Shown here piece after piece: positions 1 through 64,000 of a DNA stretch of 64,000 nt (the first letter of the stretch is position 1; the number at the start of each line of letters is the position of its first letter). Both the position numbers and the translations under genes were made by a program. The stretch is from the NCBI GenBank assembly GCA_963745025.1, contig CAVUWD010000006.1, positions 352,001-416,000 of the forward strand, read 5' to 3'. The notes beneath the pieces were generated by a model that did not search any database, was not told the origin of the DNA, and saw only the letters and a program-made list of their open reading frames with translations. The stretch is from an uncultured delta proteobacterium (GTDB lineage Bacteria > Desulfobacterota > Binatia > JACPRU01).

Positions 1-1853
1 CGAAGTCTTGTCAACGGTGGATTGTCGAGGAACGCCGTCAGCCGACCGCGCCAGTAAAGACATTCGATCTGCTGGCCCGGCTCTTTGACCGCGAACACCC
101 GCTCGTGCTCCTGATGGAACGCTTCGATCATCGCCGCCAGATCTCCCGGCCCATCGAAGCGTCCCTTGGCCAGCGGCACGTCCAACTCCCAAACCTGGTA
201 GGGATAGCGCGCCTCGACAAAGTACTCGGTCGAGAATCGCTTCAGCCCCTTTTCGCGCAGACGGGCCGAGAAGTGTTCGATCTGCGCCGAGATTTCCTTG
301 AGCGTTTCGTTCACCGCCGCATCGGGGAACTCGGCAGTGTACGCGATCCGGCTGATGCTGAAATCGGAGACGATATTGGAAAACTGGCCACCGCACGCGC
401 TGAGCGCGCCCGCGGTCGAGGGCACGAGTACCTGCCGGCATCCTAGTTCCCGCGCGATCGGTAAAACGTTGAGTCCCGCCGCTCCGCCGCCGGCTACCAG
501 TAATGCTTCTCGCGGATCGAGCCCCTGATTAATCGTGATGTCCTTGATCGCGCCGACCATGTGCTCGTTGGCAACTTCGATAATCGAGCGTGCCGCCGCC
601 TCTGCGGTGCCGCCGAGTCGCTCCGCGAGCTTGCCGACCGCATCGCGCGCCGCCGCCGTGTCGAGTTTCATCCGGCCACCGAGGAAGTAATCCGGGTCGA
701 TGTACCCGAGTACGACCGCCGCGTCGGTGACCGTCGGATTCTTTCCGCCGCGTCCGTAGCATGCGGGGCCTGGATCCGCGCCCGCGCTCTGCGGCCCGAC
801 GCACAGCAATCCGCCCGGATCGATCCGGGCGATCGAACCGCCACCCGCGCCGATACTCTTGACATCGACCGATGCCAAACCGGTGATATGACCGGTGAAG
901 GTTTCGCCCAGCCAGGTTTCGCGCGTGAACTTGATAAGCCCGTCGCGCACAAGACTCACGTCGAAGCTGGTGCCGCCGGTATCGCATACGATGATATCGA
1001 CCGGGCCGACCTCGGCGTTGGCATAGGTCCGGCCCGCCACCGGCGCCATCGCGGGACCCGATTTGACCAGATAGATCGGACGCTGCACGACGTCCTCCAG
1101 ATGCATCACACCGCCGAACGAAGTCGCGACCAGCAGTTCTCCCCGGAAGCCGGCGCGGGCGAGGTCGGCCTCCATGTCGTTCAGATGCGCCTGCATCAGG
1201 GGCTTCAGCGAGGCGTCGATCGCGGCCGACGACGCGCGCCGATATTCGCGAACGATCGGATTCAGCCGATGTGACAGCGTGTAGGGAACGCCGGGCAGCT
1301 CTTCTTCGATCAGCCGCCCGAGCACCTCTTCGTGCGCCGGATTGACGGGCGACCACAGCAGGCATGCCGCGATCGCCTGTACGCCGCGCCGACGCACTGT
1401 GTGCAGCACGTCGCGCGCCTGCGCCTCGTCGAGCCGGGTCACAACGCGGCCTTCGGAATCGACCCGTTCGCGAATCTCGAAAGTCAGCCGGCGCGGCACG
1501 TAAGGCTCCGGAAAGGATACCTGCAAGCGGAAGGGGTCGAGTTTGCCGCCCTCCCGCAGGACAAGGATATCGGGAAACCCTTCGGTGACGAGGAACGCGG
1601 TCCGGGCGGTCTTGCCCTCGACTATCGCATTCGTCGCCTGAGTGGTGCCGTAGATCAGCAGGTCGGCCTTCTCGAGCACCGAGGCGACGTCGCTCTTCAG
1701 CTGTTCGGCGACCACCTTCAGCGCGCCTTCGATTCCGCAAAAGATACGGTCTATAGTCGTCGGCGCCTTACCGAGAATCAGATTGCCGTTTTCGTCGGCG
1801 AGCACGAGGTCGGTGAACGTGCCGCCGGTATCTATTGCGATGCGGTATCCCAC
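1..1853 (-). CDS. Hydantoinase A / 5-oxoprolinase family protein (3' end runs off the window)
   Basis: Not in the ORF track because there is no stop in the window. Manual translation from GTG at 1853 gives MGYRIAIDTGGTFTDLV; the same frame near base 1 reads VEARYPYQVWELDVP...FHQEHERVFAV, typical of HyuA C-termini. Confidence 0.85.
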   Translation of the reverse strand, partial: MGYRIAIDTGGTFTDLVLADENGNLILGKAPTTIDRIFCGIEGALKVVAEQLKSDVASVLEKADLLIYGTTQATNAIVEGKTARTAFLVTEGFPDILVLREGGKLDPFRLQVSFPEPYVPRRLTFEIRERVDSEGRVVTRLDEAQARDVLHTVRRRGVQAIAACLLWSPVNPAHEEVLGRLIEEELPGVPYTLSHRLNPIVREYRRASSAAIDASLKPLMQAHLNDMEADLARAGFRGELLVATSFGGVMHLEDVVQRPIYLVKSGPAMAPVAGRTYANAEVGPVDIIVCDTGGTSFDVSLVRDGLIKFTRETWLGETFTGHITGLASVDVKSIGAGGGSIARIDPGGLLCVGPQSAGADPGPACYGRGGKNPTVTDAAVVLGYIDPDYFLGGRMKLDTAAARDAVGKLAERLGGTAEAAARSIIEVANEHMVGAIKDITINQGLDPREALLVAGGGAAGLNVLPIARELGCRQVLVPSTAGALSACGGQFSNIVSDFSISRIAYTAEFPDAAVNETLKEISAQIEHFSARLREKGLKRFSTEYFVEARYPYQVWELDVPLAKGRFDGPGDLAAMIEAFHQEHERVFAVKEPGQQIECLYWRGRLTAFLDNPPLTRL

Positions 1854-1974
1854 GCGGAAGTTCTCCTTGAAGCGCTATTGTGCCGTCGCGTGCGGCCAAG
1901 CAGGTGTTTCCCTCTGTAGCAAAATCTGCGTGGTCGACAAAACCAGCCCGCCGCCTCACTCGCTTTGACCCATC

Positions 1975-3540
1975 GTGAAAGCGCTGGACGTGGGTCGGTC
2001 GCAGTGGCAAGCAGGCGCGGTGAACGAGTACGGCACGATTCTGCCCGACGACGAGCACAATCGTCGCCTCGCCGCGAACGTCCGTCCGCCCGCCTACCGA
2101 AACCCGGAACCCGCGGAGCGCTACAACCTGGTCGTCCTCGGCGCGGGTACCGCAGGCCTCGTCACGGCAGCGGGCGCAGCGAGCCTCGGCGCCAAGGTCG
2201 CGCTGGTCGAGCGGCATTTGATGGGCGGCGACTGTCTCAACGTCGGTTGCGTGCCATCGAAGGCGGTGATCCGCTCGTCGCGCCTGCTCGCGGAGGTCCG
2301 CCGCGGCGCATCGTTCGGCGCGCGGAGCGACGGCGACGTGACCCTCGATTTCGCCGCCGTGATGGACCGCATGCGCCGCGTGCGCGCGCACGTCAGTCGG
2401 AGCGACTCCGTCGAGCGGTTTCGCGGGCTCGGCGTCGACGTCTTTCTCGGCGAGGGGCGATTCAGCGGTCCCGACACCGTCGAAGTCGCGGGCGAGACGC
2501 TCCGCTTCAAACGGGCCGTCGTCACCACCGGCGCGCGCGCCACCGCGCCGCCGATCGACGGTCTCTCCGAAGCCGGCTACCTCACGAACGAGACCGTCTT
2601 CTCGCTCACCGAGCAGCCGAGGCGTCTCGCGGTGATTGGCGCAGGTGCGGTCGGATGCGAGCTGGCACAAGCCTTTCGCCGTTTCGGCTCCGACGTGACG
2701 GCCTTCGACATCCTGCCGCAGATCCTCGGCCGCGAAGACGCCGACGCCGCCCAGCTCATCCGGCGCGTGCTCGAGCGCGAGGGCGTGCGCTTTGCGCTCC
2801 CTGCGCAGATTCGCGCGGTCGAGCGGGCGCCGGAGGGAAAGACGCTCCATTTCGCAGTCGATGGCCGCGACGAGCGGATCACCGTCGACGAGATCCTGAT
2901 CGGCGCGGGCCGCGCGCCCAACGTCGAAGGTCTCGGGCTGGAAAAGGTCGGCGTCGCGCTCGACGCGAAGCGTGGCGTCGTCGTCGACGACCACTTGAGA
3001 ACCACCAACTCGCGGATCTTCGCGGCCGGGGACGTCTGTCTCGAGTCGAAATTCACCCACGTGGCGGATTTCGCGGCGCGGATCGTGATCCAGAACGCCC
3101 TCTTCCTCGGCCGCAAGCGCGTCTCTGCGCTGACCATCCCATGGTGCACCTATACGGACCCAGAAGTGGCCCACGTCGGGCTCTACGAGCGAGACGCGAT
3201 CGCCCAAGGGGTCGCCGTCGACACGTTCGTTCGACCGCTCGCGGAGGTGGATCGCGCGGTGATCGACGGCGAAGAAGAAGGCTTCGTCAAGATCCACGTA
3301 CGGCGGGGCACGGACCGGTTGGTCGGGGCCACGATCGTCGCGAGCCACGCCGGTGATCTCGTGAGCGAGATCACGCTGGCGCTGACGGCCGGCGTCGGCC
3401 TCGGCCGCCTCGCCAGCGTGATTCATCCCTATCCGACCCAGGCCGAAGCGATCCGGCAGCTCGGCGACGCTTACAACCGCACCCGCCTCACGCCCTTCGT
3501 GAAGCGGCTATTCGAGGCGTGGCTGCGCTGGACGCGGTAG
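1975..3540 (+). CDS. Pyridine nucleotide-disulphide oxidoreductase (MerA/Lpd-like flavoprotein); true start may be near 2020
   Basis: GAGTAG FAD motif, redox-active GGDCLNVGCVPSK, GAGAVG NAD(P) motif and C-terminal HPYPT; no C-terminal Cys-Cys pair. Confidence 0.85.
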   Translation: MKALDVGRSQWQAGAVNEYGTILPDDEHNRRLAANVRPPAYRNPEPAERYNLVVLGAGTAGLVTAAGAASLGAKVALVERHLMGGDCLNVGCVPSKAVIRSSRLLAEVRRGASFGARSDGDVTLDFAAVMDRMRRVRAHVSRSDSVERFRGLGVDVFLGEGRFSGPDTVEVAGETLRFKRAVVTTGARATAPPIDGLSEAGYLTNETVFSLTEQPRRLAVIGAGAVGCELAQAFRRFGSDVTAFDILPQILGREDADAAQLIRRVLEREGVRFALPAQIRAVERAPEGKTLHFAVDGRDERITVDEILIGAGRAPNVEGLGLEKVGVALDAKRGVVVDDHLRTTNSRIFAAGDVCLESKFTHVADFAARIVIQNALFLGRKRVSALTIPWCTYTDPEVAHVGLYERDAIAQGVAVDTFVRPLAEVDRAVIDGEEEGFVKIHVRRGTDRLVGATIVASHAGDLVSEITLALTAGVGLGRLASVIHPYPTQAEAIRQLGDAYNRTRLTPFVKRLFEAWLRWTR

Positions 3541-3704
3541 CGCATCGAAATGCGTCGAGGCCGCGCCCGGCGTAGCCGCGTCGCGAGCACCAGGTTCTTC
3601 GCGATGCCGTGCCTAGAAGGCGCCGACGGCCTCGGTGACGGAAGCTCGTGGGGACCCGGCCAGGCGCGGACTCGACGCGTTCCGATGCGTGAGCAAATGT
3701 CGCT

Positions 3705-6125
3705 TCAAGGCTCGTCGATGAGCCCGGCGCGACGGGCGGCGGCGAGCGCAGCGATCGCGTCGACGCGCCGGATCACCGCTCGAAGCTCGCCGGCAAAGCT
3801 CGTCCGCCGCTCCGCGAGATCCGCAAGGCCTGCTTCGAGCAAGCCGCGATTTCGCGCCAGCCGGAGCGCGGCCGCGAACAGAACCTTCGAGACCGATTCC
3901 CCACTCTGAATCCGCCGCTGCAGCTGATATTGCTTGCCGCGCGCCAGGCATCTGGCAAAGAAAGCGGCCTCATCGAACACGGCCCCCGTGTCGAGTCGCT
4001 CGAGCTCGTCGCTAACGACCCGGTAGGCTTCGAGGAAGGGGCGCAGCACGCGGTGGGCGGTGAACGGGCGCGACCGGCGGACGAGCGCCTCGATCCCGGC
4101 CGCGCCGGCTCCGAGACCCGCCTCCCACCCCTCGTCGCGCAGGATCAGCTCGCGCCGAATCTCGTCGCGGAATCCGTCCTTGTCCGCGAAGAAGAACTCG
4201 AACTTGAGAAGGTCGCGCAGCCGCAAGGCCTCCGCCCAAAACTCGCCCGTCCGATCGGCGACGCCGCCCTCGGCGGCGCGCAGCAACGCGAGCTCCGTGA
4301 TCGCCGAGCTCACGAAGAAGTGAACGATCGTATTGCGGTAGTAGGCGGCCGTCAGATGCTGGTCGTCGCCGATCGCGTAGATCGGCTCGGGGCCCTCGGC
4401 GAAGGTCGAGACGACACCGCTCGCGACCAGCACCTCGAGCGCGCGGCGGACTCCCTCGGCGGTGTCGAGCATGAGCTCTTCGGTCTTGGGCAGGTTCCGG
4501 CGGCGCACGTAGTCGATCCAGTTGCGAAGCACCGTCACCGTCTCCTCGACGGTGAGCGCACGGTCGGCGCCGAGCAGTGCCAGCGTCACCAGCGACGTCG
4601 GCGTGATCGGCGTCACCCGGTTGATGCGGACGGCGACCTCGAAGGCGATCTTGGCCACCGCCACACTCTGCTCGTCCGCGTCCAAATCGACGCTCGGCTC
4701 GCGCTCGCCGAGCGCGCCGGCGAGCGACAGCGGCTCGCCGAAGCGAATGTGGATGTTGCCGAGGCGGCCCTGCAGGCCGCGTACGAACTTGACGAACCAG
4801 CCGAAGCCCTCGCGCTGCTTGGCTGCGCCGCGGCTCTCGGCGACGTAGTCGCCGACGTCCTGGATCTGGTCGTAGGCAATCGCCGTCGGAATCAGGTACA
4901 CGTCCTCGCTGCAGCCGCGGCGCAGCGAGTCGATCACGTAGGCGAGAAGGCCGAGCCGAGGTGGCAGCAGCTTTCCCGAACGCGAGCGGCCGCCTTCGAC
5001 GTACCACTCGAGCGAGAAGCGCTTCTCGATCAGGTAGTCGACGTACTGCCGGAGCACGAGCTTGTAGACCGCGTTGTCCTTGAAAGTGCGCCGGATGAAG
5101 AACGTGCCGCTGCGGCGAACGAGCGGGCCGACGGGAAAGAAGTTCATGTTGATGCCGCCGGCGGTATGGTTCGGCGGATGCCCGTTTTCGTGGAGCGCAT
5201 ACTGCAGCACGAGGTGATCGAGGTTCGACTTGTGGGTAGGGAGAAAGACGACCGGGGATCGCTGCGCCAGCGCGTAGATCTCACGGAGCTCGCCCCGATC
5301 GTAGTGAAGACGCTCTCCGTAGCCGCGGGTGTAGAGCAGGCGGATCAGATTGGCGGTGAGATCGATGACGTAAGGACTGTGCGTGGCCGCGATCTCGCGC
5401 AGATAGCGTGCCGCCCGTTTGGTGACCTGGACTTCGGGCTTGCCGAGCGTCCGAGCGAGCATGGCGACGCCCCCGCGAAATGCCGGCCGCGCGAGGATCT
5501 CTTCGTGAACGAAGCGCGGCACCTTGTAGCGCGAGCCGCGTAAGCGCCGCTCGGCCCGCTCGAGCGCGAGCTGCGCCTGGCGGACGACGAACTCGGCGAG
5601 ACTCTGGGTGGAGTCCGCTCCCGCCCGGCTCCAACGCGCGCGCAGCGCGGTGGCCGGCGCCGGCTCGGCGATCACGACCCGATACCGGTCAGGGTCTCGG
5701 CGCACGAGCCAGACCTGCCGAAAAACGCCCGGGTCGCGAGGATCGCCGACTGTCAGCAGATCGGAGAAGCGGACTTCGCGGACCCCGTCCTTCTCCGGCG
5801 GCAGCCACGCCACGCGGAGCGGTGCGAGTATCGGATCGTCCCCCACCGCCAGGTTCGCCTCGAGTTGCGGATCGAGCTTTCGGGCGCGCCGCCGGCGGCG
5901 CGAGGGTGGGATGCCGATCCTCTCGCAGCTCGTGGGGCTCAGCCCCTCCGGACGATGGCTCTCGATCCAGCGCTCGAGGATCCGCCGCTCGATCGCGCTC
6001 GAGGCGTCGAGGAGAAAGACGAGACGCCTGCCCGGAACGAACGGCCACGCCTGCTCGGCCGGCGCCGGCGCAGCCGGAGCCTCGCTCCTCGGCGACTCCA
6101 ACCCGTGTAGGCCCCCGATCTGCAT
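3705..6125 (-). CDS. plsB: Glycerol-3-phosphate 1-O-acyltransferase (PlsB type)
   Basis: PTHKSNLD (HX4D), FFIRR, EGGRSRSGK motifs and LRDLLKFEFFF C-terminal motif; likely start ATG at 6125. Confidence 0.85.
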   Translation of the reverse strand: MQIGGLHGLESPRSEAPAAPAPAEQAWPFVPGRRLVFLLDASSAIERRILERWIESHRPEGLSPTSCERIGIPPSRRRRRARKLDPQLEANLAVGDDPILAPLRVAWLPPEKDGVREVRFSDLLTVGDPRDPGVFRQVWLVRRDPDRYRVVIAEPAPATALRARWSRAGADSTQSLAEFVVRQAQLALERAERRLRGSRYKVPRFVHEEILARPAFRGGVAMLARTLGKPEVQVTKRAARYLREIAATHSPYVIDLTANLIRLLYTRGYGERLHYDRGELREIYALAQRSPVVFLPTHKSNLDHLVLQYALHENGHPPNHTAGGINMNFFPVGPLVRRSGTFFIRRTFKDNAVYKLVLRQYVDYLIEKRFSLEWYVEGGRSRSGKLLPPRLGLLAYVIDSLRRGCSEDVYLIPTAIAYDQIQDVGDYVAESRGAAKQREGFGWFVKFVRGLQGRLGNIHIRFGEPLSLAGALGEREPSVDLDADEQSVAVAKIAFEVAVRINRVTPITPTSLVTLALLGADRALTVEETVTVLRNWIDYVRRRNLPKTEELMLDTAEGVRRALEVLVASGVVSTFAEGPEPIYAIGDDQHLTAAYYRNTIVHFFVSSAITELALLRAAEGGVADRTGEFWAEALRLRDLLKFEFFFADKDGFRDEIRRELILRDEGWEAGLGAGAAGIEALVRRSRPFTAHRVLRPFLEAYRVVSDELERLDTGAVFDEAAFFARCLARGKQYQLQRRIQSGESVSKVLFAAALRLARNRGLLEAGLADLAERRTSFAGELRAVIRRVDAIAALAAARRAGLIDEP

Positions 6126-6149
6126 ATGACCGTCTACGGGATAAACCAG

Positions 6150-6325
6150 GCGCGAAGCGTCGCGCAACCGCTGGAGACCGAGAGTCGTCCGAGGGAGTCG
6201 ACGCGGTCGCGGCGCAGTGCGGGTTTGCCAGCGCAGGGGCCATGCGCCGCGCCTTCTTGCGGACGTTGCGGGCGCCGCGCCGAACGCATGCCGCATTCGC
6301 TTCCGCTCGGCGTGAAGGGCCGTAA
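6150..6325 (+). pseudogene. C-terminal HTH remnant of a GlxA/AraC-family regulator
   Basis: Reads ESSEGVDAVAAQCGFASAGAMRRAFLRTL, matching the AraC second HTH, with no N-terminal part or start. Confidence 0.55.
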
Positions 6326-6374
6326 ACGGCGAGGTGCGTTCCTGCGGAACCGGAGCGTCACGGGACGCGAAGCG

Positions 6375-7082
6375 CTAACCCAGCTCCTCTCCGACCGCTT
6401 CGCGGAGGGCGCGCCGGGCGATCCGCGTCACGAGCATGGCGACGAGCAGCGTGGCTGCCAATCCGATGCCGAGGACCGTGTAGTAGCCTGTGCCGCGCCC
6501 CGCCGATTGCCCGGCGCCGAGCGCGGCGACGTCGCCTGCGATCTTTCCGTAGTACACGTAAAGGATCGTGCCTGGGATCATGCCGAACGAGGCGAGCGCA
6601 TAGTCCGCGAGCCGCACCCGCGTCAGGCCGAGCGCGTAGTTGAGAAGCGTGAACGGGAATGCGGGCGAGAGCCGGAGCAAGAACACGATCCGCAGCCCCT
6701 GCGCTCCGACCGCGCGATCGATCGCGGCAAAGCGAGGGTTGCCGGCGAGCCGCCTCTCGATCGCGCCGCGAGCGAAGTAGCGCGCGACCAGGAATGCGCC
6801 GATCGAGCCAGCGACGGCAGCGATAAAGACGTAGACCGTGCCGCGTAGGAGCCCGAAGATCGCGCCGGCGGCCAACGTGAAGAGCACCGCAGGCGCCAGC
6901 GCGATGACGGCGACCGCGTAGCCGAGGATGAAGACGATCGGTCCCCATGCTCCTAGTGCGTCGACCCATGCCGCGAACGCAGGCACGTAGCCGCCCGCGC
7001 CCCGTCCGAGCATCGCGAGGACCGCGATCGCCGCGACCGCGACGAGCCCGCGGGCGGCCGTCGACCGGCTCAAGGATGCCAC
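6375..7082 (-). CDS. TVP38/TMEM64 (DedA/SNARE-associated) membrane protein
   Basis: Hydrophobic; LAAGAIFG, LLRLSPAFPFTLLNYALGLT and GMIPGTILYVYYG motifs. Confidence 0.85.
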   Translation of the reverse strand: MASLSRSTAARGLVAVAAIAVLAMLGRGAGGYVPAFAAWVDALGAWGPIVFILGYAVAVIALAPAVLFTLAAGAIFGLLRGTVYVFIAAVAGSIGAFLVARYFARGAIERRLAGNPRFAAIDRAVGAQGLRIVFLLRLSPAFPFTLLNYALGLTRVRLADYALASFGMIPGTILYVYYGKIAGDVAALGAGQSAGRGTGYYTVLGIGLAATLLVAMLVTRIARRALREAVGEELG

Positions 7083-7154
7083 GGGCTGCCGAGAAGATGG
7101 CGCGGCTCGAGGATCGGCGTCGACTTGCCGAGCCAGTAGCCGGTCACCGTCTTC

Positions 7155-8612
7155 TCACCCGAGCGATAGAAACCCGTCGCGGGCGAGCGCGAACCCGAGC
7201 CCCGGGAAAATGCCGAGCAGCACGGTGGCTGCGAGCGAGATGCCGATCGTCGTCGCGAGATAGGGCCGCTGGGCGAGCGACGAAGGCTCGAGGTCCCCCT
7301 CGCGCATGTACATCATGACGATGACCCAGATGTAGTAGTAGACGCTGACCACGCTGTTCAGCACGCCGATGACGGCGAGGCCGACGTAGCCGCTCTCGAC
7401 CGCGGCGCGGAACAGGTAGAACTTGCCGGCGAATCCGACCAGCGGCGGTACGCCGGCGAGCGACAGCATGAACGACCGCCATGGCCATCGCCGAGAAGCG
7501 GCTGGCGGAAGCCGATTCCCGCGTAGTCGCTCGATCTCCTCGTTCGCCTCGCCCGTCCGACCGAGCGCGATCACCACCGCGAATGCGCCGAGGTTCATCA
7601 CCGCGTAGGCGAGGAGGTAGAAGAGCAGCGCCGGGCCGCCCTGCCGCCCGCCCGCGACCATGGCGACCAGGAGGTAGCCGGCGTGGGCGATGCTCGAGTA
7701 GGCGAGCATGCGCTTGATGTTCGACTGCGTGATCGCCAGCAGGTTGCCGACCGTCATCGTCGCCACGGCGAGCCACCAGAGCACCGAATTCCAGTCCGCA
7801 CGGGTGGCGGCGAAGGTCGTCGAGGAACACGCGGGCGAACGCGGCGAACGCGGCCGCCTTCACGCCGACCGCCATGAACGCGGTGACCGACGTCGGTGCA
7901 CCCTCGTAGACGTCGGGCGTCCACACGTGGAACGGAACGGCGGCGACCTTGAAGCCGAAGCCGACGATGAGAAGCGCCGATACCGAGCATCAACATCTCC
8001 TGCCCCTCGCCGCCGCGGCGCGAGAGGTGTGCGGCGATCGCGTCGAGCCGCGTGCTCGCCGTCGCGCCGTAGACGAGCGCGATGCCGAAGAGCAGGAACC
8101 CGGTGGCGAACGCGCCGAGGAGAAAGTACTTGAGCGCCGCCTCGTTCGAGCGGACGTCCTGGCGCCAGCACGCCGGCCAGCACGTAGACGGCGATCGACA
8201 TCACCTCGAGGCCGAGAAAGATCACGATGAGGTCGGTCGCGCCGGCCATCATCATCATGCCGGACGTCGCGAACAGCACGAGCGCATAGTACTCGCCCCC
8301 GCGCACGGAGGTGGTCGTCAGAAAGTCGATCGCCATCAGCACGGCGAGAATGCTCGCGAAACAGAAGAGCAGATCGAAGAACAGCGCGTAGTTGTCGAGG
8401 ATGAAGCTGCCGCCGAGCGTTTTCGCCGGCTGGTGCCCCCAGAGAACCGCCGCCACGATCGCGGTCAGCGCGAGACCGAGAACCGACAACCAGGCGAGCG
8501 CGTCGCGGTCCGATCCCTCGAGGAAGAGATCCGCGACAAGAACGACGACCGCCGTGGCCGTGACGGCGAGCAACGGAAGCAGCGGCACCCAATCGACGAC
8601 AGGCAGGCTCAT
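7155..8612 (-). CDS. nuoN: NADH-quinone oxidoreductase subunit N (frameshifted in this sequence)
   Basis: Pieces in several frames: [10 protein letters not shown]...[54 protein letters not shown]. Confidence 0.9.
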
Positions 8613-10184
8613 AGCGATTTCCGCGCCGGCGCGGGGACGGTGACGCGCGCTTCGGTGATCGACCCGCCGTCCGCCGCAGCCGCCGCTCCAGAAGCATTCG
8701 CGCCTTTCTCGACGCGGGCGACGATCGCTCGAATCGACGGCTCCATGCGCGAGAGCAGCGGCTTCGGGTAGATGCCCATGAAGAACACGAGCGCCAGGAT
8801 CGGCGCGAAGACCACGATCTCTCGCGTCGAAGGTCCTCGAGGCCGCGGTTCTCCTCGTGGGTCACGGGTCCGAAGATGACCCGCTGGTACATCCAGAGGA
8901 GGTAGACCGCGCCGAGAATCACGCCGAGCACGGCCCACGCGGCGAAGCCGGGAGCACGCCCGAAGGCACCGAGCAGGACAGGAACTCGCCGACGAAGCCG
9001 TTCAGGCCCGGCAACCCGACCGACGACAGCATGGTGATCAGGAAGAACACCGAGAAGATCGGCACGATCTTCCAGAGGCCGCCGAAGTCGGCGATCTGCC
9101 GCGTGTGCCGGCGCTCGTAGATGATGCCGACCGCGAGGAAGAGCGCGCCCGTCGAGAGCCCGTGGTTCAGCATCTGGTAGACGCGCGCCCGACACGCCTT
9201 CGACGTTCATCGCGAAGCCAGCCCGAGCATGACGAACCCGAGGTGGCTCACCGACGAGTAGGCGACGAGCTTCTTCAGGTCCGGCTGCACCATCGCCACC
9301 AGCGCGCCGTAGACGATGCCGATCACGGCCAGCGCCACGATGTACGGGGCAGCCGTCGACGGCGGCCGCGGGGAAGAGCGGCAAGGCGAAGCGCAGGAAT
9401 CCGTAGGTCCCCATCTTCAGAAGCACGCCGGCGAGGATCACCGAGCCGCCGGTCGGCGCCTCGACGTGCGCGTCCGGCAGCCAGGTGTGCAGCGGAAACA
9501 TCGGCACCTTGATCGCGAACGCGAGCGCGAAGGCGGCGAAGAGCCAGAGCTGCGTCGTGACGCGCGATCGGCAGCTCGTAGAGCTTCAGCAGATCGAACG
9601 TCATCGCGCCGGTCGCCTCGCGGTGCAGCACCGAGAGGTAGAGGATCGCGACCAGCATCAGCAGGCTCCCGACCATCGTGTAGAGCACGAACTTGATCGC
9701 CGCGTAGACCCGCCGCGGCCCGCCCCACACGCCGATCAGCAAGTACATCGGCACCAGCATCACTTCCCAGAAGACGTAGAAGAGGAAGAGATCGAGGGCG
9801 ACGAGCGCGCCGAGCATCCCGGTCTCGAGCACCAGCATGAGGATCATGTACTCCTTCACGCGCCGGTGAATGTCACCGAAGGCGGCGAGCACGACGAGCG
9901 GCGTGAGCAGCGTCGTCAGGAGCACGAGGAACAAGCTCACGCCGTCGACGCCGAGCAGGTACTGAACCCCGAAGTCGGGCATCCATTGATGGCGCTCGAC
10001 CATCTGGAAGTCGCCACGCGCGGGATCGAAGGCCGCGAGAACGCCGAGCGAGATCAGCAACGGAACGATCGAGAAGACCAGCGCCGCGCGCTGAATGCAC
10101 GCGCTCGTCGCTCGGCAGAAAGCCGAGAAAGATCGCCCCGAGCGTCGGGGTGAAGATGAGGGCAGTGAGAACGATCTCGCTCAT
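8609..10184 (-). CDS. nuoM: NADH-quinone oxidoreductase subunit M (frameshifted)
   Basis: [59 protein letters not shown] across frames; start MSEIVL at 10184. Confidence 0.9.
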
Positions 10185-10200
10185 GGTCGGCGTCTCGATT

Positions 10201-12120
<1,920 letters not shown>

Positions 12121-12127
<7 letters not shown>

Positions 12128-12423
12128 TTGAGCAAGCTCAACTCGTCTGCGTTGACCGTGGCTCGGTTCCGGAACGAGGCGAGGATGATCGCCAGTCCGA
12201 CTGCCGCCTCGGCAGCCGCGACGGTCATGACGAAGAACACGATCACCTGGCCGTCCATCGAGCCGAGATGGCGGGCGAGCGCGACGAACGCCAGGTTCGC
12301 GGCGTTCAGCATCAGCTCGATCGACATGAAGATGACGATCACGTTCCGCCGCAGCACCACGCCGACCGCGCCGATGGCGAACAGCACCCCCGCGAGCATG
12401 AGATAGTATTCGACGGGCACCAT
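12121..12423 (-). CDS. nuoK: NADH-quinone oxidoreductase subunit K
   Basis: 100 aa, [12 protein letters not shown]...[12 protein letters not shown]. Confidence 0.95.
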
Positions 12424-12427
12424 CTCG

Positions 12428-12940
<513 letters not shown>

Positions 12941-12941
12941 G

Positions 12942-14068
12942 TCATTGGGCGAGCAGGATCACCACGCTCGTCAGGACGACGTTGGCGAGCGCGAGCGGCA
13001 GCAGCATCTTCCAGCCGAGCCGCATGAGTTGGTCGTAGCGGAAGCGTGGCAGCGTCCAGCGGATGAGGATCTGGAGCCAGCAGAAGAAGAAGACTTTGGC
13101 GAGGAACGCCACGACTTGGCCGACGACGATCACGAGGTGCGGGAGCGGAAGCCTTCCGCCCCAGGGAAAGGCGAAGCCGTCACGGCCGAGAAACGGGATC
13201 TGCCAGCCGCCGAAGAACATCGTCACCACGAGAGCCGAGACGAGCACGATCTCGGCGAAGTCGGAGAACATGAACGCCGCCTGCTTCCCGCCCGAGTACT
13301 CGGTGAAGTAGCCGCTGATCAGCTCCGACTCGCTCTCCGGCAGGTCGAACGGAACGCGCTTGCTCTCGGCGATGCCCGCCACGAAGAAGATCAGGAACGC
13401 GAACGGCTGGTAGAGGATGCCCCAGGCCGGCAGCCAGTCGAGCACCGGCTTGCCGAAGCCGAGGAAGCTACCGAGCCCGCTCCCCTGCGCGCGCGCCATC
13501 GCCTGCAGGTCGAGCGTGCCGAAGGTCAGGACCATCGACACGAGCGCGAGGCCCATCGCCATCTCGTACGAGATCATCTGCGCCGAGCCGCGGATGCCGC
13601 CGAGCAGCGACCAGCGGTTGTTCGAGGCCCAGCCGGCGAGCACGACGCCGTAGACGCCGATCGACACCATGGCGAGGATGTAGAGGATGCCGACGTTCAG
13701 GTCGGCGACCTGCAGCGATGATCGTCATGCCGCCGACGCGCAGCACGTCGCCGAACGGCACGCACGGCGAAGGTGACGAGGATCGGGAAGACCGCAGAGA
13801 AAGGGCGCGAGGAAATGCAGCAGGCGATCGGCGCCTTCGGGAACGATGTCTTCCTTGGTGAAGATCTTCAGCGGATCGGCCATCAGCGTGTTGACGAGCC
13901 CGGGTTGAAGGGCATGACACCGAAGATGTTGGCGCGATTGGCGCCGATGCGATCCTGGATCAGCGCGCAGCCCTTGCGCTCGACCCAGAGCAAGAACACG
14001 GTCAGCTGGAGCGTGATCAGCACGACGACCAGCGCCTTGACCGCCGCGATACCGACCTCCAATCCCAT
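12942..14068 (-). CDS. nuoH: NADH-quinone oxidoreductase subunit H (frameshifted)
   Basis: ERKGCALIQDRIG, GWASNNRWSLLGGIRGSAQMISYE, PFDLPESESEL, RWTLPRFRYDQLMRLGWK. Confidence 0.92.
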
Positions 14069-14094
14069 CCCGTCCGTCTCGCCCGTGTCCTACG

Positions 14095-14574
14095 TCACTC
14101 GCGCCCGAGCCGATCGAGAAGCTGGACCGTACTCTCGGCAGTGAGATTCTCGTGGTAGTCTTCGTTCACCTGCATCATCGGTGCGGTGCCGCAGGACGCG
14201 AGGCACTCGACTTCGTCGAGCGAGAACCGCCCGTCGGTCGTGCTCTCGCCGGGGCCGATCCCGAGCCGTCTCTCGATGGCGCGAACGATCTCGTCGGAGC
14301 CGCGCAGCATGCACGAAAGGTTCGTGCACACCTGGAGGTGATACTTCCCGATCGGTTTCTTGTAGTACATCGTGTAGAAGGATGCGACACCGCTGACCCA
14401 AGCGAGCGGAAGCTCCATCAAGTCGGCGACGTACCGCTGGACCTCCGGCGACAGGTAACCGAACTCCCGCTGCGCGATCCACAAGACGGGCATGATGGCC
14501 GCCCGCTTGACCGGGTATTGGGTGAGAACGCGCTGGTACTCCTCGAGCGCCTGGTTTGAGAATTGAACGGCCAT
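14095..14574 (-). CDS. nuoE: NADH-quinone oxidoreductase subunit E (2Fe-2S)
   Basis: VASFYTMY, CTNLSC...CLASCGTAP; start MAVQFS at 14574. Confidence 0.92.
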   Translation of the reverse strand: MAVQFSNQALEEYQRVLTQYPVKRAAIMPVLWIAQREFGYLSPEVQRYVADLMELPLAWVSGVASFYTMYYKKPIGKYHLQVCTNLSCMLRGSDEIVRAIERRLGIGPGESTTDGRFSLDEVECLASCGTAPMMQVNEDYHENLTAESTVQLLDRLGRE

Positions 14575-14619
14575 CGTGTGCTCGGCTATCGGTCTTCGGT
14601 CTTCGTTCTTCGGCGCCAC

Positions 14620-14708
14620 GGTGAAACGAGCGCAGACAATTTTTTCGCCTCCACACCGGTCGGATTCATCGGCGGCCATCCGGAGAAGTTGTCTGACCCC
14701 GTTTCACC
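14620..14708. repeat. Imperfect long inverted repeat (REP/MITE-like) between nuoD and nuoE
   Basis: Left arm GGTGAAACGAGCGCAGACAATTTTTTCG; the reverse complement of the right arm is GGTGAAACGGGGTCAGACAACTTCTCCG. Confidence 0.6.
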
Positions 14709-14713
14709 CTTCC

Positions 14714-15928
14714 TCAGCGGTCGCACTCGCCGCCGATCATGTTGATCATGCCGAAGGTGGTGATGATGTCCGCGATCATGTGGCCCTTGAGCATCGTCGC
14801 CGAGCGCGGCCATCCCGAAGAAGCACGGCGGCCGGACGCGGACGCGATAGGGCCGCCCGCTGCCGTCGCTCACCAGATAGAAGCCGAGCTCGCCGTTGGC
14901 GCCCTCGACCGCCAGATAGATCTCGCCGGCGGGCAGCTTGATGCCCTCGATGACGATCTTGAAGTGATTCATGAGACCTTCGATGGAATTGTAGACGTCG
15001 CGTTTCGGCGGGAGCGCGAATCGGGAATCGCTGACGATCACCGGACCGGCGGACATCTTCGCCAGACACCTGCTCGACGATGCGCATGCGACTGCTCGAT
15101 CTCGCGGAAGCGGACGAGGAAGCGATCGTAGTTGTCGCCACGGCTGCCGAGCGGCACCTCGAAGTCGAGCGATCGTAGACGAGATACGGGCACTGCCTTG
15201 CGGACGTCGTAGTTGACGCCCGTGGCGCGCAGCAGCGGGCCGGTCAGCGAGTAAGCAATCGCGTCCTCTTGCGACAGCCTGCCGACTCCGGACATGCGGT
15301 CGACGAAGATGCGGTTGCGGGTCAAGAGCTTGTCGCAGTCGGCGAGCACGGCGCGGATCTTGGCGAAACGGTCGGCGAGCACCTCGCCGAATTGCGCGGG
15401 CAGATCGTTGGTGACACCACCGATCCGGCAGTAGCTCACCGTCAGGCGTGCGCCGGTGATCGTCTCGACGAGATCGTAGAGGAACTCGCGCGCCTCGTTG
15501 CGTGTAGAAGCCCGACCGTGATCGCGCCGAGCTCGACGCCCGCCATGCCGAGACAGGTGAGGTGATCGGTGATGCGCGAGATCTCCGACGGTCAGCACGC
15601 GGATGTACTGAGCGCGCTCCGGCGCCTGAATGCCCGCCAGCTTCTCCACCGCCAGCGCGAAGCCGACGTTGTTGATGAGCGGCGAGGCGTAGTTCAGCCG
15701 GTCCGTGTAGGGGAACACCTGCGTCCAGGTCCCCTGCTCGCACATCTTCTCGAAGCCGCGATGCAGGTAGCCGATCTCGACGTCGCAATCGACGATGGTC
15801 TCGCCGTCGAGCTTGAGGTTGAACTTGATCGTCCCGTGCGAAGCCGGATGGGACGGCCCCATCTGCAGCTCCATGATCTCGTGCGAGCGATCGGGGGCGC
15901 CCTCGGCGCGCTCGGCGGGCAGCGTCAT
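14714..15928 (-). CDS. nuoD: NADH-quinone oxidoreductase subunit D (frameshifted)
   Basis: MGPSHPASHG, IGYLHRGFEK, TDRLNY, EGANGELGFY, C-terminal MIGGECDR stop at 14714. Confidence 0.92.
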
Positions 15929-16446
15929 CGCGCGGCTCCGAGTCGGCGGGGCGGCCAGGGATTCTCGATCGGGTCTCGTTCCGGGATGATCGGCTGGCGA
16001 CGATTGTGCGGGTAGTCCTTGCGCAGCGGATGCCCCTCGAACTCCGGATACATGAGGATGCGGCGCAGATCGGGATGACCGTCGAAGCGGATGCCGAACA
16101 TGTCGAACACCTCGCGCTCGAGCCAGTTCGCGCTCTTCCAGAGCGAGCTGAGCGACGGAGCCCGGCAGTCCTTCTCGTCTACGGGCACCTTGACGCGGAG
16201 GCGGTGGCACTTCGGGAGCGAGAACAGATGGCCGACGACCTCGAAGCGCGGGGTCTTGCCGAGGTAGTCGACTGCCGTGAGATCGATCAGGAAGTCGAAC
16301 GCCATCTCCGGGTCGTCGCGCAGGAATCGGTACACTTCGAGCGCATGGTCGCGGGCGACGACGACGGTCTCGTCACCCAGCCGGTCGTGGGCGTCGACGA
16401 TCTTGTCGGCAAAGCGCTCACGGATCGTGTCGACGAGCTTGCCCAT
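15925..16446 (-). CDS. nuoC: NADH-quinone oxidoreductase subunit C
   Basis: ANWLEREVFDMFGIRFDGHPDLRRIL...GHPLRKDYP. Confidence 0.95.
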   Translation of the reverse strand: MGKLVDTIRERFADKIVDAHDRLGDETVVVARDHALEVYRFLRDDPEMAFDFLIDLTAVDYLGKTPRFEVVGHLFSLPKCHRLRVKVPVDEKDCRAPSLSSLWKSANWLEREVFDMFGIRFDGHPDLRRILMYPEFEGHPLRKDYPHNRRQPIIPERDPIENPWPPRRLGAAR

Positions 16447-16449
16447 TCC

Positions 16450-16803
16450 TCAATCCCACTCGAGAGCGCCTTTGCGCCAGGCATAGAGAAGGCCGATGCC
16501 GAGCACCAAAAGAAACGTCAGCATCTCGACGAAGCCGAACATGCCGAGGTCACGGAAGAGAATCGCCCAGGGATAGAGAAACACGACCTCGACGTCGAAG
16601 AGAATGAACAGGATCGCCGTCATGTAGAAGCGAACGCTGAAGCGCCCGAAGGCCGGACCGGTCGGCGGATTGCCGCACTCGAAGGGGTCGTGCTTGACCG
16701 GGTTCGTCGCTTTCGGGCCGAGGAGAGTGTTGAGCGAAACCATCGCCCCGACGATGATCGCGGACAAGAGGCAGAGGATCACGATCGAAACGTAGGGGCT
16801 CAT
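16450..16803 (-). CDS. nuoA: NADH-quinone oxidoreductase subunit A
   Basis: PFECGNPP...FYMTAILFILFDVEVVFLYPWA...WRKGALEWD. Confidence 0.95.
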   Translation of the reverse strand: MSPYVSIVILCLLSAIIVGAMVSLNTLLGPKATNPVKHDPFECGNPPTGPAFGRFSVRFYMTAILFILFDVEVVFLYPWAILFRDLGMFGFVEMLTFLLVLGIGLLYAWRKGALEWD

Positions 16804-16817
16804 GAGTAAACGCGCCG

Positions 16818-16845
16818 CTTATTGCACAAAGAAGGAGCATGTCAA
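16818..16845 (-). promoter_or_regulatory. Putative sigma70-type promoter of the nuo operon
   Basis: Minus strand TTGACA-16nt-AATAAG with TG upstream of the -10, just before the nuoA ATG. Confidence 0.35.
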
Positions 16846-17011
16846 ACGACCTCTGAGAACGGCAAAGTGGGCAAAGCGGGAACGTTGCTTCGCTCAGTCT
16901 CACTCGCGAAAAAGGCGACTTGCACGTGCAAGATCCGAACGGAGGATCGAGACCAAGCGGAGCAAGGCCCCTGCTTTGCGCGGCGTCGCGCGCTCTGGTA
17001 ACCGCGTAGCG

Positions 17012-18070
17012 GTGAGCGCGGAGAGCTTTCACGCCGACGCGGACCGTCTCGCCAAGAGTGCGTGGGGAAACCGCGCGGCGGCTCTCGAAATTCGACCGCT
17101 GGCAGGCGATGCCTCTTCCCGTCGCTACTTCCGCGTCCGGCTCGCCGGCACAGCCTCGCCGACTGCGGTGCTCATGGTGCAGGCGGGCTCGGGGCTCTCG
17201 ATCTCTTCCGATGAGCTTTCGTCGCTGGGCCAGATGCCGGACGAGATGCCCTTCCTCAACGTCCAACGCTATCTGCGAGGCGGCGGCGTCGCCGTACCGG
17301 AGGTGTATGCCGCGGATTCGCCGCGCGGCCTGGCTCTTCTCGAAGACATTGGCGACACGACGCTTTGGGACGCGGCGTGCTCCACGCAAGAGCCCGCCGC
17401 TCTCTACCGCGCCGCCATCGACGAGCTCGTCGCGCTCCAGCGCGCCGGCGCGGAGCGGCCCGATCCCGACTGCATCGCGTTCCGCCAACGCTTCGACGCG
17501 CGGCTGTTTCTCTGGGAGTTCGATCATTTCCTCGAGTACGGCTTGACCCGTCGAAGTGCCTCTTCCGAGGATCGGGAGATGCTGCGGCGCCGCTTCGAGG
17601 AGATCGCCGAGGAGCTGGCGGCGGGCTCTCTGGCGCTCACGCATCGCGACTACCACAGCTGGAATCTCTTCGTTCGCGACCAGCGGATCCGCGTCATCGA
17701 CTTCCAGGACGCGCTGCTCGCGCCGGTTCCGTACGATCTCGCCACGCTGCTCAACGACCGCGCCACACCGACCCTCGTCGATCCCGCCCTCGAGCGAGCG
17801 CTCGTCGGCTACTTCTGCGCGAAGCGAAGCGAGACCTTCGGCGACGCGCTCGGCGTCAACTTGTTCCTGCCGCGCTACTTTCTCTTCGTCCTGCAGAAGT
17901 CCTTCAAGATCGTCGGTCGCTTTCACTACCTGGAAGAAGTGAAGGGAAAGCACGGCTACGTGGCGATGCTCCCGCACACCTACGCCACGCTTCGCCGCTG
18001 CTTCGACAACCTCCCCGCGCTCGGCGACATTCGCACCGTCCTCGCGCGGAGCTTTGCGGAGCTCCGTTAG
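17012..18070 (+). CDS. Aminoglycoside-phosphotransferase-fold kinase, AmgK-like (anomeric MurNAc/GlcNAc kinase)
   Basis: LAGDASSRRYFR, HRDYHSWNL, IDFQDA motifs; directly upstream of a MurU-like nucleotidyltransferase. Confidence 0.8.
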   Translation: MSAESFHADADRLAKSAWGNRAAALEIRPLAGDASSRRYFRVRLAGTASPTAVLMVQAGSGLSISSDELSSLGQMPDEMPFLNVQRYLRGGGVAVPEVYAADSPRGLALLEDIGDTTLWDAACSTQEPAALYRAAIDELVALQRAGAERPDPDCIAFRQRFDARLFLWEFDHFLEYGLTRRSASSEDREMLRRRFEEIAEELAAGSLALTHRDYHSWNLFVRDQRIRVIDFQDALLAPVPYDLATLLNDRATPTLVDPALERALVGYFCAKRSETFGDALGVNLFLPRYFLFVLQKSFKIVGRFHYLEEVKGKHGYVAMLPHTYATLRRCFDNLPALGDIRTVLARSFAELR

Positions 18071-18075
18071 GCACC

Positions 18076-18828
18076 ATGCGGTTTCCGCGCAAGGCGATGG
18101 TGCTCGCCGCCGGTCTCGGCACACGGCTCGCCCCGCTCACCGACTTGGTGCCCAAGGCTCTCCTCGAGATCGGCGGACGGCCGATGATCGAGTATCCCCT
18201 CCGCATGCTCGCCGCGGCCGGCGTCGAAGAGGCGATCGTCAATCTCCATCACCTCGGCGACTGCATCCGCGCAGCCCTCGGCGACGGCGCGCGCTATGGC
18301 CTCCGCATCCACTACTCGCCGGAAGATCCGATCCTCGATACCGGCGGAGCGATTGCGCGCGCTCGACCGCTGCTCGGCGACGAGCCATTTGCGATCGCCA
18401 ACTGCGACGCGCTGCTCGATCCGGATCTCGAAGCGCTGTGGCGCCTTCACGAGGTGCGCGGAGCGCTGGCGACGCTCGTCGTACGCGCCGACCCGCATGC
18501 GGAGCGTTACGGAGCGCTCGATCTCGACTCGACGGGACTCGTGCGGCGCTTCCTCGGCAAACCCCAGAGCGTCGACGCTCCCCTCGAGCGGCGGATGTTT
18601 TGCGGTGTCCACGTGCTGTCGCCCGAGGTCTTCGCGCACCTGCCCGCGGTCCGCGTATTCAGCATCACTCGTGATGTCTACGCCCCGCTCGTGATCTGCG
18701 GGGCTCCGCTCTATGGTTTCGACTATCGAGGCTACTGGCGCGACCTCGGTACACCCGACAGCTTGTCGGCCGCCCGGAGCGACTTTGCCGCGCACGTCTT
18801 CGATCCTGAGTATCTAAGGTCGTATTGA
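18076..18828 (+). CDS. Nucleotidyltransferase, MurU-like
   Basis: AMVLAAGLGTRLAPLTDLVPKAL, LDTGGAI, WRDLGT; the amgK-murU pairing is a known peptidoglycan-recycling arrangement. Confidence 0.8.
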   Translation: MRFPRKAMVLAAGLGTRLAPLTDLVPKALLEIGGRPMIEYPLRMLAAAGVEEAIVNLHHLGDCIRAALGDGARYGLRIHYSPEDPILDTGGAIARARPLLGDEPFAIANCDALLDPDLEALWRLHEVRGALATLVVRADPHAERYGALDLDSTGLVRRFLGKPQSVDAPLERRMFCGVHVLSPEVFAHLPAVRVFSITRDVYAPLVICGAPLYGFDYRGYWRDLGTPDSLSAARSDFAAHVFDPEYLRSY

Positions 18829-18927
18829 CACGTCACGTCAGCAAGTGATCTCCTCGAAACCGTGAACCACGCAATCAGACACGCCCGTACCGGACGTGTT
18901 GGAGGATTCATCGGCTGAGGCCCGACG

Positions 18928-20277
18928 GTGGGGATCACCATCATCCAGAAGAGCGACCTTTCGGTTCGCAAGCCGAACGCGAAGGTTGCGCTGGTGCTGG
19001 CCGGCGGTGCGGTCACGGGCGGCGCCTTCAAAGTCGGCGGCCTGAAAGCCCTGGACGACCTGCTCGTCAACCGCAAGACCACTGATTTCAACGTCTACGT
19101 CGGTCTCTCGGCCGGCGCGTTTTTAGCGGCGCCGCTCGCGGCCGGCATCTCGCCCGCGGAGATGATCCGCAGCCTAGAGGGCGCATCCAGCAAGTTCTCG
19201 ATGTTCCGCGCGGGGGATTTCTACAATCCGAATCTTCGTGAATTCATCGGCAAGCCGATCCGCTATTTCGTCGACCTGGCGATGTTCCTGCCCGGTGCGA
19301 TCCTGGACTTCATCGCCGCGACGCCGAAGCTCGCCGAGGAGCTGCGTAGCCCGCTGTCCGACTACACCCGCCGACCGACGGTCCTGAACCTCCGAAAGCT
19401 CTTCACGCCGATCGCGCGCGCGATGCTCGCCACGCGCGAGTTTCCCTTCCCGCTCGACTATTTTCCCTCCGGCATGTTCGACAACTCGATCCTCGAGACC
19501 TATCTCCGCGAGAACATCGAGCGAAACGAGATGTCGAACGACTTCAAGGTACTCTACCGCATGCGCCGCAAGGAGCTCTTCATCGTCGCGATGAACCTCG
19601 ACACGGCGGAGCGGGTCGTCTTCGGGCATAACGAGAACAGCTCGGTGACCATCTCGGAGTCGGTGCAGGCCTCTACGGCGCTTCCGGGATTCTACAAACC
19701 GGCGCGCATCCAGGGCGTGGACTACGTCGACGGCGGAGTGCGCCGTACCGCCAACATCGACGTGGCAATCGAGCACGGCGCGCAGCTCATCCTCTGTTAC
19801 AACCCCTTTCGACCGATCTACAACCGGGTGAACCCGCGTCCCAGCAAAGACGGGGAGTACGTCTTCGACGGAGTACCGCTGGCCTCGCGCGGCTTGTTCG
19901 CGGTGCTCAATCAGGTTTTCCGTACGCTGCTTCACTCGCGACTGCAGTACGGGCTACGCGAGTTCCAGGAGGATTCGAGCTTTCGCGGCGACATCATCGT
20001 CGTCGAGCCCCAGGAGAGCGACCTCTCCTTCTTCCGCATGAACCCTCTCGCCTTCTGGGAGCGCAACGTAGCGGCCGAGCATGGCTACGTGTCGGTGACG
20101 CAGTCGATCGAGCGCCAGTTCGAGCGCGTGCGCCAGATCCTCGAGAGTTACGGCATCCAGCTGACGCGCCGCGAGACCCGCGAACGACTTGAACAGATCA
20201 AGGCTTCTAAAGTAGACCAGTCGCGTTCGAGCGTTCTGTTCGAGGACGTGCCGAGGAAAAGCCTCACAGTGGCCTGA
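18928..20277 (+). CDS. Patatin-like phospholipase
   Basis: LAGGAVTGG oxyanion motif, GLSAG nucleophile, VDGG motif. Confidence 0.85.
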   Translation: MGITIIQKSDLSVRKPNAKVALVLAGGAVTGGAFKVGGLKALDDLLVNRKTTDFNVYVGLSAGAFLAAPLAAGISPAEMIRSLEGASSKFSMFRAGDFYNPNLREFIGKPIRYFVDLAMFLPGAILDFIAATPKLAEELRSPLSDYTRRPTVLNLRKLFTPIARAMLATREFPFPLDYFPSGMFDNSILETYLRENIERNEMSNDFKVLYRMRRKELFIVAMNLDTAERVVFGHNENSSVTISESVQASTALPGFYKPARIQGVDYVDGGVRRTANIDVAIEHGAQLILCYNPFRPIYNRVNPRPSKDGEYVFDGVPLASRGLFAVLNQVFRTLLHSRLQYGLREFQEDSSFRGDIIVVEPQESDLSFFRMNPLAFWERNVAAEHGYVSVTQSIERQFERVRQILESYGIQLTRRETRERLEQIKASKVDQSRSSVLFEDVPRKSLTVA

Positions 20278-20582
20278 TTCTGATTTTCGGCGCGGCGAGT
20301 ACGCGCCGATTCGACGTGGGGTTGGACGGGGTCGTGGCTTTGGGGGCGGGGATAGTGGGGCGGGATGGAAGAGAGAGGGCGGAACTCCCGGGGTTCCGCC
20401 CTCTGCATTTTCGAGCTCCGCGTCTCGGACGCGTTCAACGATCGTTGCAACGCCCACCGCATGCCGATCGGCCGTCATGCGTCCCGTCGAACGGTCGCGC
20501 CGCTCGATGCTGCAGCGTGCCGAGCCGGCGGCTCGGGCGGATTGTTCGAGCCGAACGCGCGTGTTAGCGTTTCCCGCTCGCT

Positions 20583-21320
20583 ATGACGGATGCCCTGCGA
20601 AAGACGGCGATTGACCCATCCGGCATCGACCTCCACGAATTGAATGCCCGGCTCGAGGGTCGCCCCCCCGCGGACATCCTGCACTGGGCAATCGAGACCT
20701 TCACGCCGGACGTCATCCTTACCTGCTCCTTTCAGCACGACGGCGTCGTGCTCGCACACATGTTGACGGCGCTCGCCCCCTGGGTGCCGATCGTGTTCCT
20801 GAACACGGGGTTTCATTTTCACGAGACGCTCGCCTATCGCGACGAGATCGTGGCGCGCTTCGGCCTGAAGCTCCGCGAGATATCCCCCTCGATGCCGCGC
20901 GGCCAGTTCGCACACGAGCACGGCCTCGACCTCTACCGCCGCAACCCCGATCTCTGCTGCCAGATCAACAAGGTCGAGCCGCTGAAGGCGGCCCTCGAAG
21001 GCGTGCGTTGCTGGATCAACGGCCGGCGGCGCGACCAATCCGCCACGAGAGGCGCGATCTCCGTGGTGGAGCGCTACGAAGGCGAAATCCACAAGGTCAA
21101 CCCGATGGTCGCGTGGACGCGCGCCGATACCTATCGGTACATGCAGAAGCACTCGATCCCGGAGCATCCGCTCTTCGAGAAGGGATACGCCTCGATCGGC
21201 TGCGCGCCGTGCACGCGGCCAATACTGGCCAGCGAGGACGAGCGGGCCGGCCGCTGGGCGGGCACGAGCAAGACCGAGTGCGGCATCCACACCTTCCTCA
21301 AACCGGCCGGCGAAAAGTAA
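20583..21320 (+). CDS. cysH: Phosphoadenylyl-sulfate / adenylyl-sulfate reductase
   Basis: FLNTGFHFHET, LCCQINKVEPL, SIGCAPCT, RAGRW...KTECGIH; the CC...CxxC motif suggests the Fe-S (APS reductase) type. Confidence 0.9.
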   Translation: MTDALRKTAIDPSGIDLHELNARLEGRPPADILHWAIETFTPDVILTCSFQHDGVVLAHMLTALAPWVPIVFLNTGFHFHETLAYRDEIVARFGLKLREISPSMPRGQFAHEHGLDLYRRNPDLCCQINKVEPLKAALEGVRCWINGRRRDQSATRGAISVVERYEGEIHKVNPMVAWTRADTYRYMQKHSIPEHPLFEKGYASIGCAPCTRPILASEDERAGRWAGTSKTECGIHTFLKPAGEK

Positions 21321-21358
21321 ACCGCCGCATCGTCGGCGGGGCGCTGTCGCCCCACAAG

Positions 21359-21395
21359 GAAAAGGCCCTCGAGCGATCTGCCCGAGGGCCTTTTC
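21359..21395. terminator. Bidirectional intrinsic terminator
   Basis: GAAAAGGCCCTCG...CGAGGGCCTTTTC stem between the convergent cysH and small basic ORF. Confidence 0.7.
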
Positions 21396-21458
21396 TCCAC
21401 TGCCTGGAAAGAGGGAACTAAGCCTTTTGTTCCAGCCTTATGAAAGCGTAACGAGCGG

Positions 21459-21551
21459 CTACTTCTTCTTCTTGGCCGCCTTCTTCTTTGCAGGAGCCTT
21501 TTTCTTGGCCTTGCTCTTCTTGCCCTTCTTTGCCTTTTTCTTCGCTGCCAT
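21459..21551 (-). CDS. 30-aa Lys/Ala-rich microprotein (histone H1-like)
   Basis: MAAKKKAKKGKKSKAKKKAPAKKKAAKKKK*; SD GAGGAGG 5 nt upstream of ATG; below the ORF track size cutoff. Confidence 0.75.
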   Translation of the reverse strand: MAAKKKAKKGKKSKAKKKAPAKKKAAKKKK

Positions 21552-21629
21552 TTCTACCTCCTCGTAGCTTGGTCCACCCAACACGCCCCTCTCTCACAGG
21601 CAAGCCCCACCACCACTCCACGTGGGGTC

Positions 21630-21720
21630 GATATACCATCGTTCGCTATTTCTTGTCAACCAAGAAATACCATTTTGGAAAACTTTTTTTATTTTATTTA
21701 CCATTCAATCCAAGCGCTTT
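21630..21720 (-). promoter_or_regulatory. Promoter region with perfect -35, palindromic operator and AT-rich upstream tract
   Basis: Minus-strand TTGACA inside the palindrome TATTTCTTG-TCAAC-CAAGAAATA (21647-21669); TGGTATATC downstream; T-rich tract 21672-21700. Confidence 0.5.
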
Positions 21721-21830
21721 CGCCGACCTAGAATGTTGTTCAAGCATTCGGTGCGATCGCCAGTAGCAGAACGTTTTAGGGATCCGAACACACCTCTGCC
21801 GCAAGCGAAATAAAGGCGAAGCACGCGCTT

Positions 21831-23501
<1,671 letters not shown>

Positions 23502-23580
23502 CCAGGGGACGTTTCACTGTTTTCGCCGCTTTGCGAGCCGTCCCTATCGTCAAGACTGCGAAAACGGTGAAACGTCCCCT

Positions 23581-23955
23581 TCACTCATCACCGACCAGCG
23601 CTTCGTACTGTTCTGCGTTCATCAGCGCGTCGAGCTCGTCGGGGTCGGAGAGGTCCACCTCGACGAGCCAACCGTCATGGTGAGGATCGTCGTTGACGAG
23701 CGAGGGGCTGTCCTCGAGGTCGGTGTTGATGGCGATCACGGTACCGCTCACCGGTGCGCAGAGCTCCGCCACGGTCCGGCGCGACTCGAGCTCGCCAAAC
23801 GTCTCACCCCGCTCCACGGCGTCGCCGATCTCGGGCAGCTCCACGGCCTTGATCTCTCCCAGAGTGACTTGTCCGTGCTCCGAGAGGCCGATCCGCGCAT
23901 GGCGCCCGTCGATGCGAATCCAAAGATGATCTCGAGTGAACCGGAGTGCTTCCAC
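23581..23955 (-). CDS. GcvH-like protein lacking the lipoyl lysine
   Basis: FTRDHLW, LGEIKAVELP, APVSGTVIAIN, VNDDPHHDGWL match the H-protein; the lipoylation motif reads ELESRRTV. Confidence 0.85.
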   Translation of the reverse strand: MEALRFTRDHLWIRIDGRHARIGLSEHGQVTLGEIKAVELPEIGDAVERGETFGELESRRTVAELCAPVSGTVIAINTDLEDSPSLVNDDPHHDGWLVEVDLSDPDELDALMNAEQYEALVGDE

Positions 23956-24064
23956 GCTGCGCTTCCGTACCGACGAAGAACCCGCGTGACTGTTTGAAAC
24001 AGCGAGCCGGGGCTGTCAAGGCGAGGCTTTCCTCATCTGCGAGCCTCCGCTACGAGTCTGGCGC

Positions 24065-25246
24065 GTGAACTCCCCGTTGCCTGCCCCGCTGGCGCTCGAC
24101 GAGCGCCTCTATACGCGGCATTTCTGGACCGCCTCCGCCTCTCACTTCTTGCTCGGCATGGGCTTCTGGATGTTCGTGGTGTTTCCGCTCCATCTCGCAA
24201 ACCTCGGAGCGTCAACGCCGCGGATCGGTGTGTTGATCGCCCTCGCGCCGACGGCGGCGGTACTCGTGCGGCCGGCGCTCGGCGGCCTGTTGGTGCGGCG
24301 CGGGCGCCGCTGGATCCTCCGCGGCGGCGGGTTCCTCAACCTGCTCGCGGTTTCGCTCTACGCGGTCTTCGAAGACATTGGCTGGGGCATGACGGCGATC
24401 CGGATCTTGCACGGCATCAGCATCGGCGCCCTGTTCACGACCTTCTTCACCTATGCCGCTGACATCTCCCCCGTGACTCGACGCACCGAAGGGCTCGCGG
24501 TCTTCGGAATCTCCGGCATCCTGCCGACGGCCTTTGCGCCGGCGCTCGGCGAAGAGCTGGTGCTGCGCGCCGGATTCGAGGCGATGTTTCTCGCCGCCGT
24601 GGCGTTCAGCGCCGCCTCGCTCGCTTTCACGTGGGGGCTCGCCGAGCCCGACGACGACCTCGCCGAGGTGCGGCCGCATGGCTTTTGGCGGCTCGCCCGC
24701 GAACGGCGCCATTTCGGCGTCTGGGTGACCGCGTTTTTCTTCTCGTTGGGGATGTCTTCGTACTTCGTATTTCTCGAGCCGTACGCCCGGGCGCTCGGCT
24801 TCGAGCGAGCCGGCCTCTTCTTCTTTTGCTATTCTGCGGCGGCGGTCGTCCTACGCGCGTTCGGCCGAACCCTCCCGGACCGCCTCGGGCCGCGTCGGAT
24901 GCTCATTCCGGCGCTCGCATCGCTCGCGGCGGGGCTGTATCTTGTGGCACGTCTCGACTCGCTCGCGGTTCTCGGCGCCGCGGGACTGCTCTGCGGCATG
25001 GGCCACGGCTATCTCTTCCCGATTCTCTCTGGCATGGCGATCGAAGGAACCGATCGCCGCACGCGCGGCAGCGCGATGAGCTTCTTCACGGCCGTCTTCG
25101 ACCTTGGCCAGATGCTCGGGCCACCGTTCTTCGGGGTCGTCGCAAATGTCGCCGGCTATCCGGCGATGTTCCTCTGCGCGATGGCGGGCGTCGCCGCGAC
25201 GCTGGCCGGCTGGGTCGTGACGAACCTCTCGGAGAAGGGTTCGTGA
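24065..25246 (+). CDS. MFS transporter
   Basis: About 12 hydrophobic segments; GRRWIL and DRLGPRRML loop motifs. Confidence 0.85.
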   Translation: MNSPLPAPLALDERLYTRHFWTASASHFLLGMGFWMFVVFPLHLANLGASTPRIGVLIALAPTAAVLVRPALGGLLVRRGRRWILRGGGFLNLLAVSLYAVFEDIGWGMTAIRILHGISIGALFTTFFTYAADISPVTRRTEGLAVFGISGILPTAFAPALGEELVLRAGFEAMFLAAVAFSAASLAFTWGLAEPDDDLAEVRPHGFWRLARERRHFGVWVTAFFFSLGMSSYFVFLEPYARALGFERAGLFFFCYSAAAVVLRAFGRTLPDRLGPRRMLIPALASLAAGLYLVARLDSLAVLGAAGLLCGMGHGYLFPILSGMAIEGTDRRTRGSAMSFFTAVFDLGQMLGPPFFGVVANVAGYPAMFLCAMAGVAATLAGWVVTNLSEKGS

Positions 25247-25974
25247 GCACCGGGAAGGAGCTGAGGTTCGCCCGCGGCGGCGAGACGCTGCGCGGATACC
25301 TTGCCGCTCCCGATGCGGCAGCCGAGCGCCCCGCGGTGGTGCTCATCCCAGACGTCCACGGCTTGTCGGACCTCTATCGCGAGATCGCCGAACGCTTCGC
25401 GGCGCGCGGATTCATGACGCTCGCGGTCGACCTCTATACCCGCGAGGGCGCGCCGAAGCTCACAAGCCCCGCGCAAGCGATGGCGTGGATCGCCGCGCTT
25501 CCCGACCCGCGCGTGCTCGGCGATCTGCAGGCGGCGGTCGATTTCCTCGCATCGAACGCCCGCGCGACGCGACGCGTCGGCATCACCGGGTTCTGCATGG
25601 GTGGACAATACGCGCTGCTCGCCGCGTGCTCCCTACGCGGCGTCTCGGCCTGTGTCAGCTTCTACGGTATGCTCCGCTACCCCGAGCGAAACCAGACGAA
25701 GCCGCAGAGCCCGCTCGACGCGGCCGCCGAGCTCACGTGCCCCTACCTCGGCATCTTCGGCGAAGACGATGCGCTCATCCCGATGAGCGACGTCGCCGAG
25801 CTCGGCGCTCGGCTCGAGAGCGCTCGCAAGACGTTCGAGATCGAGCGCTACCCCGGCTGCGGACACGCGTTCCTCAACTACACGCGCCCCGACGCGTACC
25901 GCGCCGCAGCCGCCGCCGACGCTTTCGAGCGCAGCGTCGCGTTTTTCGACGCGCATCTGCCTGCGAAGGCGTGA
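25243..25974 (+). CDS. Dienelactone hydrolase family protein
   Basis: GITGFCMGG nucleophile, GEDDALIP, GCGHAF; start overlaps the MFS stop. Confidence 0.85.
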   Translation: MSTGKELRFARGGETLRGYLAAPDAAAERPAVVLIPDVHGLSDLYREIAERFAARGFMTLAVDLYTREGAPKLTSPAQAMAWIAALPDPRVLGDLQAAVDFLASNARATRRVGITGFCMGGQYALLAACSLRGVSACVSFYGMLRYPERNQTKPQSPLDAAAELTCPYLGIFGEDDALIPMSDVAELGARLESARKTFEIERYPGCGHAFLNYTRPDAYRAAAAADAFERSVAFFDAHLPAKA

Positions 25975-26723
25975 GGTCGAGACGCAAGAAGCGCACGGCG
26001 CGAGCGCGGTTCGCCCGGGTGTTCACGCTGCTCGCCGCGTCGGTCGTCGGCGGACTCGTCGTCTGGGAGGCGCTCTTTCTTCGACTCGATGACCTGCGCG
26101 ACCCAAAGGAGGTGCGTGTTCTCAGCGTACCGGCGCCCCAGGGACCGAGGCAGCTCGTGGTAGGTCCGCAGAACCCGTATTGGACCCCGCTCGGTGCGAC
26201 CTCGCGCATGCTCGTCCTCTGTGTGGTGCGTTCCGAGGATGCCAAGTTCTTCCAGCACTCCGGATTCGACTGGGATCAGATGCAGGATTCTCTCGAAACC
26301 GATCTGGAGGAAGGGAAGTACAAGCGCGGCGGCAGCACGATCACCATGCAGCTGGCGCGCAATCTGTTCCTCTGGCGCGGCAAGTCGCTGCCCCGCAAGG
26401 CGCTCGAGGTGTACCTGACCTGGCGGCTCGAGCACACGCTGGCGAAGAAGCGCATCCTCGAGCTCTATCTGAACGCCGTCGAGTGGGGACCAGGGATCTA
26501 CGGCATCGGCGAGGCGAGCCGTCATTACTTCGGCAAGCCGCCAGCGGCGCTGACGCTCGGCGAATCGGCGATGCTGGCGGCGATCCTGCCGAACCCGCTC
26601 CGCTGGAACCCCGAGCGCGCGCCGCAGGCGGCGATGCGACGTCAGCAGGAGCTGCTCGCCCGCCTGCGGCGCGACAACGCCGTCGAGGACCTGCCCATGG
26701 CGGCGGAGCCGTTGCGGGAGTGA
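25971..26723 (+). CDS. mtgA: Monofunctional peptidoglycan transglycosylase
   Basis: SEDAKFFQHSGFD, RGGSTITMQLARNLF, RKALE, ELYLNAVEWG. Confidence 0.85.
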   Translation: MRSRRKKRTARARFARVFTLLAASVVGGLVVWEALFLRLDDLRDPKEVRVLSVPAPQGPRQLVVGPQNPYWTPLGATSRMLVLCVVRSEDAKFFQHSGFDWDQMQDSLETDLEEGKYKRGGSTITMQLARNLFLWRGKSLPRKALEVYLTWRLEHTLAKKRILELYLNAVEWGPGIYGIGEASRHYFGKPPAALTLGESAMLAAILPNPLRWNPERAPQAAMRRQQELLARLRRDNAVEDLPMAAEPLRE

Positions 26724-26730
26724 GCTCCGC

Positions 26731-29512
26731 TCACGAGCAGCCGCTCGTCGCGCCGCAGTTCCAGCATTTGTAGCAGGCGCCGTTGCGGATCATGATCGAT
26801 CCACAATCGGAGCATGTCGGTGCATCGGCCTGCGGGCTGAAGCCAAGGCTCGGCGGAATGGCCGGTGCGGGTTCCTTGTCCCGGACGGTGACGAGCCGAG
26901 GTGTGGCAGGCCACGGCCCGGCGTCGCTCGACGCGGAGGATTCCTGCCGCTCGATGATACCGATCTCTTTCTTGGCCTCGGGGTTCAGGAAACGCGAGCC
27001 GAGGAAGCGGAAGATGTAGTCGGTGAGCGACTTCGCCATCGGGATCTCCGGATTCTTGGTGAAGCCCGACGGCTCGAAACGGACGTGGCTGAACTTCGAG
27101 ACCAGCACCTCGAGCGGCACGCCGTACTGGAGCGCCATCGAGCGTCAGCGTGGCGATCGTGTCCATCAGGCCGGAGATCGTGCTGCCCTCCTTGGCCATC
27201 TTGATGAAGATCTCGCCCGGCGTGCCGTCCTCGAAGAAGCCGACGTGGATGTAGCCCTCGTGACCGGCGATGTCGAACTTGTGGCAGATCGCGGCACGAT
27301 CGGCCGGCAGTCGCCGGCGCGTCGGCCGGATTCGACCGTCGTCTCGGCGACCGCGGTCGCCGCCGCCGCGTCCGCCTTCTTGCCGGTGTTCAGCGGCTGG
27401 GTCCGCTTGCAGCCGTCGCGGTAGATCGCGACCGCCTTCAACCCGAGGCGCCACGCCTCGATGTACGCCTGTTCGATCTCCTCGACCGTCGCCTCGTTCG
27501 GCATGTTGACCGTCTTGGAGATCGCGCCGGAGATGAACGGCTGGACGGCGCCCATCATGCGCACGTGGCCGAGGGGGTGAATGGACGCGCGTGCCGCGCG
27601 CGGGCTTGAAGGCGCAGTCGAAGACGGCGAGGTGCTCGGGCTTGAGACGCGGCGCGCCTTCGATCGTCTCCTGCTCGTCGATGTACTCGACGATGTCCTG
27701 GATCTCGCTCGCGTCGTAGCCGAGCCGCCGCAGCGCCCGCGGCACGGTGTTGTTGACGATCTTCAGCACGCCGCCGCCGACGAGCTTCTTGTACTTGACG
27801 AGCGCGATGTCGGGCTCGACGCCCGTGGTGTCGCAGTCCATCATGAAGGCGATCGTGCCGGTCGGCGCGAGCACCGTGACCTGCGAGTTGCGGTACGCCG
27901 TCCTCGCGACCGAGCTCGAGCGTCTCGTCCCAGACGCTCGCGAATCGCGGAATAGAGCGGCAGCGGCACGAGCGAGGGATCGAGCCGGTGCGCATGGCTG
28001 CGATGCTTCTCGATCACGCTGAGCATGCGGCTCGCGGTTCTTCGCGTAGCCCGCGAACGGCCCCATGGCGCCGGCGATGCGTGCCGACTGCAGGTACGCT
28101 TCACCGCACATCAGCGCCGTGATCGCCGCCGCGTATTCGCGGCCCGGCTTCGGAATCGTAGGGCAGCCCCATCGCCATCAGCAGCGCGCCGAGGTTCGCG
28201 TAACCGAGCCCGAGCTCGCGATAGTCGCTGCGCGTTCTGCGCGATCTCCGTCGTCGGGTAGCTCGAGTTGTCGATGATGATGTCCTGCGCCGTGATCAGC
28301 ACGTCGACGGCGTGGCGGAACGAGTCGACGTCGAACTCGAGGTCCTCGTTCGACGAACTTCATCAGGTTGAGCGAGGCGAGGTTACAGGCCGAGTCGTCG
28401 AGGTGCATGTATTCGGAGCACGGATTCGACGCGTTGATCGCGGCCCGTTGCCGGGCAGGTGTGCCAGTCGTTGATCGTCGTGTCGAACTGCAAGCCCGGG
28501 GTCGCCGCAGAAGTGTGCCGCCATCGGAGATCTTGCGCATCAGCTCGCGGGCACGGAACGTCTCGCAGGGTTCCCCTGTGGTGACGTAGCGAGTCGTCCA
28601 GTCCTCGTCGTCGGCGACCGCCTTCATGAACTCGTCGGTCACGCGGACCGAGTTGTTGGCGTTCTGGAAGAAGACGGATGCGTACGCCGGTCCATCGAGG
28701 CTCGAGTCGTAGCCCGCATCGATCAACGCCCAGGCCTTCTTCTCTTCCTCCATCTTGCAGTCGATGAAATCCACGATGTCCGGGTGGTCGATGTTCAGCA
28801 CGACCATCTTCGCGGCACGCCGGGTCTTGCCGCCCGACTTGATCACTCCCGCCGACGCATCGGCTGCCCTCATGAAGGAGACCGGGCCGGAGGCCGTGCC
28901 GCCGCCGCCGAGCCGCTCCTTGGACGAGCGGATGCGGGAGAGGTTCACGCCCGAGCCGGAGCCTCCTTTGAAGATGACCCCCTCGCGGCGATACCAGTCG
29001 AGAATCGAGTCCATCGTGTCGTCGACGGAGAGGATGAAGCACGCCGAGCACTGCGGCTTCGGCTCGACGCCGACGTTGAACCACACGGGACTGTTGAAGG
29101 CCGCCATCTGGTGAAGCAGCAGATGCGTGAGCTCGTCGGCGAACGTCTCCGCCTCGCCGGGCGTGGCGAAGTAGCCCTGCATCTCACCCCACGCACGCAT
29201 CGTACGAACCACGCGCCCGATCAGTTGCCGGACGCTCGACTCGCGCTGTGGCGTGCCGATGGGGCCGCGGAAATACTTGGAGACGACGACGTTGGTCGCG
29301 AGCTGCGACCAGCTCTTGGGGATCTCGACTTCGTGCTGCTCGAAGACCACCTCTCCCTTTTCACCGCTGATGACCGCGCTGCGGTGCTCCCATTCGACGG
29401 TTGAGTAGGGGTCGACACCCGCCCGCGTGAACAAACGCCGAAGCTCAAACGCGCGCCGACGTGCTGGCCGCCCACCCGTCGCTCGCTCGCTACGCTGTGT
29501 CTGCTCTGCCAT
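26731..29512 (-). CDS. nrdJ: Adenosylcobalamin-dependent (class II) ribonucleotide reductase (frameshifted)
   Basis: [47 protein letters not shown]-terminal CSDC...CYKCWNCG. Confidence 0.92.
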
Positions 29513-29553
29513 GAAATCTCTCCAATTTGCCGTGGATCCCGCCGATGACCTCA

Positions 29554-29607
29554 CTCGCATATCTAGTAGGTGTCCGGATCATGTGCCACTACATCTTGTG
29601 CTGTCAA
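29554..29607 (-). promoter_or_regulatory. Two NrdR boxes plus -35 element upstream of nrdJ
   Basis: CCACTACATCTTGTGC (29586-29601) fits acaCwAtATaTwGtg; a weaker copy CTCGCATATCTAGTAG lies 32 bp away; minus-strand TTGACA at 29602-29607. Confidence 0.7.
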
Positions 29608-29715
29608 GCGAAAACCGCGAAACCTTCGTGCCGCGCTGCGGCACCCTCGCGCGAGCTCAAAGGCACGCTCGCTGCCACGATTGCCAGAGCGTGACCGACA
29701 CCCTATTCTCCTACC

Positions 29716-30180
29716 GTGGCATCGCGAAGCGTCACGCGCGCAGGGCAGGTGCTCCACGATCTCGTCGACCGTCTCGAGTTCCGCGAGCGCCTGCGCGAAC
29801 ACGCGGTCTGGAACGTGTGGCGCGAGGTGGTCGGCGACCTCCTCGCCTCCAAGGCGGAGCCGGTGCGCATCGAGGACGGGAAGCTCTTCGTACGAGTCGC
29901 CAACTCCACATGGATGCAAGAGCTGCAGTTCCTGACGGACGACATCCGCCATCGCTTGAATCATCGCCTGGGCGCGCCAATCGTGCGCGAGTTCTTCCTC
30001 ATCCTGGGTGCCGGGAAACGGCGCAGGAAAAGAGACCTCCCTCCCACGATTCATCCGGTCGATGAGTCGGCGATTGCGGCACTGGTTCCGATGATCGACA
30101 AGCCCGAGATCGAAGCGGCGCTGCGCCGTCTCGCTCGCGCAAGGGCCCGCCGTCTCGGACCCGCCGGCGAAGGCTGCTAG
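29716..30180 (+). CDS. DUF721/DciA family protein
   Basis: WREVVGDLLA...LFVRVANSTWMQELQF...RLN motif. Confidence 0.75.
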   Translation: MASRSVTRAGQVLHDLVDRLEFRERLREHAVWNVWREVVGDLLASKAEPVRIEDGKLFVRVANSTWMQELQFLTDDIRHRLNHRLGAPIVREFFLILGAGKRRRKRDLPPTIHPVDESAIAALVPMIDKPEIEAALRRLARARARRLGPAGEGC

Positions 30181-30198
30181 CGATCGCTAGGCCCCAGG

Positions 30199-30822
30199 AT
30201 GAGCGTGATCACGATCGGTCTGACCGGAGGGATCGGCTGCGGCAAGAGCGCAGCCGCGGCGATTCTCGGTGAGCTGGGCGCGGTGCTCATCGACGCCGAC
30301 AAGGTCGGGCACGAGGTCTACGAGCCGGGGACGCCGTGCTGGGACGCGCTGGTCGGTGCCTTCGGCCGGGACATCGTCGCCGCCGACCGAACCATCGATC
30401 GAAAGAAACTCGGCGTCCGCGTCTTTTCCGACCCTCTGGCGCTGAAGCGCTTGAACGCGCTCGTCCAGCCCCGCATCGCCGACAAGATCAACGAACGCGT
30501 TCGCGACCTGCGCGCCCGAGGGATCGAAGCGCCGATCGTCGTCGAAGCCGCCGTGCTGATCGAGGCCGGCTGGCAGTGGCTCGTCGACGAGATCTGGGTG
30601 ATTACGAGCTCGCGCGGGCGGGCAATCGAGCGCGTGATCGCCGCTCGAGGTCTATCGCGCGGAGAAGTCGAGCAGCGGATCGACAGTCAGATCTGCGAGG
30701 CGGAGCGGACGCGGGACGCTGACTGCGTGATTCCTAACGACGGGACGCTCGCCGAGCTCCGCGCCGAAATCGAACGTTGCTGGCGGGAACGCGTCGCTCG
30801 AGCGAAGGCCGTGAGCGAGTGA
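30199..30822 (+). CDS. coaE: Dephospho-CoA kinase
   Basis: IGLTGGIGCGKS, IDADKVGH, IDRKKLG. Confidence 0.92.
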   Translation: MSVITIGLTGGIGCGKSAAAAILGELGAVLIDADKVGHEVYEPGTPCWDALVGAFGRDIVAADRTIDRKKLGVRVFSDPLALKRLNALVQPRIADKINERVRDLRARGIEAPIVVEAAVLIEAGWQWLVDEIWVITSSRGRAIERVIAARGLSRGEVEQRIDSQICEAERTRDADCVIPNDGTLAELRAEIERCWRERVARAKAVSE

Positions 30823-31550
30823 TGAGCGAGAGCGCGAAGCTTCGCGGCATCCTGCTCGACCTCGACGGCACGATCGCCGATTCGATAGAATTCTTTTACG
30901 GCCTCGCCTGCGAGATGCTCGGAGCCGCGGACTGCGCTCCGCCCGAGCGAAGCGAGGTGCTCGACGCTATCGCCAATGGCGTGGTTCCTCACGAGCGCTT
31001 CCTGCCGGCGGACTTTCCCAACCGTGAGGCGTTCTTGGCCCGGCTCTATCGCGATCACTTCCCGAACTGGATCCGCCGCTACGGGACGGAGATCGAACCG
31101 CTGGTGGGCGCCGTCGAGACCGTCCGTGTTCTCGAATGCCGGGGGCTCCGGCTCGCGCTCGTCACGTCGTCTTCGGGTCCACTGCCGTTTCTCGATCGGT
31201 GGGGAATCCGCACCTCGTTTTCGGCGATCATCGGGCGTGACGACGTTCGCCGCATCAAGCCCGATCCCGAGGCGGTGCTGCTGGCTCTCGAGCGGTTAGG
31301 TCTCGATCCCTCGGAGGTGGTCAACGTCGGCGATACGCCGCTCGACGTGCGTGCAGGCCTCGCGGCCGGGGTCGCGACGGTCGGCGTCCTCACGGGTGCC
31401 GGGACGGAGCACCAGTTGCGCGCCGCGGGCGCCTCGCAGATTCTTCAGTCGCTCGCCGAGCTGCCAGATTTTCTCGATCGGATCTTCTCTGATAAGGACG
31501 CTGGAGAATGCGACACGCGCCGAAGCGGACCACGATCCACGAGGTCTTGA
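30822..31550 (+). CDS. HAD-family hydrolase (phosphoglycolate phosphatase-like)
   Basis: LDLDGTIADS, KPDPE, VGDTPLD motifs. Confidence 0.85.
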   Translation: MSESAKLRGILLDLDGTIADSIEFFYGLACEMLGAADCAPPERSEVLDAIANGVVPHERFLPADFPNREAFLARLYRDHFPNWIRRYGTEIEPLVGAVETVRVLECRGLRLALVTSSSGPLPFLDRWGIRTSFSAIIGRDDVRRIKPDPEAVLLALERLGLDPSEVVNVGDTPLDVRAGLAAGVATVGVLTGAGTEHQLRAAGASQILQSLAELPDFLDRIFSDKDAGECDTRRSGPRSTRS

Positions 31551-32095
31551 GGATTGCCATGGATCTCGAGAAGCGGACCATGGCGCTCTACACGGCGTTC
31601 GTGTCCCAGCACGCCACGGAGCCGGAACTGCAAAAGTTCTGGTTGACGATGGCGCGGCACGAAGCCGGTCACTTCGGCGCCCTCGCGCTCGTCGAGAGCA
31701 TGATTCAGAACGACCCGAAGCTCGAGGTCCGACGCAAGGTGTGGTTCGACGAGGTTACGGTCGTGCGTCTCCGTTCGCTGCTCGGCGCGTACCTGCGTGA
31801 GGCGCAACGACCCGTGACGGTCGAGCGCGCGCTCGAAATGGCGATCGACCTGGAGAGCTCGGAGCTCGAAGACGTGGTCGTCGATCTCATGCAGGTCGTC
31901 AAAGACACGGTCTGGCGCGAACAAGCGATGCAGTTCTTGATCCACGACCTCGGCGACCTCAGCTACATGGTCGAGAAGTTCACCCGCGATCCGAAGCTCC
32001 TCCGCCGCGCCGACGATCTCCTCGACCGGCGGGTGAAGGCGCTGCGCTCCCGCAAAGAGAGACGCAGCGAGGCGGCCGAGTTCGACGCTCGATAG
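31508..32095 (+). CDS. Ferritin-like / rubrerythrin-family protein
   Basis: AMDLEKRTMALY...ARHEAGH...ALEMAIDLE four-helix diiron-type pattern. Confidence 0.6.
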   Translation: MRHAPKRTTIHEVLRIAMDLEKRTMALYTAFVSQHATEPELQKFWLTMARHEAGHFGALALVESMIQNDPKLEVRRKVWFDEVTVVRLRSLLGAYLREAQRPVTVERALEMAIDLESSELEDVVVDLMQVVKDTVWREQAMQFLIHDLGDLSYMVEKFTRDPKLLRRADDLLDRRVKALRSRKERRSEAAEFDAR

Positions 32096-32105
32096 CAAGA
32101 GACGC

Positions 32106-32540
32106 GTGTTCCGAACCCACATTTGCGAGATGCTCGGCACGGAATACCCGATCTGGCTGGCAGGAATGGGCGGCGTGTCCGTGGCGCCGCTCGTCGCCGC
32201 GATTTCCAACGCGGGAGAACTCGGTGTCATCGGTGCGGCCACACCCGGTCCCGAAGGCTTGCGGCGCGAGAGCCGCAAGACGCGAGAGCTGACCGACAAG
32301 CCGTTCGCCGTCGATCTTCTCGCCCCGATCCCCGACATGATCGGGCCGCACATGCGGGTTCATCAAGTGGCCTACTCCTCGCAGCAAGGTGTGACCGACT
32401 ACGTCGGCCGCGGCGGCGGTTGTGACCCGGCGGCGGAGATTTTCCGTACGATCGTCGTGGAGGCGGACGGCCTCGTCGAGGGAACCTTCCGAAATGACGA
32501 AAGCGACGGGCGACGTGGGCCGGCCGCGGCTCGGCCTTGA
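32106..32540 (+). pseudogene. Nitronate monooxygenase/FabK-family gene with a large internal deletion
   Basis: N-terminus ICEMLGTEYPIWLAGMGGVS...TDKPFAVDL joined after about 85 aa to a C-terminal-like PAAEIFRTIVVEA; the central barrel is missing. Confidence 0.6.
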
Positions 32541-32544
32541 CCTG

Positions 32545-33089
32545 ATGCTGCCGCTCCGTCGTCTCGAAATCTGTCGCCACGCCCCAAGGGATCGGAGCTC
32601 GGTGGTGACTGCCTGAGCCCGGAAGGCATTGAGCAAGCCCACCGGTTGGGGCGTTCACTTCGAGACGGTTACACGCATCTGTATTCCTCCGGCGCACAGC
32701 GCGCGACCCAAACGCTCGCCTGCATCGTCGCCGGCATGGGTCGCCACGTGCTGAGGGGGGTCGTCGTCAGACCCGGTCTCGGATCACCTCGTGAGGCCGA
32801 ATGGCGCGACACCGTTCGTGCCGCGGGGAGCACGAGCCTCGAAAGCTGCTCTCCCAGAATGAGTCTCTGGTCCGCGAGGAATCCGCACGCCTCGCGACGG
32901 AGCTGCGCGCGATTCTCGCCGATCTTCCGGAAGGTGCTTACGGTCTCGCGATCGGCCACAGCCCGCTCACGGAATGCGGCGTTTATGGCCTTCACTGGAA
33001 CTTTGTATGCCCCGCTCAAGGAATGCGGTGGATTTTTGATCGTGCAGGTGAAGGGCGGGAGGCTTGATGTGGAAAGCATGGAAGCATGA
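32545..33089 (+). pseudogene. Frameshifted histidine phosphatase superfamily gene
   Basis: CRHA, LSPEGIEQAHRLG, LYSSGAQRATQTL and AIGHSP motifs are spread over three frames. Confidence 0.6.
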
Positions 33090-33108
33090 TGCGTTTATCC
33101 ACGTTTAC

Positions 33109-34443
33109 CTAGCTAGGCCATTCCGCGATACGCTCGGCAGGAACACTTATTGTGAAGACGGAGCCCCCACCATCTCTAGGTTCGTACTTTAGCGTCCCTC
33201 CCCAGTTACGCACAAGGTTACTCGAAAGACCTAGCCCCGCGCCGAGGCCACCGCCGGGCCTCATTCCGACTTTCGGAGTGGACAGCTGAAACAATCGCTC
33301 ACGAGCCTCCGCCGATACCCCCTGGCCGTTATCTATGACAAAGACTTGCGCGCCGTCCCAACCTGGCACTTGGCTTGATCGTATCACTATCGCGCCCGTG
33401 CCGTTGTCCTCGACCGATTTTATGCTGTTCATTACAAGGTTTCTGAGCACATGATATGCATGTTCCCGCTTCACCCGCACGATCGGCCAACGGCCTTCAA
33501 TGGCTAGATTGACATTGCGTTCCTTGCATTCCGAGCTCAAATCCCGAGCGAGTTCACAGACCACATCCACCAATTTGTATGTAGGCGTCTCTTCGTTTTC
33601 CTGACCCAACTGGAACAAGCCCAGAGTGGCAACAGCAGATTCTACGCTGCGCAATCGGTCGTCGATCATGCCAATGAATCTCCCACAGCCAGTTAGATCC
33701 TTCTCTCGACAACTTCTAAGAGCTTCGCTGCACGCGCCGGAAATTGCCGCAAGCGGGCTATAGACATCATGCTGCACCAGGGCGGATAGCAACACCATAC
33801 CCTCTCTCGCCGTCTGCTCTTTGCTGTACGCAACCCCTAGTTCGCGCTTCTGCGTATACACTTCCAGTGTCTTTTCTCTCAGCTGCTCGGCTAGTGTCCC
33901 CGCTAAATATCCGAACACAAAAAACTGCAATATCGATCCAGCGAGCATTATCACCTTCCCCTCCGGCGTGAAATGCGCACCGAAAGCAACGTGCTGATGG
34001 GGTATTAACGCCATTTCCTCTGCCACGACCAGAATGGTGAGACAGAAAGCAGACCATGCTGCGAGTCGAAACGACGTCTTCATCGTGGAAAACGTAGCGG
34101 ACGTCACGATCATAATAATATACGCAACTATCGATATTGGAATATCCAAAGTGCCGAGACAATAGACGATTGCTGTCACGGCCAAAAGGTCGAAAGCCCA
34201 GTGAAAACGGAAATCATCCAGCGGATAACCTCTCTTCTTACCAATCCACCACAATAGAGGATTAACACAAATAAGCAGCGTCAACATTCCGTTTAGCCAC
34301 TGCAAGCCCGCTATTTGCTCACCTATTCCCCCTGCTTTTAGACTCACAAAGAGCGCAAGAAACACAGCCGCCGCCACGCCGCGGATCATCAACCCGCGCC
34401 TATAGATCGTGCGGCGATCTACAGACGACCACGTGACTTCCAT
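33109..34443 (-). CDS. Membrane sensor histidine kinase (multi-TM N-terminus, HisKA, HATPase)
   Basis: About 6 TM segments; H-box QHDVYSPL, N-box RNLVMNS, DNGQG, GLGAGLGLS. Confidence 0.85.
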   Translation of the reverse strand: MEVTWSSVDRRTIYRRGLMIRGVAAAVFLALFVSLKAGGIGEQIAGLQWLNGMLTLLICVNPLLWWIGKKRGYPLDDFRFHWAFDLLAVTAIVYCLGTLDIPISIVAYIIMIVTSATFSTMKTSFRLAAWSAFCLTILVVAEEMALIPHQHVAFGAHFTPEGKVIMLAGSILQFFVFGYLAGTLAEQLREKTLEVYTQKRELGVAYSKEQTAREGMVLLSALVQHDVYSPLAAISGACSEALRSCREKDLTGCGRFIGMIDDRLRSVESAVATLGLFQLGQENEETPTYKLVDVVCELARDLSSECKERNVNLAIEGRWPIVRVKREHAYHVLRNLVMNSIKSVEDNGTGAIVIRSSQVPGWDGAQVFVIDNGQGVSAEARERLFQLSTPKVGMRPGGGLGAGLGLSSNLVRNWGGTLKYEPRDGGGSVFTISVPAERIAEWPS

Positions 34444-34485
34444 TGGGAGCTCGTGATGCTACTTGTTTTCTCGGTAACGCGAAAG

Positions 34486-35910
34486 CTAAGAGCGGCTTGC
34501 CGAGCCTACTTCTCGATTCGCGGTTTTCGGCACGGAGAAGCAAAACCGACTACCCACTCTCGACTGTGACTCGACCCAGATTCGGCCGCCCCACCTTTCG
34601 ACGATCCGCTTCGACATTGCTAATCCCACACCCTCTCCTTCCTGCACGACGCCTGCCACTGTTTGGTCGGGGCCCCGATGATACAGCTGAAATACGCGCT
34701 CGCGTTGTCCACTGCTGATCCCTATGCCGTTATCTGTGACTGAAATGATCCACTCCGTGCCCAACTGATGCGAAGCGATCTGTATTTGCGGATGTGGTTT
34801 GTCGCCCACGTACTTAATGGCGTTATCGATCAAGTTGGTCAAGACGTGCTTAACTTGCGTCTCACTTGCCATTATTGTGGGCAGATCTGTGACCGTGATG
34901 CGCACTCCTTTCGATTCTAACCGCGCGCTCTCCGCTCGAAGGATCGCCTGGGTCACTTCTGCGACATCAATAAGCCGTTCAGCCGCCTCTTGATGATCGA
35001 CACGAAACAGGCGGAGAAGCTGGACCAACATTTCGTTCATTCGTCTCGTGTCGTCAAGTAAATGCTCAGCATATCGCCTAGCTCGATCTCTTACCCCGCC
35101 CCCCTCGATCGCCAATAGACGTCGTGCAGTTTCGGTGGCACCGACTGAGACATTCTTTAGGTCATGGGTTACAATGTGGACAAACCCCTCGATTTCTGTG
35201 TTGCGTCTTTCCAGTTCACGAGTTCTCTCCGCAACTTTGGCTTCGAGAAACTTGTTCTGCGCCTCAATCTGATTTCGCGCACGACCTAGATCCGCGTTCG
35301 CGTACTTCAGTTGGTCCGCCAATGTCCCAGCAAGGTATGCGAAGATGTAGTAGAAGGCGACGGCAAATATCAGGGAAGCGATCCGCATCCCGTCTGTCAT
35401 GTCCATACCCCAGACGTGAGGAGGGTTTATCAGTTCGTAAAGCTGTGCGACTGAAAACACTATAGTCGTCACTGTTGCTGCGGAGGCGACCACAAACGAC
35501 GATCGCTTCGAAAGGAAGGTGGCAGACGTAACGACGATCATCACATACGCCAGGAAGCCGTAAGGGACATCGATTCCTCCGAGCAGATACAAAACCCCCG
35601 AAATCAAAATCAAATCTATCAACCAGTGAATGTAGAACTGGCGTAAAGGGAAAGCGGCTCTTACGGCGGCATACCAGTACAGTCCGTTCACAGCAACGAG
35701 ACAGCCGAGAATACTGAAAAGAGCTGAGAGTTGAAGCTCTGGGAGGTATGTAAGTTCGGCAATGCAAAAGAACACAAACGCGAATGCCCCGCTAACTCTC
35801 GAGCGAAATTGTAGACCGTCGGCAAATTTGTGACGCCGCTCGGGAAGCGGCTCATCAGGACACGGAAGAACGATGTTTAGGTATTCCGAAAACACCATCT
35901 TGCGCGTCAC
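34486..35910 (-). CDS. Membrane sensor histidine kinase (PilS/RegB-like TM domain)
   Basis: DLILISGVLYLLGGIDVPYGF TM motif; coiled coil KVAERTRELE; THDLKN, NLIDNAIKY, DNGIGI, GEGVGLA. Confidence 0.88.
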   Translation of the reverse strand: MTRKMVFSEYLNIVLPCPDEPLPERRHKFADGLQFRSRVSGAFAFVFFCIAELTYLPELQLSALFSILGCLVAVNGLYWYAAVRAAFPLRQFYIHWLIDLILISGVLYLLGGIDVPYGFLAYVMIVVTSATFLSKRSSFVVASAATVTTIVFSVAQLYELINPPHVWGMDMTDGMRIASLIFAVAFYYIFAYLAGTLADQLKYANADLGRARNQIEAQNKFLEAKVAERTRELERRNTEIEGFVHIVTHDLKNVSVGATETARRLLAIEGGGVRDRARRYAEHLLDDTRRMNEMLVQLLRLFRVDHQEAAERLIDVAEVTQAILRAESARLESKGVRITVTDLPTIMASETQVKHVLTNLIDNAIKYVGDKPHPQIQIASHQLGTEWIISVTDNGIGISSGQRERVFQLYHRGPDQTVAGVVQEGEGVGLAMSKRIVERWGGRIWVESQSRVGSRFCFSVPKTANREVGSASRS

Positions 35911-35911
35911 A

Positions 35912-36634
35912 TCAGGAAGGCCAGCGGTTGTTAAGAACCTCTCGCCCGTGTTGCCGCACACCCTGAAGCGCCTCGCTTATGATCCTCACATGGTCGACTG
36001 TTCTTAGGTTCGATGGCGCATGGAATCGGATAGCTTCGCCAAACGTGCTGAGAACACGGCTCCTGGGCAATGGAAGAGCGACCGCGACCCTAAAGTTAGT
36101 CATCCGAACCGCCGGCACTGCTAGTACGGCGAAAGGCACAACAGCAGCGCCAATTGACTTGGCGAGGCTTACGAGACCCGGGGGAACAGTGAAGTAGGGA
36201 CCGTGGCCATCTACAGCCACGAAGGCACTGCACCTTTCCTGTACAACCGTTCGTAGCGACCGAAGGCGAGCCGCTGCGTCCTGAACACTCACGGGCAGAA
36301 TCCTGGCTCCGAGCTCCGTGACTGCAGATTGCATGACAACGCCGCCGAATGAGTCGTCGGCAACGAAGGCAAACTGCTGCGCCAATCTGCGAAGGAAGGA
36401 TGAGGCAAATCCTATGGAAAGCAGCGCCACATGATCCGAAATCCAAAGGGCATAAATTACGGGACCATCTTGCCGTTGCTTCTCGAAAAATTCCGAAATA
36501 CAGGGGTCGTCTCCACCGCAAACAGCCCCGTCAGGGAATGAGAATGCAACCCTCAGTGAGCGCCCAATCAATCTAAGGTATCCACATAAAACCACCGAAG
36601 CGATCCTGGCAGAAACCGTAGCGAGAGATCCCAC
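35912..36634 (-). CDS. Divergent DUF374-like lysophospholipid-acyltransferase-fold protein
   Basis: GPVIYALW, AVDGHGP, PGLVSLAKSIGAAVVP and LPLPRSRV...FGEAI follow the DUF374 pattern; the usual WH reads WI. Confidence 0.65.
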   Translation of the reverse strand: MGSLATVSARIASVVLCGYLRLIGRSLRVAFSFPDGAVCGGDDPCISEFFEKQRQDGPVIYALWISDHVALLSIGFASSFLRRLAQQFAFVADDSFGGVVMQSAVTELGARILPVSVQDAAARLRSLRTVVQERCSAFVAVDGHGPYFTVPPGLVSLAKSIGAAVVPFAVLAVPAVRMTNFRVAVALPLPRSRVLSTFGEAIRFHAPSNLRTVDHVRIISEALQGVRQHGREVLNNRWPS

Positions 36635-36646
36635 GTCCAGGCAGGT

Positions 36647-36883
36647 CTAGTCAGAAAGGCGATCAAAAAGGCGCTCTAAATCTTGTACCGTCACCAGCGT
36701 AACGACGTCCTCCTCTTTGATTACAATGTCCAACTCCTTCTCTGCGGCAAAAATCAGATTCAATGCGATAATCGAGTCCATTCCGAGGTCTTCGCGAAGC
36801 CGCTGGCTTGGCAACAACGCACTCAAGTCGACGTTGAGCTCCCTGGACAGAATCAGTCTAGCTCGATCAACCAGCTCACGCAC
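36647..36883 (-). CDS. Acyl carrier protein
   Basis: 78 aa, acidic, EDLGMDSI phosphopantetheine site, TVQDL; start overlaps the ketosynthase stop. Confidence 0.9.
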   Translation of the reverse strand: MRELVDRARLILSRELNVDLSALLPSQRLREDLGMDSIIALNLIFAAEKELDIVIKEEDVVTLVTVQDLERLFDRLSD

Positions 36884-38201
36884 AGCTACCGACGTCCCTT
36901 ATCACCAAGGCAGCGTTCCGAGATCCGAACCCGAAGGTAGGCGATAGCGCGGTGCGAATCTTGGCCTTTCGCGCCTCATTCGGTACGAAATCGAAACCCT
37001 GGCGCAAATCTTCCGGAGCTAGGTTGATCGTAGGAGGCAGCGTGGACGATTCGATCGCTCGCGCGCAGGCAATCAGCTCCAGAGCACCCGCAGCTCCCAT
37101 GGAATGTCCGATCATAGACTTGATTGAGCTCAGTGGAATTTGGGGAACCCGCTCCCCAAAGACGTGCCGCATGATATCGAGTTCGATCGGGTCGTTTCCC
37201 TTCGACCCGACCGCATGAGCGTTAACGTAATCGACTTTGTCAGGGGTCACGTTAGCCTGCTCTAGTGCCAAATAGATCGCCCGCACGCCTTCATCGCCCG
37301 TTGGCAGCGGGGAGAAGCCATGAAAGGCATCGGACGTCGCAGAGTACCCAGAAATCTCAGCTAGCGGTTCCGCACCGCGCTCGGCGGCAGCGTCTTCAGC
37401 TTCCAGAATACACGCTCCGGCTCCTTCGCTCATGACGAAGCCGTCGCGAGCAGCTGCGAACGGGCGAGAGGCGCGCTCAGGACCGTCGTTCTGACGCGAC
37501 ATAACTCCTAGGCGGTCAAATGCCGAAAATAAGAAGGGCTCAAGTGGTGCCTCTGCGCCACCCACGATCGCGCGGTCGATCAAGCCCGCACGGATATGCA
37601 ACAACGCCAGGCCGATAGCGTCAGTGGCCGAGGTACACGCGGTGGAAACGCAGATCGCCGGACCGCGAATATCGAATTGAATCGCTATCTGCGTAGCAAC
37701 GACGCCGGCGTACGACTGAGCTGGGAACAAGGGATGAATCCGGCGTATCCCCTTCTCGAGAAACACCGCATGATTCTCGGCTGCATAAGAGAACGTACCC
37801 ACCGACGTGCCGAAGAAGACCCCGATCCTCCTGGAGTCGGTCCCTTGAATGGAAAGGCGAGCATCCTCGAGAGCCATTCGTGCGGCAGCAACACCTAGCT
37901 GCATGCACCGAGCACTTCCGGATATGGCCTTCTGCGACATGAAGTCAGCGGGACGGAAATCTGGGATCTGGCCCGCCACGCGGGTCCCGTAAGGGGTAGG
38001 ATCAAAGGCAGTGAGCGGTCCAATGCCTGGCCTTCCAGCGACGAGATTCTCCCAAAAGCAGTCGAGGCCCGTTCCGTAGACGGTCACGCATCCCATCCCC
38101 GTGACCACCACGCGCCGATCACGGCCCCCCTGGGCAACGGCGACAGATTTGTGCGCCCCCTCCCCCCCATGACGATCGCTCCTGGTTGTAATTGACATCA
38201 C
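36876..38201 (-). CDS. Beta-ketoacyl-ACP synthase (FabF / type II PKS KS-like); start uncertain
   Basis: RRVVVTGMG, STACTSATDAIG (Cys), YVNAH, KSMIGHSMGAAG (His-His), ASRPF, FGFG. Confidence 0.9.
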   Translation of the reverse strand: MMSITTRSDRHGGEGAHKSVAVAQGGRDRRVVVTGMGCVTVYGTGLDCFWENLVAGRPGIGPLTAFDPTPYGTRVAGQIPDFRPADFMSQKAISGSARCMQLGVAAARMALEDARLSIQGTDSRRIGVFFGTSVGTFSYAAENHAVFLEKGIRRIHPLFPAQSYAGVVATQIAIQFDIRGPAICVSTACTSATDAIGLALLHIRAGLIDRAIVGGAEAPLEPFLFSAFDRLGVMSRQNDGPERASRPFAAARDGFVMSEGAGACILEAEDAAAERGAEPLAEISGYSATSDAFHGFSPLPTGDEGVRAIYLALEQANVTPDKVDYVNAHAVGSKGNDPIELDIMRHVFGERVPQIPLSSIKSMIGHSMGAAGALELIACARAIESSTLPPTINLAPEDLRQGFDFVPNEARKAKIRTALSPTFGFGSRNAALVIRDVGSCA

Positions 38202-38338
38202 GTTGCGCGATTATTTTCTGGTGTCGCGCCGAACTCTTACGCTTTAATTTCGCCCTTCTGGGGGTTGCAAGTCAAGAGAAGCTCGTGTCGCGAGGCGCGA
38301 CAGGGTTTTAAAAGGTTTCCCTAAGAGGAGGCAGACAA

Positions 38339-39457
38339 CTGAGGGTCCTCGTTGTTGAAGACAACCGTCGCCACGCTGAGCTGATTTCGGACGAGCTCCA
38401 TGACAGCGCCATGGCGACGCATGTGGATTGGGCGGAGACAGGGGCCGATGCCCTAGAAATCCTGGCGGCTCAGCCAATCGACCTAATCGTTCTCGACTAC
38501 CGCCTTCCCGACACCGACGGGATCGAGTTCATGAAGGCGCTGCGTTCTCGCGGAATTAACACGCCGATCATCTTCGTGACTACCGCCGACTCGGTCCAGC
38601 TGGCCGTCGAGGCCATGAAGCTCGGCGCCGAAGACTTCGTGCAGAAGCAGGAAGGATACCTCGCGGTGCTTCCCCTACTCGTCCGCGAGGCTCTCGAGCG
38701 GCAACGCCTTCGGAACGAGAAAACTCGCCTCGAGGCCGAGCTCCGCCAGGCCGATCGTCTCGCCTCGCTCGGCATTCTCGCTGCAGGGCTCGCGCACAAC
38801 ATCAACAACCGCCTGACCTCGCTCAAAACCTTCTTCGATCTCATTCCCCAGCGTTACGACGATCCCTACTTCCGCGACGAGTTCCTCAAGACCTGCCAGA
38901 TGGACCTGGATAAGATCGCTCTCCTCGTTCGCGAGTTGACGCGCTACGCCTTCACGGAAGACTCACCCCGGCCGCTGCAGCCGCTGACGGACCTCATCAT
39001 GCGGGCGATCGGCCACCTCGACGACGAGATCCACAAGAAGCAACTCCGCATCCGCACCGAGTTTGCCGAGGTACCGCTGCTTCCTCTCGATCCCGAGGGA
39101 GTCAAGCAGCTGTTCATCAACCTGCTGAAGAACGCGATTCAGGCGAGCCCGGTCGGCGGTGAGATTCTCGTCAGCCTGGCTCTCGAAACCCACGCCGAGC
39201 CGCAGATCGTCGCTCGCGTGCGAGACCACGGGCCGGGACTGCCGGCCCAGATGCGCGAACGCATCTTCGATCCGTTCTTCACGACCAAGGATCACGGCCT
39301 CGGAATCGGGCTCTACCTCTGTCACAAGATCGCCAGCTTGCACCGGGGCCGGGTCGAGGCGGGGAACCCGATAGGCGAAGGGGCCGAGTTCGCGGTCTAC
39401 CTACCGGTCGCACCGAGCGAAGAAGGCGCTGCGCCTTCGTCCGAAATGATGAGCTGA
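38339..39457 (+). CDS. Hybrid response regulator receiver - histidine kinase
   Basis: REC (LRVLVVEDN, LDYRLPD, FVT, DFVQK) plus HisKA AHNINN plus HATPase (NLLKNAIQA, DHGPG, PFFTTK, GLGIGL); in-frame extension to CTG at 38339 behind GAGGAGG. Confidence 0.88.
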   Translation: MRVLVVEDNRRHAELISDELHDSAMATHVDWAETGADALEILAAQPIDLIVLDYRLPDTDGIEFMKALRSRGINTPIIFVTTADSVQLAVEAMKLGAEDFVQKQEGYLAVLPLLVREALERQRLRNEKTRLEAELRQADRLASLGILAAGLAHNINNRLTSLKTFFDLIPQRYDDPYFRDEFLKTCQMDLDKIALLVRELTRYAFTEDSPRPLQPLTDLIMRAIGHLDDEIHKKQLRIRTEFAEVPLLPLDPEGVKQLFINLLKNAIQASPVGGEILVSLALETHAEPQIVARVRDHGPGLPAQMRERIFDPFFTTKDHGLGIGLYLCHKIASLHRGRVEAGNPIGEGAEFAVYLPVAPSEEGAAPSSEMMS

Positions 39458-39517
39458 CGGCTTCTGCGACCGGCTCATCTTGAAGCGCTCGCCCGCACGG
39501 GATACCTGTGACAGATC

Positions 39518-40588
39518 GTGCCGACTCCTCAGGAGATTCTCACGCAGCTGAAGCAAGTGACATATCCTGGCTTCAGCCGCGACATCGTCGCCTTCGGCTT
39601 CGTGAAGGACATCGAAGTCGGCGGCCGGGGGGTCACGATCACGCTCGCACCGACGACCGACAACCAAGAGGTGATCGGTGAGATTCGCCGGCGCGTAGTC
39701 GAGACGGTCCAGGCCATGGGCGTGCCGATGGTCGAGATCGTGATCGAAGAGCCGCCGCGCGCGGCGCTCGGTGCGATACGACCGAAGCCCAAAGTCGGTA
39801 ACGTCAAGAAGATCGTCGCCGTGGCGAGCGGCAAGGGCGGGGTCGGCAAGTCGACGGTCGCGGTCAATCTCGCGCTCGCGCTCCGGAGTCTCGGACGCGA
39901 AGTGGGCTTGCTCGACGCCGACGTCTACGGGCCGAGCGTCCCCGTCATGCTCGGCTTGTCGGAGCGGCCGCGCGCCGACGAGGAGAAGCGGATCGAGCCG
40001 ATCGAGCGCCACGGCCTGCGCGCGATCTCGATGGGCCTCTTCGTCGAAAATGCCAAGCCGATCATCTGGCGGGGTCCGATGATCACCAAGCTGCTGGTCG
40101 AGTTCGTGCGCAACGTCTTGTGGGGCGACCTCGACTATCTCGTGATCGACATGCCACCAGGTACCGGCGACGCGCAGCTGACGATCTGCCAACAAGTGCC
40201 ACTCTCCGGTGGCGTGATCGTCACCACACCGCAGGAGGTGGCCCTTCTCGACGTCAAACGCGGCGTGACGATGTTTCGCGAGGTAAACGTCCCCGTGCTC
40301 GGTGTCGTCGAGAACATGAGCTACCACCTCTGCCGCAAGTGCGGAAGCAAGCACGATCTTTTCGGCAGCGGGGGCGGGCAACGGATGGCGGAGAAGTTCG
40401 GGATTCCGTTTCTCGGCGCCTTGCCGTTGGTGCGCGAGTTGCGCGAAGCGGGAGACCGGGGCGCACCGATCGTTGCCGTAGACCCGGATCACGCGCTGAG
40501 CCGCACGTTCGTGGAAATCGCGCAGCACCTCGAACGCGAGCTCGAGCGGCAGCAAGCCGCTCCCGCGCGCGCCCACTTCCTGCAGTAG
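39518..40588 (+). CDS. mrp: Mrp/ApbC Fe-S cluster carrier ATPase
   Basis: DUF59 N-terminus, ASGKGGVGKST, IWRGPM, DMPPGTGD, ENMS...CRKC. Confidence 0.92.
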   Translation: MPTPQEILTQLKQVTYPGFSRDIVAFGFVKDIEVGGRGVTITLAPTTDNQEVIGEIRRRVVETVQAMGVPMVEIVIEEPPRAALGAIRPKPKVGNVKKIVAVASGKGGVGKSTVAVNLALALRSLGREVGLLDADVYGPSVPVMLGLSERPRADEEKRIEPIERHGLRAISMGLFVENAKPIIWRGPMITKLLVEFVRNVLWGDLDYLVIDMPPGTGDAQLTICQQVPLSGGVIVTTPQEVALLDVKRGVTMFREVNVPVLGVVENMSYHLCRKCGSKHDLFGSGGGQRMAEKFGIPFLGALPLVRELREAGDRGAPIVAVDPDHALSRTFVEIAQHLERELERQQAAPARAHFLQ

Positions 40589-41091
40589 GAACTCGTCGGA
40601 GGTAAGCGCCGAATCGAGTCGGTTTCGACGCGCAGGGCGTTTCTGCGATCGGCCCAGCCGCACTGCCAGTTCGGACAGCCGCTCCGGCGCGAGGCTCGCT
40701 CGTGAACCTCTATGCCTCGAAGTGGCGCTACCTGTGTAGCGGGCTTCGCAACCACGCTGCGGCGGGACTCGCTTATTGGCGCCTCGAGGCGATCGGCGGC
40801 GAGTACCGTGTCATCGCCAACATCTCCGTCTATCCGCGACGACGTCCAGCGCTTTCGTTACCTCTCGCATCGCCTTGCAGCGAAAATACCTGGACCCCCA
40901 GAGCCTGCCGAAGCCGCACCCGACTTGGCCGCCACGAGCTGCAACACGACAGGTCGGCGACTGTCTCGTGCGCGTTTACCGCAGGCGGCCGCGGGCGACC
41001 GTCTGGAAACGGTGCTCCGCGCCCACGGAACCGCAGCGGCCGAGGTGCACGACGAGCACCCGGAACGCATCGCGCACCGGCGCGGAAGCTT

Positions 41092-41376
41092 TCAGAGAAA
41101 CATTAGCAGCGGAAGGAGGGCCGAGCCGATCGTCATAGCCACGTAGCCGACCGAAAACAGAATTTTGCCCGCGGTTCCTCCTGCAGTCGAACTTTCCGCG
41201 CGAAGGAACGGGTCGTCCGCGTCGTCTTGGTCCAGCACCTCTTCCTGTCCCCCGTCGTCCGCGGTCTCCATATTCGGATTCGCATCCTGGCCAAGCGACG
41301 CCGAGCACGCACCGATTGTCGAAGCGCAAACAAAGACGAACAGGATCAGCACGAGCGCCTTGTTTTTGCGGCTCAT
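41092..41376 (-). CDS. Small hypothetical membrane or lipoprotein
   Basis: Signal-like N-terminus with IGAC lipobox, acidic linker and C-terminal hydrophobic helix. Confidence 0.55.
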   Translation of the reverse strand: MSRKNKALVLILFVFVCASTIGACSASLGQDANPNMETADDGGQEEVLDQDDADDPFLRAESSTAGGTAGKILFSVGYVAMTIGSALLPLLMFL

Positions 41377-41437
41377 GTCGGTCTTCTAGCAGCATGCGGG
41401 GGATGAAGTCGAAGATACGTGGCAACGGGACCGGCGC

Positions 41438-43918
41438 GTGAACGAGCGTCGCAGCCTCTCGAGCGCAACCACCGCGATCGCTCGCATTGCGGTGATTCCA
41501 CCGATTCCCGGCCACGAGCTGCTCTCGTATTCGGTCCCCGCTTCGCTCGCCGGCCGCCTGCACGAGGGCATGCGTGTCCTCGTGCCACTCGGCCCGCGCC
41601 AGGTGACCGGGATCGTTCTCGGCTTCGGCGGCCAGCGCCCCAGCATGAAGCTCCGTGAAGTTCTCGACGTGCTCGACGAGTCACCGCTGCTCTCCCGCGA
41701 GCTCCTCGCCCTCTGCCGCTTCGCCGCGTCCTACTACCTGGCTTCGCTCGGCGAGGTGCTTGCGACCGCCGTGCTCGCTGGCTTGCGGGCGCAGAGCCAC
41801 CGGGTCGTTCGGCGGCTGGCACCGGCACTCGAACGAGAGCCGAAAGGACTCACTCGAACCGAAGCGGAGATTCTCCGCCGTCTCGCCGTGGACCGCCCGG
41901 TGCGAGCCACGACGCTTGCGCGCGCCGTCCGCTCGAGTTCGTTCTACGAGGCGCTCCACTCTCTTGCGGCCGACGGATGGATTAAAATTGATGAGGTCCG
42001 GCCACGAGCTTCCGCCAACGTCCGCTACGAGAAGGTCTGGAAGGTCGCCCGCGAGGTCACTCCCGAAGAGCGCACCACGCTCGAGCGCCCCGCCAAGGCG
42101 CAGTGGGCCCTGCTCCAGCGCCTGGCCAACGCAGGGGCCGAGGGTCTGCGCACAAGCGAGCTCGGCTTGCCCGGCACCACCCCACCTCTGCACGCACTGC
42201 TCGAGCGTGGGCTCGTTCGTTTCGAGCGCGCGGAGAGCTACCGATCCGTCGTCGCGCGACCCGAACGGCTCGACGCCCCGCTCGCGGCCAATCCGGCGCA
42301 GCAGCAAGCGATCGAGGCCATCGCCGATTCCGCCGCCCGGCGCTGCTTCGAGCCGTTCTTGCTCCGAGGCGTGACCGGAAGCGGCAAGACCGAAGTCTAC
42401 CTACAGGTCGCCGCGCGCGCGCTCGCCGATGGCCACGGCGTGCTCATTCTCGTGCCCGAGATCGCGCTCACGCATGATCTCGTGCAGCGCGTCTGCGCTC
42501 GCTTCGGCGCCTCGGTCGCGCTTCTGCACAGCGCCTTGTCGGACAGCGAGCGCTTCGACGAGTGGCGGCGACTTGCGCGCCGCGAGGCGCGCGTGGCGAT
42601 CGGCGTGCGCTCGGCCGTCTTCGCTCCGCTTCCTGACCTCGGCTTGGTGATCGTCGACGAGGAGCACGACGGGGCCTACAAGCAGGAGGAGGGGCTTCGC
42701 TACAACGCGCGGGATCTGGCGATCGTGCGTGCGCGCGACTCTTCGTGCCCTGCAGTCCTCGGCTCGGCCACGCCCTCGATCGAGAGCCATCACAACGCGC
42801 GCACCGGCCGTTATCGTCTGCTCGAGCTGCACGAGCGGGTCGAGCGTCGCCCACTGCCGCTCGTCGAGCTCATCGACCTGAAGACCGAGCGACCCGAGGG
42901 GGATCCGCCGGTGTTGGCGCCGCGCCTGCGCGACGCAATCGTGGCCAACTTCGCCGCCGGCGGGCAGACGCTTCTCTTCATCAATCGGCGAGGCTACGCG
43001 CATTATCTGCAGTGCACTCTCTGCGGCTCCGTGATGGGCTGTCCGAATTGCAGCGTCACGCTGACGTTTCACCTGCGTGCGCGCCGCGTGCGGTGCCATC
43101 ACTGCGACCATTCCCTTCCCGCACCCGACCTCTGCCCCGAATGCGCGAGCCCGCACCTGCGTGACTTCGGAGTCGGCACGGAGCAGGTCGAAAGCGTCCT
43201 CCGGGCGCTCTTACCGGCGGCGCGGATCGCTCGCCTCGACCGCGACACGACCGGCCGCAAAGGAGCGCTCGGCCAGATGCTCGGCGACTGGGGTGCCGGG
43301 CGGGTCGACGTACTCGTCGGCACGCAGATGGTCACCAAGGGACACGACGTGCCCGGCGTGACGCTCGTCGGCGTCGTCGCGTCGGACCAGACGCTCAACT
43401 TCCCCGATTTCCGCGCCGCCGAACGAACGTTCCAGATCCTTACGCAAGTGGCCGGCCGCGCCGGCCGGGGCGATCAGCCCGGCCGCGTGCTCGTGCAGAC
43501 CTACCGGCCGACGCACTATGCGGTGCGCTTCGCGGTGAATCACGACTTCTCGGGCTTTGCCGAGCACGAGCTCCGCTATCGCGAGGCCCTCGGCTATCCG
43601 CCCTACTCGAAGCTGGCGAACCTGCGCTTCGACGGCATCGACGCCTCCCACGTGGAGACGCTCGCGCGCGCCACGGCCGAGCGTCTTCGTGCCGAGAACG
43701 TGCGCCTGCCGCGGGCTCGACAAGCGACGATCCTCGGGCCCGCACCCGCGCCTCTCGAGCGGCTGCGCGGTCGCTACCGCTGGCAGATCTTGGTCAAGGG
43801 GAAGTATGCCAAGACTCTGCAGAACCTCATCCGTCCGGTCCTGGGGCCCGCGGACCGACGCGGGCGCAGCAGCGAGGTCCGTCTCTGCGTCGACGTCGAC
43901 CCGTACGGCATGCTTTGA
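41438..43918 (+). CDS. priA: Primosomal protein N'
   Basis: GVTGSGKTEVY, DEEH, NRRGY, four CxxC, GTQMVTKGHD, QVAGRAGR, DVDP. Confidence 0.97.
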   Translation: MNERRSLSSATTAIARIAVIPPIPGHELLSYSVPASLAGRLHEGMRVLVPLGPRQVTGIVLGFGGQRPSMKLREVLDVLDESPLLSRELLALCRFAASYYLASLGEVLATAVLAGLRAQSHRVVRRLAPALEREPKGLTRTEAEILRRLAVDRPVRATTLARAVRSSSFYEALHSLAADGWIKIDEVRPRASANVRYEKVWKVAREVTPEERTTLERPAKAQWALLQRLANAGAEGLRTSELGLPGTTPPLHALLERGLVRFERAESYRSVVARPERLDAPLAANPAQQQAIEAIADSAARRCFEPFLLRGVTGSGKTEVYLQVAARALADGHGVLILVPEIALTHDLVQRVCARFGASVALLHSALSDSERFDEWRRLARREARVAIGVRSAVFAPLPDLGLVIVDEEHDGAYKQEEGLRYNARDLAIVRARDSSCPAVLGSATPSIESHHNARTGRYRLLELHERVERRPLPLVELIDLKTERPEGDPPVLAPRLRDAIVANFAAGGQTLLFINRRGYAHYLQCTLCGSVMGCPNCSVTLTFHLRARRVRCHHCDHSLPAPDLCPECASPHLRDFGVGTEQVESVLRALLPAARIARLDRDTTGRKGALGQMLGDWGAGRVDVLVGTQMVTKGHDVPGVTLVGVVASDQTLNFPDFRAAERTFQILTQVAGRAGRGDQPGRVLVQTYRPTHYAVRFAVNHDFSGFAEHELRYREALGYPPYSKLANLRFDGIDASHVETLARATAERLRAENVRLPRARQATILGPAPAPLERLRGRYRWQILVKGKYAKTLQNLIRPVLGPADRRGRSSEVRLCVDVDPYGML

Positions 43919-43953
43919 TTCCCCGGTGAAAGACGCTACCTTCGCCCGGCGGG

Positions 43954-44511
43954 ATGCAACAAATCTACAAATACCCCGACAACGTCCTCAAGCAGATCGC
44001 GAGGCCAGTCCGGACAATCGATGGCAAGCTCGTCGCCTTCCTCGACGAGATGGCGAAGACGATGTACGCCGCGCCCGGCGTGGGGCTCGCCGCACCGCAG
44101 GTCGGCCTTTCCGAGCGGGCGATCGTCCTCGATTGCGATTCCGCCGAAGAACGAGCGGGGGGCGGGGGGCGCGGTTTGCTTCGGCTCATCAACCCGGAGG
44201 TCGTCGAAGCCGAAGGCACGATTTCCTGGGAAGAAGGTTGCCTGTCCGTAGTCGACTTCACGGCGGAAGTGGAGCGCGCGGCGCACGTGCTCGTGCGAGC
44301 GTTCACCCTCGAAGAGAAGGAGCTCCGCATCGAAGCGGAGGGGCTCCTCGCGGTGGCCCTTCAGCACGAGATCGATCATCTCGACGGCAAGCTCTTCATC
44401 GACCGCATCAGCCGCTTGAAGCGCGACCTCTACAAGCGAAAGCTCAAGAAGATGCAGCGCGAGGGGCGCTTCGAAGAAGCGACGGCGAAGAATCCTGCGG
44501 TGCACATCTGA
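43954..44511 (+). CDS. def: Peptide deformylase
   Basis: GVGLAAPQVG, EGCLSV, QHEIDHLDG. Confidence 0.97.
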   Translation: MQQIYKYPDNVLKQIARPVRTIDGKLVAFLDEMAKTMYAAPGVGLAAPQVGLSERAIVLDCDSAEERAGGGGRGLLRLINPEVVEAEGTISWEEGCLSVVDFTAEVERAAHVLVRAFTLEEKELRIEAEGLLAVALQHEIDHLDGKLFIDRISRLKRDLYKRKLKKMQREGRFEEATAKNPAVHI

Positions 44512-44516
44512 GGATG

Positions 44517-44571
44517 GGCTTCAGACTTCAGGCTTCAGCAGGACGTTCTCTGTGTTCTGAAGCCTGAAGCC
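44517..44571. repeat. Heptamer-repeat hairpin (GGCTTCA)n between def and fmt
   Basis: GGCTTCA GACTTCA GGCTTCAG ... CTGAAGCCTGAAGCC. Confidence 0.7.
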
Positions 44572-44575
44572 GTTC

Positions 44576-45508
44576 ATGAGACTTGTCTTCTTCGGAACCC
44601 CCGCGTTCGCGGTGCCCTCGCTCCACGCCCTGCTGGCACGAGGTCACGAGATCGCCGCCGTGTTCTCCCGGCCCGATCGGCCCGCAGGAAGAGGGCAAGC
44701 GTCGCGCGTCTCGGCGGTCAAGCGGGTCGCGCTCGAGCGCGGGCTTCGGATCGAGCAGCCCGAGACGCTGCGGGATCCCGCCGTGGTGGAGCGTCTGCGC
44801 GCGCTCGCTCCCGAGGCGATCGTCGTTGCGGCGTACGGCAAGATCTTGCCGAAGAGCTTGCTCGATCTACCGCCGCGCGGTGCGATCAACGTTCACGCAT
44901 CGCTGCTTCCGAAACACCGCGGCGCGGCGCCGATCCAGCGCGCCATCCTGGCCGGCGATCCGACGACCGGCATCACCATCATGCAGATGAACGAGCAAAT
45001 GGACGCAGGCGACCTCCTCCTGCAGGAGCAGGTCACGATCCACGCCGACGACACCGCCGAATCGCTCGGCGGGCGGCTCGCCGAAGTCGGCGCGCATCTG
45101 ATCGTCGCGGCCCTCGATCGCCTGGCCCGCGGTCTCCTGGTACCGCGGCCGCAGCACGACGCCGAAGCCACTCTCGCGCCGATGGTGAAGAAGGAAGAAG
45201 GGATGATCGACTGGCACCGCAGCGCCGTGGAGATCGAACGCGCGGTGCGCGCCTTCACGCCGTGGCCGAGCGCCTACAGCTGTGTCGGTGGAAGGCTCCT
45301 GAAAATCCACCGCGCGGCAGTATGCGCCGCGGCGACACGTGCCGCGCCCGGTACCGTCGTGCGCGCCTGCCGCGACGCGCTCGAAGTCGCCACGGGGCAC
45401 GAGTGCCTGCGCCTTCTCGAGGTCCAGCTCGAAGGCAAGAGGCGACTCGGCACGCGGGAATTTCTCGCCGGCAGGCCGCTCCGCGAAGGCGACGTGCTGG
45501 GACGGTGA
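44576..45508 (+). CDS. fmt: Methionyl-tRNA formyltransferase
   Basis: FFGTPAFA, PDRPAGRG, INVHASLLPKHRGAAPI, MDAGD. Confidence 0.97.
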   Translation: MRLVFFGTPAFAVPSLHALLARGHEIAAVFSRPDRPAGRGQASRVSAVKRVALERGLRIEQPETLRDPAVVERLRALAPEAIVVAAYGKILPKSLLDLPPRGAINVHASLLPKHRGAAPIQRAILAGDPTTGITIMQMNEQMDAGDLLLQEQVTIHADDTAESLGGRLAEVGAHLIVAALDRLARGLLVPRPQHDAEATLAPMVKKEEGMIDWHRSAVEIERAVRAFTPWPSAYSCVGGRLLKIHRAAVCAAATRAAPGTVVRACRDALEVATGHECLRLLEVQLEGKRRLGTREFLAGRPLREGDVLGR

Positions 45509-45610
45509 CGGCCACCGGCTTCCCGCTACCGGCAAAGAAGTCGCGGTTCATTTTTGCGGCAGCCGCTAGCCGTTGAGCACCCTTCGCTCGTTCAGTATGT
45601 TCGAACCGTC

Positions 45611-46261
45611 ATGACACTCATCGCTCCGTCGATTCTGTCCGCGGATTTCAGCCGGCTCGGCGACGAGGTCGAGGCGGTGACGAAAGCCGGCGCGGATTGG
45701 ATCCACGTCGACGTCATGGATGGGCATTTCGTCCCGAACATCACGATCGGCCCGCTGGTGGTTCACGCCATCCGCGCGCACTCGCGAAAGTTCTTCGACG
45801 TCCATCTCATGGTCGAAGACCCCGATCCGCACATCCCGACCTTCATCGCAGCGGGTGCCGATCAGGTCGCCGTTCATCCCGAAGCCTGCAACGAGTTCTC
45901 GGTCACATTGCGCTTGATCCGCGAAGGAGGAGCCAAGGTCTCCGCGGCCATCAACCCCGAGACCGCGCTTTCGGTGCTCGACGGCTTCTGGGCGGAAGTC
46001 GACACGCTTCTCATGATGAGCGTTCACCCCGGCGCCGGCGGTCAGGAGTTCATCGGCGAAGTGCTCGACAAGATCCGCGAGGCGGCGCGCATCAAACGCG
46101 CAGGAAGCCATCGCTTCGCGATCGAGGTGGACGGCGGGGTAAAACCCCACAACGCTTCGCAGATCGTTCGCGCGGGCGCCGAGGTCTTGGTTGCGGGCTC
46201 CGCAATATTCGGCGCCAACGACTACGCGGAAGCGATCGAGGTCCTGCGACGAGCGGGATGA
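45611..46261 (+). CDS. rpe: Ribulose-phosphate 3-epimerase
   Basis: IAPSILSADF, HVDVMDGHFVPNITIG, DVHLMV, EVDGG. Confidence 0.96.
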   Translation: MTLIAPSILSADFSRLGDEVEAVTKAGADWIHVDVMDGHFVPNITIGPLVVHAIRAHSRKFFDVHLMVEDPDPHIPTFIAAGADQVAVHPEACNEFSVTLRLIREGGAKVSAAINPETALSVLDGFWAEVDTLLMMSVHPGAGGQEFIGEVLDKIREAARIKRAGSHRFAIEVDGGVKPHNASQIVRAGAEVLVAGSAIFGANDYAEAIEVLRRAG

Positions 46262-46354
46262 ACGCGTCGAGAGGACGCTTTACGCGACTCTCAGCGATCG
46301 GCTACCGGCTTGTCGGTAACCGAAAGCTGATAGCTGTGATCCCCTTGAAACTCC

Positions 46355-46396
46355 GGTAGTGGGTCATTCTTGAGATTTCAAAAATGACCCACTACC
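46355..46396. repeat. Perfect 14-bp inverted repeat (REP/MITE-like) upstream of tRNA
   Basis: GGTAGTGGGTCATT-CTTGAGATTTCAAA-AATGACCCACTACC. Confidence 0.75.
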
Positions 46397-46454
46397 AAAC
46401 GTCCCCTCCCGTTTACCCACCCGGCACCCTATGTTAGTAGACCCCCTCTGGCGT

Positions 46455-46528
46455 CGGGGTGTAGCTCAGCTTGGTAGAGCGCACGGTTCGGGACCGTGAA
46501 GTCGGAGGTTCAAATCCTCTCACCCCGA
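46455..46528 (+). tRNA. tRNA-Pro (anticodon CGG), CCA not encoded
   Basis: CGGGGTG acceptor / CACCCCG, D arm TAGCTCAGCTTGGTAGAGC, anticodon arm CACGG-TTCGGGA-CCGTG, T loop GGTTCAAATCC. Confidence 0.95.
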
Positions 46529-46554
46529 TTTCTGCTCTTCCTGAGAGAGAACCG

Positions 46555-47235
46555 ATGACATTCGCGCGCATCGCTCGTTGGCTGGCTGGCCTCGCGCTGC
46601 TCTCGGCCATCGAATTCGCTGCCTTTGCGGGCCCAGCGGAGATCTCGGGGATCGACAAGATCTATCTTCGCTCGGGGCCCGGCACGGACACCGCCCCCGT
46701 CACGGTTCTCAATGCCGGGGACCAAGTGAACATCATCGGCGGCGACGGCTCCTGGACGAAGGTCGAGACCCAAGACGGCAAGGTCGGCTTCGTCTCCCAC
46801 CGTTACGTCGTTCCCAGAGTCGACGGCAGCCCGGCCCAGGTAGCGCCGCAGCCCGTCGCGCCTGCGAGCAACGTTGCCGCCGCGCCAGGCGCGGCCCCTC
46901 CGGTCCCTTCCCCGACCGCGGCGGAGGGGGCACCCAACGACGAGCTCTCCGCCGAGCTCACGGGCCTGCGCGCTGAAGTCGCCGACCTCAAGCAGAAGGT
47001 GCAGGCGCGGGGGGATCAGACCGGTGAGGTGCAAGCCCCAGGCGGAGCGTCCGTTTCCTCGATTTCCCCGGCGCCGCTGAACGCCCCGCTCGTCCCCGCG
47101 TCAGCGCCTTCCGGCAAAGAGCAGGGCATCGGCGTCTTGACCGTCGCGTTCCTGTCGCTCCTCGTCGGCTGGGTTCTCGGCTCCGCGTTCGCCCGCCGTC
47201 GCCCGCGCTCGCAGCGGCCGCGTCTGCGCCTCTGA
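46555..47235 (+). CDS. SH3-domain protein (YgiM/HtrG-like)
   Basis: Signal peptide, YLRSGPGT...WTKVET...GFVS SH3b, Pro/Ala linker, coiled coil and C-terminal TM. Confidence 0.75.
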   Translation: MTFARIARWLAGLALLSAIEFAAFAGPAEISGIDKIYLRSGPGTDTAPVTVLNAGDQVNIIGGDGSWTKVETQDGKVGFVSHRYVVPRVDGSPAQVAPQPVAPASNVAAAPGAAPPVPSPTAAEGAPNDELSAELTGLRAEVADLKQKVQARGDQTGEVQAPGGASVSSISPAPLNAPLVPASAPSGKEQGIGVLTVAFLSLLVGWVLGSAFARRRPRSQRPRLRL

Positions 47236-47239
47236 GTCC

Positions 47240-47830
47240 GTGGTCGCAGCCGTCGCCGTCGTCCTCGCCTATCTGGTCGGTTCGATCCCGACCGGCGTGC
47301 TGCTCGGTCGGTGGGCCGGTGTCGACGTGCGCTCCGCAGGCAGCGGCAACATCGGTGCGACGAACGTCGCCCGCACCGCGGGTCGGGCTCTCGGCATCCT
47401 GACGCTCGTCGGTGATGCCTTGAAGGGCCTGATTCCGGTACTGGTCGCGCGTGCGCTCGGGCTCGACGACGCGACGGTCGCCGGCGTAGCGGTCGCCGCG
47501 CTCTGCGGGCACGTGTGCTCGATCTTCCTCTCGTTTCGAGGTGGGAAGGGCGTCGCAACGGGGGTCGGCGTGCTGCTCGGCCTCGCGCCGGCAACCGTTC
47601 CGATCCCACTCGGCGTTTTCGTAGTGACGATGGCACTCTCGAGAATCGTCTCGCTGAGCTCGATCCTGGCATCGCTGAGCGCGCCGCTCATCGTCTTCGT
47701 GTTCCGCTACCCTCCGCCAATCGCTTGGGCAGCTCTCGTCATCGCCCTGTTGATCGTGCTGCGGCACCGCGAGAACATCATCCGGCTCATGGCGGGAACC
47801 GAGCGGCGATTCGAGAGCAGGAAGCCATGA
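47240..47830 (+). CDS. plsY: Acyl-phosphate:glycerol-3-phosphate acyltransferase
   Basis: YLVGSIP, GSGNIGATNVAR, DALKG, GGKGVATG, RHRENIIRL. Confidence 0.95.
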   Translation: MVAAVAVVLAYLVGSIPTGVLLGRWAGVDVRSAGSGNIGATNVARTAGRALGILTLVGDALKGLIPVLVARALGLDDATVAGVAVAALCGHVCSIFLSFRGGKGVATGVGVLLGLAPATVPIPLGVFVVTMALSRIVSLSSILASLSAPLIVFVFRYPPPIAWAALVIALLIVLRHRENIIRLMAGTERRFESRKP

Positions 47831-47866
47831 TCAAAGAGGCGGCACTGCCCGAAAACCCACCACTGA

Positions 47867-49941
<2,075 letters not shown>

Positions 49942-49964
49942 TTCGATCGCGGTCCGCTACGTGC

Positions 49965-50007
49965 GGAAAAGGCCGGTCTCCCGTCTTGGGGCCGGCCTTT
50001 TCCTTTT
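49965..50007 (+). terminator. Intrinsic terminator after glnA
   Basis: GGAAAAGGCCGGTC...GGCCGGCCTTTTCC followed by TTTT. Confidence 0.75.
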
Positions 50008-50022
50008 CGCCAGGCGCGGTCG

Positions 50023-50160
50023 CTACGGGTCGGACGCGGCCTCGTAAAGGAGCGTCTCGGCCTCTTCCCAGCCGATGCAGGCGTCGGTAATCGAGACGCC
50101 GTACTCCAGGACTCCGTCGCTTCTCCAGGCTTGCCGGCCGGGCTCGAGATGGCTCTCCAG
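50023..50160 (-). pseudogene. C-terminal remnant of a class I (AroF/G/H-type) DAHP synthase
   Basis: Translates [42 protein letters not shown]; no upstream part. Confidence 0.7.
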
Positions 50161-50206
50161 CGGCGATCGGGGTTTCGGCGGTCGTAGGCCCATCGCCGAT
50201 CGACTC

Positions 50207-51484
50207 CTACGTCCCCTGATCCCAAGATCGCAAGTACTTCTCCTGTTCCGCCGTCAGGCGGTCGATCTTGATTCGCATGCTTGCGAGCTTCAGCGTCGCG
50301 ACGCGGTCCTCGATCGTCTTCGGCACATCGTGAACCTTGACCTCGAGCCGACGCGTGCGGCCGTTCTTCGCCGCCCACTGCGTCATCAACGCCTGGGTGG
50401 CGAAGCTCATGTCCATGACCGCCGGAGGGTGTCCCTCCGCCGCGGCAAGGTTCACGAGTCGTCCCTCGCCGAGCAGATATAGCGTGCGGCCGTCTTTCAG
50501 GACGTAGCCGTCGACCGAGGGCCGCACGTTGTTCAACACCTTCTTGGACATCGCCCGCAGCGCCTTGATGTCGATCTCGATGTCGAAGTGCCCGGAGTTG
50601 GCGAGCAGGGACCCGTCCTTCATCTTCGCCAGGTGCTCTTTGCGGATCACGTGCGCGTCACCGGTCAGCGTCACGAAGATGTCGCCGACGGCGGCCGCCT
50701 CCCCCATCTGCATCACCCGTAAGCCATCCATCGCCGCCTCGAGCGCCTTGATCGGATCGACCTCGGTGACGATGACGTTCGCCCCCATTCCTCTCGCGCG
50801 GCTCGCCACGCCCTTGCCGCACCAGCCGTAGCCAGCGACGACGATGTTCTTGCCCGCAAGTAGCACGCTGGTCGCACGGAGGATCCCGTCGATGGTCGAT
50901 TGCCCCGTGCCATAGCGATTGTCGAACAAGTGCTTGGTAGCGGCGTCGTTCACGGCGACCACGGGGATCTTGAGCGCGCCGTCGGCGGCCATGGCGCGCA
51001 GCCGGATCACGCCCGTCGTCGTCTCCTCCATGCTCGCGACCACGCGATCGGAGATCTTGGCGTATTCCGTGTGCAGCAGCGAGACCAGGTCGGCGCCGTC
51101 GTCGAGGGTCACGTCGGGACGCGCATCGAGCACCGCACGAAGGTGCTTGTAGTAGGTCTTGTGGTCTTCGCCGTGTATCGCGAAAACGGGGATCCCCTCC
51201 TTCACGAGCGCGGCGGCAGAGTCGTCTTGGGTCGAAAGCGGATTCGATGCGCACAGCAGCACCTTCGCCCCCGCGGCCTTGAAGGCGCGCATCAAGTTTG
51301 CCGTTTCGGCGGTTACGTGGAGACACGCACCCACGGTCATGCCCTGCAGCGGCCGCGTGCGGGCAAATTCGTCGCGGATTTGCCGCAGCACCGGCATGCC
51401 CTGATCCGCCCAGTTGACGCGTCTTAGGCCCTGCTTGGCGAGGGCCGGGTTGGCGACGTCGTATCCCCTTCCGTTCGGGCCCAT
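50207..51484 (-). CDS. ahcY: Adenosylhomocysteinase
   Basis: [49 protein letters not shown]. Confidence 0.97.
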
Positions 51485-51486
51485 TC

Positions 51487-52653
51487 TCACCATCCCTCCT
51501 TGCGCAGCTTCTCCACTCCGTCCGTCTTCTCCCAGGGGAAGAGGCCGCCCTCGGGATTGCGCCCAAAGTGCCCATACGAAGCCGTCGGCTGATAGATCGG
51601 GCGCTTCAAGTCGAGGGCTTCGATGATTCCCGCGGGGCGGAGATCGAAGTTCTTGGTCACGAGCTCGACGATCTTCTCGTCGGGAATGAGGCCGGTGCCG
51701 AAGGTATCGACGAGCACCGACAGCGGCCGCGCGACGCCGATCGCGTAGGCAACCTGCACCTCACATTTCTTCGCGAGGCCGGCAGCGACGACGTTCTTCG
51801 CCACGTAGCGTGCCATGTACGCGGCGCTGCGGTCGACCTTCGAGGGGTCCTTGCCCGAGAAGGCACCGCCGCCGTGACGGCCATATCCGCCGTAGGTGTC
51901 GACGATGATCTTTCGACCGGTCAAACCGCAGTCCCCCTTGGGTCCGCCCGTCACGAATCGCCCCGTCGGGTTCACGTGATAGTTCGTCTTGGCGTCCAGG
52001 TACTGCGCCGGGATGATCTTCTTGATCACCTCTTCGACGACGACTTCCCGGAGCGTCTCGTTCGAGACGTCCGCAGAATGCTGGGTGGAGATGACCACCG
52101 AATCGACGCGTACCGGCTTCCCGTCACGATACTGAACCGTGACCTGCGACTTCGCGTCGGGGCGCAGAAACGAGTACCGGCCGTCCTTCCGGACCTTCGC
52201 CAGGCGTTTGACGAGCTCGTGCGCAATCTGAATCGGCAGCGGCATCCGCTCGGCAGTCTCGTCACACGCGAAGCCGAACATCATCCCTTGGTCACCCGCC
52301 CCTTGCTCCTTGTTGACCGAGGCGTCGACGCCCATCGCGATGTCGCCCGACTGGCGATCGAGGGCGATCAGAACCGCGCAGGTATCGGCATCGAAACCCA
52401 TTTCGGACGAGACGTAGCCGATGTCGCGAACGACTTTACGGACGACGTCCGGGTAACTGATGAGAGTGTTGGTGGTGATCTCGCCCGCGACCACGACCAT
52501 CCCGGTCTTGGCGAGGGTTTCGCAGGCCACCCGACTCTGCGGATCCTTGGCGATCAGCGCGTCGAGGATGGCGTCCGAGATCTGGTCGCACATCTTGTCG
52601 GGATGGCCCTCGGACACCGACTCCGAGGTGAAGAAAAAGTCTTTCAATGGCAT
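51487..52653 (-). CDS. metK: S-adenosylmethionine synthetase
   Basis: [35 protein letters not shown]. Confidence 0.98.
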
Positions 52654-52969
52654 GAAATTCCTCCGCGGGAGGCTCTAAGACGCAACCGACCGTAGGTAGC
52701 CGATCGCCACCGGACAATCAACCCCGAAGCCTAAAGAACGTCCGCCCCGTGCGCGGGTCGCGCGAGAAGGGTCCGTCCCGGCACGCGCGCTTCTGTAGGG
52801 GTCCCTCTCGTCCCGAGCGCGCGGCGAGCGCCCCCTTCTCGCGCCATCGCGTACGAAGCGGGGCCGGTACGGCCTCATCCTGCCTCGACGGAACGGCGCT
52901 AGCTCGGTAAGCCGTTTGATCGGAGACGGTTCGCGACCAACGCGAGCGATCCGTGACGCAGCTTCCTCG

Positions 52970-53260
52970 TTACTCCGGCTCCCTGAACTTATCCCCGATC
53001 AGCGCGCCGATCTTCGCGAGGGCCTCTTGCGCCGCGGGGCCGCGCGCTTCGACGTCGATCGACCTCCCCATGCCGGCGGCCAGCATCATGAGGCCCATGA
53101 TGCTCTTGCCGTTCACCGTTTCGTCGCCCTTGCTGACGAACACGTCCGCGTCGAGCCCCGCAACCGTCTGCACGAAGAGCGCCGCCGCCCGGGCGTGGAG
53201 CCCGAGACGGTTTTGGATCACGAACGTCTCCTTCAACGACGGGGTCCGCGGCTCGCTCAT
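52970..53260 (-). CDS. ptsH: Phosphocarrier protein HPr
   Basis: GLHARAA (His15) and GKSIMGLMML (Ser46). Confidence 0.93.
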   Translation of the reverse strand: MSEPRTPSLKETFVIQNRLGLHARAAALFVQTVAGLDADVFVSKGDETVNGKSIMGLMMLAAGMGRSIDVEARGPAAQEALAKIGALIGDKFREPE

Positions 53261-53673
53261 CGACGAACGGCTCCGTCGGTCGAGCGGCTGTGCTCGCTCG
53301 CCCAGAAGATGTGGTCTCGTCCGTACTCGCGAATGAAGCCCGCGAGTTCGCGAAGTGCCATGGTGCCGCGGGCGCTCGCGGCCTTGATGAGCATCGGCAT
53401 GTTGACCCCAGCCACGACCTCCGCGCACGACGTGCCGGCAAAGTTGAGGCTGAGGTTCGTGGCCGTGTCGCCGAGCATGTCGGTGAGCACGAGCACCCCG
53501 TCGCCGTCGTCGACTCGCTCGGCCATGCGCCGGATCTCAGCCTTGACGACCTCCGGATCCGCTTCGCTGCTCGAAACGGCCTCCAGCCCGGGAACGGGGC
53601 CAAGGACTCCGTGCAGGGTCCGCACCATCTCTTCCCCGAGACGCCCGTGCGTCGCCACGACGATGCCGATCAT
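53257..53673 (-). CDS. PTS mannose-family EIIA component
   Basis: IGIVVATHG, VLTDMLG, GVNMPMLI. Confidence 0.9.
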   Translation of the reverse strand: MIGIVVATHGRLGEEMVRTLHGVLGPVPGLEAVSSSEADPEVVKAEIRRMAERVDDGDGVLVLTDMLGDTATNLSLNFAGTSCAEVVAGVNMPMLIKAASARGTMALRELAGFIREYGRDHIFWASEHSRSTDGAVRR

Positions 53674-53685
53674 CTCATCCTCTTC

Positions 53686-54552
53686 TCATCTCGCGATGTC
53701 ACGATGCCGTATCTGCACGCGGTAGCCTTCGGCCGCGAGCCGCCGACCGATCTCTTCGACGAGCACGATCGAGCGGTGTCGGCCCCCGGTGCAGCCGAGG
53801 GCCAGCGTGAAATACGACTTGCCCTCGTGAAGATAGCGGGGCAAGAGGAATCGCAGCAAGGCCTGGCCGTGATTCAGGAACTCCACGGTCTCGGGACGGT
53901 CGAGGAGAAATCGTACCACCGGTTCGTCGAGGCCCGAGAGCACGCGCAGCTCGTCGATAAAGAACGGATTCGGCAGGAAGCGCACGTCGAGAACCATGTC
54001 CGCGTCGGTCGGAATTCCGAACTTGTAGCCGAACGAGGTGAGGAAGAGCGACATTCCCTCCTGCGCCGTGTGCTCGCCATAGTCGCGGGTCAGCTCGGCG
54101 CGAAGCTGGTGAACGGTGAGCGCGGTCGAATCGAGAATGCGATTGGCGCCGGCACGCACGGCTGCCAACCGCTCTCGCTCGCGGCGGATCCCGTCGATCG
54201 GAGATCCTCCGTCGGCGAGCGGATGCGGCCGACGGGTTTCGCTGAATCGACGCACCAGCACCTCGTCGGCGGCATCGAGAAAGAGCACCTCCACGCGATA
54301 TCCCTGGCGGCGCGCCTGGTCGATCACGCCGGGCAATTCACCGAAGAACGCCCGCTCCCGCAGATCGATTCCTAGTGCGATGCGGTTGATGCCTTCGCCG
54401 AGCCCCTCGCAGAGCTCGAGAAACCGAGGCATCAGCACGACCGGCAGGTTGTCGATGCAGTAGAACCCGAGATCCTCGAGCACGTGGATCGCCGTCGATT
54501 TTCCCGAGCCCGAGAGCCCCGTGACGATCACCACGCGGGGGCGCTCAGCCAT
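53686..54552 (-). CDS. rapZ: RNase adapter RapZ / YvcJ P-loop protein
   Basis: TGLSGSGKS, DNLP, ETRRPHPL, SFGYKFG, DVRFLPNP, GCTGGRHRS. Confidence 0.93.
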   Translation of the reverse strand: MAERPRVVIVTGLSGSGKSTAIHVLEDLGFYCIDNLPVVLMPRFLELCEGLGEGINRIALGIDLRERAFFGELPGVIDQARRQGYRVEVLFLDAADEVLVRRFSETRRPHPLADGGSPIDGIRRERERLAAVRAGANRILDSTALTVHQLRAELTRDYGEHTAQEGMSLFLTSFGYKFGIPTDADMVLDVRFLPNPFFIDELRVLSGLDEPVVRFLLDRPETVEFLNHGQALLRFLLPRYLHEGKSYFTLALGCTGGRHRSIVLVEEIGRRLAAEGYRVQIRHRDIAR

Positions 54553-54611
54553 TTCGCCGCTCCAGACCAGAGCCGACGTCGCGACCAACGGGAGCGACGT
54601 CGAAGAAGCGT

Positions 54612-55586
54612 TCAGCCATTTCTGCGTCCCGGTCCTTTGGCCGCCTGCTCGGCTTGCGCGGCGAGAACCGCGTCGAGCCGCGAGGAGAACTCGCGTGCGC
54701 TGTAGACGCCGCGGCGCTTGAGCACCTGGTTTCTCACCGCGACCTCGACCAGCACGGCGATCGACCGACCCGGACGGACGGGGATCCGCACGAGCGGCAA
54801 ATCGATGTCGAGGATACGATAGTTCTCCTCTTCGAGCCCCAGCCGCTCGATCTCGTCTTGCACTTGCGATTCTTCTAGCTCGAGCACCAAGTCCACGCGG
54901 CTCTCTTCGAGCGTTGCGAGGAGGCCGTAGAGCGACGCTACGTCGGCGATGCCGAGTCCGCGGATCTCGACGTGATGACCGAGCAGGCGGGGGCTCATGC
55001 CGACGAGCTCGGCGATCCCCTCGCGGCGGATGACGACGACGTCGTCGGCGACCAGACGGTGACCGCGACTGACGAGATCGAGGGCTGCCTCGCTCTTGCC
55101 GATACCACTCTGCCCGAGGATGAGCGCACCGAGGTAGAAGACCTCGAGCAGCGCGCCGTGGAGCTGCGTTTGCGGCGCCAAACGTCGCTCGAGCCAGACC
55201 GTGACGCCGCGGATCAAGAGCGCGCTGCGCAGTCGCGTCAAGAGCAGCGCGACCCCGGCCCGATCCGCCTCCTCCCGCAAATAGTCGGGGAGCGTCGCGG
55301 CGTTGGTGACGATCACGCACGACACACCCGCATGCAGCAACGTCCGTACGGCCTTTCGCGCGCGGGCGCGTTGTAGCGTTGCGAGGTAGGAGACCTCGGT
55401 GTTCCCGAGCACCTGAATGCGGTCCGGATGGATCTGCGGCAAGTACCCCGCGAGCGCCAGACCAGGCTTCTGAATCCGCGGAATCTCGACCGAGCGCGCC
55501 AGTCCCCGCCGTCCGCCGATGAGCTCGAGGCTCAAGCTCTCGCGGTTGGCCCGGAAGAACTCCTCGATCGTGACGCGCGGATTCAT
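54612..55586 (-). CDS. hprK: HPr(Ser) kinase/phosphorylase
   Basis: QKPGLALAG, LHG, GQSGIGKSEAAL, HRLVADD, EIRGLGI. Confidence 0.95.
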   Translation of the reverse strand: MNPRVTIEEFFRANRESLSLELIGGRRGLARSVEIPRIQKPGLALAGYLPQIHPDRIQVLGNTEVSYLATLQRARARKAVRTLLHAGVSCVIVTNAATLPDYLREEADRAGVALLLTRLRSALLIRGVTVWLERRLAPQTQLHGALLEVFYLGALILGQSGIGKSEAALDLVSRGHRLVADDVVVIRREGIAELVGMSPRLLGHHVEIRGLGIADVASLYGLLATLEESRVDLVLELEESQVQDEIERLGLEEENYRILDIDLPLVRIPVRPGRSIAVLVEVAVRNQVLKRRGVYSAREFSSRLDAVLAAQAEQAAKGPGRRNG

Positions 55587-55656
55587 GAACGGCTGCAGGC
55601 TACCGCAAAAGGAGCCAGGCGTCTTCGCCGGTAGCCGGTAGCCGCAAACCCCTCTT

Positions 55657-56118
55657 TCAGTATTTGTCGTCCTCTTCGCGGATCGTCTGGTAGATCTGCC
55701 CCGCGCCGTCTGCCGCAAGCAGTCGATGGCGAAAATCGTTGTCACGTAACAGCCGCGACACCCGTGCCAGAGCCTTCAGATGCGCACCGGAGGCATCCTC
55801 GGGAGCGACGAGAAGAAAGAAGAGCCGGGTGAGACCACCGTCGAGAGATTCGAAGTCGACTCCGGTGCGGCTGCGCCCGAAGGCGGCGACCACGCCCGCG
55901 AGCTTGGGCAGCTTGCCGTGGGGGATGGCGATGCCTTCTCCGATCGCGGTCGAGCCGAGCTTCTCGCGATCCAACAGGACTTCCACGAGCCGGTCCTTGG
56001 CGATCTCCGGATGACGCTCGGCGAGCACCGTGGCAAGCTCTTCGAGAACCTCGAGCTTCGAGGTTCCCCGTAAATCTGCGACGACGTTTTCAGCGGCGAG
56101 GATGTCGAGGATTTTCAT
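55657..56118 (-). CDS. ptsN: PTS EIIA(Ntr)-like protein
   Basis: REKLGSTAIGEGIAIPHGK, HLKALARVS. Confidence 0.9.
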   Translation of the reverse strand: MKILDILAAENVVADLRGTSKLEVLEELATVLAERHPEIAKDRLVEVLLDREKLGSTAIGEGIAIPHGKLPKLAGVVAAFGRSRTGVDFESLDGGLTRLFFLLVAPEDASGAHLKALARVSRLLRDNDFRHRLLAADGAGQIYQTIREEDDKY

Positions 56119-56128
56119 TCGTCGTGGG

Positions 56129-56668
56129 TCACTGCGCCTCGGATTCGATTAGGCCGTAGTTGCCGTCTTTTCGCCGATAGATCACGCTCAGGCTCTCGCT
56201 CTGCGCGTTGCGGAACACAAAAAACTCGTTGTTCGTCAGATCCATCTGCATCACCGCCTCTTCGACCGACATCGGCTTGGCGGGAATCCGCTGCGTGCGG
56301 ATGATCTCCGGCACGCCACGCTCGTCGAGGCGATCTGGCGACAGAACCTGCAGACGGAGCCCGGGGAGCGTGCGCTCGGCTTGGTGATTCTTGCGTTTCG
56401 CGTTGAGCTTCTTCACCTGCCGCTCGATCTTGTCGAGCGCCAGGTCGATGGCCGAGTAGAGATCGTTGGTCTCGTCTTCCGAGAACAGCGAGGTGCCGTT
56501 CGCCGACAGGTTGATCTCCGCACGATGGATCTTCTTCAACACCGAAAGGATCACGTGCGCATCCATCGGACGGTGCAGATATTTCGACAGTCTTTGAAGC
56601 TTGTCTTGGGCGTACTTGCGCAGCGCTTCGGTAGGCTGGATGTGCCGGAACGTCACCGTAACCCGCAT
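56129..56668 (-). CDS. hpf: Ribosome hibernation promoting factor (long HPF)
   Basis: VTFRH, DLYSAID, KPMSVEEAVMQM, YRRKDGNYGLIE. Confidence 0.93.
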   Translation of the reverse strand: MRVTVTFRHIQPTEALRKYAQDKLQRLSKYLHRPMDAHVILSVLKKIHRAEINLSANGTSLFSEDETNDLYSAIDLALDKIERQVKKLNAKRKNHQAERTLPGLRLQVLSPDRLDERGVPEIIRTQRIPAKPMSVEEAVMQMDLTNNEFFVFRNAQSESLSVIYRRKDGNYGLIESEAQ

Positions 56669-56681
56669 GACAACCCTCCAT

Positions 56682-56742
56682 GGCTTCAGGCTTCGGGCTT
56701 CAGAAAAAACCTTCCCTTCGTCTCTCGCCGAAGCCTGGGGCC
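56682..56742. repeat. Heptamer-repeat hairpin (GGCTTCR)n between rpoN and hpf
   Basis: GGCTTCA GGCTTCG GGCTTCAG ... CCGAAGCCTGGGGCC. Confidence 0.65.
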
Positions 56743-56750
56743 AGGATTCA

Positions 56751-58220
56751 TCAGTACATCTGCTTCCTCTTCGAGGACGGCAAGATGCCCATCATCTCGC
56801 GATACTTCGCGACCGTGCGGCGCGCGATGTACACGTTCTCTTTGGCGAGTAGCGCGGCGATGTACTGATCACTGTATGGATGGCGGGCATCCTCGCTCTG
56901 GATGATCTCGCGAATGCGCTGTTTGACGCTCTCCGAGGAGACGTCCTCTCCTCCTCCGCCGGCGTGAAGGCTCGACGTGAAGAAGAACTTGAGCTCGAGG
57001 GTGCCCTGCGGCGTATGCACGTACTTGTTGGAGGTCGCGCGGCTAACGGTCGACTCGTGCATGCCGATGTCGTTGGCCACGTCCTTGAGTACCAGTGGTT
57101 TCAGTCCCGAGATGCCTTTCTCAAAGAAGTCGCGCTGGAACTTCACGATCGACTGGGTCACGAGGTAGATCGTCCGCTGGCGCTGTTGGATACTCTTGAT
57201 GAGCCAACTCGCCGCTCGCATCTTCTCCTGGATGTAGCCTTTGGCTTCGCCAGAAGGGTCCGCGCCGAGCATCTTTTTGTAGTAATGGCTGACGCGCAGG
57301 TAGGGGAGGCCGTCGTCGTTCAGGTTGATGACGTATTCGTCACCGACCTTGGTGATGAAGACATCCGGCGTGACGTAGCGGGCCTCGCCTTCGCCGAAGT
57401 TGCGGCCGGGCTTCGGCTCGAGCGAGGCCACGATCTTCGACGCTTCGAGTACGTCCTCGATCGAGACCGAAAGATCGCGAGCGAGCTTCTCGAAGCGATG
57501 GCTCTCCAGCGCGTTGAGATGGTCGCGAACGATCCGGGCGGCGAGCGAGTCCCCGGCTTCGAGCTGGCGAAGCTGGATCAGCAAACATTCGCGCAAGGTT
57601 CGCGCGCAGACCCCCGGTGGATCGAATTCCTGAAGCTTGGCGAGCACGCCTTCGACCGCGGCCGGCTCGACGTCGCCGATCTCGGCGATCTCTTCGACCG
57701 TGGCGCCGAGATACCCGTCGTTGTCGACGTTACCGATGATCAGCGCCGCGATCCGCTCCTCTTCGTCCGTGAAGCTCGAGAGCCTGAGCTGCCACTCGAG
57801 GTGGCCGAGGAGGTCCTGGGTCTTGGTGAGGACGTTCTCGAGCGAGGGTCGGCGGTCGTCGTCGCCGGGATCCGTGTCGGCGTAACTCGCACCATGAAAC
57901 TCGTTGCCGTAGGTTTCGAAGTACTCGCCCCAATCGATCTCTTTGAGATCCTTCGCGTTCTCCGCCTCGGGCTTCGGCGCTTCGGGAGTCGGCTCGACTT
58001 CACCCATCACGCCGTCGACCCGCGGCTCTTCGGTTTCGACCTCGATCGCGACCTTCTCGGGCGACCCTTCCTCGAGAATCGGATTCTCCTCGAGCTCCGT
58101 CTCGATCAGCGATTCGAGCTCGGTGCGCGAAACCTGCAGGATCTTGATGGCCTGCCGCAGCTGGGGGGTCATCACCAACTGCTGGGAGAGCTTCTGGAAG
58201 AGCTTCGGCTCGAGGGCCAT
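56751..58220 (-). CDS. rpoN: RNA polymerase sigma-54 factor
   Basis: QQLVMTPQLRQAIKILQ, HESTVSRAT, RpoN box ARRTVAKYRE. Confidence 0.98.
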   Translation of the reverse strand: MALEPKLFQKLSQQLVMTPQLRQAIKILQVSRTELESLIETELEENPILEEGSPEKVAIEVETEEPRVDGVMGEVEPTPEAPKPEAENAKDLKEIDWGEYFETYGNEFHGASYADTDPGDDDRRPSLENVLTKTQDLLGHLEWQLRLSSFTDEEERIAALIIGNVDNDGYLGATVEEIAEIGDVEPAAVEGVLAKLQEFDPPGVCARTLRECLLIQLRQLEAGDSLAARIVRDHLNALESHRFEKLARDLSVSIEDVLEASKIVASLEPKPGRNFGEGEARYVTPDVFITKVGDEYVINLNDDGLPYLRVSHYYKKMLGADPSGEAKGYIQEKMRAASWLIKSIQQRQRTIYLVTQSIVKFQRDFFEKGISGLKPLVLKDVANDIGMHESTVSRATSNKYVHTPQGTLELKFFFTSSLHAGGGGEDVSSESVKQRIREIIQSEDARHPYSDQYIAALLAKENVYIARRTVAKYREMMGILPSSKRKQMY

Positions 58221-58251
58221 CGTCGGTCCGTCTGGCGTCTGTGCAGTGCGT

Positions 58252-59046
58252 CTACAGCCGGAATTTTTCGCCGAGATAGATTTCGCGGGCTCTCTTGCTG
58301 CCAGCGATCTGCGCAGGGTTCCCTTCTTCCAGAATCACGCCTTCATTCAGGATATACGCCCGGTCGCAAATTCCCAAGGTCTCGCGGACGTTGTGATCCG
58401 TGATGAGGATGCCGATCCCCCGCTCCCGGAGTTGTGCCACTATGTTCTGGATGTCGAGGACGGCGAGCGGGTCGATGCCGGCAAAGGGCTCGTCGAGCAG
58501 CATGAAGGCAGGCGAGATCACCAGCGCGCGGGTGATCTCGAGCCGCCGGCGCTCACCTCCCGACAGCGAGTGCGCTCGGTTCTTGCGAAGGTGCGCGATC
58601 GACAGCTCATCGAGCAGAGTCGTCAGCCGCTCCTCGCGCTCTGGGTGCGTCAAGTCGAGGGTCTCGAGAATCGCCAGGATGTTCTCCTCTACGGTCAGCT
58701 TGCGGAAGACCGATGGCTCCTGCGGCAGATAGCTGATCCCGGAGCGCGCCCGCTGATACATCGGAAGCTCGGTCACGTCCGCGTCGCCTAGAAAGACACG
58801 GCCGCCGTTGGGACGCGTCAGGCCGACGATCATGTAGAACGTGGTCGTCTTGCCCGCCCCGTTCGGTCCGAGCAAGCCGACGACTTCGCCGCTGCGGACC
58901 TCGATCGACACTCCCTTGACGACGGTCCGTCCCCCGTACGTCTTGCTCAGGCTTTCGGCGCGGAGGATCCGTGAAGCGGCGTCGCGTTCGTCAGCGACGT
59001 GCAGATCGGCCTGGGCTGTCGTCCGAGGATTCAATGGGAGGGCCAT
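58252..59046 (-). CDS. lptB: LPS export ABC ATPase
   Basis: [45 protein letters not shown]. Confidence 0.95.
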
Positions 59047-59058
59047 CGGCGGACACCT

Positions 59059-59712
59059 TCACGGATTCTGCGTGCCGAGAGGCCCCTTGTTCCGCTCCGG
59101 GGTCACCGCGGGCGCGGAGGTTGCGCTCGGCTTGGGGTTCGTCTTGTCTTTGCCGGGGGTGCCGCTGGCGAGCGGCCCTTCTCCCGGAAACAGGATGACT
59201 TTGACGCGCCGGTTCTCTCCGAGCACTTCCATCCGCGATTCGTCGGGATGGACGATGATCCGGTCGCCATTCAATTGGTTCGAGCCTTCCGAGAGTACGG
59301 CGTTGCCGGTGAGCACGACGGTACGACTCGACTGATCGAACACCGCGTGGCTCCCCGTCGCCTTCTTGGGTCCCTGCGTGATGGTCACGTGTCCGTCGGC
59401 GGTGACCGCCTTGAGCTCCTGTTTATCCCCGACTTGGGCATAGTCCACCGTCAGGACGTCGCTCTGCAAGTGCACCTCGCCCTGGATGACGTCTACGTCG
59501 CCACGGAACACCGTACGTCGATTTTTGTAATCGAAGTCGAGCTTTTCCGAAGTGATTTCGATCGGCTCCTTCTTCGAGGTGAAGCTGAAATCCCCCATGC
59601 CCGGTAGTGCCGTAGAATCGGTCTTGGCGGGAGTCGGCGCCGGACCGGCAAAAATGCCGGTGGCTAGAGCGAGGATCAGTCCGAGCCCTGCACGAACGTT
59701 CCGTAAGGACAT
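59059..59712 (-). CDS. lptA: LptA/OstA family periplasmic LPS transport protein
   Basis: Signal peptide, PIEITSEKL, FRGDVDVIQG, LTGNA...GDRI; position between lptC and lptB. Confidence 0.85.
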   Translation of the reverse strand: MSLRNVRAGLGLILALATGIFAGPAPTPAKTDSTALPGMGDFSFTSKKEPIEITSEKLDFDYKNRRTVFRGDVDVIQGEVHLQSDVLTVDYAQVGDKQELKAVTADGHVTITQGPKKATGSHAVFDQSSRTVVLTGNAVLSEGSNQLNGDRIIVHPDESRMEVLGENRRVKVILFPGEGPLASGTPGKDKTNPKPSATSAPAVTPERNKGPLGTQNP

Positions 59713-59720
59713 GCAGCGGT

Positions 59721-60320
59721 TCAGGAGGGACGGGACGTCTGGAGCGCTTTCGGCGACAATGTCACCCGGACCGGCTTCTTGAGCTCGAAGCGCGATTCCT
59801 TCACGAAGACGGTCATGTCGTTGCCTGCCACCTGTACCTGCTCTCCGACGATCGTGACCGGGCCCATGGCGACGATTTTCTCCGTGCCGCGGTCATAGAC
59901 CGCATCGTTGGCGCGGATCACGAACCCTCGGACATGGATTTCCACGCTATCGTGAAGCATCGCCTTCTGCAAATCTTTACCCGCGAATTCGACCTTGCCC
60001 TGATCGCCGGTGACCGTGACCTTTTCCCCATCCTTCATGTAGAGCGTGGTCCGCGGCTTGCGGACGACGACCTGGTTATCGCCCTCGAGGTACTGCGCCT
60101 CGTCGGCTACGAGTTCCCAGGCTTTCTTGCCTTCCCGGATCTCGATGCGGTGAAAGTTCTGTATCCACTGTACCGCATCTGGCAGCATGCCTTCGAGACT
60201 CGAGCGGTCGACCTGTTTGGACTTCCCGGCCTCGAGGCTCGAATGAACCAGATACCCGACGCCCGCGAGCGAGGCCACGATCAGGACCCCTACTGCGGAG
60301 CGGACATTACGTCGCCGCAC
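59721..60320 (-). CDS. lptC: LPS export protein LptC
   Basis: Single N-terminal TM, beta-jellyroll-type sequence (WELVADEA), first gene of lptCAB. Confidence 0.75.
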   Translation of the reverse strand: MRRRNVRSAVGVLIVASLAGVGYLVHSSLEAGKSKQVDRSSLEGMLPDAVQWIQNFHRIEIREGKKAWELVADEAQYLEGDNQVVVRKPRTTLYMKDGEKVTVTGDQGKVEFAGKDLQKAMLHDSVEIHVRGFVIRANDAVYDRGTEKIVAMGPVTIVGEQVQVAGNDMTVFVKESRFELKKPVRVTLSPKALQTSRPS

Positions 60321-60406
60321 GCGAGGAGAGTAAAGCGAAAGGTGCCGAGAGTAAAGATGGCCTTCGGCGAACGCCTTTGCTAGGAGAGAGCCTGGAGGTG
60401 ACGCTC

Positions 60407-61382
60407 ATGGAGTTTTCCGGTGATCGCTTGGTCGAAACCTACCGGACGATGCGGACCATTCGTAGCTTCGAGCAGACCTTGAACGAGCTTTCGCAGGCTG
60501 GCCGGGTTCCGGGATTTCTACATCTTTATGCAGGCGAAGAGGCAATCGCCGCCGGTGTATGCTGCTCGCTCGGCGACGGCGACTACGTGACGAGCACCCA
60601 CCGCGGCCATGGGCATTCGATCGCCAAGGGCGTGGATTTGAATGCGATGATGGCCGAAATCTTCGGCAAGAGCGCAGGGATCTGCCGGGGCAAGGGCGGC
60701 TCGATGCACATTGCCGACGTCAGCAAGGGGATGCTCGGCGCCAACGGCATCGTCGGCGCCGGCATCCCATTGGCGATCGGCGCCGCTCTATCGGCCAAAG
60801 TCCGCAAGAGCGGCGGCGTCGCGATCGCCTTCTTCGGCGACGGCGCCAGCAATCAGGGGGCGTTCCACGAGAGCCTGAATATCGCCTCGATCCTGAAGCT
60901 GCCCGTGGTCTTCGTGCTCGAGAACAACGGCTACGGCGAGGCGACGCCGGTAGAGTACCACGTGAACATCCCCGACCTCGCGGTGCGGGCGACGAGCTAC
61001 GGCATTCCGGGCGTGATTGCCGATGGCATGGACTTCTTCGACGTATTCGAGAAGGCGTCGAGCCGCCATCGAGCGCGCGAGGCGGGGCGACGGACCGACG
61101 CTCATCGAATGCAAGACGTATCGCTACTTCGGACACTACGTCGGCGACCCGCTGACCTACCGGAGCAAGGAAGAGACCGAGAAGGTTCGATCCAGCCGCG
61201 ATCCGATCGACAAATTCGAGAAGCGGGTGGTGTCGGGCGGCAAGGTCTCGGCGAGCGCGCTCCGCGCTGTCGACGATCAGGTTTCCAAGGCAATCGCCGA
61301 GGCGGTGAAGTTCGCCGAGGCGAGCCCGCCGCCGAGCGTGTCCGAGCTCCTGACCGACGTGTACGTCGACTATCCGAGCTGA
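60407..61382 (+). CDS. acoA: TPP-dependent dehydrogenase E1 alpha, acetoin dehydrogenase-like (one frameshift near 61060)
   Basis: PGFLHLYAGEEA, STHRGHGH, GKGGSMH, GDGASNQG...ENN, TYRYFGH. Confidence 0.8.
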
Positions 61383-61392
61383 GGAGGGCGCC

Positions 61393-62401
61393 ATGGCAAG
61401 CCGCAAACGAGCGTTCGTACAGGCGATCAACGAGGCGCTGTTTCAAGCCATGGAGCACGATCCTTTGGTCATCGTGCTCGGCGAGGACGTGGCCGGCGGC
61501 GCGGGGCAGAAGGAGGACGCCTGGGGGGGAGTGATGGGCGCGACCAAGGGGCTGATCGGCCGCTTCGGCGCGGACCGCGTCATCGACACGCCGATCAGCG
61601 AGATCGGCCTTATCGGCATGGCGGTCGGCGCGGCGGCGACGGGCCTCCGTCCCGTGGCGGAGCTCATGTTCATGGACTTCATCGGCGTCTGTTTCGATCA
61701 GCTGCTGAACCAGGCCGCGAAGCTCCGCTACATGTTCGGCGGCAAGGCCAAGCGTCCCGCTCATGGTGCGCACGATGATCGGGGCGGGGGTCCGTGCGGC
61801 GGCGCAGCACTCGCAGTCGCTGTACGCGCTGACGACGGCGATTCCGGGCTTGAAGACCGTCGTGCCGTCGAATCCGTACGACGCCAAGGGGCTGCTCCTC
61901 GCCGCGATCGCCGACGACGATCCGGTGATCTTCTGTGAGCCGAAATCGCTTTACACCGTGAGCGGCGAGGTTCCCGAGGAGCCCTACACCGTGCCTCTCG
62001 GCAAAGCGGCAATTGCCCGGCAAGGTGGCTCGGTGACGATCGTCGCCTGCGGCCGGATGGTCGATACGTCGCTTGCCGCCGCCAAGACCCTCGCGGGAGA
62101 GGGCATCGAGGCGGAAGTCGTCGACCTCAGAACGCTCTCGCCGCTCGACGAAGAGACCGTTCTCCAGTCGCTCGGGAAGACTGGCTACCTCGTCGCCGTC
62201 GACGAGGCACCTCCGCGTTGTGGGATGGCCACCGACATCGCCGCCCTCGCGGCGGACAAGGGATTCGATCTACTGCGCGGTCCGATCCGGCGCGTCACCG
62301 CTCCGCACTCGCCCGTCCCGTTCAGCCCGATTCTCGAGGACGCATACATCCCCTCTCCGGCGCAGGTGGTCGAAGCGGTTCACTCCGCGCTCGAGGGTTA
62401 G
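61393..62401 (+). CDS. acoB: TPP-dependent dehydrogenase E1 beta, acetoin dehydrogenase-like (one frameshift near 61750)
   Basis: DAWGGVMGATKGL, DTPISE, NQAAKLRYMFGG, AAQHSQ, DLRTLSPLD. Confidence 0.8.
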
Positions 62402-62407
62402 TTCGCA

Positions 62408-63673
62408 TTGGCCACTGCAGTCACGATGCCGCGCCTCGGCCTGACGATGGTCGAGGGTACGGTGGTGGAATGGAAGGCGCAGTCCGGCGACAACGTCGAC
62501 AAGGGCCAGATCCTGCTCGTCATCGAATCCGAGAAGGTCTCGGTGGAAGTCGAAGCGTTCGCTGCGGGAACGCTCGCAGCGATCTACGTCGAGCCGGGAA
62601 CGACCGTTCCGATCGGTTCGCTGCTCGGCGCGATCGTCGAGCCCGGCGAGGCGTTCGACCGCGATATCTTCGAGAAGAGCTTCGTTCCCGAGATCGAAGG
62701 AGCGCCAGCGGGCGCGACGCCGGCGGCAGCCGAACGGCACGCTCCGCCCGTGCCGAGCCGAGCCCCGGCCGCAGGCGTCAAGGCCGCGCCGGCCGCGCGC
62801 GCGCTCGCGAAGAAGCTCGGCGTCGACCTCGAGTCCGTGAGCGGAACCGGACCGGGAGGACGGATCACCGTCGAGGACGTCGAGCGCGCCGGGTCGAGCG
62901 GGCCCGGGTTGGCGATCGACGTCGACGGGAGTGGTCCCGCCCTGCTTCTCATCGCGGGCTTCGCCGTCGACAGGACGAGCTGGCGACGGCAGATCGACGG
63001 GCTTCGATCCTCCTTCATGGTCGTCAGCTACGATCATCGGGGCATCGGCGCCTCGCGCCCGATGCCCGACGAATCGCTGACCATCACCACGATGGCGGAA
63101 GATGCCGTTGCGTCGTTGTCGGAAAAGGGGCCGGCGACGGTGGTCGGGGCGAGCATGGGCGCGGCGATCGCGATCGAGCTCGCGATCGCCCATCCCGACG
63201 TCGTCGGGGCGCTCGTGCTGATCACGCCAGCAGTGGAAAAGGATGCGCGTCTCGAGGCGGTGTTGCGCTCGTGGATTGAGTTCGAATCCCCGCAGTCCGA
63301 GGCGCGGATCCGCTCGATGCTTCCCTGGTTCCTAAGCCGTCACTTTCTCGCCGAGGTGCCGAAGCGCGAGGCCACCGCTCAGGCGCTCCGTGCCATGGCA
63401 GCGCGGACGCCGCTTCCCGCGCTGCGACACCAGGTCCGCGCGTTCGACGCATGGCTCGGAACCCGGGTCGGCAATCTCAGTCGGATCTCCGTTCCGACGC
63501 TGGTCATCGCCGGGGCCGAGGACCTCCTCGTTCCATTCGCGCAAGCCGAGCGCGTGGCGGGCAGCATCCCGGGCGCCCGTCTCGAGGTCCTTGACGGCGC
63601 GGGGCACGCCGTGACGATCGAGGGCGCCGAGCGCGTGAACGAGCTCATCACGAACTTCATCCGTCGCGGCTAG
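62408..63673 (+). CDS. AcoC-like E2: lipoyl domain, subunit-binding domain and alpha/beta hydrolase domain
   Basis: MPRLGLTMVEG...ESEKVS lipoyl Lys; AAPAARALA...GTGPGGRIT; GASMG, GAEDLL and GAGH triad. Confidence 0.8.
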   Translation: MATAVTMPRLGLTMVEGTVVEWKAQSGDNVDKGQILLVIESEKVSVEVEAFAAGTLAAIYVEPGTTVPIGSLLGAIVEPGEAFDRDIFEKSFVPEIEGAPAGATPAAAERHAPPVPSRAPAAGVKAAPAARALAKKLGVDLESVSGTGPGGRITVEDVERAGSSGPGLAIDVDGSGPALLLIAGFAVDRTSWRRQIDGLRSSFMVVSYDHRGIGASRPMPDESLTITTMAEDAVASLSEKGPATVVGASMGAAIAIELAIAHPDVVGALVLITPAVEKDARLEAVLRSWIEFESPQSEARIRSMLPWFLSRHFLAEVPKREATAQALRAMAARTPLPALRHQVRAFDAWLGTRVGNLSRISVPTLVIAGAEDLLVPFAQAERVAGSIPGARLEVLDGAGHAVTIEGAERVNELITNFIRRG

Positions 63674-63697
63674 CATACGCTGGATGCCGGCTCGAGC

Positions 63698-64000
63698 ATG
63701 ACGCTCGCGGACGTTCCGCCACCCGCCGTGCTCTGCCGGTTCCCGCTCGGCCTGCGCTCGCTCGCGTTGATCGTCGCCTTCGGCGGCTCGCTGCTCTTCG
63801 CGCTCGCCGCGAGCGGAAAATCGTTCAACTATCACGAGGCTCGCTACGCTCAGGGCGCTCGCGAGATGCTCGAGAGCGGAAGCTGGCTCATCCCCACCAT
63901 CGGCACGCGGCCGCGATTGCAGAAGCCTCCGATCGTCTATTGGTCGATGGCCGCGGCCATGGCCGCCTTCGGGACAGAGCAGGAATGGCCAGCGCGGCTG
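63698..64000 (+). CDS. ArnT/PMT-like glycosyltransferase family 39 (partial, runs off the window)
   Basis: HEARYAQGAREMLESGSWLIP...RLQKPPIVYWSMA...WPARL. Confidence 0.75.
   Translation, partial: MTLADVPPPAVLCRFPLGLRSLALIVAFGGSLLFALAASGKSFNYHEARYAQGAREMLESGSWLIPTIGTRPRLQKPPIVYWSMAAAMAAFGTEQEWPARL

Follow-up and report, generated by a model that had tools for sequence, protein, structure and literature searches.

The locus at 33109..39457 of the window, the whole stretch of 64,000 nucleotides that was analysed, is one copy of a conserved unit that consists of a ketosynthase (KS), an acyl carrier protein (ACP), an acyltransferase-like (AT-like) protein, one or more 6TM kinases and a REC-kinase and that is found in three families of uncultured bacteria. 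Judged by the comparisons detailed below, this cassette is a resident, recombining unit in which ACP, AT-like protein and sensor domain are exchanged onto a resident kinase core. We consider it somewhat probable that it constitutes a self-contained, type-specific acyl-signal system with its receptor, resembling quorum sensing or kin recognition. A literature search found no description of a KS-ACP-AT-like-kinase cassette. The window copy comprises the following features:

36876..38201, minus strand: FabF-like KS, assigned by family profile matches
36647..36883, minus strand: ACP (PF00550) with the phosphopantetheine serine in a GMDS motif
35912..36634, minus strand: AT-like protein with LPLAT fold, related to DUF374/LpxJ, assigned by predicted-structure matches and hhalign
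34486..35898, minus strand: sensor kinase HK1 with six-helix PilS-like membrane domain, coiled coil, DHp (HDLKN) and HATPase
35305..35844, minus strand: HK1 membrane sensor domain, which closes the swappable block on its 3' side
33109..34443, minus strand: second sensor kinase (HK2), paralogous to HK1
38339..39457, plus strand: soluble REC-histidine kinase hybrid, probable CTG start
38202..38338: intergenic spacer from which the KS and REC-kinase genes diverge, presumed to hold promoters
33109..38201: low-GC block, GC 0.549

All six ORFs were present and open at these positions, in agreement with the sequence-only reading, which had described them as intact and the minus-strand genes as tightly coupled, with gaps of at most 42 nt and overlapping KS and ACP genes. 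The measured junctions were an 8 nt overlap between KS and ACP and gaps of 12 nt (ACP to AT-like), 13 nt (AT-like to HK1) and 42 nt (HK1 to HK2). HK1 starts with the ATG at 35898. For the REC-kinase a start at CTG 38339, behind GGAGG, is most likely, since ATG 38411 would leave the REC domain without its N-terminus. A promoter and terminator scan of 38202..38338 revealed no consensus site above chance, and the tightly packed genes of the window leave no room for a peptide precursor gene.

Among 401 genomes of the class, all 35 strong AT-like matches were located within the cassette, which was complete in 33 and ended by contig ends in two, while none of 25 DUF374 control loci contained it. Because the deep AT-like alignment varied too much to scan metagenomes with it, a KS motif was used instead. 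This independent scan yielded 74 matches, 16 with no cassette genes and 58 with cassette genes, in which the KS was followed by the ACP in 57 (one broken off) and by the kinase in one; seven of the metagenome loci duplicate genome loci, and the genomes are kin. The biosynthetic trio and the kinases thus do occur together elsewhere, a point on which the sequence-only reading had made its proposal depend. Sensor-like matches occurred in 89 of 300 genomes of the phylum, and near 12 loci picked from them outside the class, namely the strongest matches plus those of kinase-like length, no KS, ACP or AT gene was detected. Recurrent extra neighbours vary with the host family and were ruled out as core members. 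The core contains no reductase or dehydratase, no tailoring or export gene and no chain-length factor partner of the kind found in type II polyketide synthases (KS-alpha/CLF), and all cassette parts are under purifying selection.

The GC content of the block (0.549 versus a genome mean of 0.659) places it among the lowest 0.1% of 5-kb windows, and earlier hand counts of 29, 27 and 42 GC in 60 nucleotides proved exact. The block had been called compositionally foreign, which is correct for its low GC but not for a recent foreign origin, since over block and flanks alike the window aligns colinearly, at about 83% nucleotide identity, with a genome of the same genus, and the mrp/priA neighbourhood holds the cassette in G001, G004, G005 and G006. 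This common site in related genera of family f1 rules out a recent island. Chance juxtaposition of the genes on a newly acquired island of low GC, for which the base composition would speak, has a negligible probability and can be regarded as refuted by the order conserved in all 35 genomes with a strong match, the neighbourhood shared within family f1, the purifying selection and the host-like GC of many copies. The flanks had been described as decayed; this holds for a nitronate-monooxygenase-like gene, from which 168 codons are missing compared to G001, whereas the remaining gene breaks may be sequencing errors.

The trees of AT-like protein and sensor domain (50 loci) had 15 supported splits in common and none in conflict, while 11 of 28 KS splits conflicted with the AT-like tree. 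In tests on groups picked after inspection of the first trees, the sisterhood of G090 and G138 found in the kinase core (100/99) was rejected for sensor (p-AU 1.6e-51), AT-like protein (4.7e-10) and ACP (0.002), and the tests did not reject f10 as monophyletic for the sensor (p 0.16), type B for the core (p 0.09) or the G100+G156 grouping for the AT-like protein (p 0.25). Individual pairs displayed the same pattern. G130 and G154, which belong to the same genus, share 91% identity in the REC-kinase and 82% in the kinase core, but 41% in the sensor, 28% in the AT-like protein and 45% in the ACP; the values for G100/G156 are 87% (core), 38% (sensor) and 33% (AT-like). The KS of G066 and G122 is 91% identical, but ACP (36%), AT-like protein (27%) and sensor (34%) are not. 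Around codon 200 of the kinase gene, identity jumps from 32-50% to 82-97% in G130/G154 and G100/G156, whereas it is flat along the kinase in three control pairs, and GC3 rises at about the same position in G020, G100, G154 and G156. On the evidence of these trees and identities, ACP, AT-like protein and kinase membrane domain share one history while kinase core, REC-kinase and usually the KS follow the host, and the presumed specificity follows ACP, AT-like protein and sensor domain more than the KS.

The closest solved sequence to the window KS is B. subtilis FabF (4LS5, E 1.4e-92), and solved relatives of the FabF/KAS II type are its nearest. As in these enzymes, the active site Cys-His-His plus Lys is intact (invariant in 67/67 family KSs), and seven second KS copies retain the full triad. 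Unlike them, the cassette KS forms its own clade, separate from the FabF of the genome, and its acyl pocket is remodelled with residues bulkier than those of FabF (G107S/A/T, I138Y/H, G198L and T403R in approximate E. coli numbering; gate loop GFGS-R-N). With 432.5 bits the window KS stays below the cut-off of the FabF equivalog TIGR03150 (493.75) while passing the broader subfamily NF005589 (424.6 versus 387); this score, together with a separate FabF that adjoins FabH, led us to reject a housekeeping FabF identity. In seven of the 67 family KSs, the window KS among them, the two pantetheine-binding threonines are replaced by V/I and S, and loss of either one impairs other KSs according to a review (PMC9006962). 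The ACP, which belongs to the variable block, is highly conserved in D-S (78/78), E (78/78) and N (77/78).

The AT-like protein matched no Pfam or NCBIfam family. Its predicted structure aligned with the GPAT 1IUQ (Z 12.9, rmsd 4.6, 216 residues aligned), which indicates an LPLAT fold, and hhalign related it to the genome's own DUF374 with a probability of 97%. PF04028 (DUF374) was matched by two of 17 members, below the Pfam gathering cut-off (best E 0.035), and the two PF04028 matches in the genome are other DUF374 genes and not the window copy. The catalytic His after the conserved Trp (LpxJ H61), present in 5/5 housekeeping DUF374 rows, was absent from every AT-like member (0/109 and 0/53). 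When residues were mapped by way of the motifs that the PMC6148475 primer table gives, four of the six essential residues of Rickettsia LpxJ proved to be missing (H61, D86, W172 and D173) while the W60 and D132 equivalents are retained. The family instead exhibits its own motifs, Wxx(D/H), DD(S/T)xGG and DGxGPY, with one Asp invariant and another Asp, an Arg and a Tyr near-invariant, and it is the fastest-evolving cassette part, yet under purifying selection (dN/dS 0.25-0.33). An LpxJ orthologue identity was therefore rejected, fold and homology notwithstanding, and ordinary O-acyl transfer should not be assumed, since residues needed by LpxJ/DUF374 enzymes are missing; the protein may not be an enzyme at all. 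The make-and-sense system proposed in the sequence-only reading was thus borne out in part: the unit is conserved and its parts co-vary in the manner expected of such a pair, while the foreign origin, the weight of the KS in specificity and a standard acyltransferase activity needed correction.

HK1 is the conserved core kinase of the cassette. Family profiles assigned a HATPase domain to each of the two membrane kinases and REC plus HATPase to the hybrid. The membrane domain of HK1 matched 6TM_PilS (PF25323) with 32 bits (cut-off 27), and 49 of the 53 family members matched this profile at E<=0.01. Like PilS, HK1 has a domain of six helices in which R, D, G, P and Y are conserved; unlike PilS, it lacks a PAS domain, a PilR partner and nearby pilus genes (no PilR or pilus gene among 40 flanking proteins scanned, recurrent neighbours included), while the other 6TM_PilS protein of the genome adjoins pilC. 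R, H, D and G of the sensor domain are invariant (62/62), the His being nearly family-specific in place of the usual Gln. The dN/dS of this domain was 0.09-0.15 in five of six close pairs and 0.32 in one, which argues against mere fast evolution as the source of its divergence. Structural matches of the sensor model included ImcA (Z 13.4), AC5 (12.2), AC9 (12.1) and Rv1625c (9.9), although Z values of 10-13 for a helical bundle are near the tool's caution level; adenylyl-cyclase 6TM anchors but not CqsS were among the matches listed, and Foldseek returned no significant match. HK2 (30% identity to HK1, the same membrane domain type) is optional and was found only in family-f1-type loci. The phospho-sites of the REC-kinase are invariant (D 68/68, H 68/68), and its gene, divergent in the window, follows the other cassette genes in the same direction in families f6 and f10.

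CqsA is a PLP enzyme, unlike the putative cassette synthase of KS, ACP and LPLAT-fold protein, and the cassette sensor scores as 6TM_PilS. The alpha-hydroxyketone systems CqsA/CqsS and LqsA/LqsS likewise employ a 6TM histidine kinase, theirs with a lipophilic ligand and that of the cassette with a putative one. The 6TM domain of CqsS is described as able to substitute for the 6TM anchor of the cyclase Rv1625c (PMC4821796), which the cassette sensor model resembles; fatty acids are reported to regulate Rv1625c via its membrane domain (PMC12505454), and some adenylyl-cyclase 6TM anchors have been reported as lipid receptors. As described for agr of Staphylococcus, in which the hypervariable region covers 3' agrB, agrD and 5' agrC (PMC3673130), and comQXP of Bacillus (PMC3673130, PMC4408185), the hypervariable block combines synthesis genes with the sensor half of the kinase, its boundary lies inside the kinase gene and several types coexist among close kin. 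In contrast to those systems, the cassette carries fatty-acid-type enzymes without a peptide precursor or processing enzyme, its output is the REC-kinase rather than a DNA-binding regulator, and its signalling is only predicted. Stand-alone ketosynthases are reported to make cell-cell signals in the photopyrone (PpyS/PluR) and dialkylresorcinol (DarABC/PauR) systems (PMC7154725); PpyS is FabH-like and works with LuxR-solo receptors, while the cassette KS is FabF-like and the proposed receptor a membrane kinase.

In the acyl-signal system that we favour, housekeeping fatty-acid synthesis would feed the KS, which on the dedicated ACP would condense malonyl-ACP with an acyl starter that is short or polar; with no reductase in the cassette, the 3-oxoacyl chain would stay unreduced. 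The His-less LPLAT-fold protein might then take the chain off the ACP non-canonically, either releasing it or passing it to an activated acceptor such as an amine. LpxM has thioesterase activity. Because the AT-like protein co-varies with the receptor, which the KS often does not, it may also determine signal identity. The product would partition into or across membranes and bind a polar pocket (R/H/D/W/Y) of the 6TM domain, upon which HK1 would phosphorylate the REC domain of the hybrid kinase for relay to an unlinked response regulator. No exporter gene belongs to the apparent operon, an observation against the signal reading. The same reading is also weakened by the LpxJ residues missing from the AT-like protein, by the altered pantetheine-binding threonines of the window KS and by PilS, the one characterised PF25323 member encountered in the literature, which senses a protein. 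A more far-reaching version, which we hold only tentatively, is a new class of cell-cell signal with 'dialects', in which FabF-type KS and private ACP supply a His-less LPLAT-fold synthase read by a PilS-like 6TM receptor in at least five exchangeable ligand-receptor types; the acyl-transfer chemistry would then be novel, and the invariant His-x3-Asp of the receptor membrane domain may help to complete the reaction.

The missing catalytic His (109/109) would also fit the main alternative, an intracellular acyl-ACP sensor, in which the KS loads the ACP according to malonyl/acyl supply, the His-less LPLAT protein is a pseudo-enzyme adaptor that keeps acyl-ACP at the membrane and presents it to the 6TM kinase or acylates this kinase, and co-variation reflects co-adapted protein interfaces instead of a diffusible signal. 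The inclusion of the ACP in the variable block while the KS can remain 91% identical, a core devoid of tailoring or export genes and the report that PilS detects a protein, pilin, inside the membrane (PMC6058289) are consistent with this explanation. We nevertheless regard it as unlikely, since several deeply diverged, exchangeable versions within a single genus have no obvious reason in a housekeeping metabolic sensor and the conserved Asp, Arg and Tyr residues of the AT-like protein fit a retained active site. A rhizobial cluster, AcpXL/FabFXL/LpxXL, puts a special acyl chain on lipid A or phospholipid. Comparable envelope tagging, with a KS+ACP chain put on such a lipid by the LpxJ-derived protein and the kinase monitoring the altered lipid, either in its own membrane or in one that makes contact, would agree with the DUF374/LpxJ descent and fold, the dedicated KS+ACP pair and an MMPL-family gene nearby in 23 loci, mostly of family f10. 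It appears quite improbable, as the LpxJ-essential His, Asp86, Trp172 and Asp173 are missing, no reductase or dehydratase for a long saturated chain is present, the KS pocket holds bulkier residues than that of FabF, and in those f10 loci that were checked the MMPL gene runs in the opposite direction, its nearest relative in G000 (49%) being unlinked.

If the acyl-signal system is real, an uncultured lineage would use a signal chemistry made by FabF/ACP/LPLAT-fold proteins and detected by a membrane kinase, and small-molecule ligands would be expected for PilS-like 6TM domains, which would connect these with adenylyl-cyclase anchors in their role as lipid receptors; with 'dialects', the PilS-like 6TM family would be lipid receptors as are cyclase anchors and CqsS. 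A pseudo-enzyme-mediated acyl-ACP sensor would likewise be undescribed. Since the natural swapped types form a ready matrix of cognate and non-cognate combinations, the claim is testable by heterologous expression without host culture.

Additional searches with the AT-like protein returned no match among PDB sequences or plasmids and, as weak evidence, no fused longer forms among 8000 candidates; an apparent AT-sensor fusion in G004 was distrusted, the locus having several frameshifts. A predicted complex of sensor domain and AT-like protein scored 0.00 and was counted neither for nor against. In the Atlas, the top feature match of the AT-like protein was a cluster of 78 'hypothetical' proteins, most commonly from Gemmatimonadota.

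The six open reading frames, spacing and GC counts described by the sequence-only reading all proved correct on re-checking:

33109..34443, minus strand, second six-helix membrane kinase (HK2)
34486..35898, minus strand, first six-helix membrane kinase (HK1), with its membrane (sensor) domain at 35305..35844 and the remainder termed the core
35912..36634, minus strand, acyltransferase-like (AT-like) protein
36647..36883, minus strand, acyl carrier protein (ACP)
36876..38201, minus strand, ketosynthase (KS)
38339..39457, plus strand, REC-kinase

Pfam and NCBIfam identified a FabF-like KS, an ACP, two membrane kinases (HK1 carrying 6TM_PilS) and the REC-kinase, with no match for the AT-like ORF. 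HK1 probably starts at ATG 35898 and the REC-kinase at CTG 38339, since the stretch from the in-frame stop upstream to the REC N-terminus contains no ATG, GTG or TTG and since GGAGG followed by CTG (38326-38341) recurs in the related genomes G001 and G006 and at locus L096. GC content is 0.549 in the block 33109..38201 and averages 0.659 across the genome. Recent acquisition of the block was contradicted by the mrp and priA neighbourhood maintained around the cassette in the window's host family (f1) and by the colinearity of the window with G001 (~83%), which rule out a recent island. Nearby, a nitronate-monooxygenase-like gene (32106-32540) has lost 168 codons in frame by comparison with G001, and the window also lacks an adjacent stretch of G001. 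A ribonucleotide-reductase-like frame (26642-29560, by eye) is split into several frames; its numerous gaps relative to G001 may be long-read sequencing errors.

AT-like matches were found in 26 of 61 relatives. A profile of 17 sequences, run against 401 class genomes with seven candidates scored per genome, matched 163, 35 at E<=2e-23 and the rest at 1.6e-17 or weaker. The strong matches came from f1 (the window's own genome and 4/7), f6 (12/20) and f10 (18/19). All 35 lay within the cassette, 14 of these loci having served to build the models; KS, ACP, AT-like gene and kinase were complete at 33, a contig end cutting the other two, and a REC-kinase was present at 34. None of the 25 weaker DUF374 loci fetched held a KS, ACP or sensor domain. 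The co-occurrence of the cassette genes across genomes was borne out. Scanning with a KS motif alone gave 74 metagenome matches, 16 without any cassette genes and 58 with them; in 57 of the 58 an ACP follows, one of these being broken off, and in the last the kinase does. Seven metagenome loci duplicate genome loci. Optional parts were a second kinase (f1-type), extra REC-kinases and a second intact KS (7/67), and neighbours varied with host family. Every part was under purifying selection (dN/dS 0.06-0.33 in six close pairs, AT highest). The second KS, located between the AT-like gene and the kinase (L019, L050, L088, L094, L101, L119, L144), branches as a separate clade close to the KS of f1 and may add variety to the product. 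Individual loci also showed a 2.7-kb insertion-sequence-like stretch at the expected AT-like position (L149:2970-5725), a 1.4-kb unexplained gap upstream of the kinase (L055:8363-9748) and a gene that by eye resembles a cytochrome P450 and is flanked by two REC-kinases (L097:954-2195), with relatives near five loci. An MMPL-family gene occurred near the cassette at L024:14109-16541 and 22 other loci, convergent in f10; its closest relative in the window's genome (49%) is unlinked and adjoins a glycerol-3-phosphate dehydrogenase gene.

Trees of KS, kinase core and REC-kinase separated the three host families, while those of AT, ACP and sensor shared a different topology. Over 50 loci, AT and sensor had 15 supported splits in common and no conflicts, whereas 11 of 28 KS splits conflicted with AT. 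Clustering of 53 AT-sensor pairs (thresholds 40% and 50%; at 35% AT groups merge) gave five main groups with nearly identical membership for both proteins. In tree tests on the 26 genomes with all parts, p-values are optimistic because groups were picked after the first trees were seen. G090 and G138, sisters in the core, were rejected as sisters in sensor, AT and ACP, as was the grouping of G154 and G130 (91% in REC-kinase; sensor 7.8e-6, AT 1.6e-32, ACP 0.0002). Grouping of G100 and G156 was rejected in the sensor (0.0098) and not in AT (0.25), sensor-defined type B was rejected in KS (1.5e-54) and not in the core (0.09), and f10 monophyly was not rejected in the sensor (0.16). Four same-genus pairs showed a jump in identity along the kinase near codon 200, three control pairs stayed flat, and GC3 climbed at roughly this position in four genomes; the window copy has no internal step because low GC covers both kinases entirely. 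The KS moved with the ACP, AT-like and sensor block in G100/G156 (KS 53%) and stayed behind in G066/G122 (91%).

The KS Cys-His-His-Lys set (67/67) and ACP D-S (78/78) were invariant. At KS pocket positions G107, I138 and G198 (approximate E. coli numbering, by distance from the Cys), residues were larger than in the genome's own FabF in 67/67; T403R was likewise invariant, in part because some rows had been selected by motif, and position 108 itself was mostly V or I. Pocket blocking shortens products in FabF I108F (excerpts of PMC9006962 and bioRxiv 10.64898/2026.02.26.708327) and yeast G1250S (excerpt of PMC5353594), and by analogy the cassette product would be short. In seven KSs, the window's included, the pantetheine threonines are altered, and this may make the window enzyme less active.

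The AT-like family comprised ~120 strong-scoring clusters at 50% identity (104 at E<=1e-30), and its predicted structure (pLDDT 95.7) matched GPAT, PatA, PlsC and LpxM. Rickettsia LpxJ requires W60, H61, D86, D132, W172 and D173 (available text of PMC6148475); equivalents of W60 and D132 are retained, but those of H61, D86, W172 and D173 are absent. The His was missing in 109/109 sequences, and three residues after the Trp stood Asp (79/109) or His (22/109). Since most LpxJ-essential residues are absent, the protein would either work as an enzyme by a different chemistry or be a pseudo-enzyme.

The sensor was predicted to form six helices (pLDDT 90.4) and best matched ImcA (Z 13.4, rmsd 3.8, 182 aligned), followed by AC5 (Z 12.2), AC9 (12.1) and Rv1625c (9.9), with unrelated rows <=8.8. 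According to the portions consulted, CqsS can substitute for the Rv1625c anchor (PMC4821796), unsaturated C18 acids regulate Rv1625c via its membrane domain (PMC12505454) and mammalian anchors are reported to be lipid receptors (PMC11606603). R, H, D and G were invariant (62/62); R, D and G are shared by PilS-like domains in general, and the His occurred in one, possibly two, of 13 outgroup rows. Elsewhere in the genome, a PilS-like six-helix domain is fused to an apparent sigma-54 activator (AAA+, HTH, by eye) without a kinase (L152:25-2100, contig C13), adjoining a pilC-like gene.

Since social signals are expected to exist in exchangeable versions among close relatives, we lean towards a type-specific acyl signal system, all of whose chemical steps we infer. 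The variable block shares its layout with the agr hypervariable region (PMC3673130) and the comQXP polymorphism (PMC4408185), as far as the accessible text describes them. That the cassette acts as an intracellular adaptor is distinctly less probable: the missing His and variable ACP are accounted for equally well, and protein sensing stays viable because PilS itself senses pilin (excerpt of PMC6058289), but for a housekeeping sensor the exchangeable versions are hard to explain. Envelope-lipid tagging agrees with the LpxJ ancestry of the AT-like protein but not with its lost residues, and we regard it as improbable. The cassette is best regarded as a distinct variant in which the KS is intact and the acyltransferase-fold protein would be the non-canonical enzyme. 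Literature searches, on partial texts and mostly outside subscription journals, found no paper on the cassette gene set.

In the window's genome, the sole other region with 5-kb GC below 0.56 (down to 0.52) is contig C15:30000-38000. A separate cluster on contig C19 (L176:4425-11211) holds an ACP, a KS pair, a LolA-like gene and an MMPL gene, and resembles aryl-polyene or similar lipid clusters.
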